From assembly GCA_033581555.1 (NCBI GenBank), contig JAVQSZ010000001.1:128001-192000 (forward strand): DNA of 64,000 nucleotides. Direction: 5' to 3'. The DNA comes from Nitrososphaerota archaeon (GTDB lineage: Archaea; Thermoproteota; Nitrososphaeria_A; Caldarchaeales; Calditenuaceae). A program made the translations under genes and the position numbers. Each line of letters starts with the position of its first letter. Positions within the stretch are counted from its first letter, which is position 1. The notes beneath the pieces are model-generated. The model did no database searches, was not told the DNA's origin, and worked only from the letters and a program-made list of their open reading frames with translations. This document shows, one piece after another, positions 1 through 64,000 of this stretch.

Positions 1-482
1 TGGATGCCGTACCAGTCGGACAGCCTCGAGTAGAAGGAGTTCAGCGTCTTCTGGACGTCGTCGAGCGTCCTCACCGCTTGGACGATCATCTGGTCCCTCC
101 TCAGGACCGCCTCCTTGATCGCGAGCTCCGTCACCCTGATCGCGACGCTCCTCAGGCTCTGGTCGTAGGCCTCGAGGGAGGGGAACGCCCCCGAGCTCAG
201 GGCGAGGTCCACCCTGTCGCCCGGCAGCTGCTCGGGCCCGATGAGCTGGCACCCGTAACCCATCGAGCGGATCGCCTCGTGGAGAAGAGGGTCGGGCGTC
301 GCGAACTCCTCGAAGCCCCTCGACTTCAGCCCCTCCAACAGGGCCCTCAGCCACGCCGCCGCGCCCGGCGACCTCAACCTCGCAAAGGCCTCTCCCGCGT
401 CCCCGGGGACCGAGTGGTGCTCGGTCAGGCCGTCGGACGTCACGAGGACGCCGGCTGGCGTGAGCATCAGCGTCGCCCGCAT
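1..482 (-). CDS. nop5: C/D box sRNP protein Nop5 (Nop56/58), N-terminal part; runs off the window edge
   Basis: Manual translation MRATLMLTPAG...RRDQMIVQAVRTLDDVQKTLNSFYSRLSDWYGI matches the Nop5 coiled-coil motif (IxQA..LDD..K.LN....RL.EWY). GGAGGT precedes the ATG at 482. Confidence 0.9.
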   Translation of the reverse strand, partial: MRATLMLTPAGVLVTSDGLTEHHSVPGDAGEAFARLRSPGAAAWLRALLEGLKSRGFEEFATPDPLLHEAIRSMGYGCQLIGPEQLPGDRVDLALSSGAFPSLEAYDQSLRSVAIRVTELAIKEAVLRRDQMIVQAVRTLDDVQKTLNSFYSRLSDWYGI

Positions 483-569
483 CGACCTCCATCACCGACC
501 GGCGTCTTATAACGTGATGGTCTGGGTCCCGACGCTCGGTTTTTCGGGCCCGCAGCCGTTCGAGGGCCG

Positions 570-1613
570 ATGGCCGAGTCCGAGCTGCCCTGCGTGAGGG
601 TCAGGAGGGAGAGGGCTGAGGAGCTGAGGAGGGCCCTAATGAGGGAAGGGCTTCTGGTGAGGGGCGCGAGGCCGCGCAAGGTCGGCGACGACGTCCTCTT
701 CCCCGTGACCGACCCGGAGAGGGCCTCGAGGCTCGCCGAGAGGTTCGGCGCCGAGCTGGGGTCCTACGTCTTCGAGGTCGTGGAGAGGCCGAGGGACCTG
801 AAGGAAGCCCTCAGGGACCTGCCCGAGGAGCTGCGCGGCCTGCTACCTTCGTCCTACGACGTGGTCGGCGATATCGCGGTCGTCCACGTCCCGGAGCCCC
901 TCTGGCCCCACAGACGTCGAATCGGCGAGGCGATCATGAGGGTCAACAGGTCGATCAGGGTCGTGCTGGGCGAGGCGGGGCCGGTGAGCGGCGAGTTCAG
1001 GCTGAGGGAGTTCGAGTGGCTCGCGGGCGAGAGTAGGACCGTGACCGTCCACAGGGAGAACGGGTGCGAGTTCGAGCTGGACATCGCGAGGGTCTACTTC
1101 TCGCCCAGGCTCTCCGGCGAGAGGTGGAGGGTTGTGGGACTGGTCGGCCCCGGCGAGAACGTCCTCGACATGTTCGCGGGCGTCGGGCCCTTCGCGATCG
1201 AGATCGCGAGGCACAAAGGGGTCAGGGTCACGGCGGTCGAGCTGAACCCGGTCGCGTACGAGTACCTGGTCAGGAACGTCGAGCGGAACCGCGTGAGGGG
1301 GCTGGTTGAGGCGATCAACGACGACGCGCGCAGGGCCGCGGAGTACTTGAGCCGCTCCTACGACCGTGTGATAATGAACTACCCTGCGGCGTCGCTAGAG
1401 TTCCTCGACGCAGCGGTCTCCGTGGCGAGGGAGGGGGCGATCCTGCACGTCTACGGCTTCGCGTCCAGCCCCGAGGACTGGAGGTGGAAGGTGGAGGAGG
1501 AGCTCAGGGAGCTCTCGGCGAGGGCCGAGGTCGTCTCGGTCAGGAAGGTGAGGGAGGTCTCGGCGTCGAGGGTGATCGCGGTCGCTGACGTGAGGCTCTC
1601 GGGGAGCGCGTGA
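570..1613 (+). CDS. trm5: Trm5/Met-10-family tRNA (m1G37/wyosine pathway) SAM-dependent methyltransferase
   Basis: Motifs SYDVVGDIA, VYFSPRLSGER, VLDMFAGVGPF, ELNPVAYEYL, DRVIMNYP. Confidence 0.88.
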   Translation: MAESELPCVRVRRERAEELRRALMREGLLVRGARPRKVGDDVLFPVTDPERASRLAERFGAELGSYVFEVVERPRDLKEALRDLPEELRGLLPSSYDVVGDIAVVHVPEPLWPHRRRIGEAIMRVNRSIRVVLGEAGPVSGEFRLREFEWLAGESRTVTVHRENGCEFELDIARVYFSPRLSGERWRVVGLVGPGENVLDMFAGVGPFAIEIARHKGVRVTAVELNPVAYEYLVRNVERNRVRGLVEAINDDARRAAEYLSRSYDRVIMNYPAASLEFLDAAVSVAREGAILHVYGFASSPEDWRWKVEEELRELSARAEVVSVRKVREVSASRVIAVADVRLSGSA

Positions 1614-1672
1614 GGCGGTCTCGGCCGGCTCCGGGTAACCGATATAACCCGCTCGGAGCGCGTAGCCGCGGC

Positions 1673-3247
1673 GTGGGCAGTAGGGTCTCCCTGCCTCCCT
1701 CGGAAGAGGGACACATCGAGTTCAAGTCGAGGCTGCTCTCTTCGGTCCACCTGAGGCCCGAGAGGAGGCAACAGCTCGTGGCCCAGATGAAGTCGAGGCT
1801 GATAGAGGGGGGCGGCGTCGCGGTCTACGTCCTGGGGGTAGAGGACGACGGCACGCCCGCGGGGCTGACTGAGGTGGAGCTGGAGGAGAGCGTCGCGGTG
1901 ATCAGCTCTCTGGCCGCGGAGTGTGGGGCGAGGGTGAGGCGGGTCGAGAGGGCCTCGACGGAGGGAGGCATCGTGGCGAAGGTCGTGATCGAAAGGGTCT
2001 CGACCTCCCCGAAGAGCCACCTGACCGTAGGGGTGGCGGGACACGTCAACCACGGGAAGTCGACGCTCGTCGCGTGCCTCGTGACCGGAGAGAGGGACGA
2101 CGGGACCAAGTGGCTCTACATGGACACGCTCCCCCACGAGATCTCGAGGAACCTGTCTGCTGACTTGCACTTCACGGTCCTCGGGTTCAGGGAGGGGAGG
2201 CCGGTCTTCCTCAGGAACCCCAGGGACAGGGAGGAGAAGGCGAGGGTCGTCAGGGAGGCCGAGAGGGTCGTGAGCATCGTCGACACGGTCGGACACGAGC
2301 CGTGGCTCAGGACGACCATACGTGGGCTCCTCGGACAGGGCCTCGACTACGGGATCCTCGTGGTCGCGGCCGACGACGGGCCCACCTACATCACCAGGGA
2401 GCACCTCGGCGTGATGTTCGGTTCGCAGCTCCCGGTCATCGTCTGCATCACGAAGGTCGACAAGGTCGGGAGGAAGAGGCTCGAGGAGGTCAGGGAGGAG
2501 GTATCGAGACTGATCAAGCGGGTTGGCCGGGTCCCCTATCAGGTGAAGGACAGGTCTGACGTTGACGTGGTCGTCGACAAGGTTAACCCGGTCGTGCCGA
2601 TCGTGGAGGTATCGTCGGCGACGAGGCAGGGCTTCGACCTCCTCTATGGGCTCCTCTCCTCCCTACCTCCTAGGCCGAAGAGGGTCAACGGGCCGTTCCT
2701 GATGTACGTCGACAGGGTCTACAACGTCGAGGGCGCGGGGACGGTCGTCTCAGGGACGATCCTGCAGGGGACGCTGAGGAGCGGGGACGCGCTGCTGCTC
2801 GGCCCGGACGACAAGGGGAGCTTCGCGGAAGTGAGGGTGAGGAGCATAGAGGTCCATCACTCTAAGGTCGAGGAGGCCTACGCGGGTCAGCTCGTCGGCG
2901 TGGCGATCAGGGGGGTCCCTCAGGGCTCCGTTAGGAGGGGGATGGTCCTCTCGGGCTCGGAGACGAGGCCGAGGGCCGTTAGGCGGTTCGACGGAGAGTT
3001 CGTCGTCCTTAACCACCCCACGAGGGTCGCGACCGGTTACGAGCCGATATTCCACTGCCACACGATCGCCCAGTCGGTCAAGACCTTCGTCCACGAGAAC
3101 GGTTTCGTCGCGCCCGGAGAGCAGGGGACCGCGACGTTCTCGTTCAAGTACAGACCCGAGTTCGTCAGGGAGGACGACGTCTTCGTCTTGAGGGAGGGCA
3201 GGGTCAAGGGGATCGGGAGGATAACGAGGGTGCTAGAGGACAGTTGA
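1673..3247 (+). CDS. GTPBP1/2-like translational GTPase
   Basis: N-terminal EEGHIEFK...YVLGVEDDG domain; G-motifs GHVNHGKS, DTVGHE, TKVD; EF-Tu-like domains II/III. GTG 1673 lies about 25 nt after GATATAA; the ORF is open from 1610. Confidence 0.85.
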   Translation: MGSRVSLPPSEEGHIEFKSRLLSSVHLRPERRQQLVAQMKSRLIEGGGVAVYVLGVEDDGTPAGLTEVELEESVAVISSLAAECGARVRRVERASTEGGIVAKVVIERVSTSPKSHLTVGVAGHVNHGKSTLVACLVTGERDDGTKWLYMDTLPHEISRNLSADLHFTVLGFREGRPVFLRNPRDREEKARVVREAERVVSIVDTVGHEPWLRTTIRGLLGQGLDYGILVVAADDGPTYITREHLGVMFGSQLPVIVCITKVDKVGRKRLEEVREEVSRLIKRVGRVPYQVKDRSDVDVVVDKVNPVVPIVEVSSATRQGFDLLYGLLSSLPPRPKRVNGPFLMYVDRVYNVEGAGTVVSGTILQGTLRSGDALLLGPDDKGSFAEVRVRSIEVHHSKVEEAYAGQLVGVAIRGVPQGSVRRGMVLSGSETRPRAVRRFDGEFVVLNHPTRVATGYEPIFHCHTIAQSVKTFVHENGFVAPGEQGTATFSFKYRPEFVREDDVFVLREGRVKGIGRITRVLEDS

Positions 3248-3314
3248 GCGGGATCGCGGCCTGCTCTGCATCTCCGAGCGGTGCTATGAGCCGATCTCGG
3301 GCGCGAGGCGCACA

Positions 3315-3358
3315 GGAGACAAAGATGTCTCCATTCGAATAACCGTGAGGGTCTCACT
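3315..3358. promoter_or_regulatory. Two inverted repeats upstream of the TRAP operon (candidate operator)
   Basis: GGAGACA-aaga-TGTCTCC (3315-3332) and GTGAG-ggt-CTCAC (3346-3358), just before an AT-rich promoter. Confidence 0.35.
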
Positions 3359-3404
3359 ACACACTTTCCAAAAACTTATCTAGGTCAAAGCTATTTACAG
3401 ATGT

Positions 3405-4400
3405 ATGAACAAGACCCGAATCAGGCTCTTAGTGGTCGTCGGTGTGGTGGTCGTTGCGGCGATAATCACCGCGACCTACTTCACCACGGTCGCGAGGCCT
3501 CCCGAAAGAGTGACGCTCAGCATAGCAACGGGAGGTGTGGGAGGAGTCTACTATCCCGTGGGTGGGGCCTTCGCGTCTCTCTGGAACAAGCACCTCGGGC
3601 CGACGGTGACTGCCACCGTTGAGGCCACGACGGCCTCCGTGGACAACATCAAGCTCCTGAGGGACGGGAAGGTCGAGGTGGCCTTCACGCTGCCTGACAC
3701 AGCTTACGATGCCTACAGGGGGACTGGAGCGTTCTCGGACTCGAGGGTCGAGGTCAGAGCACTCGCGGTGTTGTACAACAACTACCAACACATAGTGACC
3801 CTTGAGGGCAAGGGCATCACGAAGATCTCCGACCTCAGGGGGAAGAGGGTCTCGACGGGCGCTCCGGGGAGCGGGACCGAGGTGATAGCCCTGAGGATCC
3901 TTCGGGCGGCGGGCATCGACCCCGACAAGGACATCGTAAGGGAGAGGTTGGGGGTGAGGGAATCCGCTGACGCGCTCAAGGACGGGAAGATAGACGCGTT
4001 CTTCTGGAGCGGGGGGATACCGACCGCGGCTGTCGCAGAGCTGGCTTCTGCGCCGGGCCTGAAGGTCGTCCTCCTGCCGAGCGCCGAAGTCGTCGACAAG
4101 CTGAGGGAGCAGTACGGGCCCATTTACTTCGTCGCCAAGATACCCGCCAGGACGTACGCGGGCCAGGACAGGGACATCGAGGTCCTGACGGCCACGAACC
4201 TCTTGGTGGTCCACGCCCGAATGCCCGAGTCTCTTGCCTACCAGTTGACGAAGACCCTGTTCGATAACATGAATGAGATCATGGGAGCCCACGCCGTCAT
4301 CAAGGACATCAAGCTTGAGTTCCAGAAGTCAATGTACTCGCCGATACCCTTCCACGAGGGCGCGATAAGGTACTACAGGGAGAAGGGCGTCTGGAGATAG
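3405..4400 (+). CDS. TAXI-family TRAP transporter solute-binding protein
   Basis: N-terminal TM anchor; SIATGGVGGVYYPVG, ASVDN, GAPGSGTE, PFHEGAIRYYREKG. Confidence 0.92.
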   Translation: MNKTRIRLLVVVGVVVVAAIITATYFTTVARPPERVTLSIATGGVGGVYYPVGGAFASLWNKHLGPTVTATVEATTASVDNIKLLRDGKVEVAFTLPDTAYDAYRGTGAFSDSRVEVRALAVLYNNYQHIVTLEGKGITKISDLRGKRVSTGAPGSGTEVIALRILRAAGIDPDKDIVRERLGVRESADALKDGKIDAFFWSGGIPTAAVAELASAPGLKVVLLPSAEVVDKLREQYGPIYFVAKIPARTYAGQDRDIEVLTATNLLVVHARMPESLAYQLTKTLFDNMNEIMGAHAVIKDIKLEFQKSMYSPIPFHEGAIRYYREKGVWR

Positions 4401-4410
4401 CTCGTCGAAC

Positions 4411-4878
4411 TTGAGGGCCAGTCCGCTGGACCTACTGACCGGCTTCATGGTCCTGGTGACCGTGATCGCTCTAGTTACGACGGTCGACGTGAACCGCGAG
4501 ACCGTTTGCGTGAGGGGAGAACGGGGGAAGGCGCTGGTCATGGACGTACCCGAGAACAGGACCGTATCTCTTCGGTACACACACTCGGTGAGGCAGATGG
4601 TTACGATTGAGACTTACCACATCGAGCGGGGTGCGATCGTCCTGAGGAGCGTGAAGATGGGCGACGGAGCCTCGAGCGCCCTCTACGACGAAGGCATGTC
4701 CTTCATGGACGGTGGAGCCGTCAGGATCGAGGGGGTGAACGTCCGGCTCGGCGGGCTGAAGTTGAGGGTCGGCGACGTGGGAAGACCCGTGCTGACGGTT
4801 GGGAACACTCAGATCGACCTCTCCGACGTCTTCGGTCCGGGCGAGGGGGTCGAAATCAGCCTTGATGGATGCGCGTAA
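4411..4878 (+). CDS. DUF1850-family TAXI-associated protein
   Basis: LRYTHSV...ETY motif; sits between the TAXI receptor and the fused permease. Confidence 0.75.
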   Translation: MRASPLDLLTGFMVLVTVIALVTTVDVNRETVCVRGERGKALVMDVPENRTVSLRYTHSVRQMVTIETYHIERGAIVLRSVKMGDGASSALYDEGMSFMDGGAVRIEGVNVRLGGLKLRVGDVGRPVLTVGNTQIDLSDVFGPGEGVEISLDGCA

Positions 4879-6814
4879 GCTCTTGACGGACGCCCTTGCG
4901 GCGGCCTTGGTCCTCTGGTCGCTGTACAGCGTGGCACCCATAAACCTAGTTCTGCCGGACTGGGCGATTCAACTCCTGCCCCTCAGACCACCTGTAGAGA
5001 CCTACAAGTTCAGGTGGGTCCACCTGACCTTGATACTTGCCCTAGCGGCGCTGACTTACACGAAGTCCAGAGCGGGGACGCTGCCGCTGCTTTTGCTGGC
5101 GTTCGGAGGCCTGTTCTACCAGGTCTCGCAGTTCGACAGGTTCGTTTACTCGGCCGCGACCCCCACCGCCATCGACGTGATAGTCGGCCTGATGACCGTC
5201 GGGCTACTGCTTTACGCGGTACTGAGGAGCAGCGGCCTGGCGGTCACCCTACTGCTGTTGTTCTTCATGGTTTACGCGGTGACCGGGTATTACTGGCCCG
5301 AGCCCTTCACACACAAGGGCTACAGCTTCGAGAGGCTGATCGGACACCTGTACATGACTCTAGAGGGGATATTCGGCGTCGCCATCGACGTCTCCGCCAC
5401 GCTGGTGATCCTGTTCGTCGCATATGGGGCCCTAATGGACGCCTCAGGGGCCAGCAAGTTCTTCATGGAGCTGGTGTACCTGTCGATGGGAAGAAGCCCC
5501 TCTGCCGCCGGAAGGGCGACCGTACTCCTCACAGCGCTCATCGGCGGGCCCCAGGGCAGCGGGGTCGCCACGACGCTCTCCGTGGGGCCGCTGGTGAAGG
5601 AATACCTGTTGAGGGCCGGGTATCCGAGGGAGAAGGCCGCGGGGCTGCTGTCGGCCGGCGGAATGGGCGCCGTGATATCGCCCCCACTCCTAGGTGCGGC
5701 AGCTTTCCTGATGATGGAATTCCTGAGGATCCCCCTGATCAGCGTGATGGTCCTCGTTCTGGTCCCCACTTTGCTCATCTACATCGTTCTCTACGTGACG
5801 GTCTGGCTCGAAGCGAAGGCCCTGGACCTCAAACCCGTTGAGCTCCCGAGGGTCGAAGCGCGCAAAGTGTTGAGGGGGCTCTATCACCTGCTCTCGATGG
5901 TGGTCCTGATAGCGGTCCTGCTAGTCGGACGCTCGCCCGGAATGGCCATAACGTCGGCGATATTCGTCACGATCGTCACGAGCTTCCTCAGCAGGGACAG
6001 GAGTGAGTGGTTGACTCCTAGGAGGCTCATCAGGACGCTCGTGGATGGGGGGAAGAGCTTCCTGCCGGTGGGGTGCATACTCGCGGGCGTGGGGATCGTG
6101 ATCGGAGTCTTCACCCTCACGGGGCTGGGCCTCAAGCTCGCTGGAATCATCGTGGCCGCGAGCGGGGGAGTCAGGGAGGTAGCGGTCCTGCTCAGCGGGT
6201 TAGCGGTCATACTGGTGGGTCTGGCCGTCCCGATAACCGCCTCCTACGTGGTCACGGCTGCTGTCGTCACGCCGGCCCTCGCCGCCCTCGGCATACCCCC
6301 ACACGTATCGCACGTCTTCGTCTTCTACTACTCAGTGCTCTCAGAGGTCTCACCCCCAATAGGGCTGGCCCCCATGGCTGCTGCATCGATCTTCGGCGGG
6401 AACCCCTTCAGGACCATGATGGAGGCCTGGAGGTACACGCTCCCGGCGTTCATCATACCCTTCTTCTTCACCTTCACGGCGGACGGGGAGCGACTGCTGT
6501 TGCTGCAGGACCCGAGGAACGTCGTCTTCTTCGACCCACAGGGAGCGATCGTGCCCCTCACGGCATCGATCGTAGGGGTGGTGTTGTTGAGCGCCGCCAT
6601 AGCAGGACACCTGTTCGCCAACCTGAGCCCGACCGAGGTCGCGGCCCTCGCAGTCGCGGGCTCGATGATAGGCCTCTACCCGGAGAACCAGCTCGCCGTC
6701 CTCTCCTCGCTGGTCTTGATCGCGGGGGTCTTGTCAGTTCAGATCGCTAAGACCAGGGTGGGAGCCCAGGTTCGGCACCGGCTCGAGCTGAGTCTTTCCA
6801 GGCCTCGTGGCTGA
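4865..6814 (+). CDS. TRAP transporter fused 4TM/12TM permease (DctQM)
   Basis: Polytopic membrane protein; EGIFGVA, GAVISPP, LSEVSPPIGLA motifs. Confidence 0.9.
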   Translation: MDARKLLTDALAAALVLWSLYSVAPINLVLPDWAIQLLPLRPPVETYKFRWVHLTLILALAALTYTKSRAGTLPLLLLAFGGLFYQVSQFDRFVYSAATPTAIDVIVGLMTVGLLLYAVLRSSGLAVTLLLLFFMVYAVTGYYWPEPFTHKGYSFERLIGHLYMTLEGIFGVAIDVSATLVILFVAYGALMDASGASKFFMELVYLSMGRSPSAAGRATVLLTALIGGPQGSGVATTLSVGPLVKEYLLRAGYPREKAAGLLSAGGMGAVISPPLLGAAAFLMMEFLRIPLISVMVLVLVPTLLIYIVLYVTVWLEAKALDLKPVELPRVEARKVLRGLYHLLSMVVLIAVLLVGRSPGMAITSAIFVTIVTSFLSRDRSEWLTPRRLIRTLVDGGKSFLPVGCILAGVGIVIGVFTLTGLGLKLAGIIVAASGGVREVAVLLSGLAVILVGLAVPITASYVVTAAVVTPALAALGIPPHVSHVFVFYYSVLSEVSPPIGLAPMAAASIFGGNPFRTMMEAWRYTLPAFIIPFFFTFTADGERLLLLQDPRNVVFFDPQGAIVPLTASIVGVVLLSAAIAGHLFANLSPTEVAALAVAGSMIGLYPENQLAVLSSLVLIAGVLSVQIAKTRVGAQVRHRLELSLSRPRG

Positions 6815-7676
6815 ATCGCAGGAGCGCCTCAAAGATCGCCTGCGTGCCGTGCTTGTCGAACCCCATTGCACAGAGGACCTTCGTCAGCTGGTGGACCGTC
6901 GAAGCGCCGAACAGCGGGACGCCCGTCCGCTCGGCGACCTCCAGCACGATCCTCAGGTCCTTTCTCAAGTGCTCGACCTTGAAGCCGGGAGCGTAGTCCC
7001 GCTCGATCATCTTCGGCCCGAGGTTGTTCAGCTGCCAAGATCCCGCGGCGCCCGACCCGATCACCTCGAGGACCTTTCGGGGGTCGAGTCCGACCCTCAC
7101 CGCGAACGCTAGGGCCTCAGCGGCCGCGAGGAGCGTCCCCGCGACCGCGATCTGGTTCGAGAGCTTCGTCAACTGACCGCTGCCAGACGGCCCCATGTAC
7201 TCGATCCTCCTCCCCATGCACTCGAGGAGCGGCCTGACCCTCTCGAAGGCCTCCCTCTCGCCTCCGACCATGAAGGTGAGCGTCCCAGACTCGGCCGCGA
7301 AGGTGCTGCCGGTGACCGGAGCGTCGAGGTAGCTCGCGCCGACCTCCGCGAGCCTCGCGGCGATCTCCGCCTCGGTCGACGGGGAGACGGTGGAGCAGTC
7401 GACAACGATCGACCCGGACCTGACCCCCTTCACGACTCCCCTCTCGCCCAGGACGACCTCCATCACGTCCTTCGAGTCGGGGAGCATCAGGAAGACGAAC
7501 TCGGACGCCCTCGCGACCTCCTCGGGGCTCGAGGCCGCTCGCGCGCCCATCGCGACCAGTTCCTCTACCGGCGGCCTGCTCCTGTTGTGGACGGTCAGTT
7601 CGTGGCCGTGCTGCAGCAGCCTCTTCGACATCGGCCTCCCCATCAGGCCCAGCCCGATGAAGCCGACCTTCGCCAT
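6747..7676 (-). CDS. beta-hydroxyacid dehydrogenase (tartronate semialdehyde reductase / 3-hydroxyisobutyrate dehydrogenase family)
   Basis: GFIGLGLMG Rossmann motif, DAPVTGS, GQLTKLSNQ. Confidence 0.9.
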   Translation of the reverse strand: MAKVGFIGLGLMGRPMSKRLLQHGHELTVHNRSRPPVEELVAMGARAASSPEEVARASEFVFLMLPDSKDVMEVVLGERGVVKGVRSGSIVVDCSTVSPSTEAEIAARLAEVGASYLDAPVTGSTFAAESGTLTFMVGGEREAFERVRPLLECMGRRIEYMGPSGSGQLTKLSNQIAVAGTLLAAAEALAFAVRVGLDPRKVLEVIGSGAAGSWQLNNLGPKMIERDYAPGFKVEHLRKDLRIVLEVAERTGVPLFGASTVHQLTKVLCAMGFDKHGTQAIFEALLRFSHEAWKDSARAGAEPGLPPWS

Positions 7677-7775
7677 CGAGCATTGGTCTCGATCGGCCGG
7701 CTTTACCCGTTTCCCACGGCGGAGCTCCGATGTCAGGCGCGGCGTTTATGGTGAGGGCGGAGGACGTCAGGAACG

Positions 7776-8327
7776 GTGCAGGTCTTCAGGCCCTACGTCG
7801 ACCTGAGGAGGTCGGCCGTGGTGCTGGACGACAGGAGGCTCGGGAAGCAGCGGGTCGAGTGCAAGCAGGTCCTGAAAGCGATCCTCAGGAAGTTGGGCCT
7901 GATCGACGACGGCCTCAGGGGATGGCTCAACCACCCGGTCGTCCTCCTCTACTTCAACGAGGGGAGGCCCTACGTCAGGGACCTGGTCGGGTTCTTCTGG
8001 GCCTGCGTCGAGGAGTGGAGGATGAGGGGGTACAGCAGCTCGATAGGCCTCGAGGACGTAGACCCCCTTCTCGGGAGGATCGAGGTCACGGAGGGCACGC
8101 CGGTCACCCGGGTCCACGAGATCGAGTACCGGAGGATACTCCTGGTGAAGGACCCAGAGCACTACGTCAGGGCGTTCCCGAGGGAGGAGGTGATTGAGGT
8201 CCTCGAGACCGAGCCGGTCCTCGTGAGCGGGATCAACGGCTGGCTCTTCGAGGACTTGAAGAGCTACGAGAGGGCCGTGAGGAGGATCAGGAGGATGCTC
8301 GAGAAGAGGGTTGCTGGAGGGGCTTAA
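7776..8327 (+). CDS. Pyrimidine-dimer DNA glycosylase / T4 endonuclease V-like protein
   Basis: MQVFRPY...LDDRRLGKQRVECKQ...GWLNHP...EWRMRGY pattern. Confidence 0.8.
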   Translation: MQVFRPYVDLRRSAVVLDDRRLGKQRVECKQVLKAILRKLGLIDDGLRGWLNHPVVLLYFNEGRPYVRDLVGFFWACVEEWRMRGYSSSIGLEDVDPLLGRIEVTEGTPVTRVHEIEYRRILLVKDPEHYVRAFPREEVIEVLETEPVLVSGINGWLFEDLKSYERAVRRIRRMLEKRVAGGA

Positions 8328-8419
8328 GCCCCCTCCGGGCGCGTTGACGTCGAAGTCCCTCGGGAGGACCCTCTCGGTCAGCCTGGTCTGGAGGGCTCCT
8401 TCTCCCTAACAGCCGGATT

Positions 8420-8680
8420 GTCGAGGTTCACCCTCCTGACGTCCTCTGGGACGGCCTCGAGCCCGGAGACCTCGCCTTACCGCTCGACGAGCTCCTCCAT
8501 GACCTCTTCCCAGACGCCTGCCTCCTTCAGGCCCCTCACCAGGTATCCGTTGCACTCGAAGAACTTCCCGGAGAGCTTCCGCCCGCTAAGGAGGTTGCTG
8601 AGGTACGGGTCGGGGTCCGGCGTCGTCCCGGCTGTGATCGAGATCGTCGCGGTCGGCGAGATCGCTAGGCGTGGTTGGCC
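8420..8680 (-). pseudogene. Degraded C-terminal fragment of a ribonucleotide reductase large subunit
   Basis: LAISPTATISITAGTTP...KLSGKFFECNGYLVRGLKEAGVWEEVMEELVER*GEVSGLEAVPEDVRRV resembles the RNR APTxTISxxAG region. In-frame TAA at 8477-8479; no N-terminus. Confidence 0.7.
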
Positions 8681-8712
8681 GCCGAAGAGAGGACGGACCA
8701 GTGAAGCCCGCG

Positions 8713-9168
8713 TCAGAGGAGGGCGTCGACGATGTACGCGACTATCGTTCCGTAGAGAACGTGGAGCGCGACGCTGAGGGCCGAAGGCCTCCACCCGAGC
8801 GGGTGTTTGGTGATCGAGACCCCGGTGAGGGGCTTATGGATGAGCGCAAGCGTGAAGACCCAGAGGAAGACCCCGAAGGCGGGACCGAGGACCAGTGGGC
8901 CGAGCAGGGTGAATTGGGGCACTAACGCGATGAAGGCGCCGTAGGCCATCGCGGCGATGCCTCCGTTCGCGAAGTGGAAGAGGAACCCGATCGAGAAGGA
9001 GTCCTCCGGCCTGCGCCCCATCACCTTCGATGCGATCATCTGGTTCTCGTGCCACTCGAGAATTCCGACAGTCGACCACCTTCGCCAGAAGAAGTACTGT
9101 GGCACGCTCATCACCGCGGTCGCCACGATGCCCGCGAAGAGACCGTATGCGGCGGCCTCGATGACCAC
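8713..9168 (-). CDS. 4-TM membrane protein of unknown function
   Basis: GLFAGIVATAVMS...GFLFHFANG...ALHVLYG; intramembrane histidines. Confidence 0.65.
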   Translation of the reverse strand: MVIEAAAYGLFAGIVATAVMSVPQYFFWRRWSTVGILEWHENQMIASKVMGRRPEDSFSIGFLFHFANGGIAAMAYGAFIALVPQFTLLGPLVLGPAFGVFLWVFTLALIHKPLTGVSITKHPLGWRPSALSVALHVLYGTIVAYIVDALL

Positions 9169-9267
9169 GGACTGACTCCGTGAGGCAAGAGGATAAGCCT
9201 AACCCATCCCGTGAGGTCCTGCGTCTTCCCGCGAAAGCTTTATCGATGGGTGGTACGGGAGAACGGC

Positions 9268-9837
9268 GTGAGCAGCGACTTCCCGCCTTGGTGGAGGAGG
9301 AGGTGGAGGACCTTTGAGCTCATCGACGAGATGATGAGGGAGTTCGAGAGGTGGTTCGAGGAGGAGTTCAGGAGGTTCGAGAGGGAGTTGCCCAGGGACC
9401 TGATCAGGGAGATCAGGACTCCGACCGGCATCAGAAGGGAGATCGGCCCGATAGTCTACGGCTACTCTATCACGATAGGCCCCGACGGAAGGCCGGTGAT
9501 CAGGGAGTTCGGGAACGTGAGGCCGAGCCGGAGGGGAGAGCCGCCCATGCTGACGGTCGAGAGGGAGCCGCTCGTAGACGTCCTCGACGAGGAGGATAAA
9601 GTCAGGGTGATCGCGGAGGTGCCGGGCGTCAACAAGGAGGACATCAACCTGAACGTCACGGACACCAAGCTGACCATCAAGGTCGACACCGAGAAGCGGA
9701 GGTACTACAAGGAGATCGACCTGCCGGCCGAGGTCGACGCCGAGAACGCGAAGGCCAGCTACAACAACGGCGTCCTTGAGGTCACGCTCCCGAAGAAGGT
9801 CACACGAAGGCCCGTGAAGCAGATTAAGGTCGAATGA
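9268..9837 (+). CDS. hsp20: Small heat-shock protein, archaeal Hsp20
   Basis: GPIVYGYSITIGPDGRPVIREFGNV; alpha-crystallin AEVPGV...ASYNNGVLEV; C-terminal IKVE. Confidence 0.93.
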   Translation: MSSDFPPWWRRRWRTFELIDEMMREFERWFEEEFRRFERELPRDLIREIRTPTGIRREIGPIVYGYSITIGPDGRPVIREFGNVRPSRRGEPPMLTVEREPLVDVLDEEDKVRVIAEVPGVNKEDINLNVTDTKLTIKVDTEKRRYYKEIDLPAEVDAENAKASYNNGVLEVTLPKKVTRRPVKQIKVE

Positions 9838-9926
9838 GGGCCGCACGGACCCTCGGCGTCGTCCCTCGTCTCACATTCATGCCTCTGAGGATGCGTTAAA
9901 TAGACGCGCGGTGCAGCAAACCGCAG

Positions 9927-11894
9927 ATGCGAGTTTCCTGGATGATCGGGGGGGCGCAGGGGAGCGGCGTTGACTCCTCCGCCAATGTATACGCGTATGC
10001 CGCCGCCTCCTCCGGTTACAACGTCTATGGGAAGAGGGAGTACTTCTCGAACATCAAGGGCAGACACAGCTACTTCACCGTCGTCGCGTCTGACGGTCCG
10101 GTGAGGAGCGTCACCGACGAGGTCCACGTCCTGACGAGTTTCGACGCCGAGACCGTATTCAGGCACGCCTTCGAGGTGATGAAGGGCGGCGTGCTGATCT
10201 ATGACAAGTACCTCGAGGCTGAGCGGCTGAAGAACCAGTCGATGCTGGAGCCGGAGGAGATGGAGAGGCTGGAGCGCGAGCTCGAGGAGAGGGGCGTCTC
10301 GGGGACCGTGAAGGACGTCGTCAGGGCGGCTGAGGAGGGTGGGGCGCACGTGGTCCCGATGCCCTACATGGACCTCCTGAAGAGGGTGGGTGAAATAATA
10401 GGCGAGAGCCAGCTCAGCGCGCTCACCCGAATGGTCAACACGCTAGCCGTCGCGGCCTCCTTCAAGATCCTCAACGGAGAGATCGAGTACCTCGAGAAGG
10501 GGCTGAACTACGCCTTCAGGGCGAAGAGGGCGATCGTGAGGAACAACGTGATAGCGTGCCAGGTCGCATACGAGTACGTCGGTTCGGAGTTCGACGGCGT
10601 CAAGCTCGACGTGAACATCAGGCCGAGGCCCAACGCCAACAACGGCCGCAGGGTCCTCATCACGGGGACCTCGATGGTGGGGATCGCGAAGATCGCCGCG
10701 GGGTGCAGGGTGCAGGCCTATTACCCGATAACGCCCGCCGCCGACGAGAGCTTCTACCTCGAGGACGAGATGGAGTTCGGGGTCAATCCCGAGGCGGAGA
10801 CGGACCTCCCGGCCCTGGCCGAGTCGAAAGTCCTCTCCGAGAAGACGAGCGTCGTGGTCTTCCAGACTGAGGACGAGTTGGCCGCGATAGACCTGGCCGT
10901 CGGGGCGGCCTTAGCGGGAGCTAGGGCCGCGACCGCGACCTCCGGACCCGGGTTCTCCCTGATGCCCGAGGGCCTAGACTGGGCCAGCATAAACGAGGTG
11001 CCGGTCGTGATCACGATCTACTCGAGGGGAGGGCCGAGCACGGGCCTTCCGACCAGGCACGAGCAATCAGACCTACTCTTCAGCGTCTTCGCGGGTCACG
11101 GAGAAGCGCCGAGGATAGTCCTCGCCTCTGGCGACATCGAGGAGGCCTTCTACGACACGATAAGGGCCTTCAACTACGCCGAGCGGTACCAAATGCCGGT
11201 AATTCACCTACTCGACAAGTCAATAGCCAACTCGACGCAGAGCGTACCGTTCCCGGACCTCAGCAGGGTCGTGATAGACAGGGGAATACTCCTCGATTCG
11301 GCCGACAGGGAATACAAGAGGTTCGAGTTCACCGACTCAGGCATCTCGCCGAGGATCCCCTTGGGGACCAAGGACGTCGTATTCTGGAACACCGGCGACG
11401 AACACGACGAGCTCGGCCACATCTCCGAGGACCCCGTCAACAGGATCAGGATGATGGAGAAGAGGATGAGGAAGCTCGAGGTGGCCGCGAGGGAGATTCC
11501 GGCCGACGAGAAGATAGCCGTGTACGGCGACCCATCTGCGGAGAACTGGATCATCAGTTGGGGCTCCACGAAGGGCCCGGTGCTCGACGGCCTCGACCTG
11601 CTGAGGGAGGAGGGCTTCGACCACAACCTGGCGTTCCTTCAAGTCAAGCTCCTCTGGCCGTTCCCCGGGGAACTGATCAAGGAGACGTTGAAGGGCGCGA
11701 AGAGGGTGATCGACCTCGAGCAGAACTACATGGGCCAGATGGGGCTGCTGATGAGGATGACTACCGGGATGGAGCCTACGAACTTCGTCCTGAAGTACAA
11801 CGGCAGGCCCTTCACGATGACCGAGGTCCGCGACGCGGTCAAGGCGGTCATCAGGACCAACGTCAAGAGGCTCGTCACGAACAGGGGCAGGTAG
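9927..11894 (+). CDS. 2-oxoacid:ferredoxin oxidoreductase alpha subunit (gamma-alpha fusion)
   Basis: GGAQGSGV, YYPITPA, QTEDELAA, TATSGPGFSLM, RGGPSTGLPT. Confidence 0.93.
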   Translation: MRVSWMIGGAQGSGVDSSANVYAYAAASSGYNVYGKREYFSNIKGRHSYFTVVASDGPVRSVTDEVHVLTSFDAETVFRHAFEVMKGGVLIYDKYLEAERLKNQSMLEPEEMERLERELEERGVSGTVKDVVRAAEEGGAHVVPMPYMDLLKRVGEIIGESQLSALTRMVNTLAVAASFKILNGEIEYLEKGLNYAFRAKRAIVRNNVIACQVAYEYVGSEFDGVKLDVNIRPRPNANNGRRVLITGTSMVGIAKIAAGCRVQAYYPITPAADESFYLEDEMEFGVNPEAETDLPALAESKVLSEKTSVVVFQTEDELAAIDLAVGAALAGARAATATSGPGFSLMPEGLDWASINEVPVVITIYSRGGPSTGLPTRHEQSDLLFSVFAGHGEAPRIVLASGDIEEAFYDTIRAFNYAERYQMPVIHLLDKSIANSTQSVPFPDLSRVVIDRGILLDSADREYKRFEFTDSGISPRIPLGTKDVVFWNTGDEHDELGHISEDPVNRIRMMEKRMRKLEVAAREIPADEKIAVYGDPSAENWIISWGSTKGPVLDGLDLLREEGFDHNLAFLQVKLLWPFPGELIKETLKGAKRVIDLEQNYMGQMGLLMRMTTGMEPTNFVLKYNGRPFTMTEVRDAVKAVIRTNVKRLVTNRGR

Positions 11895-11963
11895 CGCTCT
11901 ACCTTCGGTCAACATATATAACGTTACGTATTGGTGATTTCAGAGCAAGTCGGGTGCGGGATC

Positions 11964-12410
11964 GTGTCGGCTGTCGCCGCGAAGAGGTTCGCTGAGGAGT
12001 TCGCCTCGACCCTCGACAAGTCGGTCTCGGTCTCCCTCAAGTCGGGAGTCAGGCTGATAGGGAAGCTGGTAGCCTTCAACCAGTCCGACTACAGTCTCTG
12101 GCTGGCCGACGTCACCTCATCCGACGGGAGGACCGCGAAGAAGCTCTTCGTAGCGGGCAGCGAGGTCTCCTCGATCGAGGTGCTGGAGAGGGGGCCGGAG
12201 CTCGACTCCCTCTACGAGAGGCTCAGCAGGACCTTCCCGAACATGGTCAAGTACCTGAGGGACGTGGGCGTCATACTGGTCATGGACAGGATCAGGGTCA
12301 CGAAGGACGGCGTCGTCGAGGGGACGGGCACGGCCGCCCAGAGGGTCCAGAAGATCTGGGAGGAGTGGAAGAAGGAGGAGGCGGAGAGACAGCAGGCCGC
12401 GGGGACCTGA
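11964..12410 (+). CDS. Sm-like protein with C-terminal domain (SmAP3 type)
   Basis: Sm fold (GKLVAFNQ...LFVAGSEVSSI) followed by FPNMVKY...VMDRIRV...GVVEGTG. Confidence 0.85.
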   Translation: MSAVAAKRFAEEFASTLDKSVSVSLKSGVRLIGKLVAFNQSDYSLWLADVTSSDGRTAKKLFVAGSEVSSIEVLERGPELDSLYERLSRTFPNMVKYLRDVGVILVMDRIRVTKDGVVEGTGTAAQRVQKIWEEWKKEEAERQQAAGT

Positions 12411-12411
12411 G

Positions 12412-13140
12412 TCAGGACTCGAGGCGCGCGATCGTCCTCGTGGAGACCGAGATCACGTCGTCAACCGAGACCTCGCCTATCCCTAGGTCAGCCAACCTAT
12501 CGAGGACCTGCACCGCCCTCCTGCACGCGTAGTAGTCCGGGGTCGACTCGGAGACCTCGATCAGCATCCCCATGTTCTCCATCCCCGCCATGCCTGCGAG
12601 GTTCATCAGTATCCCCGCTGCCCCCACGATCTGCCCAGAGTAGACCTGGCCGTCTATCAGCTTGACGTACTTCTGGAGGACCGCTTTGTCGGTGGAGGAG
12701 CAGTAGACCTCGCGCCTCGGCGAGACGCTCTCCCTCCCGCCCAGCCCTCCGACCGTGAAGGCCCTCGTCGCGCCCATTCCCTTCACGAGGTCTATCACCG
12801 TGCTGCAGAACTCGTACTGCCCGTAGCTCGACGAAGGCTGGGCGGTCCCGTACAAGACGAGCGTCGGCGATGGCTCCTCGACCGCGTATATGTCCGCGAA
12901 GTTGAGGACGATCCTGCCGTCCGAGACGAACGCGGAGGTCGGGAACTCCGGAGAGTAGAGCCTGCAGACCCTCTTCGCCTTCACGACGCCGAGGATATGC
13001 GCGATCGCGACCTTAGACACCATCCCTATCCCAGGGAGGCCCTCGATGAAGGTCGCTCCCTCGAGCCTGTACTCCTTCATGCCCGGCTCGAAGACAACGA
13101 GCGTCCTGAGCGCCGAGTCCCCGAACTTCAGCGGGCCCAC
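12412..13140 (-). CDS. PAC2-family proteasome assembly chaperone
   Basis: FIEGLPGIGMVSK, GTAQP, TVGG, GQIVGAAG, PD motif. Confidence 0.85.
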   Translation of the reverse strand: MGPLKFGDSALRTLVVFEPGMKEYRLEGATFIEGLPGIGMVSKVAIAHILGVVKAKRVCRLYSPEFPTSAFVSDGRIVLNFADIYAVEEPSPTLVLYGTAQPSSSYGQYEFCSTVIDLVKGMGATRAFTVGGLGGRESVSPRREVYCSSTDKAVLQKYVKLIDGQVYSGQIVGAAGILMNLAGMAGMENMGMLIEVSESTPDYYACRRAVQVLDRLADLGIGEVSVDDVISVSTRTIARLES

Positions 13141-13165
13141 CTTGGACGGAAATCCGGCGGCCGCG

Positions 13166-13858
13166 TCAAATACTTTCGGGGATCGGACGATCCAGTTCGG
13201 GTATCAGGTCGACGTAGTGGAACCTCCCGTCCCTCACCACGAACTCGCCGAGCCTGAACCTAACGGGCCTGCTGAACGTCGGGCCGTCGTAGACGAACGT
13301 GTGGTACTCTCCGCGTTCGCCCGCGGGGTCGATGCCCGCTGCCGAGGACCTCAGTAGTGCAGTGTCGAGCTCCTTGCCCAGCAGCGCAGAGGGGTCCGCG
13401 GCGTCTCCGTCGACGACGCAGATCACGGCCCTGTACCCGAGGCCCACGAACCTCTCGACGACCTTCGCGGGGTCCTCGCCCCACAGCGGGAAGAGCAGCT
13501 CGACGCCGGACCGGGCCATCCTCTCCTCCCTGTACCTCCGGACGTCCTCGAGCCAGATGTCGCCGAACGCGACCGCGTCGACGCCGAACTCGGTCCTCAG
13601 CCGCTCGACCGCCTCCGACATCCTCCGCTCGTAGACCTCGTTCGGTGCGTTTGGAGGAATCCAGACCTCGAGGACCTCAAGCCCGAGCGACTCCGCCTGC
13701 CTCAGGAGAAGCTCTCGCCTCACGCCGTGCATCGTCACCCTGTTGAACCCCTCAGTGAGGGTCGTGAGCAGACAGGCCACCTCATGGCCGCGCGAGATCA
13801 CCTCGTGGAGCGTCAGGGCGCTATCCTTCCCGGTGCTCCACGATACAGTGACCCGCAA
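13166..13858 (-). CDS. PP-loop ATPase, Dph6/DUF71-like
   Basis: SWSTGKDS, AFGDIWLEDVR, DPAGERGEYHTFVYDGP. Confidence 0.85.
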   Translation of the reverse strand: MRVTVSWSTGKDSALTLHEVISRGHEVACLLTTLTEGFNRVTMHGVRRELLLRQAESLGLEVLEVWIPPNAPNEVYERRMSEAVERLRTEFGVDAVAFGDIWLEDVRRYREERMARSGVELLFPLWGEDPAKVVERFVGLGYRAVICVVDGDAADPSALLGKELDTALLRSSAAGIDPAGERGEYHTFVYDGPTFSRPVRFRLGEFVVRDGRFHYVDLIPELDRPIPESI

Positions 13859-13925
13859 CCGCTCAGTCGACTCGGACGCACCTCAAAAAGGAGACGATAA
13901 TAGGACCTGGGCAGGTGGTCGGGGG

Positions 13926-14774
13926 ATGGGCAGGCCGAGGGCTTCGACGGCTGAGATCGTGGTCGTGGGCAACGAAGTCCTGAACGGCGAAGTCCTCGAC
14001 ACCAACAGCAACTGGCTGGCGAAGAGGCTCTATGCCTCGGGGCTCGTCCTGAGGAGGGTCACGGCGGTTAGGGACGACTTAAGGGAGATATCGGCCGCAG
14101 TGAGGGAGGCGCTCAGGAGGAAGACCGAGTGGATCTTCACCACGGGCGGGTTGGGGCCGACCGACGACGACATGACCCTGAGGGGCGTCGCGTTGGCGAC
14201 GAGAAGGAGACTCGTCTTGAACTCGGAGGCGCTCGAGATGCTCCGGGACCGGTACTCGAGGCTCTACGAGATGGGCGTGGTGAGGGAGAGGGAGCTTACC
14301 CCCTCCAGGCTGAAGATGGCCATGTTGCCGAGGGGCGCGAAGGCCCTGCGGAACCGAGTCGGGTCGGCGCCTGGCTCCTTGCTCAAGCACGGCAGGTCCT
14401 GGATAATCTCGCTTCCAGGGGTCCCATCGGAGATGAAGGACATCTACGAGAACGAGGTCGAACCTCTCCTGCTGAAGAGCGCGAGGAGGACCTTCAGGAG
14501 CGTCGGAGGACTGGTGGTGAGGGGCGTCCCCGAATCGGCTCTCGCGCCGGTGCTGAGCGCGGTCAGCAGGAGGCACAAGCAGACGTACGTCAAGTCCCAC
14601 CCGAAGGGCATCGAGGCCGGCCGATCGGTGGTGGAGATCGTGGTCCACGGCGAGGGAGGGAGCGAGGAGGAGGCGAGGAGGGTCGTCGAGGAGGTGCTGC
14701 GGGAGCTCCAGGAGCAGGTCAAGGGACTTATGCCGGCCTCCCTCGAGAGGATCGAGGCGAGGGAAGGGGGTTGA
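13926..14774 (+). CDS. CinA-like molybdopterin-binding-domain protein (no PncC domain)
   Basis: VGNEVLNGEVLDTN, TGGLGPTDDDMT, LPGVPSEM, YVKSHP. Confidence 0.88.
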   Translation: MGRPRASTAEIVVVGNEVLNGEVLDTNSNWLAKRLYASGLVLRRVTAVRDDLREISAAVREALRRKTEWIFTTGGLGPTDDDMTLRGVALATRRRLVLNSEALEMLRDRYSRLYEMGVVRERELTPSRLKMAMLPRGAKALRNRVGSAPGSLLKHGRSWIISLPGVPSEMKDIYENEVEPLLLKSARRTFRSVGGLVVRGVPESALAPVLSAVSRRHKQTYVKSHPKGIEAGRSVVEIVVHGEGGSEEEARRVVEEVLRELQEQVKGLMPASLERIEAREGG

Positions 14775-15805
14775 GCCGCGAGCTCAGCGCCTCGGAGCTG
14801 ATCGGCGACGAGCGGTACGGCGCCATGCTCAAGCAGATCTCCGACCAGCCGGTCCTCTACAGAGTTGGCCTCGCGAAGGGCGTCAAAGTCCCGGTCCCTG
14901 ATAGGCCCGTGAGGGCCTTCGTTGTGTATGGCCTTGGAGGGTCGGCCATGCCGGGCGCGATGCTGGCCTCGCTCGCCTCGCTTCACGCCGACGTCCCGGT
15001 CGTGGTCTCGAACGGCTCCCATCCGCCAGCGTGGATTCGCGAGGACGACTTCGTGGCCTTGGTGAGCTACTCGGGGAGGACGACTGAGGTGATTAGGGCG
15101 CTGGACGTCCTGTCGAAGAGGAGCATCAAGCCATTGGTACTGGCTAGCGGCGGGAAGCTCCTGCAGTCAGCGGAGGAGATAGGGCTGCCGACCGTGAGGC
15201 TCACTCCCGAGATGACCCCGCGGATGTCGGTCCCCGAGATGTTCGGGGTGCTGGTCGCCGTATACCACAGGGTCTCCGAGTGCGAGGCGTTCTCGCCCGA
15301 GTCTGTGTCGTCCGCGGCGGAGAGGCTTTCGGCTTTCTGGAGGAGGATCTCCCCCGAAGTGAAACCCGAGGAGAACGACGCGAAGACGTGCGCCCTCCTA
15401 ACCTCCGAGGGTACGCTCAGCGTCTTCGGGTGGGGACACATGCACATAGCTGCCCTGAGGCTGAGGAACCAGCTCGCGGAGAACGCGAAGCTCCCCTGCG
15501 TCGTCAACGAGGTCCCTGAGAACCTCCACAACACCGTCGAGTCCATGGGGGCCTTCAAGGGCCTGAGGCACGTGGCCCTCAGGTCGAAAAACGAGCCCCA
15601 GGACGTAGCGCTGCAATTCAGTGTCCTCGGTTCAATTCTGGAGCTCACGCTGACGGTCTCGTTCGCGGGCGGCCCCGTTTACGAGCTGATGTCCTCGGTG
15701 ATGTGGGCAGACGCGGTCAGCATCTACGCCGCGGCCCTGCGCGGTGTCGACCCGAGGGAGATACCGACGATCTCCAGGATCAGGCGAGCAGTGGAGGGAG
15801 CGTGA
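14771..15805 (+). CDS. Bifunctional phosphoglucose/phosphomannose isomerase (SIS)
   Basis: GLGGSA, VSYSGRTTE, QLAENAK, PENLHN; TTG start overlaps the upstream stop. Confidence 0.85.
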   Translation: MSRELSASELIGDERYGAMLKQISDQPVLYRVGLAKGVKVPVPDRPVRAFVVYGLGGSAMPGAMLASLASLHADVPVVVSNGSHPPAWIREDDFVALVSYSGRTTEVIRALDVLSKRSIKPLVLASGGKLLQSAEEIGLPTVRLTPEMTPRMSVPEMFGVLVAVYHRVSECEAFSPESVSSAAERLSAFWRRISPEVKPEENDAKTCALLTSEGTLSVFGWGHMHIAALRLRNQLAENAKLPCVVNEVPENLHNTVESMGAFKGLRHVALRSKNEPQDVALQFSVLGSILELTLTVSFAGGPVYELMSSVMWADAVSIYAAALRGVDPREIPTISRIRRAVEGA

Positions 15806-16338
15806 GCTTGTGGGCGATTGAGAGGCTGAAGTGGGCAGCAATAACCACAGCGATACTTTACGTGGTCTTCGCTGCGGCAGCGCACGTGCCCCTCGGACGG
15901 GAGGAAGCGCGCCGGATGTCCGAGGAGCTCTCGTCAATCGCAGCATCGATAGACTCGCCGCTGAAGATCTTCGCGAACAACGCAGCGATTGCCTTGCTGA
16001 TGGTCGTGCCCCTGCTAGGCGCAGCTGCTGGACTGTACGTCATCTATAACACAGGCCTCTATCTCTCTGCGCTCGCCATAACTTCTGGCACCCCTCCGGC
16101 TCTGCTCGCAGTCGTCCCCGTCCTCGCGGTCTACGGGGTCCTCGAGTTCTTCGGTTACGGGATTTGCTTCAGCGAGGGCATCAGGCTTCTCCTCGCGATC
16201 GCGAAGAGGAGACTTAGGCCAGAGATCAGACCAACGTCGTTTATGGTCGCGTTGGGGCTGCTCGTGCTATTCGTGGCCGCGCTTCTAGAATTTCTGATAA
16301 TTCAGTCCCTCCAGACCTTTAGCGCGTGGTTCTCCTGA
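15802..16338 (+). CDS. SpoIIM/DUF95-family membrane protein
   Basis: KIFANN, YNTG, YGVLEF, LFVAALLE. Confidence 0.8.
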   Translation: MSLWAIERLKWAAITTAILYVVFAAAAHVPLGREEARRMSEELSSIAASIDSPLKIFANNAAIALLMVVPLLGAAAGLYVIYNTGLYLSALAITSGTPPALLAVVPVLAVYGVLEFFGYGICFSEGIRLLLAIAKRRLRPEIRPTSFMVALGLLVLFVAALLEFLIIQSLQTFSAWFS

Positions 16339-16397
16339 TATCTGAGAGTAGAGGTGACCAATTAGAAATATATAGCAGCTTAACTGCGTCTATATCG

Positions 16398-16742
16398 ATG
16401 GCGAGACGGCTTAAGAGAAATCCTAAGGGGTATTCGGAACCGATAATATTGAAAACTCTCCTGAAATCACCAATGACGGTATCGCAGCTGGAGAAGGCGA
16501 CTAAGATAAAGAAGCCAACCCTCTACCTCTCCCTCAACAGGCTCATCAAGAACGGACTGGTCACCAGCGACAGGGCGAAGAGGAACAGGAAGTTCAGCCT
16601 GACGAGGCGGGGCCGGGTCATCGCGAGGAACAGGGCGAAGGCCGAGAGGATGCTGGAGTCGATAATGCCGAGGCTGAGGGAGGTCCTGAGGCTCGGGATA
16701 GGGATGAGGGAGATAGAGAAGGCTATCTCGGCAGGGTCCTGA
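16398..16742 (+). CDS. Winged-helix transcriptional regulator (PadR/MarR-like)
   Basis: PMTVSQL...KPTLYLSLNRLIKNGLV...RKFSLTRRG. Confidence 0.75.
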   Translation: MARRLKRNPKGYSEPIILKTLLKSPMTVSQLEKATKIKKPTLYLSLNRLIKNGLVTSDRAKRNRKFSLTRRGRVIARNRAKAERMLESIMPRLREVLRLGIGMREIEKAISAGS

Positions 16743-17445
16743 CCACTGGGAAGAGCAGGTCGCCGTAAAGAAGGTTGACGACGTGACCTACAGCGATGAA
16801 GACGATCAAGGGTATGCCCGGGGTCGCCCAGACCCTCTCGGAGGAGCTGGCCGAGGGGTCGGAGAAGTAGTCGTCGAGGGGCGGCGAGAACGAGAGCCTT
16901 TTGCCGCTCCCGACGGTCACCTTGGCCCAGAAGCTCTTCGGCCAGTCGACCCTTGTCCCTAGGAGAAGCGCCCCGAGCTTCAGGTGCGCCGGGACGCCCT
17001 CGAGCCCCTCGAAGACCCGCTCGCCCTTGAGCAGCGGCCTGACTAGGAGGTTGTAGGCCAGGAGGGCTGAGGGGACGGAGAGTGAGATCAGCAGCCCGTT
17101 GAGCAGGGAGGTGATCGGTACGAACGGGTGGAACCTGTTTCCGTCGAGGGAGACGGGGAGCGCGATGGCGATCGCGATGACGGCCTTCGCGTCGGCGCCG
17201 CCGTAGAACCCGAGCCTGTAGAAGAGCAGGGCCACGACAGTGGAGACGGCGATCGACGCGGTCGCCATGAGTGGGTAGTCCGAGTCGTGCCTGAGGACGT
17301 AGAGGTATGCCGTCGAGGGCAGCGTGAGCGAGGCGAGGAGCAGCCAGACCCAGTCGTCCACCTCCCTCCGCCTCAGGTCCATGACCGAAGCTACGGCGAG
17401 CATCGCAGTCGTGACGGCCGCGTTGAGGGCCTCGAGGGGGCTCAA
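16723..17445 (-). CDS. Prepilin/prearchaellin peptidase, A24 family (PibD/FlaK-like)
   Basis: ASVMDLRRREV, YGGADAKA, VWATPGIPLIVFI. Confidence 0.88.
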   Translation of the reverse strand: MSPLEALNAAVTTAMLAVASVMDLRRREVDDWVWLLLASLTLPSTAYLYVLRHDSDYPLMATASIAVSTVVALLFYRLGFYGGADAKAVIAIAIALPVSLDGNRFHPFVPITSLLNGLLISLSVPSALLAYNLLVRPLLKGERVFEGLEGVPAHLKLGALLLGTRVDWPKSFWAKVTVGSGKRLSFSPPLDDYFSDPSASSSERVWATPGIPLIVFIAVGHVVNLLYGDLLFPVVRTLPR

Positions 17446-17464
17446 GGCGTCGACGGTTGCGGGC

Positions 17465-18100
17465 CTACTCCGCGACGCCCTCGACGGCCGCGGTCGTGAC
17501 GAACTGCTCTAGCGTGACGTTCGCGAGCAGCTCTGGCGTAGCTTGGCCGCGCTCGATCAGGACCCTCCTGGCCAGGTACCAGAACCCGAACGGCAGCGAG
17601 AGCCTACCCCTGTTGTTGATCGGGATTATCAGGTCGACGTTGGAGGTCGTGTTGTCGCTGCTGCACATCGCGATTATCGGGATCTTCGCGATCCGCGCCT
17701 CGTTCACCACTTGGGCGTCGAACCTAGGGTCCGAGACGACTATGATCTCCGGCTCCATGTAGTACCTGAGGGCCTTGTTGGTGAAGGCCCCTGCGGGGAT
17801 CTTCCCGGAGATGGCGCGGGCGCCCGTGACCTCCGCGAACCTCTGGACGGCCTTCGTGCCGTAGACGTGTGTTGACACCGCGACGACCTTCTCAGGCGGG
17901 TAAAGGGCGATCAGCCTCGCGGCCAGGTTCAGCCTCTCGACGACCTTCTTCACGTCGAAGAGGTGGACACCGTCGGACCTCTGCCTGAACACGAACCTCT
18001 CCATGTGGGCGACCTTCACTTTGGCCCCGAGGTGGGCATTGCACTTCACGAGGACCTCGGCGATCTCGACCTCAGGGGAGACGGCGACGTCGGAGGTCAA
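17465..18100 (-). CDS. rps2: 30S ribosomal protein S2
   Basis: AHLG, PGAFTN-like (PAGAFTN), VSDPRFDAQVVNEA, DLIIPINNRG. Confidence 0.95.
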   Translation of the reverse strand: MTSDVAVSPEVEIAEVLVKCNAHLGAKVKVAHMERFVFRQRSDGVHLFDVKKVVERLNLAARLIALYPPEKVVAVSTHVYGTKAVQRFAEVTGARAISGKIPAGAFTNKALRYYMEPEIIVVSDPRFDAQVVNEARIAKIPIIAMCSSDNTTSNVDLIIPINNRGRLSLPFGFWYLARRVLIERGQATPELLANVTLEQFVTTAAVEGVAE

Positions 18101-19353
18101 GGCCTCAACCTCCTGATCCTCCCCTCACCAACCTCCTCCTCTGTCCTCAGCAGCTCGTTCAGCTTCGCCACCCTTTCACCGCCGATCAGGCCGCACTTTA
18201 TAACCTTGCAGCCAGTTCCGACCGCGACCTGCGAGATGTAGGCATCGGTCGTCTCGCCGGAGCGATGGGACGCGACGGCCACCGCACCGTTCGACGCGCA
18301 CGCCTTCACCGCCTCCAGTGTTAGTGTGAGGGTCCCGACCTGGTTGGGCTTGACGATCGCAGCCCTTATCGCGCCCCTTCTCGCCATCTCCGATATCAGC
18401 TCTGCCCTGGTGACGACGAGGTCGTCGCCGCAGACCAGCACGGACTTGAGGTCGCGCTGGAGCTCCGCGTACAGCTCTGGCGAGTCCTCGGAGAAGGGGT
18501 CCTCGATGTAGACGAGCCCGAACTCGTCCGCGATGGCTGCGAGGTAGTCCCTGAACTCCTGACCGGTGAGGTAGAGGCCCTCGGACCTAAGCGCGTACTT
18601 CCCGGACTTCGGGTCGTAGACGTTGCTCCCTGCGACGTCGAGCCCCACTCCCACCTCGACGCCGGTCTCATCGGAGGCCTCGTCGGCCGCGGCCCTCACG
18701 AGCTCGAGGGCCTTCCTGTTCCCGATCGGGGGCGCGTAGCCGCCCTCGTCGCCCTTGCCCAGGGGGAACCCGGGCAGCTCGCGCTGGAGCAGCCTCCCGA
18801 GCCTCCTGTACGCGATGACGTTGACCTCAATCGCCTCCTTCATCGTCCTCGCGCCCAGCGGTATCAGCAGGAACTCCTGGATCTCCGGAGCTCCGGGGCC
18901 GGCGTGCGCACCTCCTCCCAGGACGTTCGAGAGCGGTAAGGGTAGGGCCGGAGTCTCCCCGGTCAGGTGCGCGAGGGCCTCGTGGAGCCTCTTGCCCTCC
19001 GAGGCAGCGTAAGCGGTGGCAGCCGCGACCGAGAGCGCGATGGCCGTGTTACCCCCGATCGCCGAGAGGTCAGGGGTGCGGTCGATCTCGGCCAGCAGCG
19101 CGTCCATCGCCAGCAGACCGTCGAGCTCGCGGCCCAGCAGCCCAGCGAACCTCTCCCGGACGAGCCTGACCGCGGCCTCCGGACCACCTTCCGGGAACGG
19201 GACGACCTCCCTCTTCCCCCTGCTCTTCCCCGACGGAGCTCCGGCCCTCGCTGTGTGGCCGTCGACCGTGACCTCGACCTCCACGGTCTTATCGCCCCTA
19301 CTGTCGAAGACCACCCTCGCGGTCACCCGCTCGAGCCGCTTTGCCCTAGACAC
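18097..19353 (-). CDS. eno: Enolase
   Basis: DSRG, PSGKSRG, GDEGG, IEDPF, GDDL, VKPNQVG, SHRSGET, ERVAKLN. Confidence 0.97.
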   Translation of the reverse strand: MSRAKRLERVTARVVFDSRGDKTVEVEVTVDGHTARAGAPSGKSRGKREVVPFPEGGPEAAVRLVRERFAGLLGRELDGLLAMDALLAEIDRTPDLSAIGGNTAIALSVAAATAYAASEGKRLHEALAHLTGETPALPLPLSNVLGGGAHAGPGAPEIQEFLLIPLGARTMKEAIEVNVIAYRRLGRLLQRELPGFPLGKGDEGGYAPPIGNRKALELVRAAADEASDETGVEVGVGLDVAGSNVYDPKSGKYALRSEGLYLTGQEFRDYLAAIADEFGLVYIEDPFSEDSPELYAELQRDLKSVLVCGDDLVVTRAELISEMARRGAIRAAIVKPNQVGTLTLTLEAVKACASNGAVAVASHRSGETTDAYISQVAVGTGCKVIKCGLIGGERVAKLNELLRTEEEVGEGRIRRLRP

Positions 19354-19399
19354 GTCACGCTGCTCCCCTTCTCCTGATTTAACCCCTTCCTCCCCGGCC

Positions 19400-19621
19400 T
19401 CACCGCCTGAGAGGCCTCTGCCTCGAGTGGACCTCGAAGGCGATCAGCTCGTCGATGTACTCGACGTGGGAGAGGAACATCCTCCTGCAGCAGTACCTCT
19501 TGATCCCGAGCTCGTCGAGGACCTGGCCCGGGTGCCTACCCGACTCGACCTCGGACCTGTATCTCTCCCAGAGGTGCGCGAGGGGCTTCCCGCAGCTGAA
19601 GCACCTGATCGGGAACATCAA
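19400..19621 (-). CDS. rpoN: RNA polymerase subunit N (Rpo10)
   Basis: MMFPIRCFSCGK...RYCCRRM. Confidence 0.97.
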   Translation of the reverse strand: MMFPIRCFSCGKPLAHLWERYRSEVESGRHPGQVLDELGIKRYCCRRMFLSHVEYIDELIAFEVHSRQRPLRR

Positions 19622-19743
19622 GGGCCCTGCTCCCGGCTTTCCGCACGGCCCCGTCTAATTTAGTGTTCGGCCCCTGCCCGGTTAGGCGTGGTGAGGTGGC
19701 GGGCACACGGTTTTTGACGGGGAATCGGTCCGATGGCGGGGAG

Positions 19744-20715
19744 TTGAGGGTCGAGGCGCACCTCTCCGGAAACCTCCCCAGGGGTGATTCGGTCTTCAGG
19801 GTCCTCAGGAGGCACTCGAGGGGCAAGGCCGGATGGGAGGAGGTGAGGGCCGCGGCTGAGGCGGAGACCGCCGAGTGGGTCAGGCTACAGGCGGAGCTAG
19901 GCCTGAGGCCTGTCACGGACCCGATGCTGCTATGGCACGACCACTTCAGGCCGTTCGCGGAGAACGTCAAGGGGATGGCCGTCGACGGGCTGAGGAGGTG
20001 GTACGACAACAACCTCTTCTACAGGGCTCCGGTGGTTTTCGGGAGGCTCGGGTTAGGAGACCCGTTCCTCGAGAGGTACCTCTTCCCCGTGGCCCTCAGG
20101 GGCCTCGAGGTCAAGCTGGTCATCCCCGAACCCCTCACTTTCGCTAGGCTCTCCGTCAACAGCGGCTACACGGACCATGCGGAGCTCGCGATGGACCTAG
20201 CAGAGGTCACTTCGGCCGAGGCCTCTAGGCTGGTCTCGAGGCACGGGCTCAGCGTGAGTCTGGTCCAGCTCAGCGCGCCGGAGCTCGCGAGGGAGCTGAG
20301 GGCCGACGACCTCGAGCTGGTCAGGGAGGAGGTGGGACTCTTTAAGCGGAGGCTCGGGTGCAAGGTCCAGCTCCACACGTTCTTCTTCTCAGCGGCTAGG
20401 AGCCTCAGGTCGCTGCTCGACACCGGGGTTGACGTGATCGGGATAGACCTTCACGCGACGCCGGCCTCCGCGCTCAAGGGCGTGGACGTCGACAGGGAGC
20501 TTGCGGTCGGTGTGGTCGACTCGCGGAGCGTCGTCGTGGAGGAGCCCGGGTGGATGGCGTCGCTAGCTGAGAGGGCCGTCGAGGCGACCGGCGCGAGGGC
20601 AGTTCACGTCACCACGAACACGGACCTCGACTTCCTCCCCGCAGGCGTCGCGAGGGAGAAGGTGCGTGCGCTGTCGGCGTGTGCGAGGCTGTTGAGGGAG
20701 AGGTGGGGGACTTGA
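19744..20715 (+). CDS. Split cobalamin-independent methionine synthase, non-catalytic half
   Basis: GNLPR, TDPMLLWHD, RWYDNNLFYRAP, GVVDSRS; Zn ligands absent (LHTFF). Confidence 0.75.
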   Translation: MRVEAHLSGNLPRGDSVFRVLRRHSRGKAGWEEVRAAAEAETAEWVRLQAELGLRPVTDPMLLWHDHFRPFAENVKGMAVDGLRRWYDNNLFYRAPVVFGRLGLGDPFLERYLFPVALRGLEVKLVIPEPLTFARLSVNSGYTDHAELAMDLAEVTSAEASRLVSRHGLSVSLVQLSAPELARELRADDLELVREEVGLFKRRLGCKVQLHTFFFSAARSLRSLLDTGVDVIGIDLHATPASALKGVDVDRELAVGVVDSRSVVVEEPGWMASLAERAVEATGARAVHVTTNTDLDFLPAGVAREKVRALSACARLLRERWGT

Positions 20716-21836
20716 CCGGAGGCGAGGTCCTCTTCAGGACCCAGGAGGTCGGGAGCCTCTCGAGGGCGCCGTTCCTAAAGGGCAGCTTGGAGGAGAAGGC
20801 CTTCCAGGCCAGATACTGGGGGATCAGGCTTGGCGTCGAGGGACACGAGGAGCTGGTTGAGCTGATCAGGAGGGGCGCCGGAACGTCGGAACTGCTGCCG
20901 TGGGCCTCGCTCTACGGGATCAGGTTCCACGAGGCCGCGGGGCTCGACGTCGTCTGGGACGGGGAGCAGAGGAGGGTCGAGATGTACGAGCACCCCCTCA
21001 TGCACGTCGAGAACTTCGAGTTCGTGGGGAGGGTTAAGGTCTGGGACGCGGAGACCTACAACAAGGCGAAGCTAGTGGGGCCTCCGAGGCTGAAGTCCAG
21101 CGCCTACCTCGAGGAGTTCCTCTTCGCGAAGTCTAAGGCCACGAAGGAGCTGAAGGTCCCGGTCACGGGGCCGTACACCCTGATGGACTGGAGCTTCGAC
21201 GACTACTTCGCGAGGCGCTACGCCCACCTCGAGGACCCGCTGGAAAGGAGAAGGAGGTCGAGACTCGACTTCCTCTACAGCCTGATAGAGGAGGTGATGA
21301 GACCCGAGCTGAGGGCGCTCGCGGAGGCCGGCGCGAGGAGGATCCAGGTCGACGAGCCAGCGCTGACCTCGAAGCCCGAGGAGGTGAGGGACTACGTCGA
21401 GGCCTTCAACGAGATGGTGAAGGGGTTGGACGTCACTCTCACGCTCCACGTCTGCTACAGCGATTACTCACTGCTCCTTCCCCACGTGGCCGAGATGAGG
21501 ATTCACGAGCTCTCGATAGAGTGCGCCAACAGGGACACGACCGACCTCGGCCTAGACGCGAGGGCTAGGAGGGGCTACTCGATACTGAGGGAGTTCGGGG
21601 AACACGACGTCCCGTTCAAGATAGCGCCTGGCGTGATCGACGTCCACACGGACTTCGTCGAGCCGGCGGAGCTCGTGAGGGACAGGCTGCTCTACGCGGC
21701 CAAGCTCCTGGGAGACCCCGCGAAGGTGATTGCCTGTAACGACTGCGGCCTCAGGACGAGAGGGTGGGAGGTAGCGTTCGAGAAGGAGCGGAGCCTCGTC
21801 GAGGGCGCTGGGCTGGCGAGGAGGGCCTCCTCCTGA
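20712..21836 (+). CDS. metE: Split methionine synthase, Zn-binding catalytic half (MetE C-terminal-like)
   Basis: DGEQRR, VTGPYT, IQVDEPA, LHVCY, GVIDVH, NDCGLRTR. Confidence 0.85.
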   Translation: MTGGEVLFRTQEVGSLSRAPFLKGSLEEKAFQARYWGIRLGVEGHEELVELIRRGAGTSELLPWASLYGIRFHEAAGLDVVWDGEQRRVEMYEHPLMHVENFEFVGRVKVWDAETYNKAKLVGPPRLKSSAYLEEFLFAKSKATKELKVPVTGPYTLMDWSFDDYFARRYAHLEDPLERRRRSRLDFLYSLIEEVMRPELRALAEAGARRIQVDEPALTSKPEEVRDYVEAFNEMVKGLDVTLTLHVCYSDYSLLLPHVAEMRIHELSIECANRDTTDLGLDARARRGYSILREFGEHDVPFKIAPGVIDVHTDFVEPAELVRDRLLYAAKLLGDPAKVIACNDCGLRTRGWEVAFEKERSLVEGAGLARRASS

Positions 21837-21840
21837 AGGG

Positions 21841-22299
21841 TCACTTGGCCTTTCTGGCGACCCCGACCGGCCCTCCCTTCCTCCCGGTCGTCCTCGTCCT
21901 CTGTCCCCTCACCTTCAGGCCCAGCGCGTGCCTCACTCCCCTCCACGACCTGATCCTCTTCTCCCGTTCTATGTCCTCCCTGACGGCCAGCCTCAGGTCC
22001 GGGCCGATGAGGTGGAGGTTCTTCCCGGTCACCGGGTCGCTCCTCCTGTTGAGCATCCACACCGGGATGCCGTACTTCAATGGGTTCCTGATCGCGTCCT
22101 CGATCTGGGAGAGCTGCTGCTCGGAGAGCTGGCCCAACCTCAAGGTCGGGTCTATCCCGAGGGCCCTCGAGATCGCGTATCCGAGGTTGATCCCGACGCC
22201 CTCGATCGCGGCAAGTGCGAACGGGACGTGCTTGGTCCCGTCCAGGTCGGTCCCCAGCAGCCTGACTATCAGCTTCGCCTCCCTCTGTTGGGCCGCCAT
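21841..22299 (-). CDS. rps13: 30S ribosomal protein S13
   Basis: IVRLLGTDLDG, IEGVG, PVWMLNRR, RHALGLKVRGQRTRTTGR. Confidence 0.97.
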   Translation of the reverse strand: MAAQQREAKLIVRLLGTDLDGTKHVPFALAAIEGVGINLGYAISRALGIDPTLRLGQLSEQQLSQIEDAIRNPLKYGIPVWMLNRRSDPVTGKNLHLIGPDLRLAVREDIEREKRIRSWRGVRHALGLKVRGQRTRTTGRKGGPVGVARKAK

Positions 22300-22410
22300 C
22301 CCCACCAGCTGCCGAGCAGGTCGTAAAAAACGTTCACGCCGCCGGCGTTCGTCCGGGAAGCCGTTCAAACTTAAAAAAATGGACGGAGCCAATCCGGACA
22401 GGGTTAAGGC

Positions 22411-23577
22411 GTGACTTCGCAGCAGTCCTCGGTCAAGTACGTGATAGAGGCGAAGGTGGAGGTTGACGGCATCGTCGACAAGAACGACGTGATAGGCGCG
22501 GTCTTCGGGCAGACGGAGGGGATCTTCAGCGCCGACCTCGACCTGAGGGAGCTCCAGAAGACCGGGAGGATCGGGAGGATAGAGGTCCACATCCACGCCC
22601 AGGGCGACAGGACCGTCGGGAAGGTCCTGGTCCCCACGAGCGTCGACAGGTTCCACACCGCCCTGATCGCGGCTATGGTCGAGAGCGTCGACAGGGTAGG
22701 TCCGTACTCCGCGAGGGTCACGATCGAGAAGATCGAGGACGTCAGGGCCGAGAAGAGGAAGCGGATCATCGAGAGGGCGAGGTCCCTGCTGATCGAGTGG
22801 GAGAGGAGGAGGGTGCCGGAGGTCGACGAGGCCCTGAAGGAGCTCGAGGAGACGATCGCGAAGTCCAGGGTCGTCGAGATAGGGCCCGACAACCTCCCCG
22901 CGGGGCCCGAGGCCCTGACCAGCGACGAGGTGATCGTCGTCGAGGGCAGGGCCGACGTCATCAACCTCCTCAGGCACGGCTATTTCAACGCGATCGGAGT
23001 CGAGGGCGTCAAGGTCCCCTACTCCCTTGAGGAACTGGTGAGCAGGAAGAGGGTGATCGCGTTCCTCGATGGCGACAGGGGAGGCGACATGATCCTGAGG
23101 GAGCTGGCGAGGCGGATCAAGATCGACCTGGTCGCGAGGGCTCCTCCGGGCAGGGAGGTGGAGTCCCTGGGGGCCAAGGAGATCGCCGAGGCCCTCGCCA
23201 ACGCCGTCCCGCTCCAAGAGGCCCTGAAGAGGATAGGGGTCCACATCGAGCACGAGAAGGCTGAGCATGCCGCAGCGCCGTTCGAGAAGCTGAAGAGGTA
23301 CGTCGAGGAGGTCGAGGGCAGCCTGATGGCGATAGGCCTCAAGGACGACCTCTCGGAGGCCTTCAGGGTCCCGGTAAGCGAGCTCTACCAAAGGCTCTCC
23401 TCCGATGGCGACGTGAAGTACGTCGTCTTCGACGGCGTCGTGACCCAGAGGCTCGTGGACCTAATGAAGGAGAGGGGGAGAGAGGTGCTGCTGGTCGGGG
23501 CGAGGGTCGCGGAGAACGTCCAGAGGGCGGGGAACGTGAGGGTCTACAACTTCGAGTCGGTCAAGAGAGCCGCGTGA
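22411..23577 (+). CDS. dnaG: Archaeal DnaG-type primase / exosome-associated protein
   Basis: DVIGAVFGQTEG, LQKTGRIGRIEV, TOPRIM VVEGRADV and FLDGDRGG. Confidence 0.95.
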   Translation: MTSQQSSVKYVIEAKVEVDGIVDKNDVIGAVFGQTEGIFSADLDLRELQKTGRIGRIEVHIHAQGDRTVGKVLVPTSVDRFHTALIAAMVESVDRVGPYSARVTIEKIEDVRAEKRKRIIERARSLLIEWERRRVPEVDEALKELEETIAKSRVVEIGPDNLPAGPEALTSDEVIVVEGRADVINLLRHGYFNAIGVEGVKVPYSLEELVSRKRVIAFLDGDRGGDMILRELARRIKIDLVARAPPGREVESLGAKEIAEALANAVPLQEALKRIGVHIEHEKAEHAAAPFEKLKRYVEEVEGSLMAIGLKDDLSEAFRVPVSELYQRLSSDGDVKYVVFDGVVTQRLVDLMKERGREVLLVGARVAENVQRAGNVRVYNFESVKRAA

Positions 23578-23642
23578 CGGCGGACACGCTTGCCTGAACC
23601 GTTGGGTTACACGTTAATAGCTGAGCGACCGACTGAGCCCGG

Positions 23643-23942
23643 ATGAGGGTAGAGCTCTTCAGCCACCTGAAGAGGGCCGCTGGCTCCGGGACGGTCGAGG
23701 TCAGGGTGGAGGGGGAGATGCCGTTGAAGGAGGCGCTCAAGCTCCTGCCCGAGGGCGTGAGGGAGCTCGTCATCGACGAGTACGGGTCCATCAGGTCTGG
23801 GCTACTGGTGCTCGTGAACGGGGTCGACGCAAGGACCGTCTACAACTACAGGGTCACCGTCAGGGACAACGACGTGGTCTCGATAGTCCCGATGATCCAC
23901 GGAGGCTCGACGGCGAGCGCCGAAATCCGTCCAGGGGGATGA
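23643..23942 (+). CDS. Ubiquitin-like MoaD/SAMP/Urm1-type beta-grasp protein with C-terminal extension
   Basis: LVLVNGVD...DNDVVSIVPMIHGG followed by STASAEIRPGG. Confidence 0.85.
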   Translation: MRVELFSHLKRAAGSGTVEVRVEGEMPLKEALKLLPEGVRELVIDEYGSIRSGLLVLVNGVDARTVYNYRVTVRDNDVVSIVPMIHGGSTASAEIRPGG

Positions 23943-23949
23943 ACGCCCG

Positions 23950-24282
23950 ATGAGCGGCCCCGTCGCGGGTATTCCGGGCTACCCGTACTCGCTTATTGCG
24001 CTCCTCGCAGCCTCCTTCGTTGTGCTCCTCTTCGCGGGCCCGAGGACGCCGAAGCTGGAGCCCCGCGTCACCCCCATCCACAAGGTCTCCCGAGCGCTGA
24101 GGTACGCGCTGGGCGAGGAGGAATCGATCGACCTGAAAAGCGCTAAGTGGCTCTTCTACCGGCTGGGGCCGAGGGGCCCCGGGAGATTTTCTGGGCTCAG
24201 CATGAGGGCCCTCTTCGCCCTGACGTCAATGGCTCCCCGTGCCAGGAGGTGGTTGGTCAGGTGGGCGGCCAGGAGAGGGTAG
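23950..24282 (+). CDS. Hypothetical single-TM protein
   Basis: One hydrophobic segment; the ORF overlaps the start of the MoxR gene. Confidence 0.5.
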   Translation: MSGPVAGIPGYPYSLIALLAASFVVLLFAGPRTPKLEPRVTPIHKVSRALRYALGEEESIDLKSAKWLFYRLGPRGPGRFSGLSMRALFALTSMAPRARRWLVRWAARRG

Positions 24283-25235
24283 AGCTGCTGAGCCTCCAGG
24301 AGCTGAAGGAGGTCGTCCATAGGGTCGTCAGCGAGATCCACAGGGTCATAGTCGGGATGGACGACGCGATAGAGGCCCTGATCATCGCGCTCCTTACCGA
24401 GGGCCACGTGCTGATGGAGGGGGTGCCGGGACTCGCGAAGACCTACCTCGCCAAGTACTTCGCCAGGACGCTCAGCCTCTCCTTCAGCAGGATCCAGATC
24501 ACGAGCGACCTCCTCCCGTCCGACATCACGGGTTCCCTGGTCTACGACAGGGCCACCGGACAGTTCGTCTTCAGGAAGGGACCGATATTCGCGAACCTGG
24601 TCCTAGCAGACGAGATCAACAGGGGCCCTCCGAGGACGCAGTCGGCGCTACTTGAGGTGATGCAGGAGCGTCAGGTGACCGTCGAGGGCGTGAGCTACGA
24701 GGTCCCGAGGCCCTTCATGGTGATAGCGACCCAGAATCCTATCGAGCTCGAAGGGACATTCCCGCTCCCCGAGGCCCAGCTCGACAGGTTCCTGATGAGG
24801 GTCGTCGTCACCCATCCGGAACGCGACCAGGAGATCGAAGTCCTCAAGATGAAGCAGGCCTCCGGAGAGGAGCCCGACGTCAGCCCGGTCGTCAAGGCGG
24901 ACACGGTGCTGAAGGGTATAGCCGCGATCTCGTCGGTGTACGTCGACGAGTCCATCATGGCGTACATTGTAGACGTCGTCAGGAGGACGAGGCAGATGCC
25001 GGAGGTCTACCTCGGTGCCAGCACCAGGGCCGAGGTCGCCCTGATGTACGCCGCGAAGGCCAAGGCCGCGATCTCCGGGTACCCTTACGTCACGCCGGAC
25101 CACGTGAAGGCAGTCGCTCCCTTGGTCCTGAACCACAGGATAATCCTGAGGTCCAGGAGGAAGGGGCCCTTCTCCTCCTGGTCCGAGTTCGAGGTGATCC
25201 GCAGGGCCCTGGAGGAGGTGGACGTCCCGGTTTGA
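24261..25235 (+). CDS. MoxR-family AAA+ ATPase
   Basis: EGVPGLAKT, DLLPSDITG, LADEINR, ATQNPIELEGTFPLPEAQLDRF. Confidence 0.95.
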   Translation: MGGQERVELLSLQELKEVVHRVVSEIHRVIVGMDDAIEALIIALLTEGHVLMEGVPGLAKTYLAKYFARTLSLSFSRIQITSDLLPSDITGSLVYDRATGQFVFRKGPIFANLVLADEINRGPPRTQSALLEVMQERQVTVEGVSYEVPRPFMVIATQNPIELEGTFPLPEAQLDRFLMRVVVTHPERDQEIEVLKMKQASGEEPDVSPVVKADTVLKGIAAISSVYVDESIMAYIVDVVRRTRQMPEVYLGASTRAEVALMYAAKAKAAISGYPYVTPDHVKAVAPLVLNHRIILRSRRKGPFSSWSEFEVIRRALEEVDVPV

Positions 25236-26491
25236 TGACGGTCCAAGCGAGACTGCTGCTGATCGAGGCCGCGGTCTCGTCCTTCCTCTTCGGGGCCGTC
25301 TTCCCGAACCCCGTCATGTTCCTCTCCATGGCCTTCCTGACGTTCTTCTTCGCATTCTACGTGCTTTTGACCTCTCGGAGGCTATCGTCGCTGAACCACT
25401 CCTCGATCGAAGTGAGGAGGGAGCTATCCGCGGAGGAGTTGCCCGAGGGCTCGACTGTGGAGGTCAAGGTGGAGGTGGAGCTGGGGTGGGAGGGAGGCGT
25501 GGAGGTCCGGGAGCTCTTCCCGAGCGGCCTCAGGCTGAGGGAGGGAGCGAGCTCGGCCAGGTCCACGCTCAACGGCAGGGGCAGGCTCGGCTTCTCCTAC
25601 AGGGCCTCCCTCTGGAGGGGAGTGAGATCCGCGGAGTTCAAGGGGGTGGCCTGCACGCTCACCGACCCGTGGAGGCTCGTCAGCAGGACGGTCGTCGTGC
25701 CGTCTCCGGGCGTGGTCAGGTCATCGAAGGAGAGGACCAGGTCTAGTGAGTTCGAGACCGGCGGGAGGCTCCTGGGCCCGGTCTTCGGGACCGTGGTGAA
25801 TCCGTTCGTCGGTGAGGACGCCCACTTCGTCGGGGTAAGGCCCTTCATTCCTGGCGACAAGCTCCGCAGCGTCCACTGGAGGAGCACGGCCAAGCTCACC
25901 GACAACGAGATTCTCGTGAAGAAGTTCGAGAGGCTCGCGAGGGGAAGGGTCGTCGCGGTGATCGACTGCTCGCCGGAGATGAGGTTCGGGACATCGCCCG
26001 ACTACTTCGACGACGCGCTGGACTTCCTTGAGCCCGTCTGCGTCCAGTTCATCGAGCAGGGTAACTCGGTGAGGCTCTTCGCGGTGACCGGGGAGGGGCT
26101 CCTGACACAGTCGCCCAGGTCGCCCGCGGAGGTCGAGGGCTTCCTGAGGTCGCTCGAGGTCTCGGATGTCGGGAGGCTGAAGTACGCCCCCGAGGTGGCC
26201 GAGTCGCTCACGCCGGGCTCCTTTCTCATCGTCGTGACCTCCCTCGGATCGGCGCAGATCCCTGAGCTCTCGGAGCTCGCACGCGCGGCGGTCTCGATGG
26301 GATGCAGGGTCCTCGTGGTGTACCCGAGGGTCGCTTCGTACCTGGGCCGCGCGATGGACCTCGCGAGGGGCCTGCTCGAGGCCATCCAATCGAGGGACTT
26401 GGCAGCCTTCCCGGAGGAGTGCGCGATCGAGGAGCTGGAGGGCGTTCCGAGCATCAGGGCCGCAGGGAGGTCGGTCGCGCGTGAGGGCTAG
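25232..26491 (+). CDS. DUF58 (vWA-like) protein with N-terminal TMs
   Basis: GVRPFIPGDKLRSVHWRSTAK, VIDCSPEM. Confidence 0.9.
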   Translation: MMTVQARLLLIEAAVSSFLFGAVFPNPVMFLSMAFLTFFFAFYVLLTSRRLSSLNHSSIEVRRELSAEELPEGSTVEVKVEVELGWEGGVEVRELFPSGLRLREGASSARSTLNGRGRLGFSYRASLWRGVRSAEFKGVACTLTDPWRLVSRTVVVPSPGVVRSSKERTRSSEFETGGRLLGPVFGTVVNPFVGEDAHFVGVRPFIPGDKLRSVHWRSTAKLTDNEILVKKFERLARGRVVAVIDCSPEMRFGTSPDYFDDALDFLEPVCVQFIEQGNSVRLFAVTGEGLLTQSPRSPAEVEGFLRSLEVSDVGRLKYAPEVAESLTPGSFLIVVTSLGSAQIPELSELARAAVSMGCRVLVVYPRVASYLGRAMDLARGLLEAIQSRDLAAFPEECAIEELEGVPSIRAAGRSVAREG

Positions 26492-27197
26492 CGAGCTGGT
26501 CCTCGGCCTGATGGCCTTGTCGCCGGCGCTATACATGCTGGCGGCCACAGTCGTCGAGACGAGGTGGACCCTGTTCTCGGCGCTCGGGTTCATCTCCCTC
26601 TCCACGACCATGCTCCCAGCGAGGATGCAGTCCCTCACCCTCGCGCTGATCTACGCCCCCGCGCTCTACGCGGTCTACGACCTGGTCGCCTCCAACAACC
26701 TGTACCTCCTCGACCTCGCGGGGGGATACGTGGTCTCCCTTCCGGTCCTGATCGTGGCCTCGGCGCTGCAGGCGAGTTCGGTCGCGGGCCTCGTGGGGGC
26801 GTACGTCTCGTCGGTCCTGGTCTCGATGGTCGGCCTCTTCGGCGCCGAGATCTCGAAGGGAAACCCGCGGGCCTTGCTCCACGCGCTCATCTCCTCCTTC
26901 CTGAGGGGGCAGGAGAGGGAGCTGGGCGCGGTCGATCCCTCGCTGCTCGCGCCGGTGGTGCCGCTAATGGCCGTCTCCCTGATATCGCTCCTGCTCTTCG
27001 CCCACCATAGGCTGGGGCTGAGGTCCGAGTCCCTCTACGGGACGCTGATCAAGTCCGGGGCGGCCTCGGTGGCCCTGCTCGCGCTGATCGTCTACTACTC
27101 GGCTGTCTTTCCAGACGGCGTCGCGGCCGGGACGCTCGCGGTCGCGCTCGTCGTCCTGTTGGGTGGTGCGTATGCGGCGGTCGCTGCTAGGCGCTGA
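26481..27197 (+). CDS. Polytopic membrane protein of unknown function
   Basis: About 7 hydrophobic segments; overlaps both neighbouring genes. Confidence 0.65.
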   Translation: MRASELVLGLMALSPALYMLAATVVETRWTLFSALGFISLSTTMLPARMQSLTLALIYAPALYAVYDLVASNNLYLLDLAGGYVVSLPVLIVASALQASSVAGLVGAYVSSVLVSMVGLFGAEISKGNPRALLHALISSFLRGQERELGAVDPSLLAPVVPLMAVSLISLLLFAHHRLGLRSESLYGTLIKSGAASVALLALIVYYSAVFPDGVAAGTLAVALVVLLGGAYAAVAARR

Positions 27198-28713
27198 GCT
27201 GCTGATCGTCGCGGTCCTGCTCTCGGCGCCCTTGCCGGCCGCCTCCCAGGCCACCGAGCCCTGTGCGCTGCTGGTCGGATACGGAGGTCAGGGGTTCCTG
27301 CCCTTCGTCGACGGGGGCGCCCTGAACTTCGCGGTCGGCGAGCGGCTCCACGTCCTCACCCCGGCAGGGGGCGCGACGGTCCAGCTGATCGACCCGCGAG
27401 GCAGGGTCGAACGTCACGAACTCGCAGGAGGGATTCAGACGAGGCTGAAGGAGTTCGGGCGCGGCGACGGAGGCGTCTGGAGGCTGGTATCCGGCGACAG
27501 ATGTGAGATGACCTTGACGGTCTCGGAGAGGGGTTCGGTGATCTACGGCGAGGTCGTGGTGGAGAAGGACTTCAGGGGCGCGATCGTCCTGAGCATCAGG
27601 GGTCCGCCCTACATCGGCTTCAGCGTGGAGGAGCCGAGGGACGACAGGAACGTCCTCTGGACGAGGCCGGGCGGAGAGCTGCTCCTCGAGCTCGGGAGGC
27701 CCATCAGGTCGGTCGTCGTCTACCTGCTCTACCCCGACCGCGTGACGATCTCCGGTAAGGTTGGCGAGACGCCGTTCACCTACACGATCGATCCGCTGGT
27801 CGGCGTCTACAGGTACGAAAGGCCCGTGAGGGGGACGCAGGTCCCGGTGAGGCTGCCGGAGCTCGGGAGCGTCGGCCCGGGCGGTACCTTCCCCCTCAGG
27901 TACGGCACTTACACGCTGAGGGTGATGGGGACGGCCCCCGACGGCCAGCAGTTCTCGATGACGTTCGCGGTCGAGGTCGCTCCCTTCGCGTTCAGGGCCC
28001 CGAGGCTCTCGACGTACTTGGTGACTGACGTCGACAAGTTGAGGGAGGGGATAAGGCTGGTCTTCCTGAACTACGAGACCGGGACCGTCGAGTCGATCGC
28101 CCTCAAGGTGCCGATGTACGAGGTTGTGGTCCTCGACGAGAGGACCGGCCAGCCCATCGAGGACTACTCGCTCTCGGTGGAGGGGATGATCGGCGTTAGG
28201 GACGGGGCCGCCACCGTGCTCCTCCCGAGGAGCTTCGACCTGCGAGAGGTCCAGGTCGGCGAAGACGTGCTGAAGGTGAAGCCGTCTCTGATCATCGAGG
28301 GCGTGAACTTGACCGGCGTGGTCCGCGAGGTCATTCTGAGGAGGGGCGAGCCGACCGTCCTGAGCGTCCCGATGTCCGAGGTCCAGCTCAGGGTCAGGCT
28401 CGCGGGTCACCAGGATGCCATAAGGGCCAAGGTCTCGCTGAACGGCTCGACCCCCCTTGAGCTCGAGGGCGCCGCCCGCATCAGGTTGCCGGCCTACCTT
28501 TACAACGCGACCGCAGAGACGCCCTGGGGAAGGGTCGGGGGGCTCTTCGACGCCTCCAGGGAGAGGGAGGTGGAGCTCGTCGTCTACGCGCCGACCGACC
28601 TGACGCTCGCTCTGGCCTTTGCGGCCGCCGCCCAGCTCGCGGTTCTCGCGGCGATCTCCTTAAGAGCCTACAGGGCCGGGTCCCGTCACAGGGTTAAGAG
28701 CGAGTCAGGATGA
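27163..28713 (+). CDS. Exported beta-rich protein with C-terminal membrane anchor
   Basis: Signal peptide (RRSLLGAELLIVAVLLSAPLPAAS), C-terminal TM and basic tail. Confidence 0.7.
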   Translation: MVRMRRSLLGAELLIVAVLLSAPLPAASQATEPCALLVGYGGQGFLPFVDGGALNFAVGERLHVLTPAGGATVQLIDPRGRVERHELAGGIQTRLKEFGRGDGGVWRLVSGDRCEMTLTVSERGSVIYGEVVVEKDFRGAIVLSIRGPPYIGFSVEEPRDDRNVLWTRPGGELLLELGRPIRSVVVYLLYPDRVTISGKVGETPFTYTIDPLVGVYRYERPVRGTQVPVRLPELGSVGPGGTFPLRYGTYTLRVMGTAPDGQQFSMTFAVEVAPFAFRAPRLSTYLVTDVDKLREGIRLVFLNYETGTVESIALKVPMYEVVVLDERTGQPIEDYSLSVEGMIGVRDGAATVLLPRSFDLREVQVGEDVLKVKPSLIIEGVNLTGVVREVILRRGEPTVLSVPMSEVQLRVRLAGHQDAIRAKVSLNGSTPLELEGAARIRLPAYLYNATAETPWGRVGGLFDASREREVELVVYAPTDLTLALAFAAAAQLAVLAAISLRAYRAGSRHRVKSESG

Positions 28714-28724
28714 CTCTCCGCAGA

Positions 28725-28838
28725 GCCGGGGTCCCATAGCGGCCATTGGGGCGGCCTCGAGATCGTGAAGGGTCTGGCCGGAACGCGAAAGCCGCTGCCC
28801 CCTCGGGGGGCGCGCGGGTTCGAGTCCCGCCCCCGGCG
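28725..28838 (+). tRNA. tRNA-Ser(CGA) with 28-nt anticodon-loop intron (28762-28789 if at 37/38)
   Basis: Acceptor GCCGGGG/CCCCGGC, anticodon stem GCGGC/GCCGC around CT-CGA, long variable arm, GGTTCGAGTCC T-arm, upstream TTAAG promoter. Confidence 0.9.
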
Positions 28839-28942
28839 TTCTTAATAGACGAGTACAAAGTATCGCGCCCGCAATTGAAGCACGATGGTCTACAGAAATG
28901 ATATTGACGATGTGAGGATGGTTACATGTTGAGTGGAGTGAA

Positions 28943-29652
28943 ATGATGGGGCCTGACTTCCGCGAGCTCACCGTGGAGGACCTCTTAGGCCAACCGCTCA
29001 ACGGATATGAGCGCAAACACGCGCCAAAGAAGCTTTACCTGACCGGGACGTTGAGGGTCCCATTCGAAGCTCCGCGAATATCAGTAGTGGGAACTAGGTC
29101 GCCGAGTCGCGTGGGGGTCACGTTCACCCGTGAGTTGGTCAAGAGGCTCGTTGAGAGGGTGATCATCGTGGTGAGCGGGCTGGCCAGGGGAATCGACACT
29201 GAGGCCCACACGACCGCAATCGAGTCCGGAGGTCAGACCGTCGCCGTGCTAGGGACACCTCTCGACAGGTTCTAACCCCCGAGAACCGAAAACTGCAGCA
29301 GCTGATCATGGAGAAACACCTAGCGGTGAGTCAGTTCCCCTTCGGCCACAAGACGCATCGCTCTGACTTCGTCAAGAGGAACAGGACGATGGCTTTGATC
29401 TCTGACGCGACGATCATCGTCGAGGCCGAAGACGGAGGAGGGACTCTGTCGCAGGGATGGGAGGCGATAAGGCTCAAGAGGCCTCTGTCTCTGGCTCCCT
29501 TCCTTCTCGAGAGGCGGGACTTGAAATGGCCCGATCGAATGCTCGACTACGGGGCTGAAGTCTTGAACCTAGAGAACATCGAGGAGATCTGCGAGACCTT
29601 GCCGCTGTATCCAACCTCCAAATATGAAGACTTGCTCGCCCTTCTGAAGTAG
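28943..29652 (+). pseudogene. dprA: DprA/SMF (SLOG superfamily) protein, frameshifted near 29273
   Basis: ISVVGTR, VSGLARGIDTEAH, VAVLGT / PENRKLQ, VSQFP, FVKRNRTMA, IIVEA. TTC TAA CCCCC GAG AAC is one base short of a continuous F-Y-x-P-E-N. Confidence 0.85.
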
Positions 29653-29657
29653 CAGGG

Positions 29658-30311
29658 TTGATTGGTGAGATTAGCAGGCTCCCGTTTGGCCCACTTTGGT
29701 CTTGGACTAACAAACCGACAGACGAAGAAGGCCACAAGGCTAAAACACTTTGCTACGCCCTCAAGAGATATCAAGTCTTCAACAAAGATTTAGATGCGAT
29801 TAAGATGGCGGTCGATAGCCTTGACTCTAGGATGGGTTCCCTTCCCTTCAGCGACTTCTTCTCTGGCGAGGTAGCCCTAGTTCCCATTCCAAGCAGTAAA
29901 CCAACGAGGCCAGACGATGTATGGGTATCCCGGGACATCTGCGATGAGATGGAAAAGAGGGGATTGGGCCTCAAGTTAGAGTTGTTAAAGCGGGCGTATC
30001 CAATTAGGAGGTCATCCCTCAGTCCTCCGGGCGAAAGACCTTCGCCTATAGAGCATTACAACTCTATGAGAGGCAGAAAGATCGAGCGAATACCCACAAG
30101 GGTCATCCTAGTGGATGACGTGATAACAAAAGGGCACACGATGCTCGGCTCTGCTTAGAGAGTCATAGAGTTATACCCTAAAGCAGACATCCGCGGATTC
30201 GCTGTCTTCAGGACAATAAGCAACACCTCGGAGTTCGTACGGATGGATGACCCGGTAAAGGGCGAAATAATTTACGATCCCGAGTTAAGAACTGCGAGGA
30301 GAATACCGTGA
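29658..30311 (+). pseudogene. Phosphoribosyltransferase-fold (ComF-like) protein with in-frame TAG at 30156-30158
   Basis: LVPIPSS and the PRPP-loop ILVDDVITKGHT; frame stays open 50 codons past the TAG (RVIELYPKADIRGFAVFRT...) to TGA at 30309-30311. Confidence 0.8.
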
Positions 30312-30312
30312 A

Positions 30313-30409
30313 TGGGGCCGGTGGGATTCGAACCCACGACCTGCGGGTGACCTCTGACCAGCGATCTGCACCTGGAGCCCGCCGCCATACCTTGCTAGGC
30401 CACGGCCCC
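30313..30409 (-). tRNA. tRNA-Trp(CCA) with 23-nt intron (30349-30371)
   Basis: Reverse complement GGGGCCG...GCGGG CT CCA G[intron]A CCCGC...GGTTCGAATCCCAC CGGCCCC A. Confidence 0.92.
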
Positions 30410-30525
30410 CTTCAGCTTTCGCGTCCCTACCTTTACTTAACCCTAGCAGGCCCGCGACCCGGGAGACCACGCCCCGTTGAGCTCGGACGATAAGCTAAAT
30501 GGGGGCGAAGAGTTGACCCGATCGG

Positions 30526-30924
30526 ATGGACTACACCGAGACGATCGACGAGATCCTCGACCACTACAGGAACCCCAGGAACTACGGTGAGCTCCCGGAC
30601 GCGACCGTGAGGGCGAAGGACTCGAACCCGCTCTGCGGCGACGTGATCGAGATGTCCCTCAAGATCGAGGGGGACAGGATCGTCGACGTGAGGTTCAGGG
30701 GGAAGGGATGCGCGATAAGCCAGGCCTCGGCCTCGATGCTCACCGATCGGCTGAAGGGCATGACCCTGGACGAAGCGAGGTCCTTGAACCGGGACTACGT
30801 CCTCGGGATGCTGGGGATTGAGCTGAGCCCCGTGAGGGTGAAGTGCGCAACTCTAAGCCTCAAGGTGCTGAAGCTGGGGATCTACTCGTACCTGGGGAGC
30901 TCCACGAAGGACCTGGAGGTCTAG
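30526..30924 (+). CDS. IscU/SufU-type Fe-S scaffold protein
   Basis: ILDHYRNPRNYG, NPLCGD, GCAISQASAS, RVKCA. Confidence 0.93.
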   Translation: MDYTETIDEILDHYRNPRNYGELPDATVRAKDSNPLCGDVIEMSLKIEGDRIVDVRFRGKGCAISQASASMLTDRLKGMTLDEARSLNRDYVLGMLGIELSPVRVKCATLSLKVLKLGIYSYLGSSTKDLEV

Positions 30925-31033
30925 GACGGGGTCCGTCGAATCCCTGCGCACACATTTCCGTATTACCGGAGTGATAGCGACCTAAAGGGCCGCTCTCAAC
31001 CCACGAATACGGCTGTAGAGAGCGCGGCCGCGA

Positions 31034-32140
31034 ATGAGCGAGCTGGAGAGGCTTGCGGCCTCGAAGGCGAGGGAGGCGGTGCTGCTCGACAGGTCTGGTT
31101 CCAAGTCCGAGGCGATCAGGAGGTACAGGGAGGCGATCGGCATGCTCAGGAAGCTGATCGAGTTGACCGAGAGCCCGATCAACCGGGAGGTCTACAGGGA
31201 GAGGATCGAGGCCTACGAGCGGAGGATTATGGAGCTCCAGGAGGGAAGGGCGGACCAGGAGCCTGGGTCTGACGGCCCGTCTCAACCGCCGAAGGCCCCG
31301 GTCCAGGACTTCAGGCCGCCCGTGAAGTGGGACGACGTCGTCGACCTCGAAGAGGCGAAGAGGGCGATTAAGGAGAGCATCGTCTACCCGGCGAGGAGGC
31401 CTGACCTCTTCCCGCTCGGGTGGCACAACGGGATCCTCCTCTTCGGACCACCTGGCTGCGGGAAGACGCTGCTAGTGGCGGCGACGGCCAACGAGATCGA
31501 CGCGAAGCTCTACGTCGTCGACTCGGCGAGCCTGATGTCGAAGTGGCTCGGCGAGAGCGAGAAGAACCTACAGAGGGTGTTCAGCTCGGCGAGGTCAGAG
31601 GCTGCGCGGGGCAGGACCGTGATCGTCTTCATCGACGAGGTCGACTGGATAACGAGCTACAGGGCCGTCGAGGTTGGGGGAGAGGCGCGGGTGAGGGCCC
31701 AGCTCCTCTCGGAGATGGACGGAATCCTCAGCAAGTTCAACAAGTCCTTCCTCTTCCTGATGGCCGCGACCAACAGGCCCTGGAGCCTCGACGAGCCGTT
31801 CGTCAGGAGGTTCCAGAAGAGGATCTACATCCCGCCGCCCGACAGGCAGGTGAGGCTGATGACCCTCCGTCACTACACGAAGCGGCTGAGGCTCGCAGCG
31901 AACGTCGACCTGGAGACGCTCGCGGACCGGCTGGAGGGCTACTCGCCCGCCGACATCTACTCGATCTGCCTCGACGCCCAGACCACCGCCCTCAGGAGGG
32001 TCTTCGAGGAGGGAGTGGAGGAGGTGCCGGAGATAACCCAGGAGGACTTCCTGGAGGCGGTGAAGAAGAGGAGGCCCTCGATATCCGCGGAGACGTTGAG
32101 ACGCTACGAGGAGTGGAATAGGGCCTACGGCGCGGTCTGA
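31034..32140 (+). CDS. cdvC: Vps4/CdvC AAA+ ATPase with N-terminal MIT domain
   Basis: MIT helices (AREAVLLD...AIRRYREAI...YRERIEAY), FPLGW, GPPGCGKT, SKWLGESEK, ATNRPWSLD. Confidence 0.9.
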   Translation: MSELERLAASKAREAVLLDRSGSKSEAIRRYREAIGMLRKLIELTESPINREVYRERIEAYERRIMELQEGRADQEPGSDGPSQPPKAPVQDFRPPVKWDDVVDLEEAKRAIKESIVYPARRPDLFPLGWHNGILLFGPPGCGKTLLVAATANEIDAKLYVVDSASLMSKWLGESEKNLQRVFSSARSEAARGRTVIVFIDEVDWITSYRAVEVGGEARVRAQLLSEMDGILSKFNKSFLFLMAATNRPWSLDEPFVRRFQKRIYIPPPDRQVRLMTLRHYTKRLRLAANVDLETLADRLEGYSPADIYSICLDAQTTALRRVFEEGVEEVPEITQEDFLEAVKKRRPSISAETLRRYEEWNRAYGAV

Positions 32141-32144
32141 CCCC

Positions 32145-32909
32145 TCAGCTGACCTCGGCGTAGGATATCTCGATCAGGCCTTTCCTCGCGAGCCCTTCCA
32201 GTGCCTCCTCCACCACGTCCCTGGGCAAGCCCGTGACGCCGCAGACCGCCTCGACGTCGAACCCCGCTTGGTCCTCGATCGAGCCGATCGCCTCGTAGAC
32301 GATCCTCTCCTTCTCCGTCATCACGGGCACCTCTGGGAAGGCCCTCCTCACCCTCTCCGCAGCGATCCTCTTGGCGTCCTCGAGGACCCTCAGGGCCTCG
32401 TCTTCAAGGGCATTGACTTGACCCGAGCTCGGAGTCGGGACGCCTGCGGAGGTCGCCGTGATGATCGTCTCGATCTCCTCCGAGAGCCTCTTCAGGTTCT
32501 CCGAGACCTCGGGCGAGACGGAGGCGACCTCGCTCGCGACCCTGGAGAGGAGCTGCCTCACCGAGACCACTAGCGCCAGCACCTCGGTCAGATCCACGAC
32601 GGTAATGAGCCGTACCTTCACCTGCTCCATCAAGAGCAGGTTGCCCATTATCACCTTGGCCAATCTCCTCAGATGCATGATCTCCTCTGCGTAGAGCTTC
32701 GCGTGCTCCTCGTCCCCGGACGAAAGGTGGTAGACGCAACGCTCGAAGTACTCCCTCGCCTTCTGCTCCAGATCGGAGTACTTCCTGTTGAGCCTCAGGA
32801 TGCTCCCGTTCAGCACCGATATCGTCCTGTTCAGGCTCGCCTCGAGCGAGGAGACCCTCTTCGGTCCGTCGGCGTGCCGACCCCATAAGGCGAACCGCAT
32901 CGGCCGCAT
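32145..32909 (-). CDS. cdvB: ESCRT-III/Snf7 protein (CdvB-like) with C-terminal winged helix
   Basis: Helical core with AKLYAEEIMHLRR...LMEQVKVRL; MIM2-like FPEVPV; wH tail VEEALEGLARKGLI. Confidence 0.8.
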   Translation of the reverse strand: MRPMRFALWGRHADGPKRVSSLEASLNRTISVLNGSILRLNRKYSDLEQKAREYFERCVYHLSSGDEEHAKLYAEEIMHLRRLAKVIMGNLLLMEQVKVRLITVVDLTEVLALVVSVRQLLSRVASEVASVSPEVSENLKRLSEEIETIITATSAGVPTPSSGQVNALEDEALRVLEDAKRIAAERVRRAFPEVPVMTEKERIVYEAIGSIEDQAGFDVEAVCGVTGLPRDVVEEALEGLARKGLIEISYAEVS

Positions 32910-33122
32910 CCAACCCTTCGGCCGGATATTAGCGATCGAGCCGCCACCTCCTCCGGCCAGCCCATGATAATCTCGGGGTAATCCTCCGCCTGCCACGCGA
33001 CTCGCGTTCAACGGTCTACGGTCACTCGACCGCTGACCCGTATCAGATGTTGACGCGACGAAAGCTAATTACCCGCAGCCGAGCTCAAAGGAGGTGGGGG
33101 GTGGTGCGGATTCATCACCATA

Positions 33123-34187
33123 TTGAGAGGGAAGGCCCCTCCTGACCCGGAGACGCTCGGGCTCTCCAGCGAAGACTTGACGAGGATGTACAGGACGATG
33201 GTCCTGACGAGGGTCCTCGACAGGTACCTGCTGAGGCTCCAGAGGATGGGGAAGGTAGCGCTCTACGCCGAGACGATCGGCGAGGAGGCGGTCGGTGTGG
33301 GGACCGGTTACGCGTTGAGGCCCGAGGACGTGTTGTTCCCGTCCTACAGGGAGCTGGGGGCCTTCCTGATGAGGGGGGTCCCGGTCTCCGAGATCCTCGA
33401 CAGGATGCTGAACACCGTCGACGACCCGCTGAAGGGCCACGAGTTCGCGATCTTCGGCGACAGGAGGTACAACATAGTGCCCGCGCCCACACCGGTCGCG
33501 ACCCAGATACCCTTGGCCGTTGGCTACGCTATGGCGTCGAAGGTCAAGGGCGAGAGGATCGTTGTGATGACGATCTTCGGGGACGGCGCGACCTCGAAGG
33601 GCGACTTCCACGAGGGCGTCAACTTCGCGAGCGTCCACAAGCCCCCCGTCGTCTTCGTCTGCAGGAACAACCAGTACGCGATCTCGACCCACGTCAGCAA
33701 GCAGACGGGCTCGAGCACCATCGCCCAGAAGGCGGTGGCCTACGGGCTCGAGGGGATCAGGGTGGACGGGAACGACGTCCTCGCAGTCTACCTGACGACG
33801 AGGGCCGTAGTCGAGAGGGTTAGGGACGGAGGTGCACCGGTTCTGATAGAGGCCCTGACCTACAGGCTGGGCGCTCACACCACCAGCGACGACCCGAAGC
33901 GTTACAGAACCGAGGAGGAGGTACAGAGGTGGGCGAAGCTCGACCCGATAGAGAGGATGAGGGGTTACCTGATCGCGAAGGGCGTGATCGACGAGGAACG
34001 GGACGTGGCGCTCAGGGCTGAGATAGAGGGACTGGTCGCGGCTGAGGTCGAGAGGGCCCTCCAGAGGCCGGGGCTCGAGCCGGCGGTGATCTTCGAAGAC
34101 GTCTACGCCTCGCCTCCCTGGACCCTGCTCGAGCAGGCGGAGGAGCTCAAGGAGCTCTCGGGCCTCCAGAAGGTGACCAAGGGATGA
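33123..34187 (+). CDS. 2-oxoacid (branched-chain/pyruvate) dehydrogenase E1 alpha
   Basis: FPSYRE, TPP motif [13 protein letters not shown]...[19 protein letters not shown]. Confidence 0.93.
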
Positions 34188-35158
34188 CCGTGATGACTTT
34201 CGCCAAGGCGATCAACGACGCCCTCCGGCACGAGATGAAGCGGGACGAGAGGGTCGTGGTCTTGGGCGAGGACGTCGGGGTCAACGGAGGCGTCTTCAGG
34301 TGCACGGAGCACCTGCTGATGGAGTTCGGGCCCTCGAGGGTGATAGACACGCCGCTCTCCGAGTCGGCCATCATCGGGGTCGCGATAGGGATGGCGATGA
34401 ACGGCCTCAGACCGGTCGCGGAGATCCAGTTCTCCGACTTCATCTTCGGCGGCTTCGAGCAATTGGTCTCCAACCTCGCCAAGATCAGGTACAGGAACGC
34501 GGGCCACTACTTCGCACCCGTCGTGGTGAGGGCCCCTGTAGGGGGCGGAGTGAGGGGAGGCATGTACCACTCCCAGAGCCCCGAGGCCTACTTCGCCCAC
34601 ACGGCCGGCCTGAAGGTCGTGATACCCTCGACCCCCTCGGACGCGAAGGGGTTGCTTATCTCATCGATAAGGGACGAGGACCCGGTGATCTTCTTCGAGC
34701 CGAAGAGGCTCTACCACTCGCTGAGGGAGGACGTCCCCGACGGCGACTACACTGTCCCGCTCGGGAAAGCGAGGCTCGTGAGGGAGGGCGATGACGTATC
34801 CGTGATCACCTACGGCGCCACGGTCTACGACGCCCTCGAAGCGGCCGAGAGGGCGGCGAAGGAGGGGGTGAGCGTCGAGGTGCTGGACCTAAGGACGATA
34901 GTTCCCTACGACTGGGAGGCGATATCGAGGAGCGTGAGGAAGACCGGTCGACCCGTGATCGCCCACGAGGCCCAGAGGACCGCGGGCTTCGGGGCCGAGA
35001 TCGCCGCGATGATCGCAGAGAGGGAAATCTACAGCCTGGAGGCGCCCGTGCTCAGGGTGACAGGCTACGACACGCCGTTCCCGCTCGTCCACGAGCACCA
35101 CTACCTCCCGAACCCGGAGAGGATTCTCAGGGCGATAAGGAGGTCGGTCGCGTCGTGA
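34184..35158 (+). CDS. 2-oxoacid dehydrogenase E1 beta
   Basis: [40 protein letters not shown]. Confidence 0.95.
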
Positions 35159-36333
35159 GCGCGGTCAGGGTCCTCTCCCACGACCTGCTCAGCGACGAGG
35201 AGAGGTTGGTCCTGAAGGCGGCTAGGTCCGTCGCGGGCTCCTTCGGGAGGAAGTACTGGCTGGAGAAGTGGTCGCTTGGTGAGGAGCCGAGGGAGCTCTG
35301 GAAGAGGATGAAGGATGAGGGACTCGCGGGGACCGGCGTCCCGGAGGACCTCGGGGGCTCCGGAATGGGCCTGATGGGGGCGGTGCTGGTCCAGGAGGGC
35401 TTCGCGCTGGAGGGCCTCCCGATGATCCAGTTCCTCGTGACCCACTTCGTCAGGGACATCATCCTGAAAGCTGGGACGAGGGAGCAGAAGGAGAGGTTCG
35501 TCACGCCCACCTGCGTCGACGGGAAGAGGTTGAGCTTCGCCCTGACCGAGCCCCAGGCCGGCTCGAACACCTGGAGGATCTCGACGTTCGCGAGGAGGGA
35601 GGAGCGCGGCTACGTTCTCAGGGGCCAGAAGGTCTTCATCAGCGGCGCAGGCGAGTCCGACTTCATGATGGTCGTCGCGAGGACCAAGAGGTACGAGGAG
35701 GTCAGGGACAAGCGCGACGGGATATCGATCTTCGTCGTGGAGACCGACAGCCCGAACCTCAGGCTCCAGAGGCTGAACATCGACACGAAGTCACCGGAGT
35801 GGCAGTACATGGTCTACTTCGACGACGTCGAGGTCCCACCGGAGAACCTCATCGGCAGGGAGAACGAGGGCTACCGGGCCCTCTTCCACGGCCTGAACGT
35901 CGAGAGGCTGATGATAGCCGCGATAGCCGTCGGGCTCGGGACCTATGCGCTCGCCAGGGCCGCGGAGCACGCGAGGCAGAGGGTCGTCTTCGACGTCCCC
36001 ATCGGATCCCATCAGGGCGTCCAGTTCCCGCTCGCGAGGGCCCTGATCAAGCTGGAGGCCGCCAGGTCCCTCATCTATTCAGCGGCCCGACTCTACGACA
36101 ACGACGCCGGGAGCGTCGAGCTCGCCAACGCCGCGAAGTTCATGGCTTCCGAGGCGGCCGTTGAGGCCCTGGACGCGGCGGTCCAGACCTTCGGAGGGTA
36201 CGCGTGGGACTTCGAGACCGACGTCCTCAACCTCTACCCGATCGTGAGGCTCTTCAAGACGGCGCCCGTGACCAACGAGCTGATCCTGAGCTACATCGCC
36301 ACCCACGTCCTCAGGCTCCCGAAGTCCTACTGA
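35155..36333 (+). CDS. Acyl-CoA dehydrogenase
   Basis: [44 protein letters not shown]. Confidence 0.93.
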
Positions 36334-36388
36334 ACCCCCGACCCTCCGAGGAATCCGTTTTATAATGCCCCTGGACGCTAACCGCGAG

Positions 36389-37510
36389 ATGAGGCGAGTC
36401 CTAGTCGTGGGACTCGGCGAGTTCTCACCGAAGGCGCGCGAGACCGGTCTCGAGATCAGGGAGATGACCTTCGAGGCGGCTGAGAGGGCGTACCTGGACG
36501 CGGGCCTAAGGCCGGAGGACGTGCAAGGGATCGTCTCGTCGGGGCTCGACTTCAACGAGGGCGTCAGCATCACCGACTCCTTCACGCCCGACCAGGTCGG
36601 AGGCAGGCTGAAGTTCAACATGCTGGTCTCAGGGGACGCGCTGGAGGCAGTCTATCACGCGTTCATGATCGTGAGGTCAGGGATGCTGGACGTCGTCCTG
36701 GTCGACGGACACGCGAAGCCCTCCGAGATCGAGAACTACGGGGACGTGCTGCGGTGCTCCCTCGATCCTTACTGCTCGAGGCCCCTCGGCTTCGACCCCT
36801 ATGTGATAGCGGGCCTCGAGGCCAGAGCCTTCCTCGCGAGGACCGGGACCGACCCTGTGGCGTTCTCGAAGGTCGCCGCCAAGAACATCAACAGGGCCGC
36901 GCTGACGGGAGGGCCCTACGGCGAGAGGGTCTCACCGGAGGATCTCGAGTCGGACGGCTACCTCTATGCGCCGCTCAGGAGGAGGCACGTCGCGAGGCCT
37001 TCGGACTACGCCGGCGTGGTCCTACTCGCGGCTGAGGACGCGGTCCCCGTGCCCGAGGAGTGCGTCGAGCTGGTCGCCGTGGAGAGCGCGGGCTCCAGCT
37101 CAACCCCGCACTTCTGGCTCAGGGACTGGGGCAGGGCGAGGTGGGTCGGAGCGGCCTTGAAGAGGATCGAGTCGAGGCACGGAGCAGACCCGAGGGACGT
37201 CGACTTCGTCGAGATGACCGAGTTCTTCGCGCACCAGGAGCTCATGATAGCCTCGGAGCTCGGGATCGACCCTGGAGTCCACCTCGACGGCAGGTCGGGG
37301 CCGGTCGTCAACCCGTCGGGAGGTTGCCTGGGGAACGGGAACTCCCTTACGGCCTCTGGGATGAGGGCCTTCATCGCGTCGGTCAAGCAGCTGAGGGGGG
37401 AAGCGGGGGCGGTCCAGGTCAGGGGCGCGGAGAGCGGGCTGGTGGTCTCGACGCACTCGGAGATAGCCGAGATCGGGACGGTCGCGCTCCTCAGGAGGTC
37501 GGGAGGATGA
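36389..37510 (+). CDS. Thiolase-like protein, apparently lacking the catalytic Cys
   Basis: Thiolase fold cues (EMTFEAA..A, VAAKN, VNPSGG); the usual xACASG site reads VSGDAL. Confidence 0.8.
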   Translation: MRRVLVVGLGEFSPKARETGLEIREMTFEAAERAYLDAGLRPEDVQGIVSSGLDFNEGVSITDSFTPDQVGGRLKFNMLVSGDALEAVYHAFMIVRSGMLDVVLVDGHAKPSEIENYGDVLRCSLDPYCSRPLGFDPYVIAGLEARAFLARTGTDPVAFSKVAAKNINRAALTGGPYGERVSPEDLESDGYLYAPLRRRHVARPSDYAGVVLLAAEDAVPVPEECVELVAVESAGSSSTPHFWLRDWGRARWVGAALKRIESRHGADPRDVDFVEMTEFFAHQELMIASELGIDPGVHLDGRSGPVVNPSGGCLGNGNSLTASGMRAFIASVKQLRGEAGAVQVRGAESGLVVSTHSEIAEIGTVALLRRSGG

Positions 37511-38661
37511 GGCGGGTAGCGATAGTGGGGGCGGGGATGACCGACTTCAGGTCGATGCTCCCGCTGACCTCGCCGGAGATGATCAGGCTCGCGGTCAAGA
37601 GGTGCCTCGACGACGTCGGCGGCCTCTCGATCAGGTACGTCGACGGAGTCCTCGCGACCTCTGCTCCCGACGCCTTCGACGGGTACCACGATAAGGGCGC
37701 GATCGCGGTCGAGGCCGCGGGCGCCATCGGGAAACCCATCACGAGGGTCTTCGTCGGCGGGGGGAGCGGCGTGGCCGCGGGGGTCGCGGGCTGGTACCAC
37801 GTGGCCTCCGGAGCCTTCGACACCCTGCTGGTGGTCGCGTGGGAGAAGATGAGCCACCCGTACCCGCACGCGCAGAAGCTCTTCCAGACGATCTTCGACC
37901 CCGTCCTCGAGAAGCCCCTCGGCCCCAACCTCATCTGGATCTTCGCGCTGGAGATGATGCGGTACATGGAGGCCCACGGTCTGAAGAAGGAGCTGATCGC
38001 GGAGGTCGCGGTGAAGAACAAGAGGAACGCGCTCGACCACCCCCATGCCCAGCTAGGTGCCAGGATCACCGTCGACGACGTCCTGAACTCGGAGGTGCTA
38101 GTCTGGCCGGTGAACAGGTTGGACATCAGCCCGACTTCGGACGGCGCGGTCGCTCTCCTGCTAGCCTCCGAGGAGGTAGCGAAGAAGCTCACCGACAACC
38201 CAGTGTGGATCGAGGGCGTCGCAACCTGTCTCGACTCGCAGTTCTGGACGATGAGGGACCTCGCTTACCCGTACTACGTCTACTTGGCCGCCCAGATGGC
38301 ATACAGGATGGCGAAGATCACGTCGCCGCTCAAGGAGGTCGACGTCTGGGAGCCCTACGACCCGTTCACATACAAGGAGCTTCACCACATGGACGGGCTG
38401 CTCGGGAGGCCGGGCCTCGCGCCGAAGCTACTCGCCGAGGGGCAGATGGAGAAGGACGGTGACTGCCCTACGACTCCCTCGGGAGGTCTCCTCGGCGTGG
38501 GGAACCCGATAGCGGCTGCGGGCCTGATGAAGGTCGCCGAGCTCTACTTCCAGCTCTCGGGGAGGGCTGGGAAGAGGCAGGTGCCCGACGCGGAGGTGGG
38601 AGTGGCCCAGGCGTGGGGAGACCTGATGCAAGTCGGGACTGTGGTGGTGTGCAGGAGATGA
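37507..38661 (+). CDS. SCP2/Ltp-type thiolase-like protein lacking the nucleophile Cys
   Basis: VAVKNKRNA, SPTSDGA, EPYDPFTYKELHH, PSGGLLGVGNP; nucleophile site reads VGGGSG. Confidence 0.85.
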   Translation: MRRVAIVGAGMTDFRSMLPLTSPEMIRLAVKRCLDDVGGLSIRYVDGVLATSAPDAFDGYHDKGAIAVEAAGAIGKPITRVFVGGGSGVAAGVAGWYHVASGAFDTLLVVAWEKMSHPYPHAQKLFQTIFDPVLEKPLGPNLIWIFALEMMRYMEAHGLKKELIAEVAVKNKRNALDHPHAQLGARITVDDVLNSEVLVWPVNRLDISPTSDGAVALLLASEEVAKKLTDNPVWIEGVATCLDSQFWTMRDLAYPYYVYLAAQMAYRMAKITSPLKEVDVWEPYDPFTYKELHHMDGLLGRPGLAPKLLAEGQMEKDGDCPTTPSGGLLGVGNPIAAAGLMKVAELYFQLSGRAGKRQVPDAEVGVAQAWGDLMQVGTVVVCRR

Positions 38662-39305
38662 GCGCGAGGGTCGTGAGGTACGGACCGGAGCAGCTCGAGG
38701 GTCTCCCGGCATCGTTCGCGGGGTTCCTGAGAAGGGCGACCGAGGAGGTCGGATCGGGCAGGGAGCAGTCGTGGTCTAAGGCCGTCTCCGAGTTCAACGA
38801 GAGGGTCCCGGAGATGGCGCTCCCGGGCTTGGTCGTGCAGCCCTGGCTCTTCGACTTCAGGTACAGGAGGGCGACCGGAGAGGCGGTCGGGAGGTTCCTC
38901 GAGGGCCTTAAGGAGGGCAGGATAATCGGGACCAGGTGCGAGGGGTGCGGGAGGGTCTTCATTCCTCCGAGGTCCTTCTGCGAGCTCTGCTTCAGGCGCG
39001 TCAGGACCTATGTCGAGCACAGCGGCGAGGGCGAGGTCGCTACCTACTCGGTCGCTTACATCGGCACCAACCCGAGGGAGAGGCTCGCGAGGCCCGAGGT
39101 CGTCGCGGTGATCTGGTTCGAGGGAACGAAGGTCGTCAGGCCCAACTCGCACCACGTCTTCCACGCGGCAGGACTGATGCACAAGCTCGGCGAGGTCGAG
39201 CCCAGCGAGGTCAGGATCGGGATGAAGGTCAAGCCGGTCTGGAGGCCGAAAGAGCAGAGGAGGGGCGAGATCACCGACATATTGTACTTCGCTCCGGTGA
39301 GGTGA
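38658..39305 (+). CDS. DUF35 Zn-ribbon/OB-fold protein
   Basis: CEGC...PPRSFCELC, RIGMKVKPVW. Confidence 0.9.
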   Translation: MSARVVRYGPEQLEGLPASFAGFLRRATEEVGSGREQSWSKAVSEFNERVPEMALPGLVVQPWLFDFRYRRATGEAVGRFLEGLKEGRIIGTRCEGCGRVFIPPRSFCELCFRRVRTYVEHSGEGEVATYSVAYIGTNPRERLARPEVVAVIWFEGTKVVRPNSHHVFHAAGLMHKLGEVEPSEVRIGMKVKPVWRPKEQRRGEITDILYFAPVR

Positions 39306-39306
39306 G

Positions 39307-39699
39307 ATGGAGTACCATCACACGGTTGAGAACGCCTACGAGTACCCGGCTGGCAGGGGGATGACCGCCTACCTCGAGGGGCTGAAGGAGGGGAAGCTGG
39401 TTGGGATGGAGTGTGAGGGCTGTGGAGAGCGAATGATACCGCCGCTCGGGTTCTGCACCAAGTGCATGTCGCACGACGTCAAGTTCGTTGAGGCGCCACA
39501 GGTCGGAACGGTCTTGACTTGGACGACGGACCCGGAGGGCCTGAAGTGGGTCTTCGTCTGCTTCGAGGGCTTCGAGGGAGGGATCCTCCACAGGTTCGTC
39601 GGGGACGGCGAGCCGCGGGTCGGGATGAGGGTGAGGCCGAAGTTCAGGGGCAGAAGGGTAGGAAGCGTCCTGGACCTGCTGGGCTTCGAGCCCGTCTGA
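39307..39699 (+). CDS. DUF35 Zn-ribbon/OB-fold protein
   Basis: CEGC...PPLGFCTKC, RVGMRVRPKF. Confidence 0.9.
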   Translation: MEYHHTVENAYEYPAGRGMTAYLEGLKEGKLVGMECEGCGERMIPPLGFCTKCMSHDVKFVEAPQVGTVLTWTTDPEGLKWVFVCFEGFEGGILHRFVGDGEPRVGMRVRPKFRGRRVGSVLDLLGFEPV

Positions 39700-39711
39700 G
39701 CGCCACCGGAC

Positions 39712-41700
39712 CTACTGCTTCTTTCCCCTCATCTGCTCCGCGAACCTCTCGTAGAACTCGAGGCACTCGGCGTTCACTATCGCCTCCCTGTTCGTGACCG
39801 GCCTGCCCCTCAGTATGTTCGCGACTGCTATCTCCACCTTCTTCAGGTTGAAGGTGTAGGGGATGTCGGGAGCCTGGACTATAAGGTCGGGGACGTGCCT
39901 CGGCGATGCCTCCTCCCTCAGCCTCCTCCTGATCCTCTCCTTCAGCTCCTCAGTGAGCTCCTGGCCCTCCCTCAGCTTCACGAAGAGGACCACCCTGACG
40001 TCGTCGCCCTCGCCGTAGCCGACCGCCAGGCTGTCCGCGACCTCCGGGACCGTCTCGACGATCCTGTAGATCTCCGCGGTCCCTATCCTCACGCCCTTCA
40101 CCTTGAGGGTCGCGTCGGACCTCCCGTGGATCACCGTGCTCCTCGTGTCTGAGAAGATCGTCACCCAGTCTCCGTGCCTCCAGACGTTCCTCCCGACGTG
40201 CCTGAAGTGCTCGAAGTAGCTCTCGAGGTACCTCCTGTTATCAGGGTCGTTCCAGAAGTAGACGGGCATCGACGGCGAGGGTGCCTCACAGACCAGCTCG
40301 CCCTCGACGTCGTAGACCGGGTTGCCGCGCTCGTCGTAGGCCTTGACCTTCATCCCCAGAGCTGGGGCCTGGAGCTCGCCGGCGTAGACGGGAAGGGTCG
40401 GGCTGCCCGCGAAGAAGCACCCGTTGATGTCGGTCCCGCCGGAGATCGAGTTGAACCAAAGGTCGCGCTTGACGTGCTCGTAGGCCCAGACGAAGCCCTC
40501 CGCGGACAGAGGCGAGCCCGTCTGGGAGATCTCCCTGAGTCCGCCCAGGTCGAAGGCCTCGCCGGGCTCGGCGTTGGCAGCCCTGAGGGCGTTGACGTAG
40601 CTCGCGCTGCATCCGAGGACGTTGATCCCCTCCTCCTCGACGACCCTCCACATCGTCCTCCAGTCGGGGTGGAGCGGGTTACCGTCGAAGACTACCAGCT
40701 TCGACCCTACCGCGAGCGAGCTCGTGACCCAGTTCCACATCATCCAGCTCGGCGAGGTGATGTAGGTGATTGCGTGCTCAGGCCTGAGGTCGTGGTGGAG
40801 GACGAGCTCCTTCAGGTGGTTGACCAGGACGCCGGCGACGCTCTGGACCATGCACTTCGGCCTCCCAGTGGTCCCGGAGGAGAACATCACGTAGACCGGG
40901 TGGTTCGCCTCCACCTGCTCGAACCTCAAGGCCTCGGCCTCCCCCTTCCCGGAGAGGACCTCCGTCGTGGCGATGGCGTTCGGTATGCTGGAGACGTCGA
41001 CCCTCTCCTTCCTCCTGCTGATCACCAGGACCCTCCTGAGCGAAGGCACGGCCCTCGCGATCCTCGTGACGGTCTCCCTCAGGTCCGTCGTCCTCCCCTT
41101 GTACGTCGAGCTGTCCACCGTGACCAAGACCTTCGGCTCGAGCTGGCCGAGCCTGTCGACGACCGCGGTGTAGCCCATCTCTGTCCCCGTGGAGGCCCAG
41201 ATGGCGCCTAGGCTCGTGGCGGCGAGCATGCAGATCACGGTCTCGGCGACGTTCGGCATGTAGGCGACGACCCTGTCACCGACGCCGACCCCCTCCTCCT
41301 TCAAGAACTCCCTGTACCTCGCGACCTCGAGGTGTAGGTCCCTGTAGGTGTAGACATCCCTCTCCAGGGACTCGTCCCGCTGGACGATCGCGACCCGACC
41401 GTCGTCATGCCTGAGGAGGTTCTCGGCGAAGTTGAGCCTCGCCCCGACGAACCACCTCGCGCCGGGGAACTTGCTGAGGTCGTCGACGACCGCGTCGTAG
41501 GGCCTTGAGGACTTGATCCCCAGGAAGTCCCAGGCGTCTGACCAGAACTGCGGAACGTTCTCTATCGACCAGTCGTAGAGCTCGAAGTAGCCCGTGAGCT
41601 CCAGGGACCTCCTCCTGTTCACGAAATCGATGAACGCGGAGACGTTCGAACGGCTGACGTCCTCCTCGGAGGGCGACCAGAGGAGCCTGTGGGACGGCAT
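39712..41700 (-). CDS. Acetoacetate--CoA ligase (acetoacetyl-CoA synthetase)
   Basis: WFVGARLNFAENLL, MFSSGTTGRPKCMV, WMMWNW, SISGGTD, GRSDATL. Confidence 0.9.
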   Translation of the reverse strand: MPSHRLLWSPSEEDVSRSNVSAFIDFVNRRRSLELTGYFELYDWSIENVPQFWSDAWDFLGIKSSRPYDAVVDDLSKFPGARWFVGARLNFAENLLRHDDGRVAIVQRDESLERDVYTYRDLHLEVARYREFLKEEGVGVGDRVVAYMPNVAETVICMLAATSLGAIWASTGTEMGYTAVVDRLGQLEPKVLVTVDSSTYKGRTTDLRETVTRIARAVPSLRRVLVISRRKERVDVSSIPNAIATTEVLSGKGEAEALRFEQVEANHPVYVMFSSGTTGRPKCMVQSVAGVLVNHLKELVLHHDLRPEHAITYITSPSWMMWNWVTSSLAVGSKLVVFDGNPLHPDWRTMWRVVEEEGINVLGCSASYVNALRAANAEPGEAFDLGGLREISQTGSPLSAEGFVWAYEHVKRDLWFNSISGGTDINGCFFAGSPTLPVYAGELQAPALGMKVKAYDERGNPVYDVEGELVCEAPSPSMPVYFWNDPDNRRYLESYFEHFRHVGRNVWRHGDWVTIFSDTRSTVIHGRSDATLKVKGVRIGTAEIYRIVETVPEVADSLAVGYGEGDDVRVVLFVKLREGQELTEELKERIRRRLREEASPRHVPDLIVQAPDIPYTFNLKKVEIAVANILRGRPVTNREAIVNAECLEFYERFAEQMRGKKQ

Positions 41701-41749
41701 TCACGATCAGTCCCCGAGGCCCGCATATAAGCGGTTCCGGGCGACGGCG

Positions 41750-43123
41750 CTACCTCCTCCTCGACCTTCTCCTCTCCCTCCTCCTGCCCCTCACCGCGAC
41801 GAGCGCGAGGGCGGCCAGCAGGACCGCGAAGAAGGCCAGCTCGACCGAGAAGGCCAGGAGGTCTGAGAGGGGGAGCGGGGCTCCGGCCTGAGGGGAGGTC
41901 TGGCCGGTTCCAGCAGCTTGGGTTGGAGTCGTGACCACCACGGCCGACTCCCCTTTCACCTCGATCCTCTGGGGCTGGCTCTCAGCCTCGTTGCCCTCAC
42001 CGTCGACCGCAACCACCACTACCTCGAGCTCTCCGGTGTAGCCCCTCAAGTCGACCGTCGCGGCGAAGCGTTCTCCGCCGATCGGCCGCATCGCTGCCAC
42101 AATCGGTCCACCAAGTGTGTTCAGGCGGACCGAGACGCCACCCTCGAGGAGGTCGCCGTCCAAGTCCCTCACGGTCGCCTCCACGTGCACCGACGGCCCG
42201 CTCTTCGCCTCCAGCTTGACGCCGCTGACCTCCGGCTTGAAGGTCATGTCGTAGTAATCGGCCTTCATCTGGGAGACGTCGAAGACGTAGACCCTCGAGG
42301 GCGACGGCGAGGCGACGAGGTCGGGCTTCACGCCGGTCAGCGAGTGCCACTTGACGCCTCCCCCCACCATCCCGATCCTCCCCTCGGCCTGGTCGACGAA
42401 GACCACCCTGCTGGCCTTCGCGGGCAGGACCAAGACCCTCGAGGAGACGCGGTACGGGAGCTCGAGGGCCCGCGAGGACCCATCGATACGGTAGACCCCG
42501 ATCCAAGCCTCCGATGCGACGGCCACGGCCTCCTCCGAGAGTGCAGCGATCGAGGATATCATGCCCTGGTGGGTCGCGACCCTCCTCACCTCCCACCGCT
42601 CCAGGTCGAGGGCGTGTATGCTCCTAAGGTCCTCGCCGACGAACCAGACCGTCCGGCCCGAAGAGCTCACGTGCCACGGGATCGACGAGGCCCCGACCCT
42701 CAGGTACCTGAGCTCCTCGCCGTCGAGGTCCAACAGGCTCAGCCCCGCGCCCTTGTGGACCAGGAAGCCCCCCGGGACCGGCCACACGCCCTCGATCCTC
42801 GTCCTGAACTCCCTCAACGGTGTCAGACGTTCGACGTCGACGACCACGTAGACGCCTCCGAGCCTCGAGTATGCCAGCGCCCTCGACCCAGAGACCGCGA
42901 GCCCGTCCGGCGCGAACCCGAGCTCCACCTTCCAGAGGCTCCCCGAGCCGATGTCGAAGACGGCGACCGACCTCTCTGCCGGAAGGGTCAGCAGCGCCCT
43001 TCCGTCCCGAATGACGGCGATCGAGGAGGGCGTCGACTTAACAGGCGGGTAGGCGACCTCGCTGGGGTAGAAGGAGACCAGGGCCACGACGAGGAGGGCG
43101 GCCAGCGCGGCTGTCGGGTGCAT
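41750..43123 (-). CDS. Exported beta-propeller + Ig-like surface protein with C-terminal TM anchor
   Basis: Signal peptide, repeated beta-blade patterns, T/Q/P-rich linker, TM followed by a poly-Arg tail. Confidence 0.65.
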   Translation of the reverse strand: MHPTAALAALLVVALVSFYPSEVAYPPVKSTPSSIAVIRDGRALLTLPAERSVAVFDIGSGSLWKVELGFAPDGLAVSGSRALAYSRLGGVYVVVDVERLTPLREFRTRIEGVWPVPGGFLVHKGAGLSLLDLDGEELRYLRVGASSIPWHVSSSGRTVWFVGEDLRSIHALDLERWEVRRVATHQGMISSIAALSEEAVAVASEAWIGVYRIDGSSRALELPYRVSSRVLVLPAKASRVVFVDQAEGRIGMVGGGVKWHSLTGVKPDLVASPSPSRVYVFDVSQMKADYYDMTFKPEVSGVKLEAKSGPSVHVEATVRDLDGDLLEGGVSVRLNTLGGPIVAAMRPIGGERFAATVDLRGYTGELEVVVVAVDGEGNEAESQPQRIEVKGESAVVVTTPTQAAGTGQTSPQAGAPLPLSDLLAFSVELAFFAVLLAALALVAVRGRRRERRRSRRR

Positions 43124-43213
43124 CCCCGGGGTCTCGCGGTCGGCGGTTAAAATCCCTAAAACCTCCTAAGCCCTGAGGCGAGCGGTTTTTAGCGGACAGG
43201 CCGATCGAGGGCC

Positions 43214-43453
43214 GTGAGCGGAAAGCCGGAGATCCACGACGTCTCCCTCAGGGTCAGGGGAGGTAACGAGGCCCTCATCAAGACCTTCGTGCTGGTGAAG
43301 CAGGGGAGGCTGGAGGTCTTGGAGGCCCGGATCTCGAGGGACGGCGAGCTCCACGAGGTCGCGATGAGGCTATCGGGGCCCGAAGCTAAGGTCAGGTGGT
43401 TCGTCGAGAAGGCCAGGGGCCTGCCCTACTACCTCGAGGTGAGGAAGCTCTGA
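43214..43453 (+). CDS. Small ACT-like domain protein
   Basis: 79 aa with a beta-alpha-beta pattern and host-like codon usage. Confidence 0.5.
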   Translation: MSGKPEIHDVSLRVRGGNEALIKTFVLVKQGRLEVLEARISRDGELHEVAMRLSGPEAKVRWFVEKARGLPYYLEVRKL

Positions 43454-43525
43454 GCGCGGGCCCCTGAACTCTGCCCCCGGCCGCGAAGTTCGCTTTATCT
43501 CGGACGCCGGAGCACGTGGACCGGG

Positions 43526-45307
43526 ATGGAGTTCAGGAGGCTCGCGGAGTACTACGAGAGGCTCGAGGCGACGACAAAGAGGCTCGAGATGAGGGACATA
43601 CTCGTCGAGCTGCTGAGGGAGGCGACGCCGGAGGAGGCACAGAGGATCGCGATGCTCTCGCTCGGCCGGCTCTATCCACCCTACGTCGGCATCGAGCTGG
43701 GCATGGCGGAGAAGCTCGCGATAAGGGCCATCAGGTCGGTGACCGGCGCCTCCGAGGCCGAGGTCGAGAGGCTGCTCGCGAAGAGAGGAGACTTGGGACT
43801 GGTGGCCGAGGAGCTCATCTCGAGGAGGAAGGCCCAGACGATCCTCCTCCAGGAACCCCTCACGGTCGAGCAGGTCTACGCCACCTTCGAGAGGATAGCC
43901 CGTGAGACCGGGGAGGGCGCGGTGGAGAACAAGGTCAAGCTGCTGACTGGCCTGCTCGCGAAGGCGGACCCCAAGGAGGCGAAGTACATCGTGAGGCTCG
44001 TGACGGGGACCATGAGGCTCGGGGTCGCGGACATGACGTTCATCGACGCTGCCTCCGCGTTGCTCGGGGACGTGGCGGCCTACAGGGACGAGATCGAGCG
44101 GGCCTACAACATATCCTCGGACATAGGTCAAGTCGTGAGGCTCGTGAAGGTGGGCGGGATCGAGGCGGTCAGGTCCGTGAGGCTGAGGGTCGGAGTGCCA
44201 GTGAGGCCGATGCTCGCGGAGAGGCTGACCTCCGCGGCCGAGATCCTCGAGAAGCTCGGGGGTAGGGGGCTCGCGGAGTACAAGTACGACGGCGAGCGGC
44301 TCCAGATCCACAAGGACGGGGACCGCGTGATGATCTTCTCCAGGAGGCAGGAGAACATCACGCACCAGTTCCCCGACGTCGTGAGGATGTGCTCCGAGAG
44401 GCTCCGCGTCAAGCAGGCGATCGTGGAGTGCGAGGCGGTCGCGATGGACCCGGACACGGGCTCGATGCTCCCGTTCCAGGAGCTGATGCACAGGAGGAGG
44501 AAGTACGACGTGGAGAAGGCCGCGGAGCTCTACCCGGTCGGGCTGTTCTTCTTCGACGCGATCTACGTCGACGGCCAGGACCTGATGGACAGGCCGCTCC
44601 CGGAGCGGAGGTCTGTGCTGGAGGAGATAGTCGAACCGTCGGAGGCCTTCGGGCTCACGGTCGCGAAGCTCGTGGACGACCAGGGAGACCTGGACTCCTT
44701 CCTGCAGAGGGCCGTCGAGGACGGATGCGAGGGCGTGATCGTGAAGGACGTCTCGCCGAGGTCCGTGTACAGGGCCGGCGCGAGGGGCTGGCTCTGGATC
44801 AAGTACAAGCGGTCCTACGTCTCGAAGCTCACCGACACCCTCGACCTGGTCGTGATAGGGGCCTTCCACGGGAAGGGGAAGAGGAGCGGGTGGTACGGGA
44901 CGCTGCTGATGGCCGCCTACGACCCGAAGACCGACACCTTCAAGAGCGTCTGCAAGGTGGGAACAGGGTTCAAGGAGGAGGACCTCGAGAGGCTGAAGTC
45001 GATGATCGACGAGCGCGTCGTTCCTGAGAAGCCCGCGAGGGTAGACTCGCTCATGCAGCCCGACGTCTGGGTGAGGCCTGAGATCGTGCTGGAGCTGGTG
45101 GGGGACGAGATCACGGTGAGCCCGATACACACCTGCGGCTGGGGGTCCGTCCAGCCCAACGCGGGCCTCGCTATCAGGTTCCCGAGGTTCACGGGCAGGT
45201 ACAGGTTCGACAAGGGTCCAGAGGACGCCACGACCGTCGAGGAGATCGTCGAGATGTACAGGTCCCAGCTCAAGACCGTCGTGCCTGAGGAGGGCGAGGT
45301 GGTCTGA
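43526..45307 (+). CDS. lig: ATP-dependent DNA ligase (archaeal replicative type)
   Basis: RPMLAERL, EYKYDGERLQ, EGVIVK, WIKYKRSY, AIRFPRF. Confidence 0.97.
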   Translation: MEFRRLAEYYERLEATTKRLEMRDILVELLREATPEEAQRIAMLSLGRLYPPYVGIELGMAEKLAIRAIRSVTGASEAEVERLLAKRGDLGLVAEELISRRKAQTILLQEPLTVEQVYATFERIARETGEGAVENKVKLLTGLLAKADPKEAKYIVRLVTGTMRLGVADMTFIDAASALLGDVAAYRDEIERAYNISSDIGQVVRLVKVGGIEAVRSVRLRVGVPVRPMLAERLTSAAEILEKLGGRGLAEYKYDGERLQIHKDGDRVMIFSRRQENITHQFPDVVRMCSERLRVKQAIVECEAVAMDPDTGSMLPFQELMHRRRKYDVEKAAELYPVGLFFFDAIYVDGQDLMDRPLPERRSVLEEIVEPSEAFGLTVAKLVDDQGDLDSFLQRAVEDGCEGVIVKDVSPRSVYRAGARGWLWIKYKRSYVSKLTDTLDLVVIGAFHGKGKRSGWYGTLLMAAYDPKTDTFKSVCKVGTGFKEEDLERLKSMIDERVVPEKPARVDSLMQPDVWVRPEIVLELVGDEITVSPIHTCGWGSVQPNAGLAIRFPRFTGRYRFDKGPEDATTVEEIVEMYRSQLKTVVPEEGEVV

Positions 45308-46278
45308 CCGGCGAGCCGGTCAGAGACCTGGAGGCCCTCGTCACGGGCGTTCTCGCGGGGAGCAGGGTCCACGTGGCGAGGGCTCTCTCGCACGTCGAGT
45401 CCGGCGACTCCGTTGGGCTGGAGCTGCTGAGGAGGATAGGGCCGTCGGTCAGGGGGATACCTGTAATTGGCCTTGTAGGGCCGCCGGGAGCCGGGAAAAG
45501 CACGCTGGTCGCGAGGCTTGTCGCGGAGTTCATGTCGAGGGGCAAGAGGGTCGCGGTGCTGGCCGTGGACCCGTCGAGTCCGATCACGGGCGGCGCGGTC
45601 CTGGGCGACAGGGTCAGGCTGACCGGAGTCGTCTCCCACGACCAGGTCTTCTTCAGGAGCCTCGCGAGCAGGGGCGCACTCGGCGCGATCGCGAGGAACG
45701 TCAGGGCGATGACGAGGGTCCTCGACGCGGCGGGGTTCGACGTGATCCTGATCGAGACGGTTGGGGCCGGGCAGTCCGACGTGGAGATCATGAGCGTCGC
45801 GGACCTCGTCGTGGTCGTGGTCACCCCTGACTTCGGAGACAGCATACAGGCAGTAAAGGCGGGCCTCCTCGAGATCGGTGACCTCTACGTCGTCAACAAG
45901 TCCGACAACCCGGCGGCGAACGCGATGAAGATCACGCTGGAGAGCATGCTCACGGGGAGGAAGGGTGCGGTCGTGCTCAAGACCGTTGCAGCGACCGGGG
46001 CTGGCGTATCCGAGCTGGCGACGAGGATGCTCGCCCAGTTCGAGGAGCTCTCGAGGTCCGGCGAGCTGGAGAGGAGGAGGGCCAGGATCTTCGAGAAGGA
46101 GGTCGTCGAGGCCGCGTTGTCCGAGCTCCAGGAGTCGCTGAGGGAGCTGATGAGGTCCGAGTCGGTCACCGAGTGGTTGGGGTCAGAGATCAAGGCCGGA
46201 GCGGAGCCGAGGGACCTCGCGAGAAGGGTGATAAGGACGCTGCTGGAGAGGAAGACCGCGGAGCTCAGAGCGGGCTGA
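45304..46278 (+). CDS. meaB: MeaB/ArgK GTPase (B12-mutase chaperone family)
   Basis: GPPGAGKST, AVDPSSPITGGAVLGDRVR, ETVGAGQ, VNKSD. Start uncertain (CTG 45304 or GTG 45373). Confidence 0.9.
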   Translation: MTGEPVRDLEALVTGVLAGSRVHVARALSHVESGDSVGLELLRRIGPSVRGIPVIGLVGPPGAGKSTLVARLVAEFMSRGKRVAVLAVDPSSPITGGAVLGDRVRLTGVVSHDQVFFRSLASRGALGAIARNVRAMTRVLDAAGFDVILIETVGAGQSDVEIMSVADLVVVVVTPDFGDSIQAVKAGLLEIGDLYVVNKSDNPAANAMKITLESMLTGRKGAVVLKTVAATGAGVSELATRMLAQFEELSRSGELERRRARIFEKEVVEAALSELQESLRELMRSESVTEWLGSEIKAGAEPRDLARRVIRTLLERKTAELRAG

Positions 46279-47236
46279 CGATCCCCGGTATCCTGGGGAA
46301 GGGCTGGACCTCTGCGACGTGCCTCGCGCCGACGACGTAGGCGACGAACCTCTCAACCCCTAGCCCCGCGCCCGCCGACGGCTTCAGCTTCCCCTCCATC
46401 GCGAGCCTCAGCAGGACCTCGTAGTCCTCAGGCCTGAGGCCGTCCCGCTTGATCTTCGTGAGCATCTTCTCGTAGTCGTGCTCCCTCTCGGCGCCCGAGA
46501 GGACCTCCCCGTAGCCCTCGGGCATGTAGAGGTCGTAGTTCCTCCAGGTCCCGGTCTCGAAGTCCTCGAAGTCGTAGAACTCCCTGGGTATGTCGGTGAC
46601 CCAGACCGGCTCCTCGATCTTGTGGGGCAGGACCCTCTCCCACTCGGGACCATAGGCCCTCTCGAGCTCCCTCCTGCTCACGACCCTGAAGGGCGTCCCG
46701 AAGTCCCTCAGCTCCCTCCCGATCTCCCTCAGATCCTCTGAGAGCTCCGACCTGACGGCCCTGATCGCGCTCGTCACGAGCCTCTCGTACACCCTGAAGA
46801 CGTCCTCCATCCTCCCATAGGCGATCTCCGTCTCGAGCTGGGTGAACTCGTAGAGGTGCCACCCCGTCTTTCCCCTCTCCCTCTTCTCGATCCTTATGTT
46901 CGGGGAGAGGATGAAGAACTTCGGCGGCCCGAGCGAGACCAGGACCCTCTTGTGAACGATCATCGACTGCATCGTCCTGACCCTCACCCCGTAGACTTCG
47001 AGCTCCGGCCTCGTCTCGATGCTCGCGCCGGGATCCGGCCAGAGCGGGTCGGTCGTCCTTGAGAGCATCACGGGGAGCACCCACTCGAAGCCCATGTCGA
47101 GCAGCTCCTCGACCATCGACCTCAGCACCACGGTCCCCGCCCTGTAAGCGATCAATCTCCGCCTCGCGCCCATCGACTCGACCTTAGTCAGCTCCTCGAG
47201 GAGCCCGTCGTCGACCGTCTTGGGCTTCAGCATCAC
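46265..47236 (-). CDS. asnA: Asparagine synthetase A, archaeal AsnRS-like type
   Basis: TDPLWPDP, SMIVHK, SPNIRIE, YDLYMPEGYGEVLSGAERE, SAGAGLGVER; no anticodon-binding domain. Confidence 0.88.
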   Translation of the reverse strand: MMLKPKTVDDGLLEELTKVESMGARRRLIAYRAGTVVLRSMVEELLDMGFEWVLPVMLSRTTDPLWPDPGASIETRPELEVYGVRVRTMQSMIVHKRVLVSLGPPKFFILSPNIRIEKRERGKTGWHLYEFTQLETEIAYGRMEDVFRVYERLVTSAIRAVRSELSEDLREIGRELRDFGTPFRVVSRRELERAYGPEWERVLPHKIEEPVWVTDIPREFYDFEDFETGTWRNYDLYMPEGYGEVLSGAEREHDYEKMLTKIKRDGLRPEDYEVLLRLAMEGKLKPSAGAGLGVERFVAYVVGARHVAEVQPFPRIPGIVSPL

Positions 47237-47482
47237 GTCCCCTCCCTGAACCGACTCTTTAATATACGTGTCGTTTGATCGGAGTTTGGCGCAAATTCAC
47301 GTTGATGCAAGCCTCAAAGCCCTACTTCCTCCGGTATTTTGACGAGATCTATGATCATTTCAGTCAGATTGACAACAATCGTCGGGCATCCAACGAATGA
47401 ACCGTCCAGGTGACGAAGGGCCAGGTAAGCCACCGGGAAGTGACGCAGCTGGACTATTAATGACTCGGCGGATGGGACGGGA

Positions 47483-49276
47483 GTGGGCATGGGAGAGAGG
47501 TGGGTGAGGGAGCCGATAGTGGTGGTCCTCGGGCACGTCGACCACGGGAAGACCAGCCTCCTAGACAGGATGAGGGGGACGATCGTCGCGGCGAGGGAGG
47601 CCGGAGGGATCACGCAGCACATAGGCGCGAGCTTCTTCCCCTACGACGCGATCCTCGAGACCTGCAGGATGCTCCTGGGCGAGGTCAGGGCCGAGATCAA
47701 GCTGCCGGGCCTTCTCTTCATCGACACGCCTGGCCACGCGGCCTTCGCTAACCTGAGGAGGAGGGGAGGCTCGGTCGCGGACATGGCGATCCTCGTGGTC
47801 GACGCGATCCAGGGCGTCCAGGAGCAGACCGTCGAGAGCGTACAGCTCCTCAGGTCGAGGAGGACGCCGTTCGTCGTGGCGCTCAACAAGGTCGACCTGA
47901 TCCCGGGGTGGAAACCGGTCCCGGGCGCGCCGCTGAAGGAAACGCTCTCGAGGCAGCACCAGAAGGCCGTCGAGGAGCTCGAAAAGAGGACCTACGCGCT
48001 GGTCGGCGAGCTGGCGAGGTACGGCTTCACCGCGGACCTCTACACCAGGATCAGGGACTTCACGAGGACGCTCGCGGTGGTCCCGGTCAGCGCTAAGACC
48101 GGCGAGGGCGTACCAGATCTCCTCCTCCTGATGATCGGACTGGCCCAGGCCTACATGACCAAGAGGCTAGAGGTCTCGGAGGACGAAATCGAGGGCGTGG
48201 TCCTCGAGGTCGTTGAGGAGGTCGGGCTCGGGGCGACGGCGAACGTAATCCTCAGCTCCGGGGTCCTAAGGGAAGGCGACAGGGTCGTGATGATGGGGAG
48301 GAGGGGCCCGGTCGTCGCGAAGGTCAGGGCCCTTCTGCTCCCCAAACCCCTAGACGAGATGAGGGACCCGCGGGACGTCTTCAAGCGGGTCGAGTCGGTC
48401 AGGGCAGCGGCGGGCGTGAAGTTAGTCGCCGAGGGTCTCGACGAGGTCTACCCTGGCTCACCGGTCTTTGGGCTGAGGCGCGACGAGGACCTGGGCGCCG
48501 CGGTCGAGAGGCTACAGGAGGAGCTCGAGGAGTTCAGGATCACGACCGACAGGATAGGTGTCGTCGCGAAGGCTGACACGCTCGGGTCGCTGGAGGTCCT
48601 CGTCAACTACCTGAGGGAGCGCGGGGTCCCGATAAGGCTGGCGGACATAGGCGACGTCTCGAAGAGGGACGTAGTCGAGGCGGAGGTGGTCCACATGAAG
48701 GACAAGTACCTCGGGAACGTGATCGCGTTCAACGTCGACGTCGACAAGGAGATCGAGCTTGAGGCGAACAGCAGGGGCATCAGGATCTTCAGGGGCGAGG
48801 TCCTCTTCAGGCTGGTCGACGAATACCTGAACTGGGTCGCGGAGAGAAAGAGGGAAGAGGAGGAGGCGGAGTTCGGGAAGCTCGTGAAGCCGGGGAAGAT
48901 CAAGTTCCTCGAGGGCTTCGTCTTCAGGAGGAGCGACCCCGCGATATTCGGCGTCGAAGTCCTCGCGGGCGAGATCGCGCCCGGCGTGAAGCTGGTCAAC
49001 TCGTCCGGAAGGCAGGTCGGCGACGTGCACCAGATCCAGGAGATGGGCAGGCCGCTCCCAAGGGCCACCGCGGGCATGAAGGTCGCGATCTCGATCAGGG
49101 GCGTTACCGTGGGCAGGCAGGTGAAGGAGGGCGAGACGCTGTACGTCCTGGTCCCGGAGAGGGACGCCAGGCTCCTGGTCACGAAGTTTTCGTCTAAGCT
49201 CGACGAGCATTCCCTGAGGGCGCTCGAGGAGCTGATCGGGCTGATGAGGAAGGTCGACCCGCTCTGGGCAAGGTGA
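47483..49276 (+). CDS. infB: Translation initiation factor aIF5B (IF-2)
   Basis: GHVDHGKT, EAGGITQHIGA, DTPGH, NKVD, KADTLGSLE. Confidence 0.97.
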   Translation: MGMGERWVREPIVVVLGHVDHGKTSLLDRMRGTIVAAREAGGITQHIGASFFPYDAILETCRMLLGEVRAEIKLPGLLFIDTPGHAAFANLRRRGGSVADMAILVVDAIQGVQEQTVESVQLLRSRRTPFVVALNKVDLIPGWKPVPGAPLKETLSRQHQKAVEELEKRTYALVGELARYGFTADLYTRIRDFTRTLAVVPVSAKTGEGVPDLLLLMIGLAQAYMTKRLEVSEDEIEGVVLEVVEEVGLGATANVILSSGVLREGDRVVMMGRRGPVVAKVRALLLPKPLDEMRDPRDVFKRVESVRAAAGVKLVAEGLDEVYPGSPVFGLRRDEDLGAAVERLQEELEEFRITTDRIGVVAKADTLGSLEVLVNYLRERGVPIRLADIGDVSKRDVVEAEVVHMKDKYLGNVIAFNVDVDKEIELEANSRGIRIFRGEVLFRLVDEYLNWVAERKREEEEAEFGKLVKPGKIKFLEGFVFRRSDPAIFGVEVLAGEIAPGVKLVNSSGRQVGDVHQIQEMGRPLPRATAGMKVAISIRGVTVGRQVKEGETLYVLVPERDARLLVTKFSSKLDEHSLRALEELIGLMRKVDPLWAR

Positions 49277-50676
49277 CCATGCGCCGGGCCGATCCGGAGG
49301 TCCTGGCAGAGGTCCTGAGGGCCGCCGAGGGGATTGCTGTCCCAACCCGCGATGAGGAGGAGAGACTGAGCTCGGTCGCGGAGAGGGTCCTCGGGGCCGT
49401 GAGGTCTTCCTTCTCCGGGGTCGAGGGTTACCTCGGGGCTTCGGTGGAGGGGTCGGCGGCTAAGGGCACCTGGGTAAGGTCGAGGCCCGAGGTCGACGTC
49501 TTCGTGATGTTTTCTCCCGAGATCCCGGGGGAGAGGCTCGAGGAGCTGGTCGTGACGCGCGGTATCGCCGCGCTCGAGTCTGTCGGGGCCTCGTGGAGGC
49601 TCAGGTACGCCGAGCACCCCTACGTCGAGGGCTTCCTCTCCGGCGTCGGTGTGAACGTGGTCGGGTGCTACGAGGTCGAGAGGGGGAGGTGGATAAGCGC
49701 GGTCGACAGGACCCCCTACCACACCGCGTACGTCTCCTCGAGGCTCGACGAGAGGCTCAGGAGGGAGGTGAGGCTCGCGAAGGCCTTCGCGATGGGGATC
49801 GGCGTCTACGGGGCCGAGATCAAGGTCGGGGGGTTCAGCGGGTACCTGATGGAGCTGCTGGTCCTGAGGTCCGGAGGTTTCATCGAGCTGCTCGAGGACG
49901 CCTCCCGTTGGAGGCCGCCGAAGGTGATCGAGATGACCGGCGAGCTGAGCGAGGAGAGGGCGCTCGTGCTCTTCCAGAACAGCCCGCTGATAGTCACGGA
50001 CCCCGTCGACCCCAGGAGGAACGTCGCGTCCGCGGTCACCCTTACAAAGCTCTCGGAATTCGTCCTCGCGGCGAAGCTCTTCCTCGCGAGGCCCTCGCTG
50101 GATTTCTTCGCACCTCCGAGACCTAGGCGCCCAGAGGCTTGGAGGGAGGTGATTGCGATCAGGTTCGACAGGCCGCAGGGCCTACCCGTCGACACGCTCT
50201 GGGGCGAGGCCCTGAAGTTCGCAAGGAGCGTCGCGTCGAGTCTCTCGAGGGAGGGCTTCGAGGTGAGGAGGTGGGCGGTGGAGGGCACGGAGGACTCGGT
50301 CCTCGTCCTCTTAGAGCTCGACCGCCTCGAGCTCCCGACCTTCGCGTTGAGGGAAGGGCCTCCGGTGTGGCTAGAGAACGCGCTCGACTTCGTCGAGAGG
50401 CACGCCTCGGACCCGCTCACGGCCGCAGGGCCCTGGGTCGACGGCGAGCGGCTCTACGTCCTCAAGAGGAGGGAGGCGAGGGGGGCGGTGGAGCTGACGA
50501 GGCGCTGGCTCGAGGGGAGGTCGGTCTCGGTCCCGAGGGACCTCGATGGTCCTCTGAGGAGGGCAGAGGTAGTCGCGCTGGACCGCGACGCCGCGAACAG
50601 GCTCGACTCGATGGGGTTCGGGCAGTTCATCGACTCCTTCCTCGACGGGAGGCCTCCGTTCCTCAGGGCGAGATGA
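49273..50676 (+). CDS. cca: Class I CCA-adding enzyme
   Basis: GSAAKGTW..EVDVF, YAEHPYV, SAVDRTPYH, GFSGYL, DPVDPRRNVA. Confidence 0.95.
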   Translation: MTMRRADPEVLAEVLRAAEGIAVPTRDEEERLSSVAERVLGAVRSSFSGVEGYLGASVEGSAAKGTWVRSRPEVDVFVMFSPEIPGERLEELVVTRGIAALESVGASWRLRYAEHPYVEGFLSGVGVNVVGCYEVERGRWISAVDRTPYHTAYVSSRLDERLRREVRLAKAFAMGIGVYGAEIKVGGFSGYLMELLVLRSGGFIELLEDASRWRPPKVIEMTGELSEERALVLFQNSPLIVTDPVDPRRNVASAVTLTKLSEFVLAAKLFLARPSLDFFAPPRPRRPEAWREVIAIRFDRPQGLPVDTLWGEALKFARSVASSLSREGFEVRRWAVEGTEDSVLVLLELDRLELPTFALREGPPVWLENALDFVERHASDPLTAAGPWVDGERLYVLKRREARGAVELTRRWLEGRSVSVPRDLDGPLRRAEVVALDRDAANRLDSMGFGQFIDSFLDGRPPFLRAR

Positions 50677-51407
50677 AGTGGAGGGCTCTGAGCCAGCTCA
50701 GCGAGGACGCCAGGTCGCTCTCCTACCCTCGAGGCAACGCCGGCTACGCGTCCCGGGTCGTCGCCGACCTCACGTCGCTGGGCGTCGAAGAGGTCGCGGT
50801 CTCCGACGAGGGAAGGCCCCTGATGCTAGGGAAGGGCTTCAGGAACGCGGTCTTCCTCGTGAGGAGGGGCGGAGAGGCCCTCGCGGCGAAGGTCAGGCGC
50901 GACGACTGGCCCCACGACGACGTCTGGAGGGAGGCGAGAGTCCACGGCGCTGCGAACGCGGTCGGAGTGGGTCCGCGGCTTCGAGGCTCCGCGGGCAGGG
51001 TTCTGCTCATGGAGGTCGTCGAGGGGACCAAGCTAGCCGACTGGCTGCCAGCAGCTGGCTGGGAGGAGGTCGTCGCGGTGCTCGGGTCCCTGTTGAGGCA
51101 GTGCAGGGCCCTAGACGCAGCTGGGATCGACCACGGCGAGCTCAGCGACCCCTCGAAGCACGTCGTGATAACCCGAGGGAGCTCGGTCGTGATCATCGAC
51201 TTCGGCTCGGCCCGGTTCGCACTGAGGCCGAAGAACGTTACCTCGATCGCGGGCTTCATCGCAAGGCGCCTCGCGAGGGACGCGCTCCTTCGGGCGGGGC
51301 TCAACCCATCGGTCGAGCCCGAGGTCCTGAGGAGGTACAAGCGGACGCTCTCCGAGGAGGACTTCCTCGCGGTCCTCAGGTCGATTGGTCTGGAGCGCGG
51401 GCGATGA
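50673..51407 (+). CDS. RIO/Bud32-like atypical Ser/Thr kinase
   Basis: LGKG, AAKVRR, GIDHGEL, IIDFGSA. Confidence 0.85.
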   Translation: MKWRALSQLSEDARSLSYPRGNAGYASRVVADLTSLGVEEVAVSDEGRPLMLGKGFRNAVFLVRRGGEALAAKVRRDDWPHDDVWREARVHGAANAVGVGPRLRGSAGRVLLMEVVEGTKLADWLPAAGWEEVVAVLGSLLRQCRALDAAGIDHGELSDPSKHVVITRGSSVVIIDFGSARFALRPKNVTSIAGFIARRLARDALLRAGLNPSVEPEVLRRYKRTLSEEDFLAVLRSIGLERGR

Positions 51408-51427
51408 TTTTTCGGGCGGTCCAGTGA

Positions 51428-52201
51428 TTGGACTACGGGTTGGTGAGGCTGGAGGAAGTCGTGGCCGGGCTCCCTCCCACCGTGAGGCTCTACCTCGATG
51501 ACTCGTACCTCAGGGAGGCGAGGGCGAGGGTGCTGAGATACGTCCCCGAGACGAAGTCCTCAGGATACGTCGTCCTCGACAGGACCGTGATGCACCCGAA
51601 GGGAGGAGGCCAGCCGACTGACACAGGGCGAATACAGGGTGAGGGCGCGGAGTTCGTCGTCAGGAAGGTCCTCGAGCTGGGCGACGTCGTCGTCCACTAC
51701 GGCAAGCTGGCCTCGGGTTCCGGGCTCGAGGGCGAGGTCACGGTGGAGCTGGACTGGGAGCAGAGGTACTCGGTGATGAGGCACCACACCGCGGGCCACG
51801 TCCTCGACTACGCGGTCCTGGAGGTCCTTGGGGAGGAGGGGCTGACGTCGGCCTCGGCGTTCCACGGTCCACCGGAGAGCTACATCGAGTTCGAGGGACC
51901 CCCGAGGCAGATGGACCTGAGGGCCCTCGAGGAGGTGGCGAACGAAGTCGTGAGGCAGGACAGGCGGGTCTTCCCGGTTTACGTCGGGCCCGAGAGGCTG
52001 AGGGAGGTGGTCATGGGCGCGTTCAACCTGAACAGGCTGCCGAGGGCCGAGAGGTACAGGGTGGTCGTGATAGAGGGCGTCAACGCGATCCCTTGCGGCG
52101 GAACCCACGTCTCGAGGACCTCCGAGGTCGGGAGGGTGAGGGTGACGGGCCTCGAGCCCTCGCAGGTCGGGTTCAAGCTCCTCTACAGGGTCGAGACTTG
52201 A
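51428..52201 (+). CDS. alaX: AlaX trans-editing protein (Ser/Gly-tRNAAla deacylase)
   Basis: LYLDDSY, HPKGGGQPTDTG, MRHHTAGH, PCGGTHV. Confidence 0.92.
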   Translation: MDYGLVRLEEVVAGLPPTVRLYLDDSYLREARARVLRYVPETKSSGYVVLDRTVMHPKGGGQPTDTGRIQGEGAEFVVRKVLELGDVVVHYGKLASGSGLEGEVTVELDWEQRYSVMRHHTAGHVLDYAVLEVLGEEGLTSASAFHGPPESYIEFEGPPRQMDLRALEEVANEVVRQDRRVFPVYVGPERLREVVMGAFNLNRLPRAERYRVVVIEGVNAIPCGGTHVSRTSEVGRVRVTGLEPSQVGFKLLYRVET

Positions 52202-53811
52202 CCGAGCCCGACCGGACGTTTGGAACCTTCGCCAGGGTCTGCGGCATCCTCGAGTCCACCCCATCTAGGTCCGAGAAGGTGAGGATAGCGGCCCAGTACC
52301 TGAAGTCCTTGGACCCGGACGACGCCGCGGTCGCGGCCATGCTGATAATCGGGAGGACAGTTAGGGAGAGGGAGAGGGACCTCGCGGCCATAGGCTGGAG
52401 CGCGCTGAGCTCGGCCCTCAGGTCAGTGGGACAGAGCGTCCTCCTGGAACACAGGCCCTTGACGGTCTCGGAGGTCTGGTCGACGCTCGAGGGGCTAAAG
52501 GCCCACACTGGTCCCGGCTCGAGAGAGAAGAAGGTCAGGGTCCTCTCTGCGCTCCTCAGCAGGTGCGACGAGCTCGAGAGGGAGTGGCTCCTCAGGATCC
52601 TCTCAGGCGAGATGAGGCACGGAGTCAGCCACGGCCTGATGCTAGAGGTGGCCTCGAGGCTCTCCTCCACCGACCTCGAGGAGGTGACGATCGCGGACAT
52701 GCTGTTGGGCGACGTCGGCGAGTTGGTCCGTAGGGCGCTCACGGGGACGCTCAAGGAGGTGGGGCTCGAGCCGATGAGGCCGGTCAGGCCGATGCTGGCG
52801 GAGATGGCATATGACCCTTCAGAGATCCTCGCAGCCCACGGGGGGAGGACGCTCGTCGAGCCGAAGATGGACGGCGTCAGGGTCCAGGTCCACCGGAGGT
52901 CAGGGGAGGTGAGGGTCTTCACGAGGAGGCTAAAGGACGTCACCCACGCGCTCCCGGAGGTCGTCGAGGAGGTCTCCGGGTCGGTGAGGTGGGACGAGTT
53001 CATCCTCGACGGCGAGGTCGTCGCGATCGACGAGTGGGGAAACCCGCTGCCCTTCCAGGAGACGATGAGGAGGGTCGGGAGGGAGAGGAGCGTGGAGGAG
53101 GTGGCGCCGCTCGTGCCGGTCAGGCTCTGGGTCTTCGACGTGATCTTCGCGGACGGCCGCCCGACGATAACTCGGCCGCTCTCGGAGAGGAGGAGGGCCC
53201 TCGAGTCCGCGGTCGACCCCGAGCTCCTCACGCCTGCCAGGATCTGTGCGACGAAGGCCGATGTCGAGGAGGCCCTCGAAGAGGCCCTGAGGAAGGGGCA
53301 CGAAGGGGTGATCGCGAAGGACCCCGAGAGCAGGTACTACCCCGGAAGGAGGGGCGCGAGGTGGCTGAAGCTGAAGCCCTCGGAGACGCTGGACGTGGTG
53401 ATCGTGGCCGCGGAGTGGGGCCACGGCAGGAGGTCCGGATGGCTCTCCAACTACCACCTGGCCGTGAGGGACGAATCCAGGGGAGGATACGCGGTCGTCG
53501 GGAAGACCTTCAAGGGCCTCACCGACGAGGAGTTCGAGCGGATGACGAGGAGGCTCCTCGAGCTCAGGACCTCCGAACATCCCTGGGGGGTTGAGGTGCG
53601 GCCCGAGGTGGTCGTCGAGGTCGCCTTCAACGAGGTCCAGCGGAGCCCCAGGTACGAGTCAGGCTACGCCCTCAGGTTCGCGAGGGTCGTCAGAGTGAGG
53701 GACGACAAGAGCCCCGAGGAGGTCTCGACGCTCTCCGAAGTCGCGGACGTCTACCGCAGGCAGTTCCTGGGCAAGGGGAGGCTTGACCTGAGTCGCCTGC
53801 CGTCCGATTGA
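52198..53811 (+). CDS. Second ATP-dependent DNA ligase (LigB-like)
   Basis: RPMLAE, EPKMDGVRVQ, EGVIAK, WLKLKP, WGHGRRSGWLSNYHL, GKTFKGLTD, ALRFAR. Confidence 0.93.
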   Translation: MTEPDRTFGTFARVCGILESTPSRSEKVRIAAQYLKSLDPDDAAVAAMLIIGRTVRERERDLAAIGWSALSSALRSVGQSVLLEHRPLTVSEVWSTLEGLKAHTGPGSREKKVRVLSALLSRCDELEREWLLRILSGEMRHGVSHGLMLEVASRLSSTDLEEVTIADMLLGDVGELVRRALTGTLKEVGLEPMRPVRPMLAEMAYDPSEILAAHGGRTLVEPKMDGVRVQVHRRSGEVRVFTRRLKDVTHALPEVVEEVSGSVRWDEFILDGEVVAIDEWGNPLPFQETMRRVGRERSVEEVAPLVPVRLWVFDVIFADGRPTITRPLSERRRALESAVDPELLTPARICATKADVEEALEEALRKGHEGVIAKDPESRYYPGRRGARWLKLKPSETLDVVIVAAEWGHGRRSGWLSNYHLAVRDESRGGYAVVGKTFKGLTDEEFERMTRRLLELRTSEHPWGVEVRPEVVVEVAFNEVQRSPRYESGYALRFARVVRVRDDKSPEEVSTLSEVADVYRRQFLGKGRLDLSRLPSD

Positions 53812-53843
53812 GTCGAGCCCATCCCGAAGGGCTCCCGTTCGCT

Positions 53844-54692
53844 TCAGAGCCTGATCGACGCCAGGAGCGCGATCGAGACCGTCGCGAGCCATGGCGAGGA
53901 GGCCTTGAACGACCTCCACGCGAGCTGCGGGTCCGGACTCCTGAGGAGCCTCAGGCTGTAGAGCGCGAAGGGTGCGGTGAGAGGCAGGGAGGCGAGCACG
54001 TAGACGGTCGGCGACGGGACGACGAGCGCCCCAGCGGCCCAGACCGGCAGCGCGGAGAGGTTCGAGAGCGCGGTTATCCTCGAGGCCCTCTCGACTCCGA
54101 CCCTCACCGGGAGCATCGGGAGCCCCGCGGCCCTGTACTCCTCGACGCCCCTTATCGCGAGAGCCCAGAAATGACCCGGGGTCCAGAGGAAGACCAGGAC
54201 GGCCAGCAGGACAGCCGGCAGGCCTATCTCGCCTGTGGCTGCGGCCCAACCGGCCAGCGGAGGGAAGCTCCCTGCGACTCCTCCTATCACCACGTTCCAG
54301 ACCGTCCTCCTCTTCAGGAGCAAAGTGTAAACGACGACGTAGAACAGCATGCCCGAAGCGATGAACAGCGTCGCGAGCGGGTTCAGGGCGAGCCAGGAGA
54401 GGGCGAGCGAGGCGGTCGAGCTTACAAGCCCCAAGACCAGCGCCGCCCTTCTGGAGACCCTTCCTGAAGGGAGCGGCCTCCGCGAAGTCCTCCTCATCCT
54501 CGAGTCCAGGTCAACATCGAGGTAGTTGTTCAGCGCCGTAGACCCGCCTGCTGCGAGGTAGCCGGCTGCGGAGAGTGCGACCGCACCGAGAGAGCCTCCT
54601 CCTGCTGCGAAGTAGCAGACTAGGGCCGTGAGAACGTTCAAGAGGGCGATCTTAGGCTTGGTCAGCGAGACGTAGTCTCTCAGGCTAGCCAT
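53844..54692 (-). CDS. cyoE: Protoheme IX farnesyltransferase (heme O synthase)
   Basis: LTKPKI, NNYLDVDLDSRMRRTSRRPLPSG, FLWTPGHFWALA, EYRAAGLPMLP. Confidence 0.95.
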   Translation of the reverse strand: MASLRDYVSLTKPKIALLNVLTALVCYFAAGGGSLGAVALSAAGYLAAGGSTALNNYLDVDLDSRMRRTSRRPLPSGRVSRRAALVLGLVSSTASLALSWLALNPLATLFIASGMLFYVVVYTLLLKRRTVWNVVIGGVAGSFPPLAGWAAATGEIGLPAVLLAVLVFLWTPGHFWALAIRGVEEYRAAGLPMLPVRVGVERASRITALSNLSALPVWAAGALVVPSPTVYVLASLPLTAPFALYSLRLLRSPDPQLAWRSFKASSPWLATVSIALLASIRL

Positions 54693-54830
54693 TCGTCGGC
54701 GTCCTACCTGCTGCGGTATTAAAACCGGACCCGTCAACGCGTCCCGTTCGGTTAGCTCGGAGAGGCGGCCCGCGCGTCCGATCCACACGGTGCGAGCAGC
54801 GCCCGACGGCCCACGGAATTCTGCCCCGAT

Positions 54831-55457
54831 TCAGCCCTCTTCCGGCACGCCCTCGTCCGTCCGCCGAGGAGCCTCGGGGGAGCTGAGCGAGGCTATCGCC
54901 CTCATGAGCTCCTGCCTGTCGACCTCGACCTTCGACCTCCACCCCACGACCAAGGCGTCGTCCTCGGTCCTGACGAGGTATCCGCGCCTCACCAACCTCT
55001 CCAGGACGCTCTCGACCCTCCACTTCTGGTACTTGGCTTCGAGGAGCTCTACGACCTGCTTGTAGGGCGCCCTCTCGTTGTTCGCGAAGAGATATGCCAG
55101 CGTCACCGCGAGGATCGCGACCTCGTCGATCGAGTAGCCCATCGTCCCGAGGTCGTAGAGCGAGAGCGGCTCCGCGACGACGACGTAGTACCTGACCCTG
55201 TCTGGGTCATCGGCTCCCTCCTCCGGCACGGCCCTGACCTTCAAGCCCACCCTCCTGAGCCTCGCGTCCGCGGCCTCCAGCACCCTCTGGTAGTTCCTCC
55301 CGAGCCTCCTCCTCAGCTCCCACCCCCTTACGCCGGGCTGCCTGTGCCCCGCGGTCAGCATCATCGCGACCGCTAAGGCGACCTTCCTCTCCAGCTTCGT
55401 GAGCTCCGGCGACTCCTCTGGCCTAACCTGCGGCTCCGACTCCAAGCCGACCCCCAC
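54831..55457 (-). CDS. Tandem winged-helix protein, Nse1/MksE kite-like (inferred)
   Basis: Two wH-like units; C-terminal VLERLVRRGYL...LVVGWRSKVEVD. Confidence 0.55.
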   Translation of the reverse strand: MGVGLESEPQVRPEESPELTKLERKVALAVAMMLTAGHRQPGVRGWELRRRLGRNYQRVLEAADARLRRVGLKVRAVPEEGADDPDRVRYYVVVAEPLSLYDLGTMGYSIDEVAILAVTLAYLFANNERAPYKQVVELLEAKYQKWRVESVLERLVRRGYLVRTEDDALVVGWRSKVEVDRQELMRAIASLSSPEAPRRTDEGVPEEG

Positions 55458-55579
55458 GATTTCCGGTCGTCATTAAGCGTTTGCCCACTTTGAAGGTCCC
55501 CCACGCCCGGATGAGTTCGCCAGAGCGGTCCGAGCCTCCTGAATTCCGGCTCGTAAGACGTGAATCGATGACTCGAACT

Positions 55580-55715
55580 CATACAACAACGAGCCGGTGA
55601 TTGATATAACGACGTGATTATACAATTTCGTGTTACCTAGAAGGCGTTGAACTATCGGTCTTCTATTATACAATTGTATGCAGATGTAAACTACGCAAAA
55701 CGGTTAATATTGAAG
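55580..55715. promoter_or_regulatory. AT-rich promoter region with repeat and palindrome upstream of the molybdoenzyme operon
   Basis: ATTATACAATT at 55617-55627 and 55665-55675; perfect palindrome ATACAATTGTAT at 55668-55679. Confidence 0.5.
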
Positions 55716-55735
55716 GGAATGACACCTTAAAGGCG

Positions 55736-56374
55736 ATGACGGCGACGCGCCGGGAATTCCTAGCCGCGGTCGCCTCGACCGTAGCGTTGAGCGTCACTCC
55801 ACCTGGACCGGCACCGAAGAGGACCGGGAAGAGGTACGCGATGTTGATCGACGTGGAGAAGTGCTTCGGGTGTATGGCCTGCGTTGTCGCCTGCGCAGCA
55901 GAGAACAACGTCCCCCTAGGGGTATTCAGGACATGGATAGAGCAGCTGGAGAAGCCCGACGGGACGAGGCTCTTCATCCCGAAGCAGTGTAACCACTGCG
56001 ACGACCCGCCCTGCGTGCCTCCCTGCCCGACGCACGCTACTTATGTGACGCCCGACGGGCTCGTTCTGGTCAACGACGAGCTCTGCATCAGCTGCGGCGC
56101 CTGCATCGAGGCCTGCCCTTACGGCGCGCGCTACAGGAACCCGGTCAAGGGAGTGGCTGACAAGTGCACGTTCTGCGAGCACAGGATCGCGGAGGGCCTC
56201 CTCCCCGCCTGCGTGGACGCCTGCCCGACCGGCGCGAGGGTATTCGGTCCGTTGACCGAGGACAACGAGCTCTCGAGGACCGTGAGGAGCAGGCCGACTC
56301 AGGTCCTGAAGCCGCACACCGGCGCCGAGCCGATGATCTTCTACCTTAGCCTCCCTGATGAGGTGAACAGGTGA
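55736..56374 (+). CDS. ttrB: 4Fe-4S electron-transfer subunit (TtrB-like) with Tat signal
   Basis: TRREFL; CFGCMAC, CNHCDDPPCVPPCP, CISCGACIEACP, KCTFC. Confidence 0.88.
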   Translation: MTATRREFLAAVASTVALSVTPPGPAPKRTGKRYAMLIDVEKCFGCMACVVACAAENNVPLGVFRTWIEQLEKPDGTRLFIPKQCNHCDDPPCVPPCPTHATYVTPDGLVLVNDELCISCGACIEACPYGARYRNPVKGVADKCTFCEHRIAEGLLPACVDACPTGARVFGPLTEDNELSRTVRSRPTQVLKPHTGAEPMIFYLSLPDEVNR

Positions 56375-57480
56375 TGGTCGTCGAGTACTTCTACCCGAAC
56401 GAGGCGGCACAGCCTCTGCTCTGGCGTCCGGTGCTCTTCGCCTACACGCTGCTGATCTCCGGAGCCGACCTCTTGATCCTCGCGGCGGTCGCCCACCTGT
56501 TGGGAGTGCTGAGGAGGGCGATACCTCTCCTGACGACCCTGGGGTTGGCATTCTTCGCGATCGTCCTGCTCGGGCCGCTGGCGGACCTCGGCGTCCCTCA
56601 CAGGGCTCCGTTGATCTTCCTGACCCCGCACGTAGCACCTACGGCCTCCGTGCCCGGCGTCTCGCTGATCGCCCTCCAGTCCGTCCTCTGGGTGGTCGGA
56701 GTAGTGCTCGCGGCCGTCTTCGCGCTGCTGATCTTCTCCTATCCGTCCTACATCGCGTCCACGACCTCGGCCGGCATACAGAGGGCGATCCACAGGGCCC
56801 TCTCGCTCAACGTGAACAGCGAGGAGAAGTACAGCTCGGTCCTGAGGGCCGCCAAGGTCGTGGGTGCCGTCATGCTCTTCCCGATGGTGATGTGGGGGAT
56901 CTACCCGGCGACGCTCCTCGTCATCCAGACCTGGAACCCGATCTGGAGGAACTGGACGCTCCTCCCGGTCATCTACTTCGTAGAGACGTTCTGCGTCGCC
57001 ACCGCGAGCTTCCTCCTCTTCTACTACGCGATGAACTGGCGTTCGGTCGACCGGGAGGTCCTCGAGCCGATGCTGAGGATCCACGGCGCGAGCTCCGTCT
57101 CCGTGGCAGGACTGATAGGCCTCCAGATGGCGGTCTGGGACATGTGGTCTCCCTCGGTCTCCGCGATGGTCTCGCACATCGTCCCGATCCTTTACCTCGT
57201 GATTGCGCTGATGCTGGTGAGCTTCGCGGTCTCCTTCGTGGCCGTGAAGTTCCCGGCCGCCACCCTCGCCGTCTCGCTCGTCACGTTCGCGGGCACCTTC
57301 GCAAACAAGTGGAACATACTGATCAACGCCCAGACCATATCCAAGACGGGACTGGCCTACTTCGAGCCCCACCTCCACGGCCCGTGGGTCTTGGAGACAG
57401 CGGCCCCGATAGCCGCGGGCGTCCTGCTCTTCGTCGTCCTCTCATCGATCTTCCCCTTGGAGGTGAGGGGGAGTGGTTAG
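56371..57480 (+). CDS. ttrC: NrfD/TtrC-type membrane anchor subunit
   Basis: Polytopic; GPLADLGVPHRA motif. Confidence 0.8.
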   Translation: MMVVEYFYPNEAAQPLLWRPVLFAYTLLISGADLLILAAVAHLLGVLRRAIPLLTTLGLAFFAIVLLGPLADLGVPHRAPLIFLTPHVAPTASVPGVSLIALQSVLWVVGVVLAAVFALLIFSYPSYIASTTSAGIQRAIHRALSLNVNSEEKYSSVLRAAKVVGAVMLFPMVMWGIYPATLLVIQTWNPIWRNWTLLPVIYFVETFCVATASFLLFYYAMNWRSVDREVLEPMLRIHGASSVSVAGLIGLQMAVWDMWSPSVSAMVSHIVPILYLVIALMLVSFAVSFVAVKFPAATLAVSLVTFAGTFANKWNILINAQTISKTGLAYFEPHLHGPWVLETAAPIAAGVLLFVVLSSIFPLEVRGSG

Positions 57481-60400
57481 CAGGAGGGCGGTAGTGAGGG
57501 GGGTAGTCGGAGCGGCTTCGCTGGGAGTCTTCCTGGCAGGGTACTGGCACACCGTCGAGAGGATCGTGAAGCCGACCGCGCAGCTCTACAAGCCCGACAG
57601 GACCTTTGGGACGGGAGTAAGATACGTCTACACGTCCTGCCTCGGCTGCAACGTCAGGTGCGGGATCAGGGTGAGGGTCGCGACCGTCGACGGCATCGAG
57701 GTGATCGAGAGGATCGAGGGCAACCCGTACCATCCCTACAACAGGTACGTCTCGGTGGACCACCAGGTCAACAGGTACAGCGAGATCGATTACAGGACGT
57801 CGCCCAGCGAGGCGCTGAAGGTCGGGTCGACCCTTTGCGCCAGGGGTCAGGACGGCATCCACTACGTCTACGACCCCTACAGGATAGTCAAGCCCCTGAA
57901 GAGGGCTGGCCCGAGGGGGAGCGGCAAGTGGAAGGAGATCTCCTGGGAGCAGCTGATCAAGGAGGTCGTCGAGGGAGGGGTCATCGAGGAGACCGGCGAG
58001 AGGCTGCCGGGGATCAGGGAGATCTACGTCTTTGGGAGGCTGAGGGACGCGGGCTTCGAGAATCCGAACGACATCTTGACGGCGATCAGGCGCGACGCGG
58101 ACGAGCTGGTGAAGAAGGCGGCCGACCCCGCGGTCACCGCGGAGAAGCTCGACGAGCTGGTCAAAGCCTTCAAGGAGAAGTGGTCTAGGATCCTCGGCGA
58201 GAAGGGCGTCAAGCTCGAGGACGTCCTGATCGACCCTGACAACCCCGACCTCGGGACCAAGGCTAACATGCTCGTGTACATGAGGGGGAGGGGCCAGGAC
58301 AACGCCGACACCTTCGCGAACAGGTTCGTGAGGGCGGTCGGGAGCGTCAACTGGCTGAGGCACACCTCCTCTTGCCAGTTGGCCTTCTACGCGGGCAACT
58401 ACCTCTGGTCGGGCTTCTACGACATCAACGCGGACATCATGGGCGCGGAGGTCCTGATAATGGCCGGCGGGGCGCTGGGGAGGCTCCACCCGGGAGCCAC
58501 CGGACAGGGAGCCCTAATCGAAAGGGCCGCGAACGGCGAGGTCAAGGTCTACTACGTCAACCCGATCGGCCCGAGGGTCTCCGCGAACGGCAATATCGTC
58601 TGGGTCCCTGTTAAGCCGGGAACCGACGCGGCGCTCGCTCTAGCCGTCGCGCAGCTGATGATCAAGAACGGGTGGATCAACAGGGAGTTCCTCCAAGCGC
58701 CCTCCCTTAAGGCCGCTGAGAAGATAGGGTACCCGTACTGCAGCAACGCGACCTGGCTCGTCGTGATGGAGGAGAAGCACAAACTCTACGGGTCGTTCCT
58801 GACCGACACCGCGCTGGGGATCGGGGAAGACGGGAAGGCCGTCGTCAGGGCAGGGGAAGGGTTCGCGGTCCACGACGCCGTCGACAGGGCCGAGCTCGAG
58901 TTCTCGGGGAAGGTGAGACTCGCGACCGGGGAGGAGGTCCTGGTCAAGACCGCCTTCACGATCTTCAAGGAGACCGCGTTCAGCAGGACCGTAGAGGAGT
59001 GGGCGAAGATCTGCGGCGTCGACCCGAAGCTGATCGAGCAGATGGCAAGGGACTTCGGACAGGCCGCGCCGAGGGCCGCGACCTACATCCACAGAGGCGT
59101 GGCAATGCACCCGAACGGCGAGTACACCGTCTGGGCCCTGAGGAGCCTCGACATCCTGATCGGGAACTTCCACAGGATCGGGGGGATACTTGGGAGGCCG
59201 TCCCTGACATCTTACAACAACTACCTCTACAACTGCAGCGCGAGCGGTTACGGCGAGCCTGTCAGGTGGGGCCCGGCGATCGACAGGCACTACGCGGAGT
59301 ATGAGAAGACGCTCATGTACTACAGGAAGGTCAAGCGCGGCGAGAACCCATACCCCGCCAAGAGGCCCTGGTACCCGCTCTCGCCTGAGGAGAGCTACAC
59401 CGAGCTCTTCGCGGGCATCGACCAGGGCTACCCGTACCCTGTCAAGGTCCTGATATTGTACTTCGCGAACCCGGTGATCGCGACCAACTTCGGCGTCAAG
59501 TTCGTCGAGGTGCTGAAGGACACGAGGAAGCTCCCGCTCTTCATCGGGATAACCACCACCATCAACGAGACCTACCTCTACGCAGACTACCTAGTGCCGG
59601 ACACCACATACCTCGAGACCGGGACAATGGGCGTCCACTTCCTCTACGGAGGAGGCCTCGGGAGGCTCCTGGCCGAGTGTTGGAGGTCTCCTGTGATCAT
59701 GCCGCTCACCCAGAGGATCAGCGACAGCCCTGACGGGAAGCCCAGGTACGCCTCGTTCTGGGAGTTCTTCATAGACGTCGGGAAGGCCCTCGGCGCGGCT
59801 GGATTCGGCGAGAAGGCGATACCCGGCACCCCGCGGAGGAAGTATGAGGGGAAGTGGTTCCCGGTCCACAGCGCCTGGGACTACATCCTCAGGGTCTACG
59901 CCAACGGCGCCGCGAGCGCGATGGAGAGGGGGGTAGTCCCGAAGGAGATACCTGGGGAGGACGTGAGGTTCGTCGAGCAGAACTACCCGATCGCGAAGTT
60001 CAAGGACGTCCTCCCGGAGGACGAGTGGAGGGCGGCGGCCTACTGCCTCGCCAGGGGAGGGGTCTTCACCAAATACGAGGAGTCCTTCACCGAGAGGGGC
60101 TTCTCGAAGAGGAGCGTCCCGGGGACCAGAGTGTTACAACTCTGGCACGACAAGCTCGCGAAGACGCCCAACAGCGTCACCGGCAAGAAGTTCTGGGGCG
60201 GACCGGCGTACTTCGAGCCTGCGACCTACGCGCCAGTCAAGGCTGAGGCGAAAGGCGTGCCGTTCGCAGGTACCTCCCTGAGGGCCCTCTACCCGGAGAG
60301 CGAGTACCCGTTCCTCTTGACCTTCGAGTCAGGGCCGCTCTACACCAAGCACCGGAGCGCGAACTACTACTGGATCAAGACCATCCTGCCGGAGAACTTC

Positions 60401-60922
60401 GTGCTGATCAACAGGGAGGACGCAACGGTCCTCGGGATCAAGACAGGCGACGTAGTCCTGATCGAGAGCCCATACGGCTCGATCGAGGCCCCGGCCGTCG
60501 TGACCGCCTCGGTCGCGAAGGGCGTCGTCGCGGTGCCCTACGGGATGGGCAGGTGGGCGGAGACGGTCCTCGTCAGGCCGAACTACGTCAAGATGAAGAA
60601 GTCGCCGGAGGCCCTCAGGGAGCTACCTGAGAGGATGGTCGTCCCGGAGACCGCGGTCAACCCGGTCAAGCACCTCCCAGAGGTCGTCAAGAGGGTCCTC
60701 TTCACCGACAGGCCGAGTGACTACTACGTGAAGGGCCTCGCGGTTGACGAGTGGAGGTTCAACGGAGTCACTCCGAACCCGATCCAGCTTGGCGACGAGT
60801 CTCTCGGCGACTGGCCGATGGTCTCCTGGATCGGCGCGGGTCAGTCCTACTTCTACAACCCTGTGAAAATCGTGAAGACGGGGAAGGCGAAGAAGCTGCC
60901 CGCGCACCAGATCGTCTGGTGA
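57473..60922 (+). CDS. ttrA: Bis-MGD molybdoenzyme catalytic subunit, tetrathionate reductase (TtrA)-like
   Basis: Tat SRRAVV; FS0 CLGCNVRC...LCARG; GNPYHP; PLKRAGPRGSGKW; putative Mo-ligand Cys in HTSSCQ; ADYLVPDTTYLE. Confidence 0.85.
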   Translation: MVSRRAVVRGVVGAASLGVFLAGYWHTVERIVKPTAQLYKPDRTFGTGVRYVYTSCLGCNVRCGIRVRVATVDGIEVIERIEGNPYHPYNRYVSVDHQVNRYSEIDYRTSPSEALKVGSTLCARGQDGIHYVYDPYRIVKPLKRAGPRGSGKWKEISWEQLIKEVVEGGVIEETGERLPGIREIYVFGRLRDAGFENPNDILTAIRRDADELVKKAADPAVTAEKLDELVKAFKEKWSRILGEKGVKLEDVLIDPDNPDLGTKANMLVYMRGRGQDNADTFANRFVRAVGSVNWLRHTSSCQLAFYAGNYLWSGFYDINADIMGAEVLIMAGGALGRLHPGATGQGALIERAANGEVKVYYVNPIGPRVSANGNIVWVPVKPGTDAALALAVAQLMIKNGWINREFLQAPSLKAAEKIGYPYCSNATWLVVMEEKHKLYGSFLTDTALGIGEDGKAVVRAGEGFAVHDAVDRAELEFSGKVRLATGEEVLVKTAFTIFKETAFSRTVEEWAKICGVDPKLIEQMARDFGQAAPRAATYIHRGVAMHPNGEYTVWALRSLDILIGNFHRIGGILGRPSLTSYNNYLYNCSASGYGEPVRWGPAIDRHYAEYEKTLMYYRKVKRGENPYPAKRPWYPLSPEESYTELFAGIDQGYPYPVKVLILYFANPVIATNFGVKFVEVLKDTRKLPLFIGITTTINETYLYADYLVPDTTYLETGTMGVHFLYGGGLGRLLAECWRSPVIMPLTQRISDSPDGKPRYASFWEFFIDVGKALGAAGFGEKAIPGTPRRKYEGKWFPVHSAWDYILRVYANGAASAMERGVVPKEIPGEDVRFVEQNYPIAKFKDVLPEDEWRAAAYCLARGGVFTKYEESFTERGFSKRSVPGTRVLQLWHDKLAKTPNSVTGKKFWGGPAYFEPATYAPVKAEAKGVPFAGTSLRALYPESEYPFLLTFESGPLYTKHRSANYYWIKTILPENFVLINREDATVLGIKTGDVVLIESPYGSIEAPAVVTASVAKGVVAVPYGMGRWAETVLVRPNYVKMKKSPEALRELPERMVVPETAVNPVKHLPEVVKRVLFTDRPSDYYVKGLAVDEWRFNGVTPNPIQLGDESLGDWPMVSWIGAGQSYFYNPVKIVKTGKAKKLPAHQIVW

Positions 60923-60943
60923 CTCACCCGTAATAGAAGTCTG

Positions 60944-61480
60944 GTGAATTTTTTGCTTGACCCCTTTCAGAGGGCGAACCTCTATGTCTCGATTTTCACG
61001 CTCCTCCAGAGCCTAGCGGAGGGCTCAGAGCCGCCCGTTGAGGTGAGGGAGTTTCTCGAGGCGCTCGGCGTCGAGGTGCCGGAGTTAGACAGGACGGTGG
61101 CGAGGGAGCTGGGAAGGGTCGCCGCGAGGGACGTCCGGGTCGACTTGCCGGAGGGACTGAGGAGGCACCTCCACCTCCACTTGAGGTCCTTCGCGGAGAG
61201 GATGGGATACGAGGTCCCGGAGCCGGCCGACGGGCTCATCAATATGGTTGCACTCGCGGCCAGGCTCGCGATGGACGCCTTCACCGCAGGGGCAGGTGAC
61301 GCCGAGAGGGCGGAGGAGCTCGAGAGGGCCCTGTTGAGGTTCCTCATGACCCACTTGCTGCCGGTCCTCGAGGACCTGAGCGTCCCGGACGAGGGCCTGA
61401 GGAGGCTGATCGGTGGGGTCGTAGACCTGATTAAGGCTGACGTCGAGGACCTGAAGGCGAAGTTCACGGCCCGGAGCTGA
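60944..61480 (+). CDS. TorD/DmsD-like maturation chaperone
   Basis: EPADGL (cf. EPxDH), RFLMTHL; last gene of the operon. Confidence 0.65.
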   Translation: MNFLLDPFQRANLYVSIFTLLQSLAEGSEPPVEVREFLEALGVEVPELDRTVARELGRVAARDVRVDLPEGLRRHLHLHLRSFAERMGYEVPEPADGLINMVALAARLAMDAFTAGAGDAERAEELERALLRFLMTHLLPVLEDLSVPDEGLRRLIGGVVDLIKADVEDLKAKFTARS

Positions 61481-61482
61481 GG

Positions 61483-61554
61483 TGGACCGGGCGGGACTCG
61501 AACCCGCGACCTCCCGGGTGCAAACCGGGCGATCTGCCGCTGATCTACCGGCCC
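61483..61554 (-). tRNA. tRNA-Ala(TGC)
   Basis: Reverse complement GGGCCGGTAGATCAGCGGCAGATCGCCCGG TT TGC AC CCGGGAGGTCGCGGGTTCGAGTCCCGCCCGGTCCA; G3:U70 pair. Confidence 0.95.
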
Positions 61555-61607
61555 CTCGGCCGGAAACGCGAGACTCTCAATTTAGGTTTCGCGAACGAAA
61601 GGTTCCT

Positions 61608-62978
61608 TCACGAGTACCTCCTCAGGTACCTCTCGATCATGGGATGCCTCCTCAGCGACTCCTCGGTCATCCTCCTGACCTTCCCGAAGACCCTGGACTC
61701 GGTGAAGGGCCTGTCGAAGGCGCCGAAGCACCAGCTGATCCCGAGGTAGCTGTTCGGGTCGACGCCGTCGAGCCCGTACCTGTCGTTGAGGTAGACCGCG
61801 TACTCGAAGCCCGTCCTCGGGTCCTCGGTCCACTCAATCAGCCTCTTGCACCAGTACATCCGCATGTAGTTGTGGATCTTCCCGGTCCTCAGGAGCTCCC
61901 TCTGGGCGGCGTTCCAATACCTGTCGTGGGTCTGAGCCCTCTCCAGCTCCTCGAGGCTGTAGACGTGCTCGCGCCTGTCAGATGCGTGCTCCTCGAGCGT
62001 CCTCCTCGCCCAATCGGGGAGGCCTCCGAACCTCCCGAAGTCTGGGTTGTAGACCGCCGCGTTCCTCGCGAGCTCCCTCCACACGACCAGCTCGTCGATC
62101 AGTCTCCTCACGTTCTCGTCGTCCAGCTCGAAACGCTTAAGGGCCTCCTTGAGCACTTGGACCGGCGAGATCATCCCCCACCTGAGGTAAGGGCTGAGTT
62201 CCGAGGTCGCGTCGGCGCCGGGGTCCGACCTCCTCTCCGCGTAAAACCTCAACCTCTCCCGCACGAAGACCTCGAGCCGTCTGAGGGCCTCGTCCTCGCC
62301 CCCGACGTAATAGTCGACCGGCGGGACCGTCACGTCGATGTCCAGCTCGTTCAGGTAGTCCTCGACCGAGTCCTCGTCCCAGCTGGGGACGTCGACGTCA
62401 AGGGAGGGGGCCTTCAGCTCGAGCTGGGGAACCTCCTCGAGGAACCTCTGGAGGTTGTTCAGGATCTTGGGCCTGATCGTCCTCGCGTAGGGCTCGGCCT
62501 TAGCTGACGCGACCCCGACTGGGACCACGACGTCGCCCTCGACCATCACGACCGGCGCCTCTGCCCCTTCGACCGCCTCCCTTAGGAACCTCCTCTGGTG
62601 AGGGAGGTATGGCGAGTCCAGCACGACCAAGCACGACTCCCCGATCAATCGGGCGAAGTCGAAATTCCTCCCGACCACAAGCCTGATCCCCCTCGCGGCC
62701 AAGGACCTCCTTAGCTTCACCATCCCCTCGAGCATGAACCTGAACCTCCTCAGGTTTGGGTGGGGCTTCCTCTCGATCAGGGGGAACAGGACCAGCAAGG
62801 GCCTCCGGAGCTCGTTGGCCGCGTGGACCGCGTACTCGAGCGCGTAGTTGTGGACGGACCTGTGGGAAGCGTACATCAGGTACGAGGCGAACTCGCCCCG
62901 CGTCCTTGCGTCTCCATGCTTGAGCACGTGGACCCGCTCCTGCATGATGAAGCTCGGAGGACGAACCACGCGATTCAC
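61608..62978 (-). CDS. phr: Class II CPD photolyase
   Basis: SELSPYLRWG, ELVVWREL, THDRYWNAAQ, GKIHNYMRMYWCK, YLNDRYGLDGVDPNSY, VFGKVRRM. Confidence 0.93.
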   Translation of the reverse strand: MNRVVRPPSFIMQERVHVLKHGDARTRGEFASYLMYASHRSVHNYALEYAVHAANELRRPLLVLFPLIERKPHPNLRRFRFMLEGMVKLRRSLAARGIRLVVGRNFDFARLIGESCLVVLDSPYLPHQRRFLREAVEGAEAPVVMVEGDVVVPVGVASAKAEPYARTIRPKILNNLQRFLEEVPQLELKAPSLDVDVPSWDEDSVEDYLNELDIDVTVPPVDYYVGGEDEALRRLEVFVRERLRFYAERRSDPGADATSELSPYLRWGMISPVQVLKEALKRFELDDENVRRLIDELVVWRELARNAAVYNPDFGRFGGLPDWARRTLEEHASDRREHVYSLEELERAQTHDRYWNAAQRELLRTGKIHNYMRMYWCKRLIEWTEDPRTGFEYAVYLNDRYGLDGVDPNSYLGISWCFGAFDRPFTESRVFGKVRRMTEESLRRHPMIERYLRRYS

Positions 62979-63128
62979 TCTGGACTTCCTCGATAAATCC
63001 TCGGCTGGCGAACCGGGTCCTGGCTACGTGATGCGGGTCAGCGGCTCAAGACCTGCTCGCAATCCCCTGACAAGACTCCGAGACTTTGACGGACGCTCCT
63101 CGATCCGGGCACCGTTATTAGCGCGGCC

Positions 63129-63659
63129 CCGGACGTCTTAGTCAACAACGTCGGAGTCTACGAGACCAGGGACTTCTTCGAGGTCGATCCCGAGTTCCTA
63201 GAGCGGACGCTCGCGGTCAACCTCAAGTCCGCCTTCCTGATGTGCCAGCACATGATCAAGTCGAGGCAGAAGAGAGGAGGGGTCATAGTGAACGTGAGCT
63301 CGATCGAGGCGGTCCTGCACCTCGTGAAGGGGCTCACGCACTACAGCGTTAGCGAAATCGGCCTAGTCGCCCTTACCAGGAGCCTCGCGAGGTAGTACGG
63401 CGTACAGGGCTTCAGGGTGAACGCAGTCATGCCGGGAGGCATAAGGACGCCCGGGACCGACAGGCTGATGCGGGAGGCCCTGAAGAGGTTGCAGGTCGAC
63501 TTCTTCGTGACAGGGCTCAGTTACCTCCCAAGGGTACCGATGAGGAGGCTCGGGAGGCCCGATGAGGTCGCACGGGTCGTCCTGTTCCTGGCAACAGACT
63601 TAGCTAGTTATGTCAACGGCGCGGTAATAGTAGTGGACGGCGGGTTCCTGACCGATTAG
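63129..63659 (+). pseudogene. Short-chain dehydrogenase (SDR) remnant
   Basis: PDVLVNNVG...VIVNVSS...HYSVSEIG (YxxxK lost)...TRSLAR*YG.GFRVNAVMPG...VDGG; in-frame TAG at 63393-63395; no GxxxGxG N-terminus. Confidence 0.85.
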
Positions 63660-63660
63660 G

Positions 63661-63755
63661 TGCCCCGGCCGGGATTTGAACCCGGGTCACCGGCTTTCTT
63701 CAGTCCCGACCGCTTCGAGAGGCCGGTATACTTGACCGGACTATACTACCGGGGC
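63661..63755 (-). tRNA. tRNA-Glu(CTC) with 20-nt intron (63696-63715)
   Basis: Reverse complement GCCCCGG...CCGGC CT CTC G[intron]A GCCGG...GGTTCAAATCCCGG CCGGGGC A. Confidence 0.92.
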
Positions 63756-63917
63756 CTCCCGCCGTCTCCGTGAGCAACGTCATCTATTAGCGCTTTCCCT
63801 CTTGAGGCCTGTCCGAACTCGAGCCGGGACCGGACGGAGGCGAGCGGAGTCGACGGGGCGAGGAAGGGGCCCGGGGAACGAGGGCGGACTTGCTGGCCGC
63901 CGAGCTTGAACGCCGGC

Positions 63918-64000
63918 TCAACCAGCCTTGATCTCGACGACGTCGCCGTCGGAGAGGACGTGGTCCGGCCCGACCCTCTGGCCCTGGACCTTGACCGACC
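63918..64000 (-). CDS. C-terminal TGS domain of a DRG/OBG-family GTPase (partial)
   Basis: SVKVQGQRVGPDHVLSDGDVVEIKAG*. Confidence 0.8.
   Translation of the reverse strand, partial: SVKVQGQRVGPDHVLSDGDVVEIKAG

Follow-up and report, generated by a model that had tools for sequence, protein, structure and literature searches.

A broken ShosTA-family gene pair, very probably a former toxin-antitoxin module, between two tRNA genes of a Nitrososphaerota archaeon

We examined a 64,000-nt stretch of a Nitrososphaerota archaeon (GCA_033581555.1, contig JAVQSZ010000001.1, positions 128,001 to 192,000), referred to here as the window, and all coordinates below are positions within it. Between two of its tRNA genes lies a 1474-nt islet which we are fairly sure is a horizontally acquired and recently inactivated short-form ShosTA type IV toxin-antitoxin (abortive-infection) module. 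Both genes are broken, so the window copy is dead. A sequence-only reading of the window had taken the pair for an archaeal version of a DprA plus PRTase defence system. The family assignment holds, as the pair belongs to ShosTA, but the system is already catalogued and not new in archaea, where ShosTA is described as one of the commonest defence systems in the parts consulted of three reports (bioRxiv 10.1101/2024.10.26.620412; PMC11291487; PMC13465236). The window pair adds one dead copy to this known kind and is not a new archaeal system.

The islet and its boundaries

The islet (28839..30312) is the entire spacer between two tRNA genes whose 3' ends face each other. On its left is an intron-bearing tRNA-Ser(CGA) with a long variable arm, at 28725..28838 on the plus strand (Rfam RF00005, 29.0 bits, model positions 1-71), and on its right is tRNA-Trp(CCA), also with an intron, at 30313..30409 on the minus strand (RF00005, 57.8 bits). 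The islet has a GC content of 0.531, compared with 0.642 for the 64-kb window; of 1251 segments of equal length taken along the window, none is as low, and the GC profile agrees. GC3 is 0.56 in the PRTase gene and 0.75 in the DprA gene, while 25 host genes with Pfam support have 0.88 +/- 0.06. This atypical GC and GC3 points to a foreign origin. The islet contains a DprA-domain gene, then, 5 nt beyond its stop codon, a PRTase gene on the same strand, and nothing else. The earlier description of about 1.5 kb of atypical composition between facing tRNA 3' ends, with the PRTase gene 5 nt downstream of the DprA gene, agrees with these coordinates and values.

ARAGORN with default settings misses both intron-bearing tRNAs, and they are recovered with Rfam and with ARAGORN when introns are allowed (-i). 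The Rfam score of tRNA-Ser is right at the gathering score.

Family assignment

The two genes match the PADLOC pair PDLC03961/PDLC03962, the models of ShosA and ShosT of the ShosTA (Shosta) system. The shosA pseudogene is on the plus strand and is in two parts. The 5' part (28943..29275) runs for 110 codons to a TAA where the frame is lost (PDLC03961, 4.5e-33; Pfam DNA_processg_A, 2.9e-26), and the 3' part (29275..29652) continues in the -1 frame and ends with TAG (3.2e-26 and 1.6e-15 with the same models). The shosT pseudogene (29658..30311, plus strand) has 217 codons, begins with TTG and ends in a TGA that is 1 nt from the 3' end of tRNA-Trp, and its match to PDLC03962 (9.9e-19) spans profile positions 63-215 of 237. 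This is the PADLOC check that the sequence-only reading had proposed. By bit score, PDLC03961 gives 112.8 and 90.3 on the two shosA fragments and the competence model TIGR00732 gives 77.6 and 41.4; a second ShosA model, PDLC02997, is weaker at 35.8.

Pfam DNA_processg_A covers profile positions 23-110 in the 5' part and 114-210 in the 3' part, out of 212. Outside this domain there are about 22 aa on the N-terminal side and about 28 aa on the C-terminal side, which leaves no room for a SAM or winged-helix domain, and the proposal of a minimal DprA Rossmann domain without either extension is therefore borne out. The ShosA profile (303 positions) is aligned from position 92-94 onward, with the 3' part taking positions 186-287. 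An intact relative, P0004 (235 aa), is 90% identical to the 5' part of shosA and 95% identical to the 3' part.

The AF2 model of ShosT (pLDDT 93.6, pTM 0.91) is a single PRTase fold over the whole 217 aa, so this is a short, PRTase-only toxin. Its top fold matches in the PDB are H. pylori ComF (7p0h, 3.4e-5) and E. coli ShosT with PRPP (8zvc, 1.2e-4); the latter has the highest TMq of the fold matches at 0.48, a modest structural likeness. The PRPP-binding loop, VILVDDVITKGHT, is at 30099..30137 on the plus strand. It holds D153, D154 and G159, which are invariant in an alignment of 50 sequences and all present here, and overall the window ShosT retains 7 of the 7 invariant residues of that alignment.

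At the sequence level, a PDB search with the short ShosT profile returned no ShosT chain at E <= 1 (the best match was APRT at 0.0035), and the archaeal ShosA profile matched S. pneumoniae DprA (8.3e-41) better than E. coli ShosA (2.3e-27). The homology to the characterised E. coli system is therefore distant.

We tried two other assignments and rejected them. PsyrTA (RqlHI) also combines a DprA-like antitoxin with a PRTase-domain toxin, and its PsyrA model matches the window at 1.6e-17. However, PsyrA scores 61.8 bits where ShosA scores 112.8, and the PsyrT model, which has 689 positions, does not match the window ShosT. The reading as a retron PRTase (III-A) was rejected on PADLOC scores.

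Relatives of the pair

We used the 80 best related loci from a search with the ShosT family, among which the window's own genome is absent. These came from a full HMMER search; searched by word index, the window ShosT recovered just its own sequence and a single relative. The relatives of ShosT are mostly about 200-240 aa, and the best locus shares 43% identity. The two-gene architecture is conserved: in 74 of the 80 loci shosT is immediately preceded by a shosA in the same orientation, and five of the six exceptions are ended by the end of the contig. There is no conserved third gene, as the 139 immediate neighbours of the cassette fall into 134 families. Seventy of the 80 loci are archaeal, and in two listings of 120 matches the sources named by organism (5 and 10) are all archaeal. 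Archaeon HR01 and Ca. Caldarchaeum supply the sequences closest to the window ShosT in our tree (SH-aLRT 95).

None of the 80 loci was seen to be a same-site relative of the window. When the window flanks were compared with all 80 we found no shared synteny and only paralogue-level matches that do not exceed 47% identity. None of 50,697 phage records searched with tblastn gave a match.

Short pairs of a DprA gene followed by a PRTase gene are also found on bacterial plasmids, such as pALVIN01 of Allochromatium vinosum and p77023 of Paracoccus alcaliphilus. They have the same gene order and tight coupling, with DprA proteins of 228-231 aa and PRTases of 208-216 aa, and the PRTases share 28-31% identity with the window ShosT across 93-94% of that protein. 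Unlike the window genes, which are 5 nt apart, the two plasmid genes overlap. The plasmid pairs are bacterial and intact and adjoin rep/par genes and other defence genes (AIPR, AbiEii, cas6), whereas the window copy is archaeal and broken. Such neighbours on the plasmids support a toxin-antitoxin character of the pair.

Proposed function of the intact module

The ShosTA system of E. coli APEC O1 (8ZVA-8ZVD, 9VZO, 9W2P/Q) likewise has two genes, one for a DprA-like antitoxin and the other for a toxin with a PRTase domain. The two systems have the acidic pair of the PRPP loop in common: D331/D332 of E. coli ShosT, the equivalent of D153/D154 here, is described as required for toxicity (PMC11961720). 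The E. coli proteins are longer. ShosT has 424 aa with an N-terminal pyrophosphatase-like hydrolase domain (residues 1-164) that is lacking in the 217-aa window protein, and ShosA has a SAM domain (residues 1-94) that is lacking in ShosA of the window type, which is about 235 aa. The window copy also differs in being broken and in having a host without RecA. Archaea have RadA in place of RecA.

By analogy with E. coli ShosTA (PMC11961720, PMC12961424), the intact ShosT would be a small toxin of the PRTase fold, with PRPP bound by its conserved VDDV-T-x-G-x-T loop. It may poison nucleotide (purine) metabolism and in this way cause replication stress and growth arrest. ShosA would be an ssDNA-binding antitoxin with a DprA domain that offsets the damage indirectly, via a recombinase, which in the archaeon would be RadA; the consulted parts of the E. 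coli literature report no direct binding of ShosT to ShosA. If a virus halts the expression of host genes or fills the cell with ssDNA, the antitoxin might be lost or diverted, and the toxin would be freed. Both papers are on the APEC O1 system and, in the parts consulted, neither covers short-form or archaeal ShosTA; toxicity, neutralisation and protection are described as demonstrated for the long E. coli form only (PMC11961720, PMC9122126). It is from this long form that we infer the biochemical mechanism, the role of RadA and an antiviral role in archaea. The anti-phage precedent for a DprA and PRTase pair that the sequence-only reading named from bacterial satellite hotspots is real (Rousset 2022, PMC9122126), although it is located in a P2-like phage hotspot.

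It is rather unlikely, but deserves consideration, that the short archaeal pair is not primarily antiviral and is a selfish addiction (stabilisation) module or an accessory of nucleotide metabolism or DNA repair, with the window copy as a relic. The plasmid copies sit directly beside replication and partition genes, which is the classic place of an addiction module, and the flanks of the 14 archaeal loci that we looked at are mostly housekeeping genes with no clear defence islands. The ShosT tree also clusters largely by phylum (7 changes for Nitrososphaerota compared with 23 when labels are shuffled), and the cited literature, in the parts consulted, contains no experimental test of the short pair in archaea. 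On the other side, the long-form homologue gives E. coli protection against T7 and lambda (PMC9122126, PMC11961720), and some loci have AAA_15, NERD, PIN, PD-(D/E)XK, AbiEii or cas6 genes as neighbours. Addiction and defence are also not mutually exclusive.

As a tentative suggestion, the short and mainly archaeal cassette (70 of the 80 best loci) could be the ancestral, minimal ShosTA and work differently, with ShosA acting together with RadA or sensing viral ssDNA directly and the PRTase-only toxin using a host pyrophosphatase or another acceptor. Transfers to bacteria and plasmids might then have seeded the elaborated forms.

The value of the window copy is mainly in its correct annotation: it is a defunct member of a system already catalogued, and its genes are not competence genes. 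The short archaeal form is more interesting, since it is abundant, has a strictly conserved two-gene architecture and is found in hosts without RecA, on which the E. coli antitoxin depends. To learn how DprA-domain antitoxins act in archaea, one could well begin with an intact relative.

State of the window copy

The break in shosA (29270..29280, plus strand) is a missing base that causes a -1 frameshift near 29273-29275. It can be seen in the sequence and in the alignment with homologues, which read F-Y-P-P-E-N, with a P-to-T mismatch at the break column. The break in shosT is an in-frame TAG at codon 167 (30156..30158, plus strand), in a variable alignment column and with conserved sequence downstream. 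Through this stop ShosT loses a core beta-strand together with its C-terminal hairpin. With shosA frameshifted after codon 110 and shosT cut after codon 166, the module does nothing now, and the sequence-only reading, which spoke of repaired proteins, had already implied that both genes are broken. Among columns conserved in at least 90% of sequences, ShosT keeps 21 of 23 and ShosA keeps 69 of 72, and intact homologues show a range that includes these values. As the conserved residues are otherwise retained, we conclude that the inactivation is recent.

Such good retention would also be expected if the breaks were sequencing or assembly errors and the organism itself had an unbroken, working pair. 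The shosA frameshift is at a run of five C's, a typical site of indel errors. We think that this is improbable. The truncated 166-aa ShosT ORF is recorded on 3 contigs, and a base substitution to TAG is atypical of an assembly error. The shosA break is an indel plus a substitution, with TAA or ACC where homologues have Y-P. Comparable decay, independent of the window, is also present in 4 of the 80 other loci, and the toxin is the broken gene in three of these four. This recurrent, toxin-first decay fits the turnover expected of costly toxin-antitoxin and abortive-infection modules.

Competence genes and recoding

There is very little chance that the pair consists of the housekeeping competence or recombination genes of the archaeon, DprA plus ComF. 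Relatives are labelled "DNA-processing protein DprA" or "ComF family protein" in the source databases, and there are real likenesses: competence DprA (Smf) has the same Rossmann (SLOG-type) domain as ShosA, with S. pneumoniae DprA as the best sequence match in the PDB, and ComF/ComFC has a PRTase fold like ShosT, with H. pylori ComF as the top fold match. However, the family falls below the NCBIfam equivalog and subfamily cut-offs. Intact relatives score 220-245 bits on ShosA and 139-169 on TIGR00732 (dprA, cut-off 191.15), and P0004 scores 236 and 145. On ShosT they score 58-79 bits, compared with 0-24 on TIGR00201 (comF, cut-off 233.55), where the window ShosT has 13.5 bits, no relative exceeds 23.6 and one has no match. 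ComF has an N-terminal Cys-rich zinc finger, and on inspection of the sequence we found none of this kind in the window ShosT. The family also differs from competence genes in lacking SAM and winged-helix domains, in its carriage on plasmids and in its mobile, variable contexts; the window pair is of foreign composition, and neither conserved synteny nor DNA-uptake genes alongside were seen in the 80 loci. By score the proteins are set apart from competence DprA and ComF, and the PADLOC identity together with these scores and the unrelated contexts upholds the earlier view of a DprA and PRTase conflict module. Since both genes are broken, both are also dispensable in this organism.

We would give even less weight to programmed recoding, in which shosA would be read with a -1 frameshift and shosT through its TAG so as to tune the dosage of toxin and antitoxin. 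Although the coding sequence downstream of both breaks is fully conserved, the shosA shift has no slippery heptamer of the form X-XXY-YYZ, TAG is an ordinary stop that ends 5 of the 25 Pfam-supported window genes and shosA itself, the homologues are uninterrupted, including the 90%-identical P0004, and the breaks in other loci are at different positions.

Position between the tRNA genes

How the islet was inserted we can only infer. A Pfam scan of the ORFs between 12 and 49 kb of the window turned up no integrase. When we looked for att-like repeats or pieces of tRNA between 28400 and 30700, only matches of 11-28 nt came up, and we put these down to chance or to a general similarity of T-arms; there was no repeat of a tRNA end longer than chance and no extra tRNA-like match at E <= 1. 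Only 4 of the 80 relatives are within 500 nt of a tRNA, which by a rough estimate is about the chance level. The proposal that the pair was delivered to a tRNA hotspot was therefore not borne out, as an integrase and att-like repeats are lacking and the pair is not part of a defence island: two of the 53 other window ORFs match PADLOC at 1e-8, Vps4 and a mad2-like ORF that is 27 kb away. The Vps4 match is a generic AAA likeness.

Identity of the two genes in the islet

The region at 28840–30312 is exactly the spacer that separates two convergent tRNA genes, tRNA-Ser(CGA) (28725–28838, + strand) and tRNA-Trp(CCA) (30313–30409, − strand). Default ARAGORN missed both, and we recovered them with ARAGORN -i and Rfam. 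The tRNA-Ser, which has a long extra arm, is right at the Rfam gathering score (29.0 bits) and tRNA-Trp reaches 57.8 bits; their identities come from ARAGORN with introns. Introns occur in these two and in tRNA-Glu(CTC) (63659–63755), leaving one of the window's four tRNA genes without.

GC content is 0.50–0.58 across the spacer versus 0.62–0.68 on either side. The whole spacer (1474 nt) has a GC of 0.531, below all 1251 windows of equal length in the 64 kb. The PRTase gene has a GC3 of 0.56 and the DprA gene a GC3 of 0.75, compared with 0.88 ± 0.06 (minimum 0.71) among the 25 Pfam-supported genes of the window. This is a genuine anomaly, stronger than any other in the window, and the sequence-only reading described the place correctly as an islet of atypical composition bounded by two tRNA 3′ ends.

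The spacer holds two + strand genes and nothing else. The upstream gene, shosA, is in two pieces (28943–29275 and 29275–29652) that match Pfam DNA_processg_A at 2.9e-26 (profile positions 23–110) and 1.6e-15 (114–210 of 212). Only about 22 residues precede the DprA domain and about 28 follow it, too few for a SAM or winged-helix domain, and the domain is as minimal as had been proposed. The PRTase gene, shosT (29658–30311), begins with a TTG 5 nt past the TAG of shosA, the same spacing that the earlier reading gave, and its TGA (30309–30311) is 1 nt from the 3′ end of tRNA-Trp. Pfam finds only a sub-threshold PRTase match in shosT (Pribosyltran, 0.0038).

PADLOC, which had been suggested as a check, names the pair. 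Its ShosA model PDLC03961 matches the two fragments at 4.5e-33 and 3.2e-26 and its ShosT model PDLC03962 matches the PRTase gene at 9.9e-19, while a second ShosA model, PDLC02997, gives a weak match of 35.8 bits. The alternative is that these are chromosomal competence genes, DprA and ComF. Intact relatives score 220–245 bits with ShosA versus 139–169 with the NCBIfam dprA equivalog (cut-off 191.15), and 58–79 bits with ShosT versus at most 23.6 with comF (cut-off 233.55). We did not find clustering with competence proteins combined with synteny in all relatives, and the earlier view that these are not competence genes holds. The window pair is a ShosTA (Shosta) system. The anti-phage precedent named in the earlier reading for a DprA and PRTase pair is this same system, reported in a P2-like phage hotspot as protecting against T7 and lambda (Rousset et al. 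2022, PMC9122126); Shosta also appears in Millman et al. 2022 (bioRxiv 10.1101/2022.05.11.491447).

ShosTA in archaea is a survey result already in print, with enrichment reported in Asgard archaea (PMC11291487) and presence in 15.95% of archaeal host genomes (PMC13465236). The window locus is therefore a new but degraded copy of a known system; the earlier reading of an archaeal DprA and PRTase system was right about the genes but overstated the novelty. Our literature search found no experimental study of archaeal or short-form ShosTA.

The short form and its genomic contexts

The E. coli APEC O1 ShosT is described as a 424-aa protein with an N-terminal pyrophosphatase-like hydrolase (1–164) and a PRTase (165–424), and in its ShosA a SAM domain (1–94) precedes the Rossmann domain (PMC11961720). 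In contrast, the window proteins are short (ShosT 217 aa, ShosA about 235 aa) and carry neither accessory domain. Their relationship to the E. coli proteins is distant. The short ShosT profile recovered no ShosT chain among PDB sequences (the best match was an APRT, 0.0035), and the archaeal ShosA profile matched S. pneumoniae DprA (8.3e-41) above E. coli ShosA (2.3e-27 and 7e-27).

With the short ShosT as query, a full HMMER run over 1.84 billion representatives found 1468 relatives at E ≤ 1e-3, of which 1050 reach E ≤ 1e-10; the 150 matches listed are mostly about 200–240 aa. Scanning one genome per GTDB species yielded 227 ShosT relatives. The 80 best loci, a ranking biased toward relatives of an archaeal query, are 70 archaeal and 10 bacterial by record title, and the archaeal groups include Nitrosopumilales, Nitrososphaerales, Bathyarchaeia, Woesearchaeota, Nanoarchaeota, Archaeoglobi, Caldarchaeales, Hadarchaeota, Thermoplasmata and others. 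In 74 of the 80, shosA is directly upstream of shosT on the same strand. Five of the other six are cut off by a contig end, and the last (L057) is an orphan shosT (9962–10585) with no shosA or remnant at E ≤ 1 in the 10 kb upstream.

No third gene is conserved with the pair, as its 139 immediate neighbours make up 134 families. There is no conserved context either: the 80 loci form 60 context groups, 55 of them singletons, and the window flanks have no synteny with these loci, only paralogue-level matches at ≤47% identity. Pfam on 139 neighbours in 14 loci found mostly housekeeping genes and a minority of mobile or defence-like ones (AAA_15 ATPase, NERD/nucleotidyltransferase, PIN, PD-(D/E)XK nuclease, serine recombinase, tyrosine integrase and a second PRTase). 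The search of archaea that had been proposed turned up the pair widely, but no clear defence islands in the flanks of these 14 loci. On bacterial plasmids (25 records) the short pair adjoins replication and partition genes, with AIPR, AbiEii and cas6 nearby; it was not found in 50,697 phage records.

Some loci have their own peculiarities. In L021 (Nitrosopumilus) a second PRTase gene (8063–8998, 311 aa) is just upstream of shosA-shosT and matches PsyrT at 7e-12 and ShosT at 1.2e-11. ShosT is near-identical in L070 and L078, a Gemmatimonadetes MAG and a Cenarchaeum MAG (branch lengths 0.025 and 0.052), and the ShosT of a Paceibacter (CPR), L012, nests among Nitrosopumilales in the ShosT tree. 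These placements reflect either cross-domain transfer or binning mix-ups.

Inactivation of the pair

In the alignment, shosA loses its frame where intact homologues have ...LDRFYPPENRKLQ...; the window gene reads ...LDRF, then TAA, and resumes as TPENRKLQ... in the −1 frame. One base is missing at a run of C's. The break also includes a substitution, with TAA or ACC replacing the Tyr-Pro of relatives and a P-to-T mismatch at the break column. The split falls in the middle of the Rossmann domain and would leave an inactive antitoxin.

In the toxin gene, codon 167 is an in-frame TAG. Family members vary at this column, and past it the remaining 50 codons are still well conserved in the family alignment. 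This genome uses TAG as an ordinary stop, at the end of five of the 25 Pfam-supported genes as well as of shosA. A one-off error is made less likely by the protein collection, where the truncated 166-aa ORF is present on three contigs. An AlphaFold2 model of the read-through protein (50 sequences; pLDDT 93.6, pTM 0.91) is a single PRTase fold. Among PDB structures it best matches H. pylori ComF (7p0h, 3.4e-5, TMq 0.43) and E. coli ShosT with PRPP (8zvc, 1.2e-4), the latter with the highest TMq (0.48). Next comes 8zvd, and a third ShosT entry, 8zvb, has a TMq of 0.46 and is 11th by E-value among ordinary PRTases (TMq 0.26–0.39). In the modelled fold the TAG deletes strand 177–186 and the C-terminal hairpin, and we infer that the truncated toxin is inactive.

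Apart from these breaks, both genes look healthy. ShosA retains 69 of 72 columns conserved at ≥90% in the family and ShosT 21 of 23, both inside the range of intact members, and ShosT has every one of its seven invariant residues (K36, P76, R112, R127, D153, D154, G159). The databases include an intact 235-aa ShosA that shares 90% and 95% identity with the two window fragments. Because of this match and the near-full conservation, we conclude that the inactivation is recent.

Independent decay occurs in four of the 80 other loci, and in three of them the toxin is the broken gene, by in-frame stops (L058, L069) or a frameshift (L060); L059 has a frameshift in shosA. Such a pattern is as expected if the toxin has to fail first or jointly with the antitoxin.

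Proposed mechanism

If an intact copy works like E. coli ShosTA (PMC11961720, PMC12961424), the toxin would bind PRPP through a loop with an acidic pair (D153/D154 in the window ShosT) and upset purine metabolism, leading to replication stress and death. The antitoxin would bind ssDNA and a recombinase rather than the toxin, and would repair or prevent the damage until host shut-off or phage ssDNA cancelled its effect. For the short archaeal form, with no fused pyrophosphatase, these steps are drawn by analogy and the recombinase would be RadA.

Origin and insertion site

The window ShosT groups with copies from Archaeon HR01 and a Ca. Caldarchaeum MAG (SH-aLRT 95), with its exact place unsure because of its long branch (1.87 versus a median of 0.39). 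For ShosA too, the closest named proteins come from Ca. Caldarchaeum, at 62–65% identity. The host is a 64% GC archaeon with intron-bearing tRNAs and a Vps4/CdvC gene close to the islet. In GC-rich hosts the GC of the pair tends to be below that of its flanks (0.476 versus 0.546 in L001, 0.474 versus 0.522 in L003, 0.416 versus 0.559 in L006 and 0.539 versus 0.65 in the window); the median difference over 73 loci is just −0.014.

The earlier reading had the cassette delivered to a tRNA hotspot, which is a guess. We found no integrase among 31 Pfam-scanned ORFs in 12–49 kb of the window, no repeat of a tRNA 3′ end around the islet and no extra tRNA-like match by Rfam. A tRNA is within 500 nt in four of the 80 loci (L001, L009, L012, L028), about the chance expectation by a rough estimate. 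We also noticed 21 nt at 30611–30631 that are 86% complementary to the tRNA-Ser T-arm/acceptor end; the stretch is inside conserved coding sequence, a nifU-like ORF, and we take the likeness as chance.

Neighbourhood of the islet

The surroundings are housekeeping, with MoxR/DUF58 upstream and NifU, Vps4 and E1 dehydrogenase downstream. A co-oriented run at 24147–28713 (MoxR AAA ATPase, DUF58 protein, membrane protein and a 516-aa protein without a Pfam match) ends 12 nt short of tRNA-Ser. Another 516-aa ORF call (21841–23391, − strand) matches Ribosomal_S13 only at residues 377–505, and probably extends too far, over more than one gene, in this GC-rich DNA. A 288-aa ORF with no Pfam match at 1e-5 (32145–33011, − strand) adjoins the Vps4/CdvC-type ATPase (31034–32140, + strand; MIT, AAA and Vps4_C by Pfam).

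PADLOC matched two of the 53 other ORFs in the window at 1e-8. One is this ATPase, whose matches to the IetA and TRIP13 models we take as generic AAA likeness. A mad2-like ORF of 347 aa (570–1613, + strand), 27 kb from the islet, is the second; about 155 of its residues match mad2 of the MADS system, at 5.8e-22.
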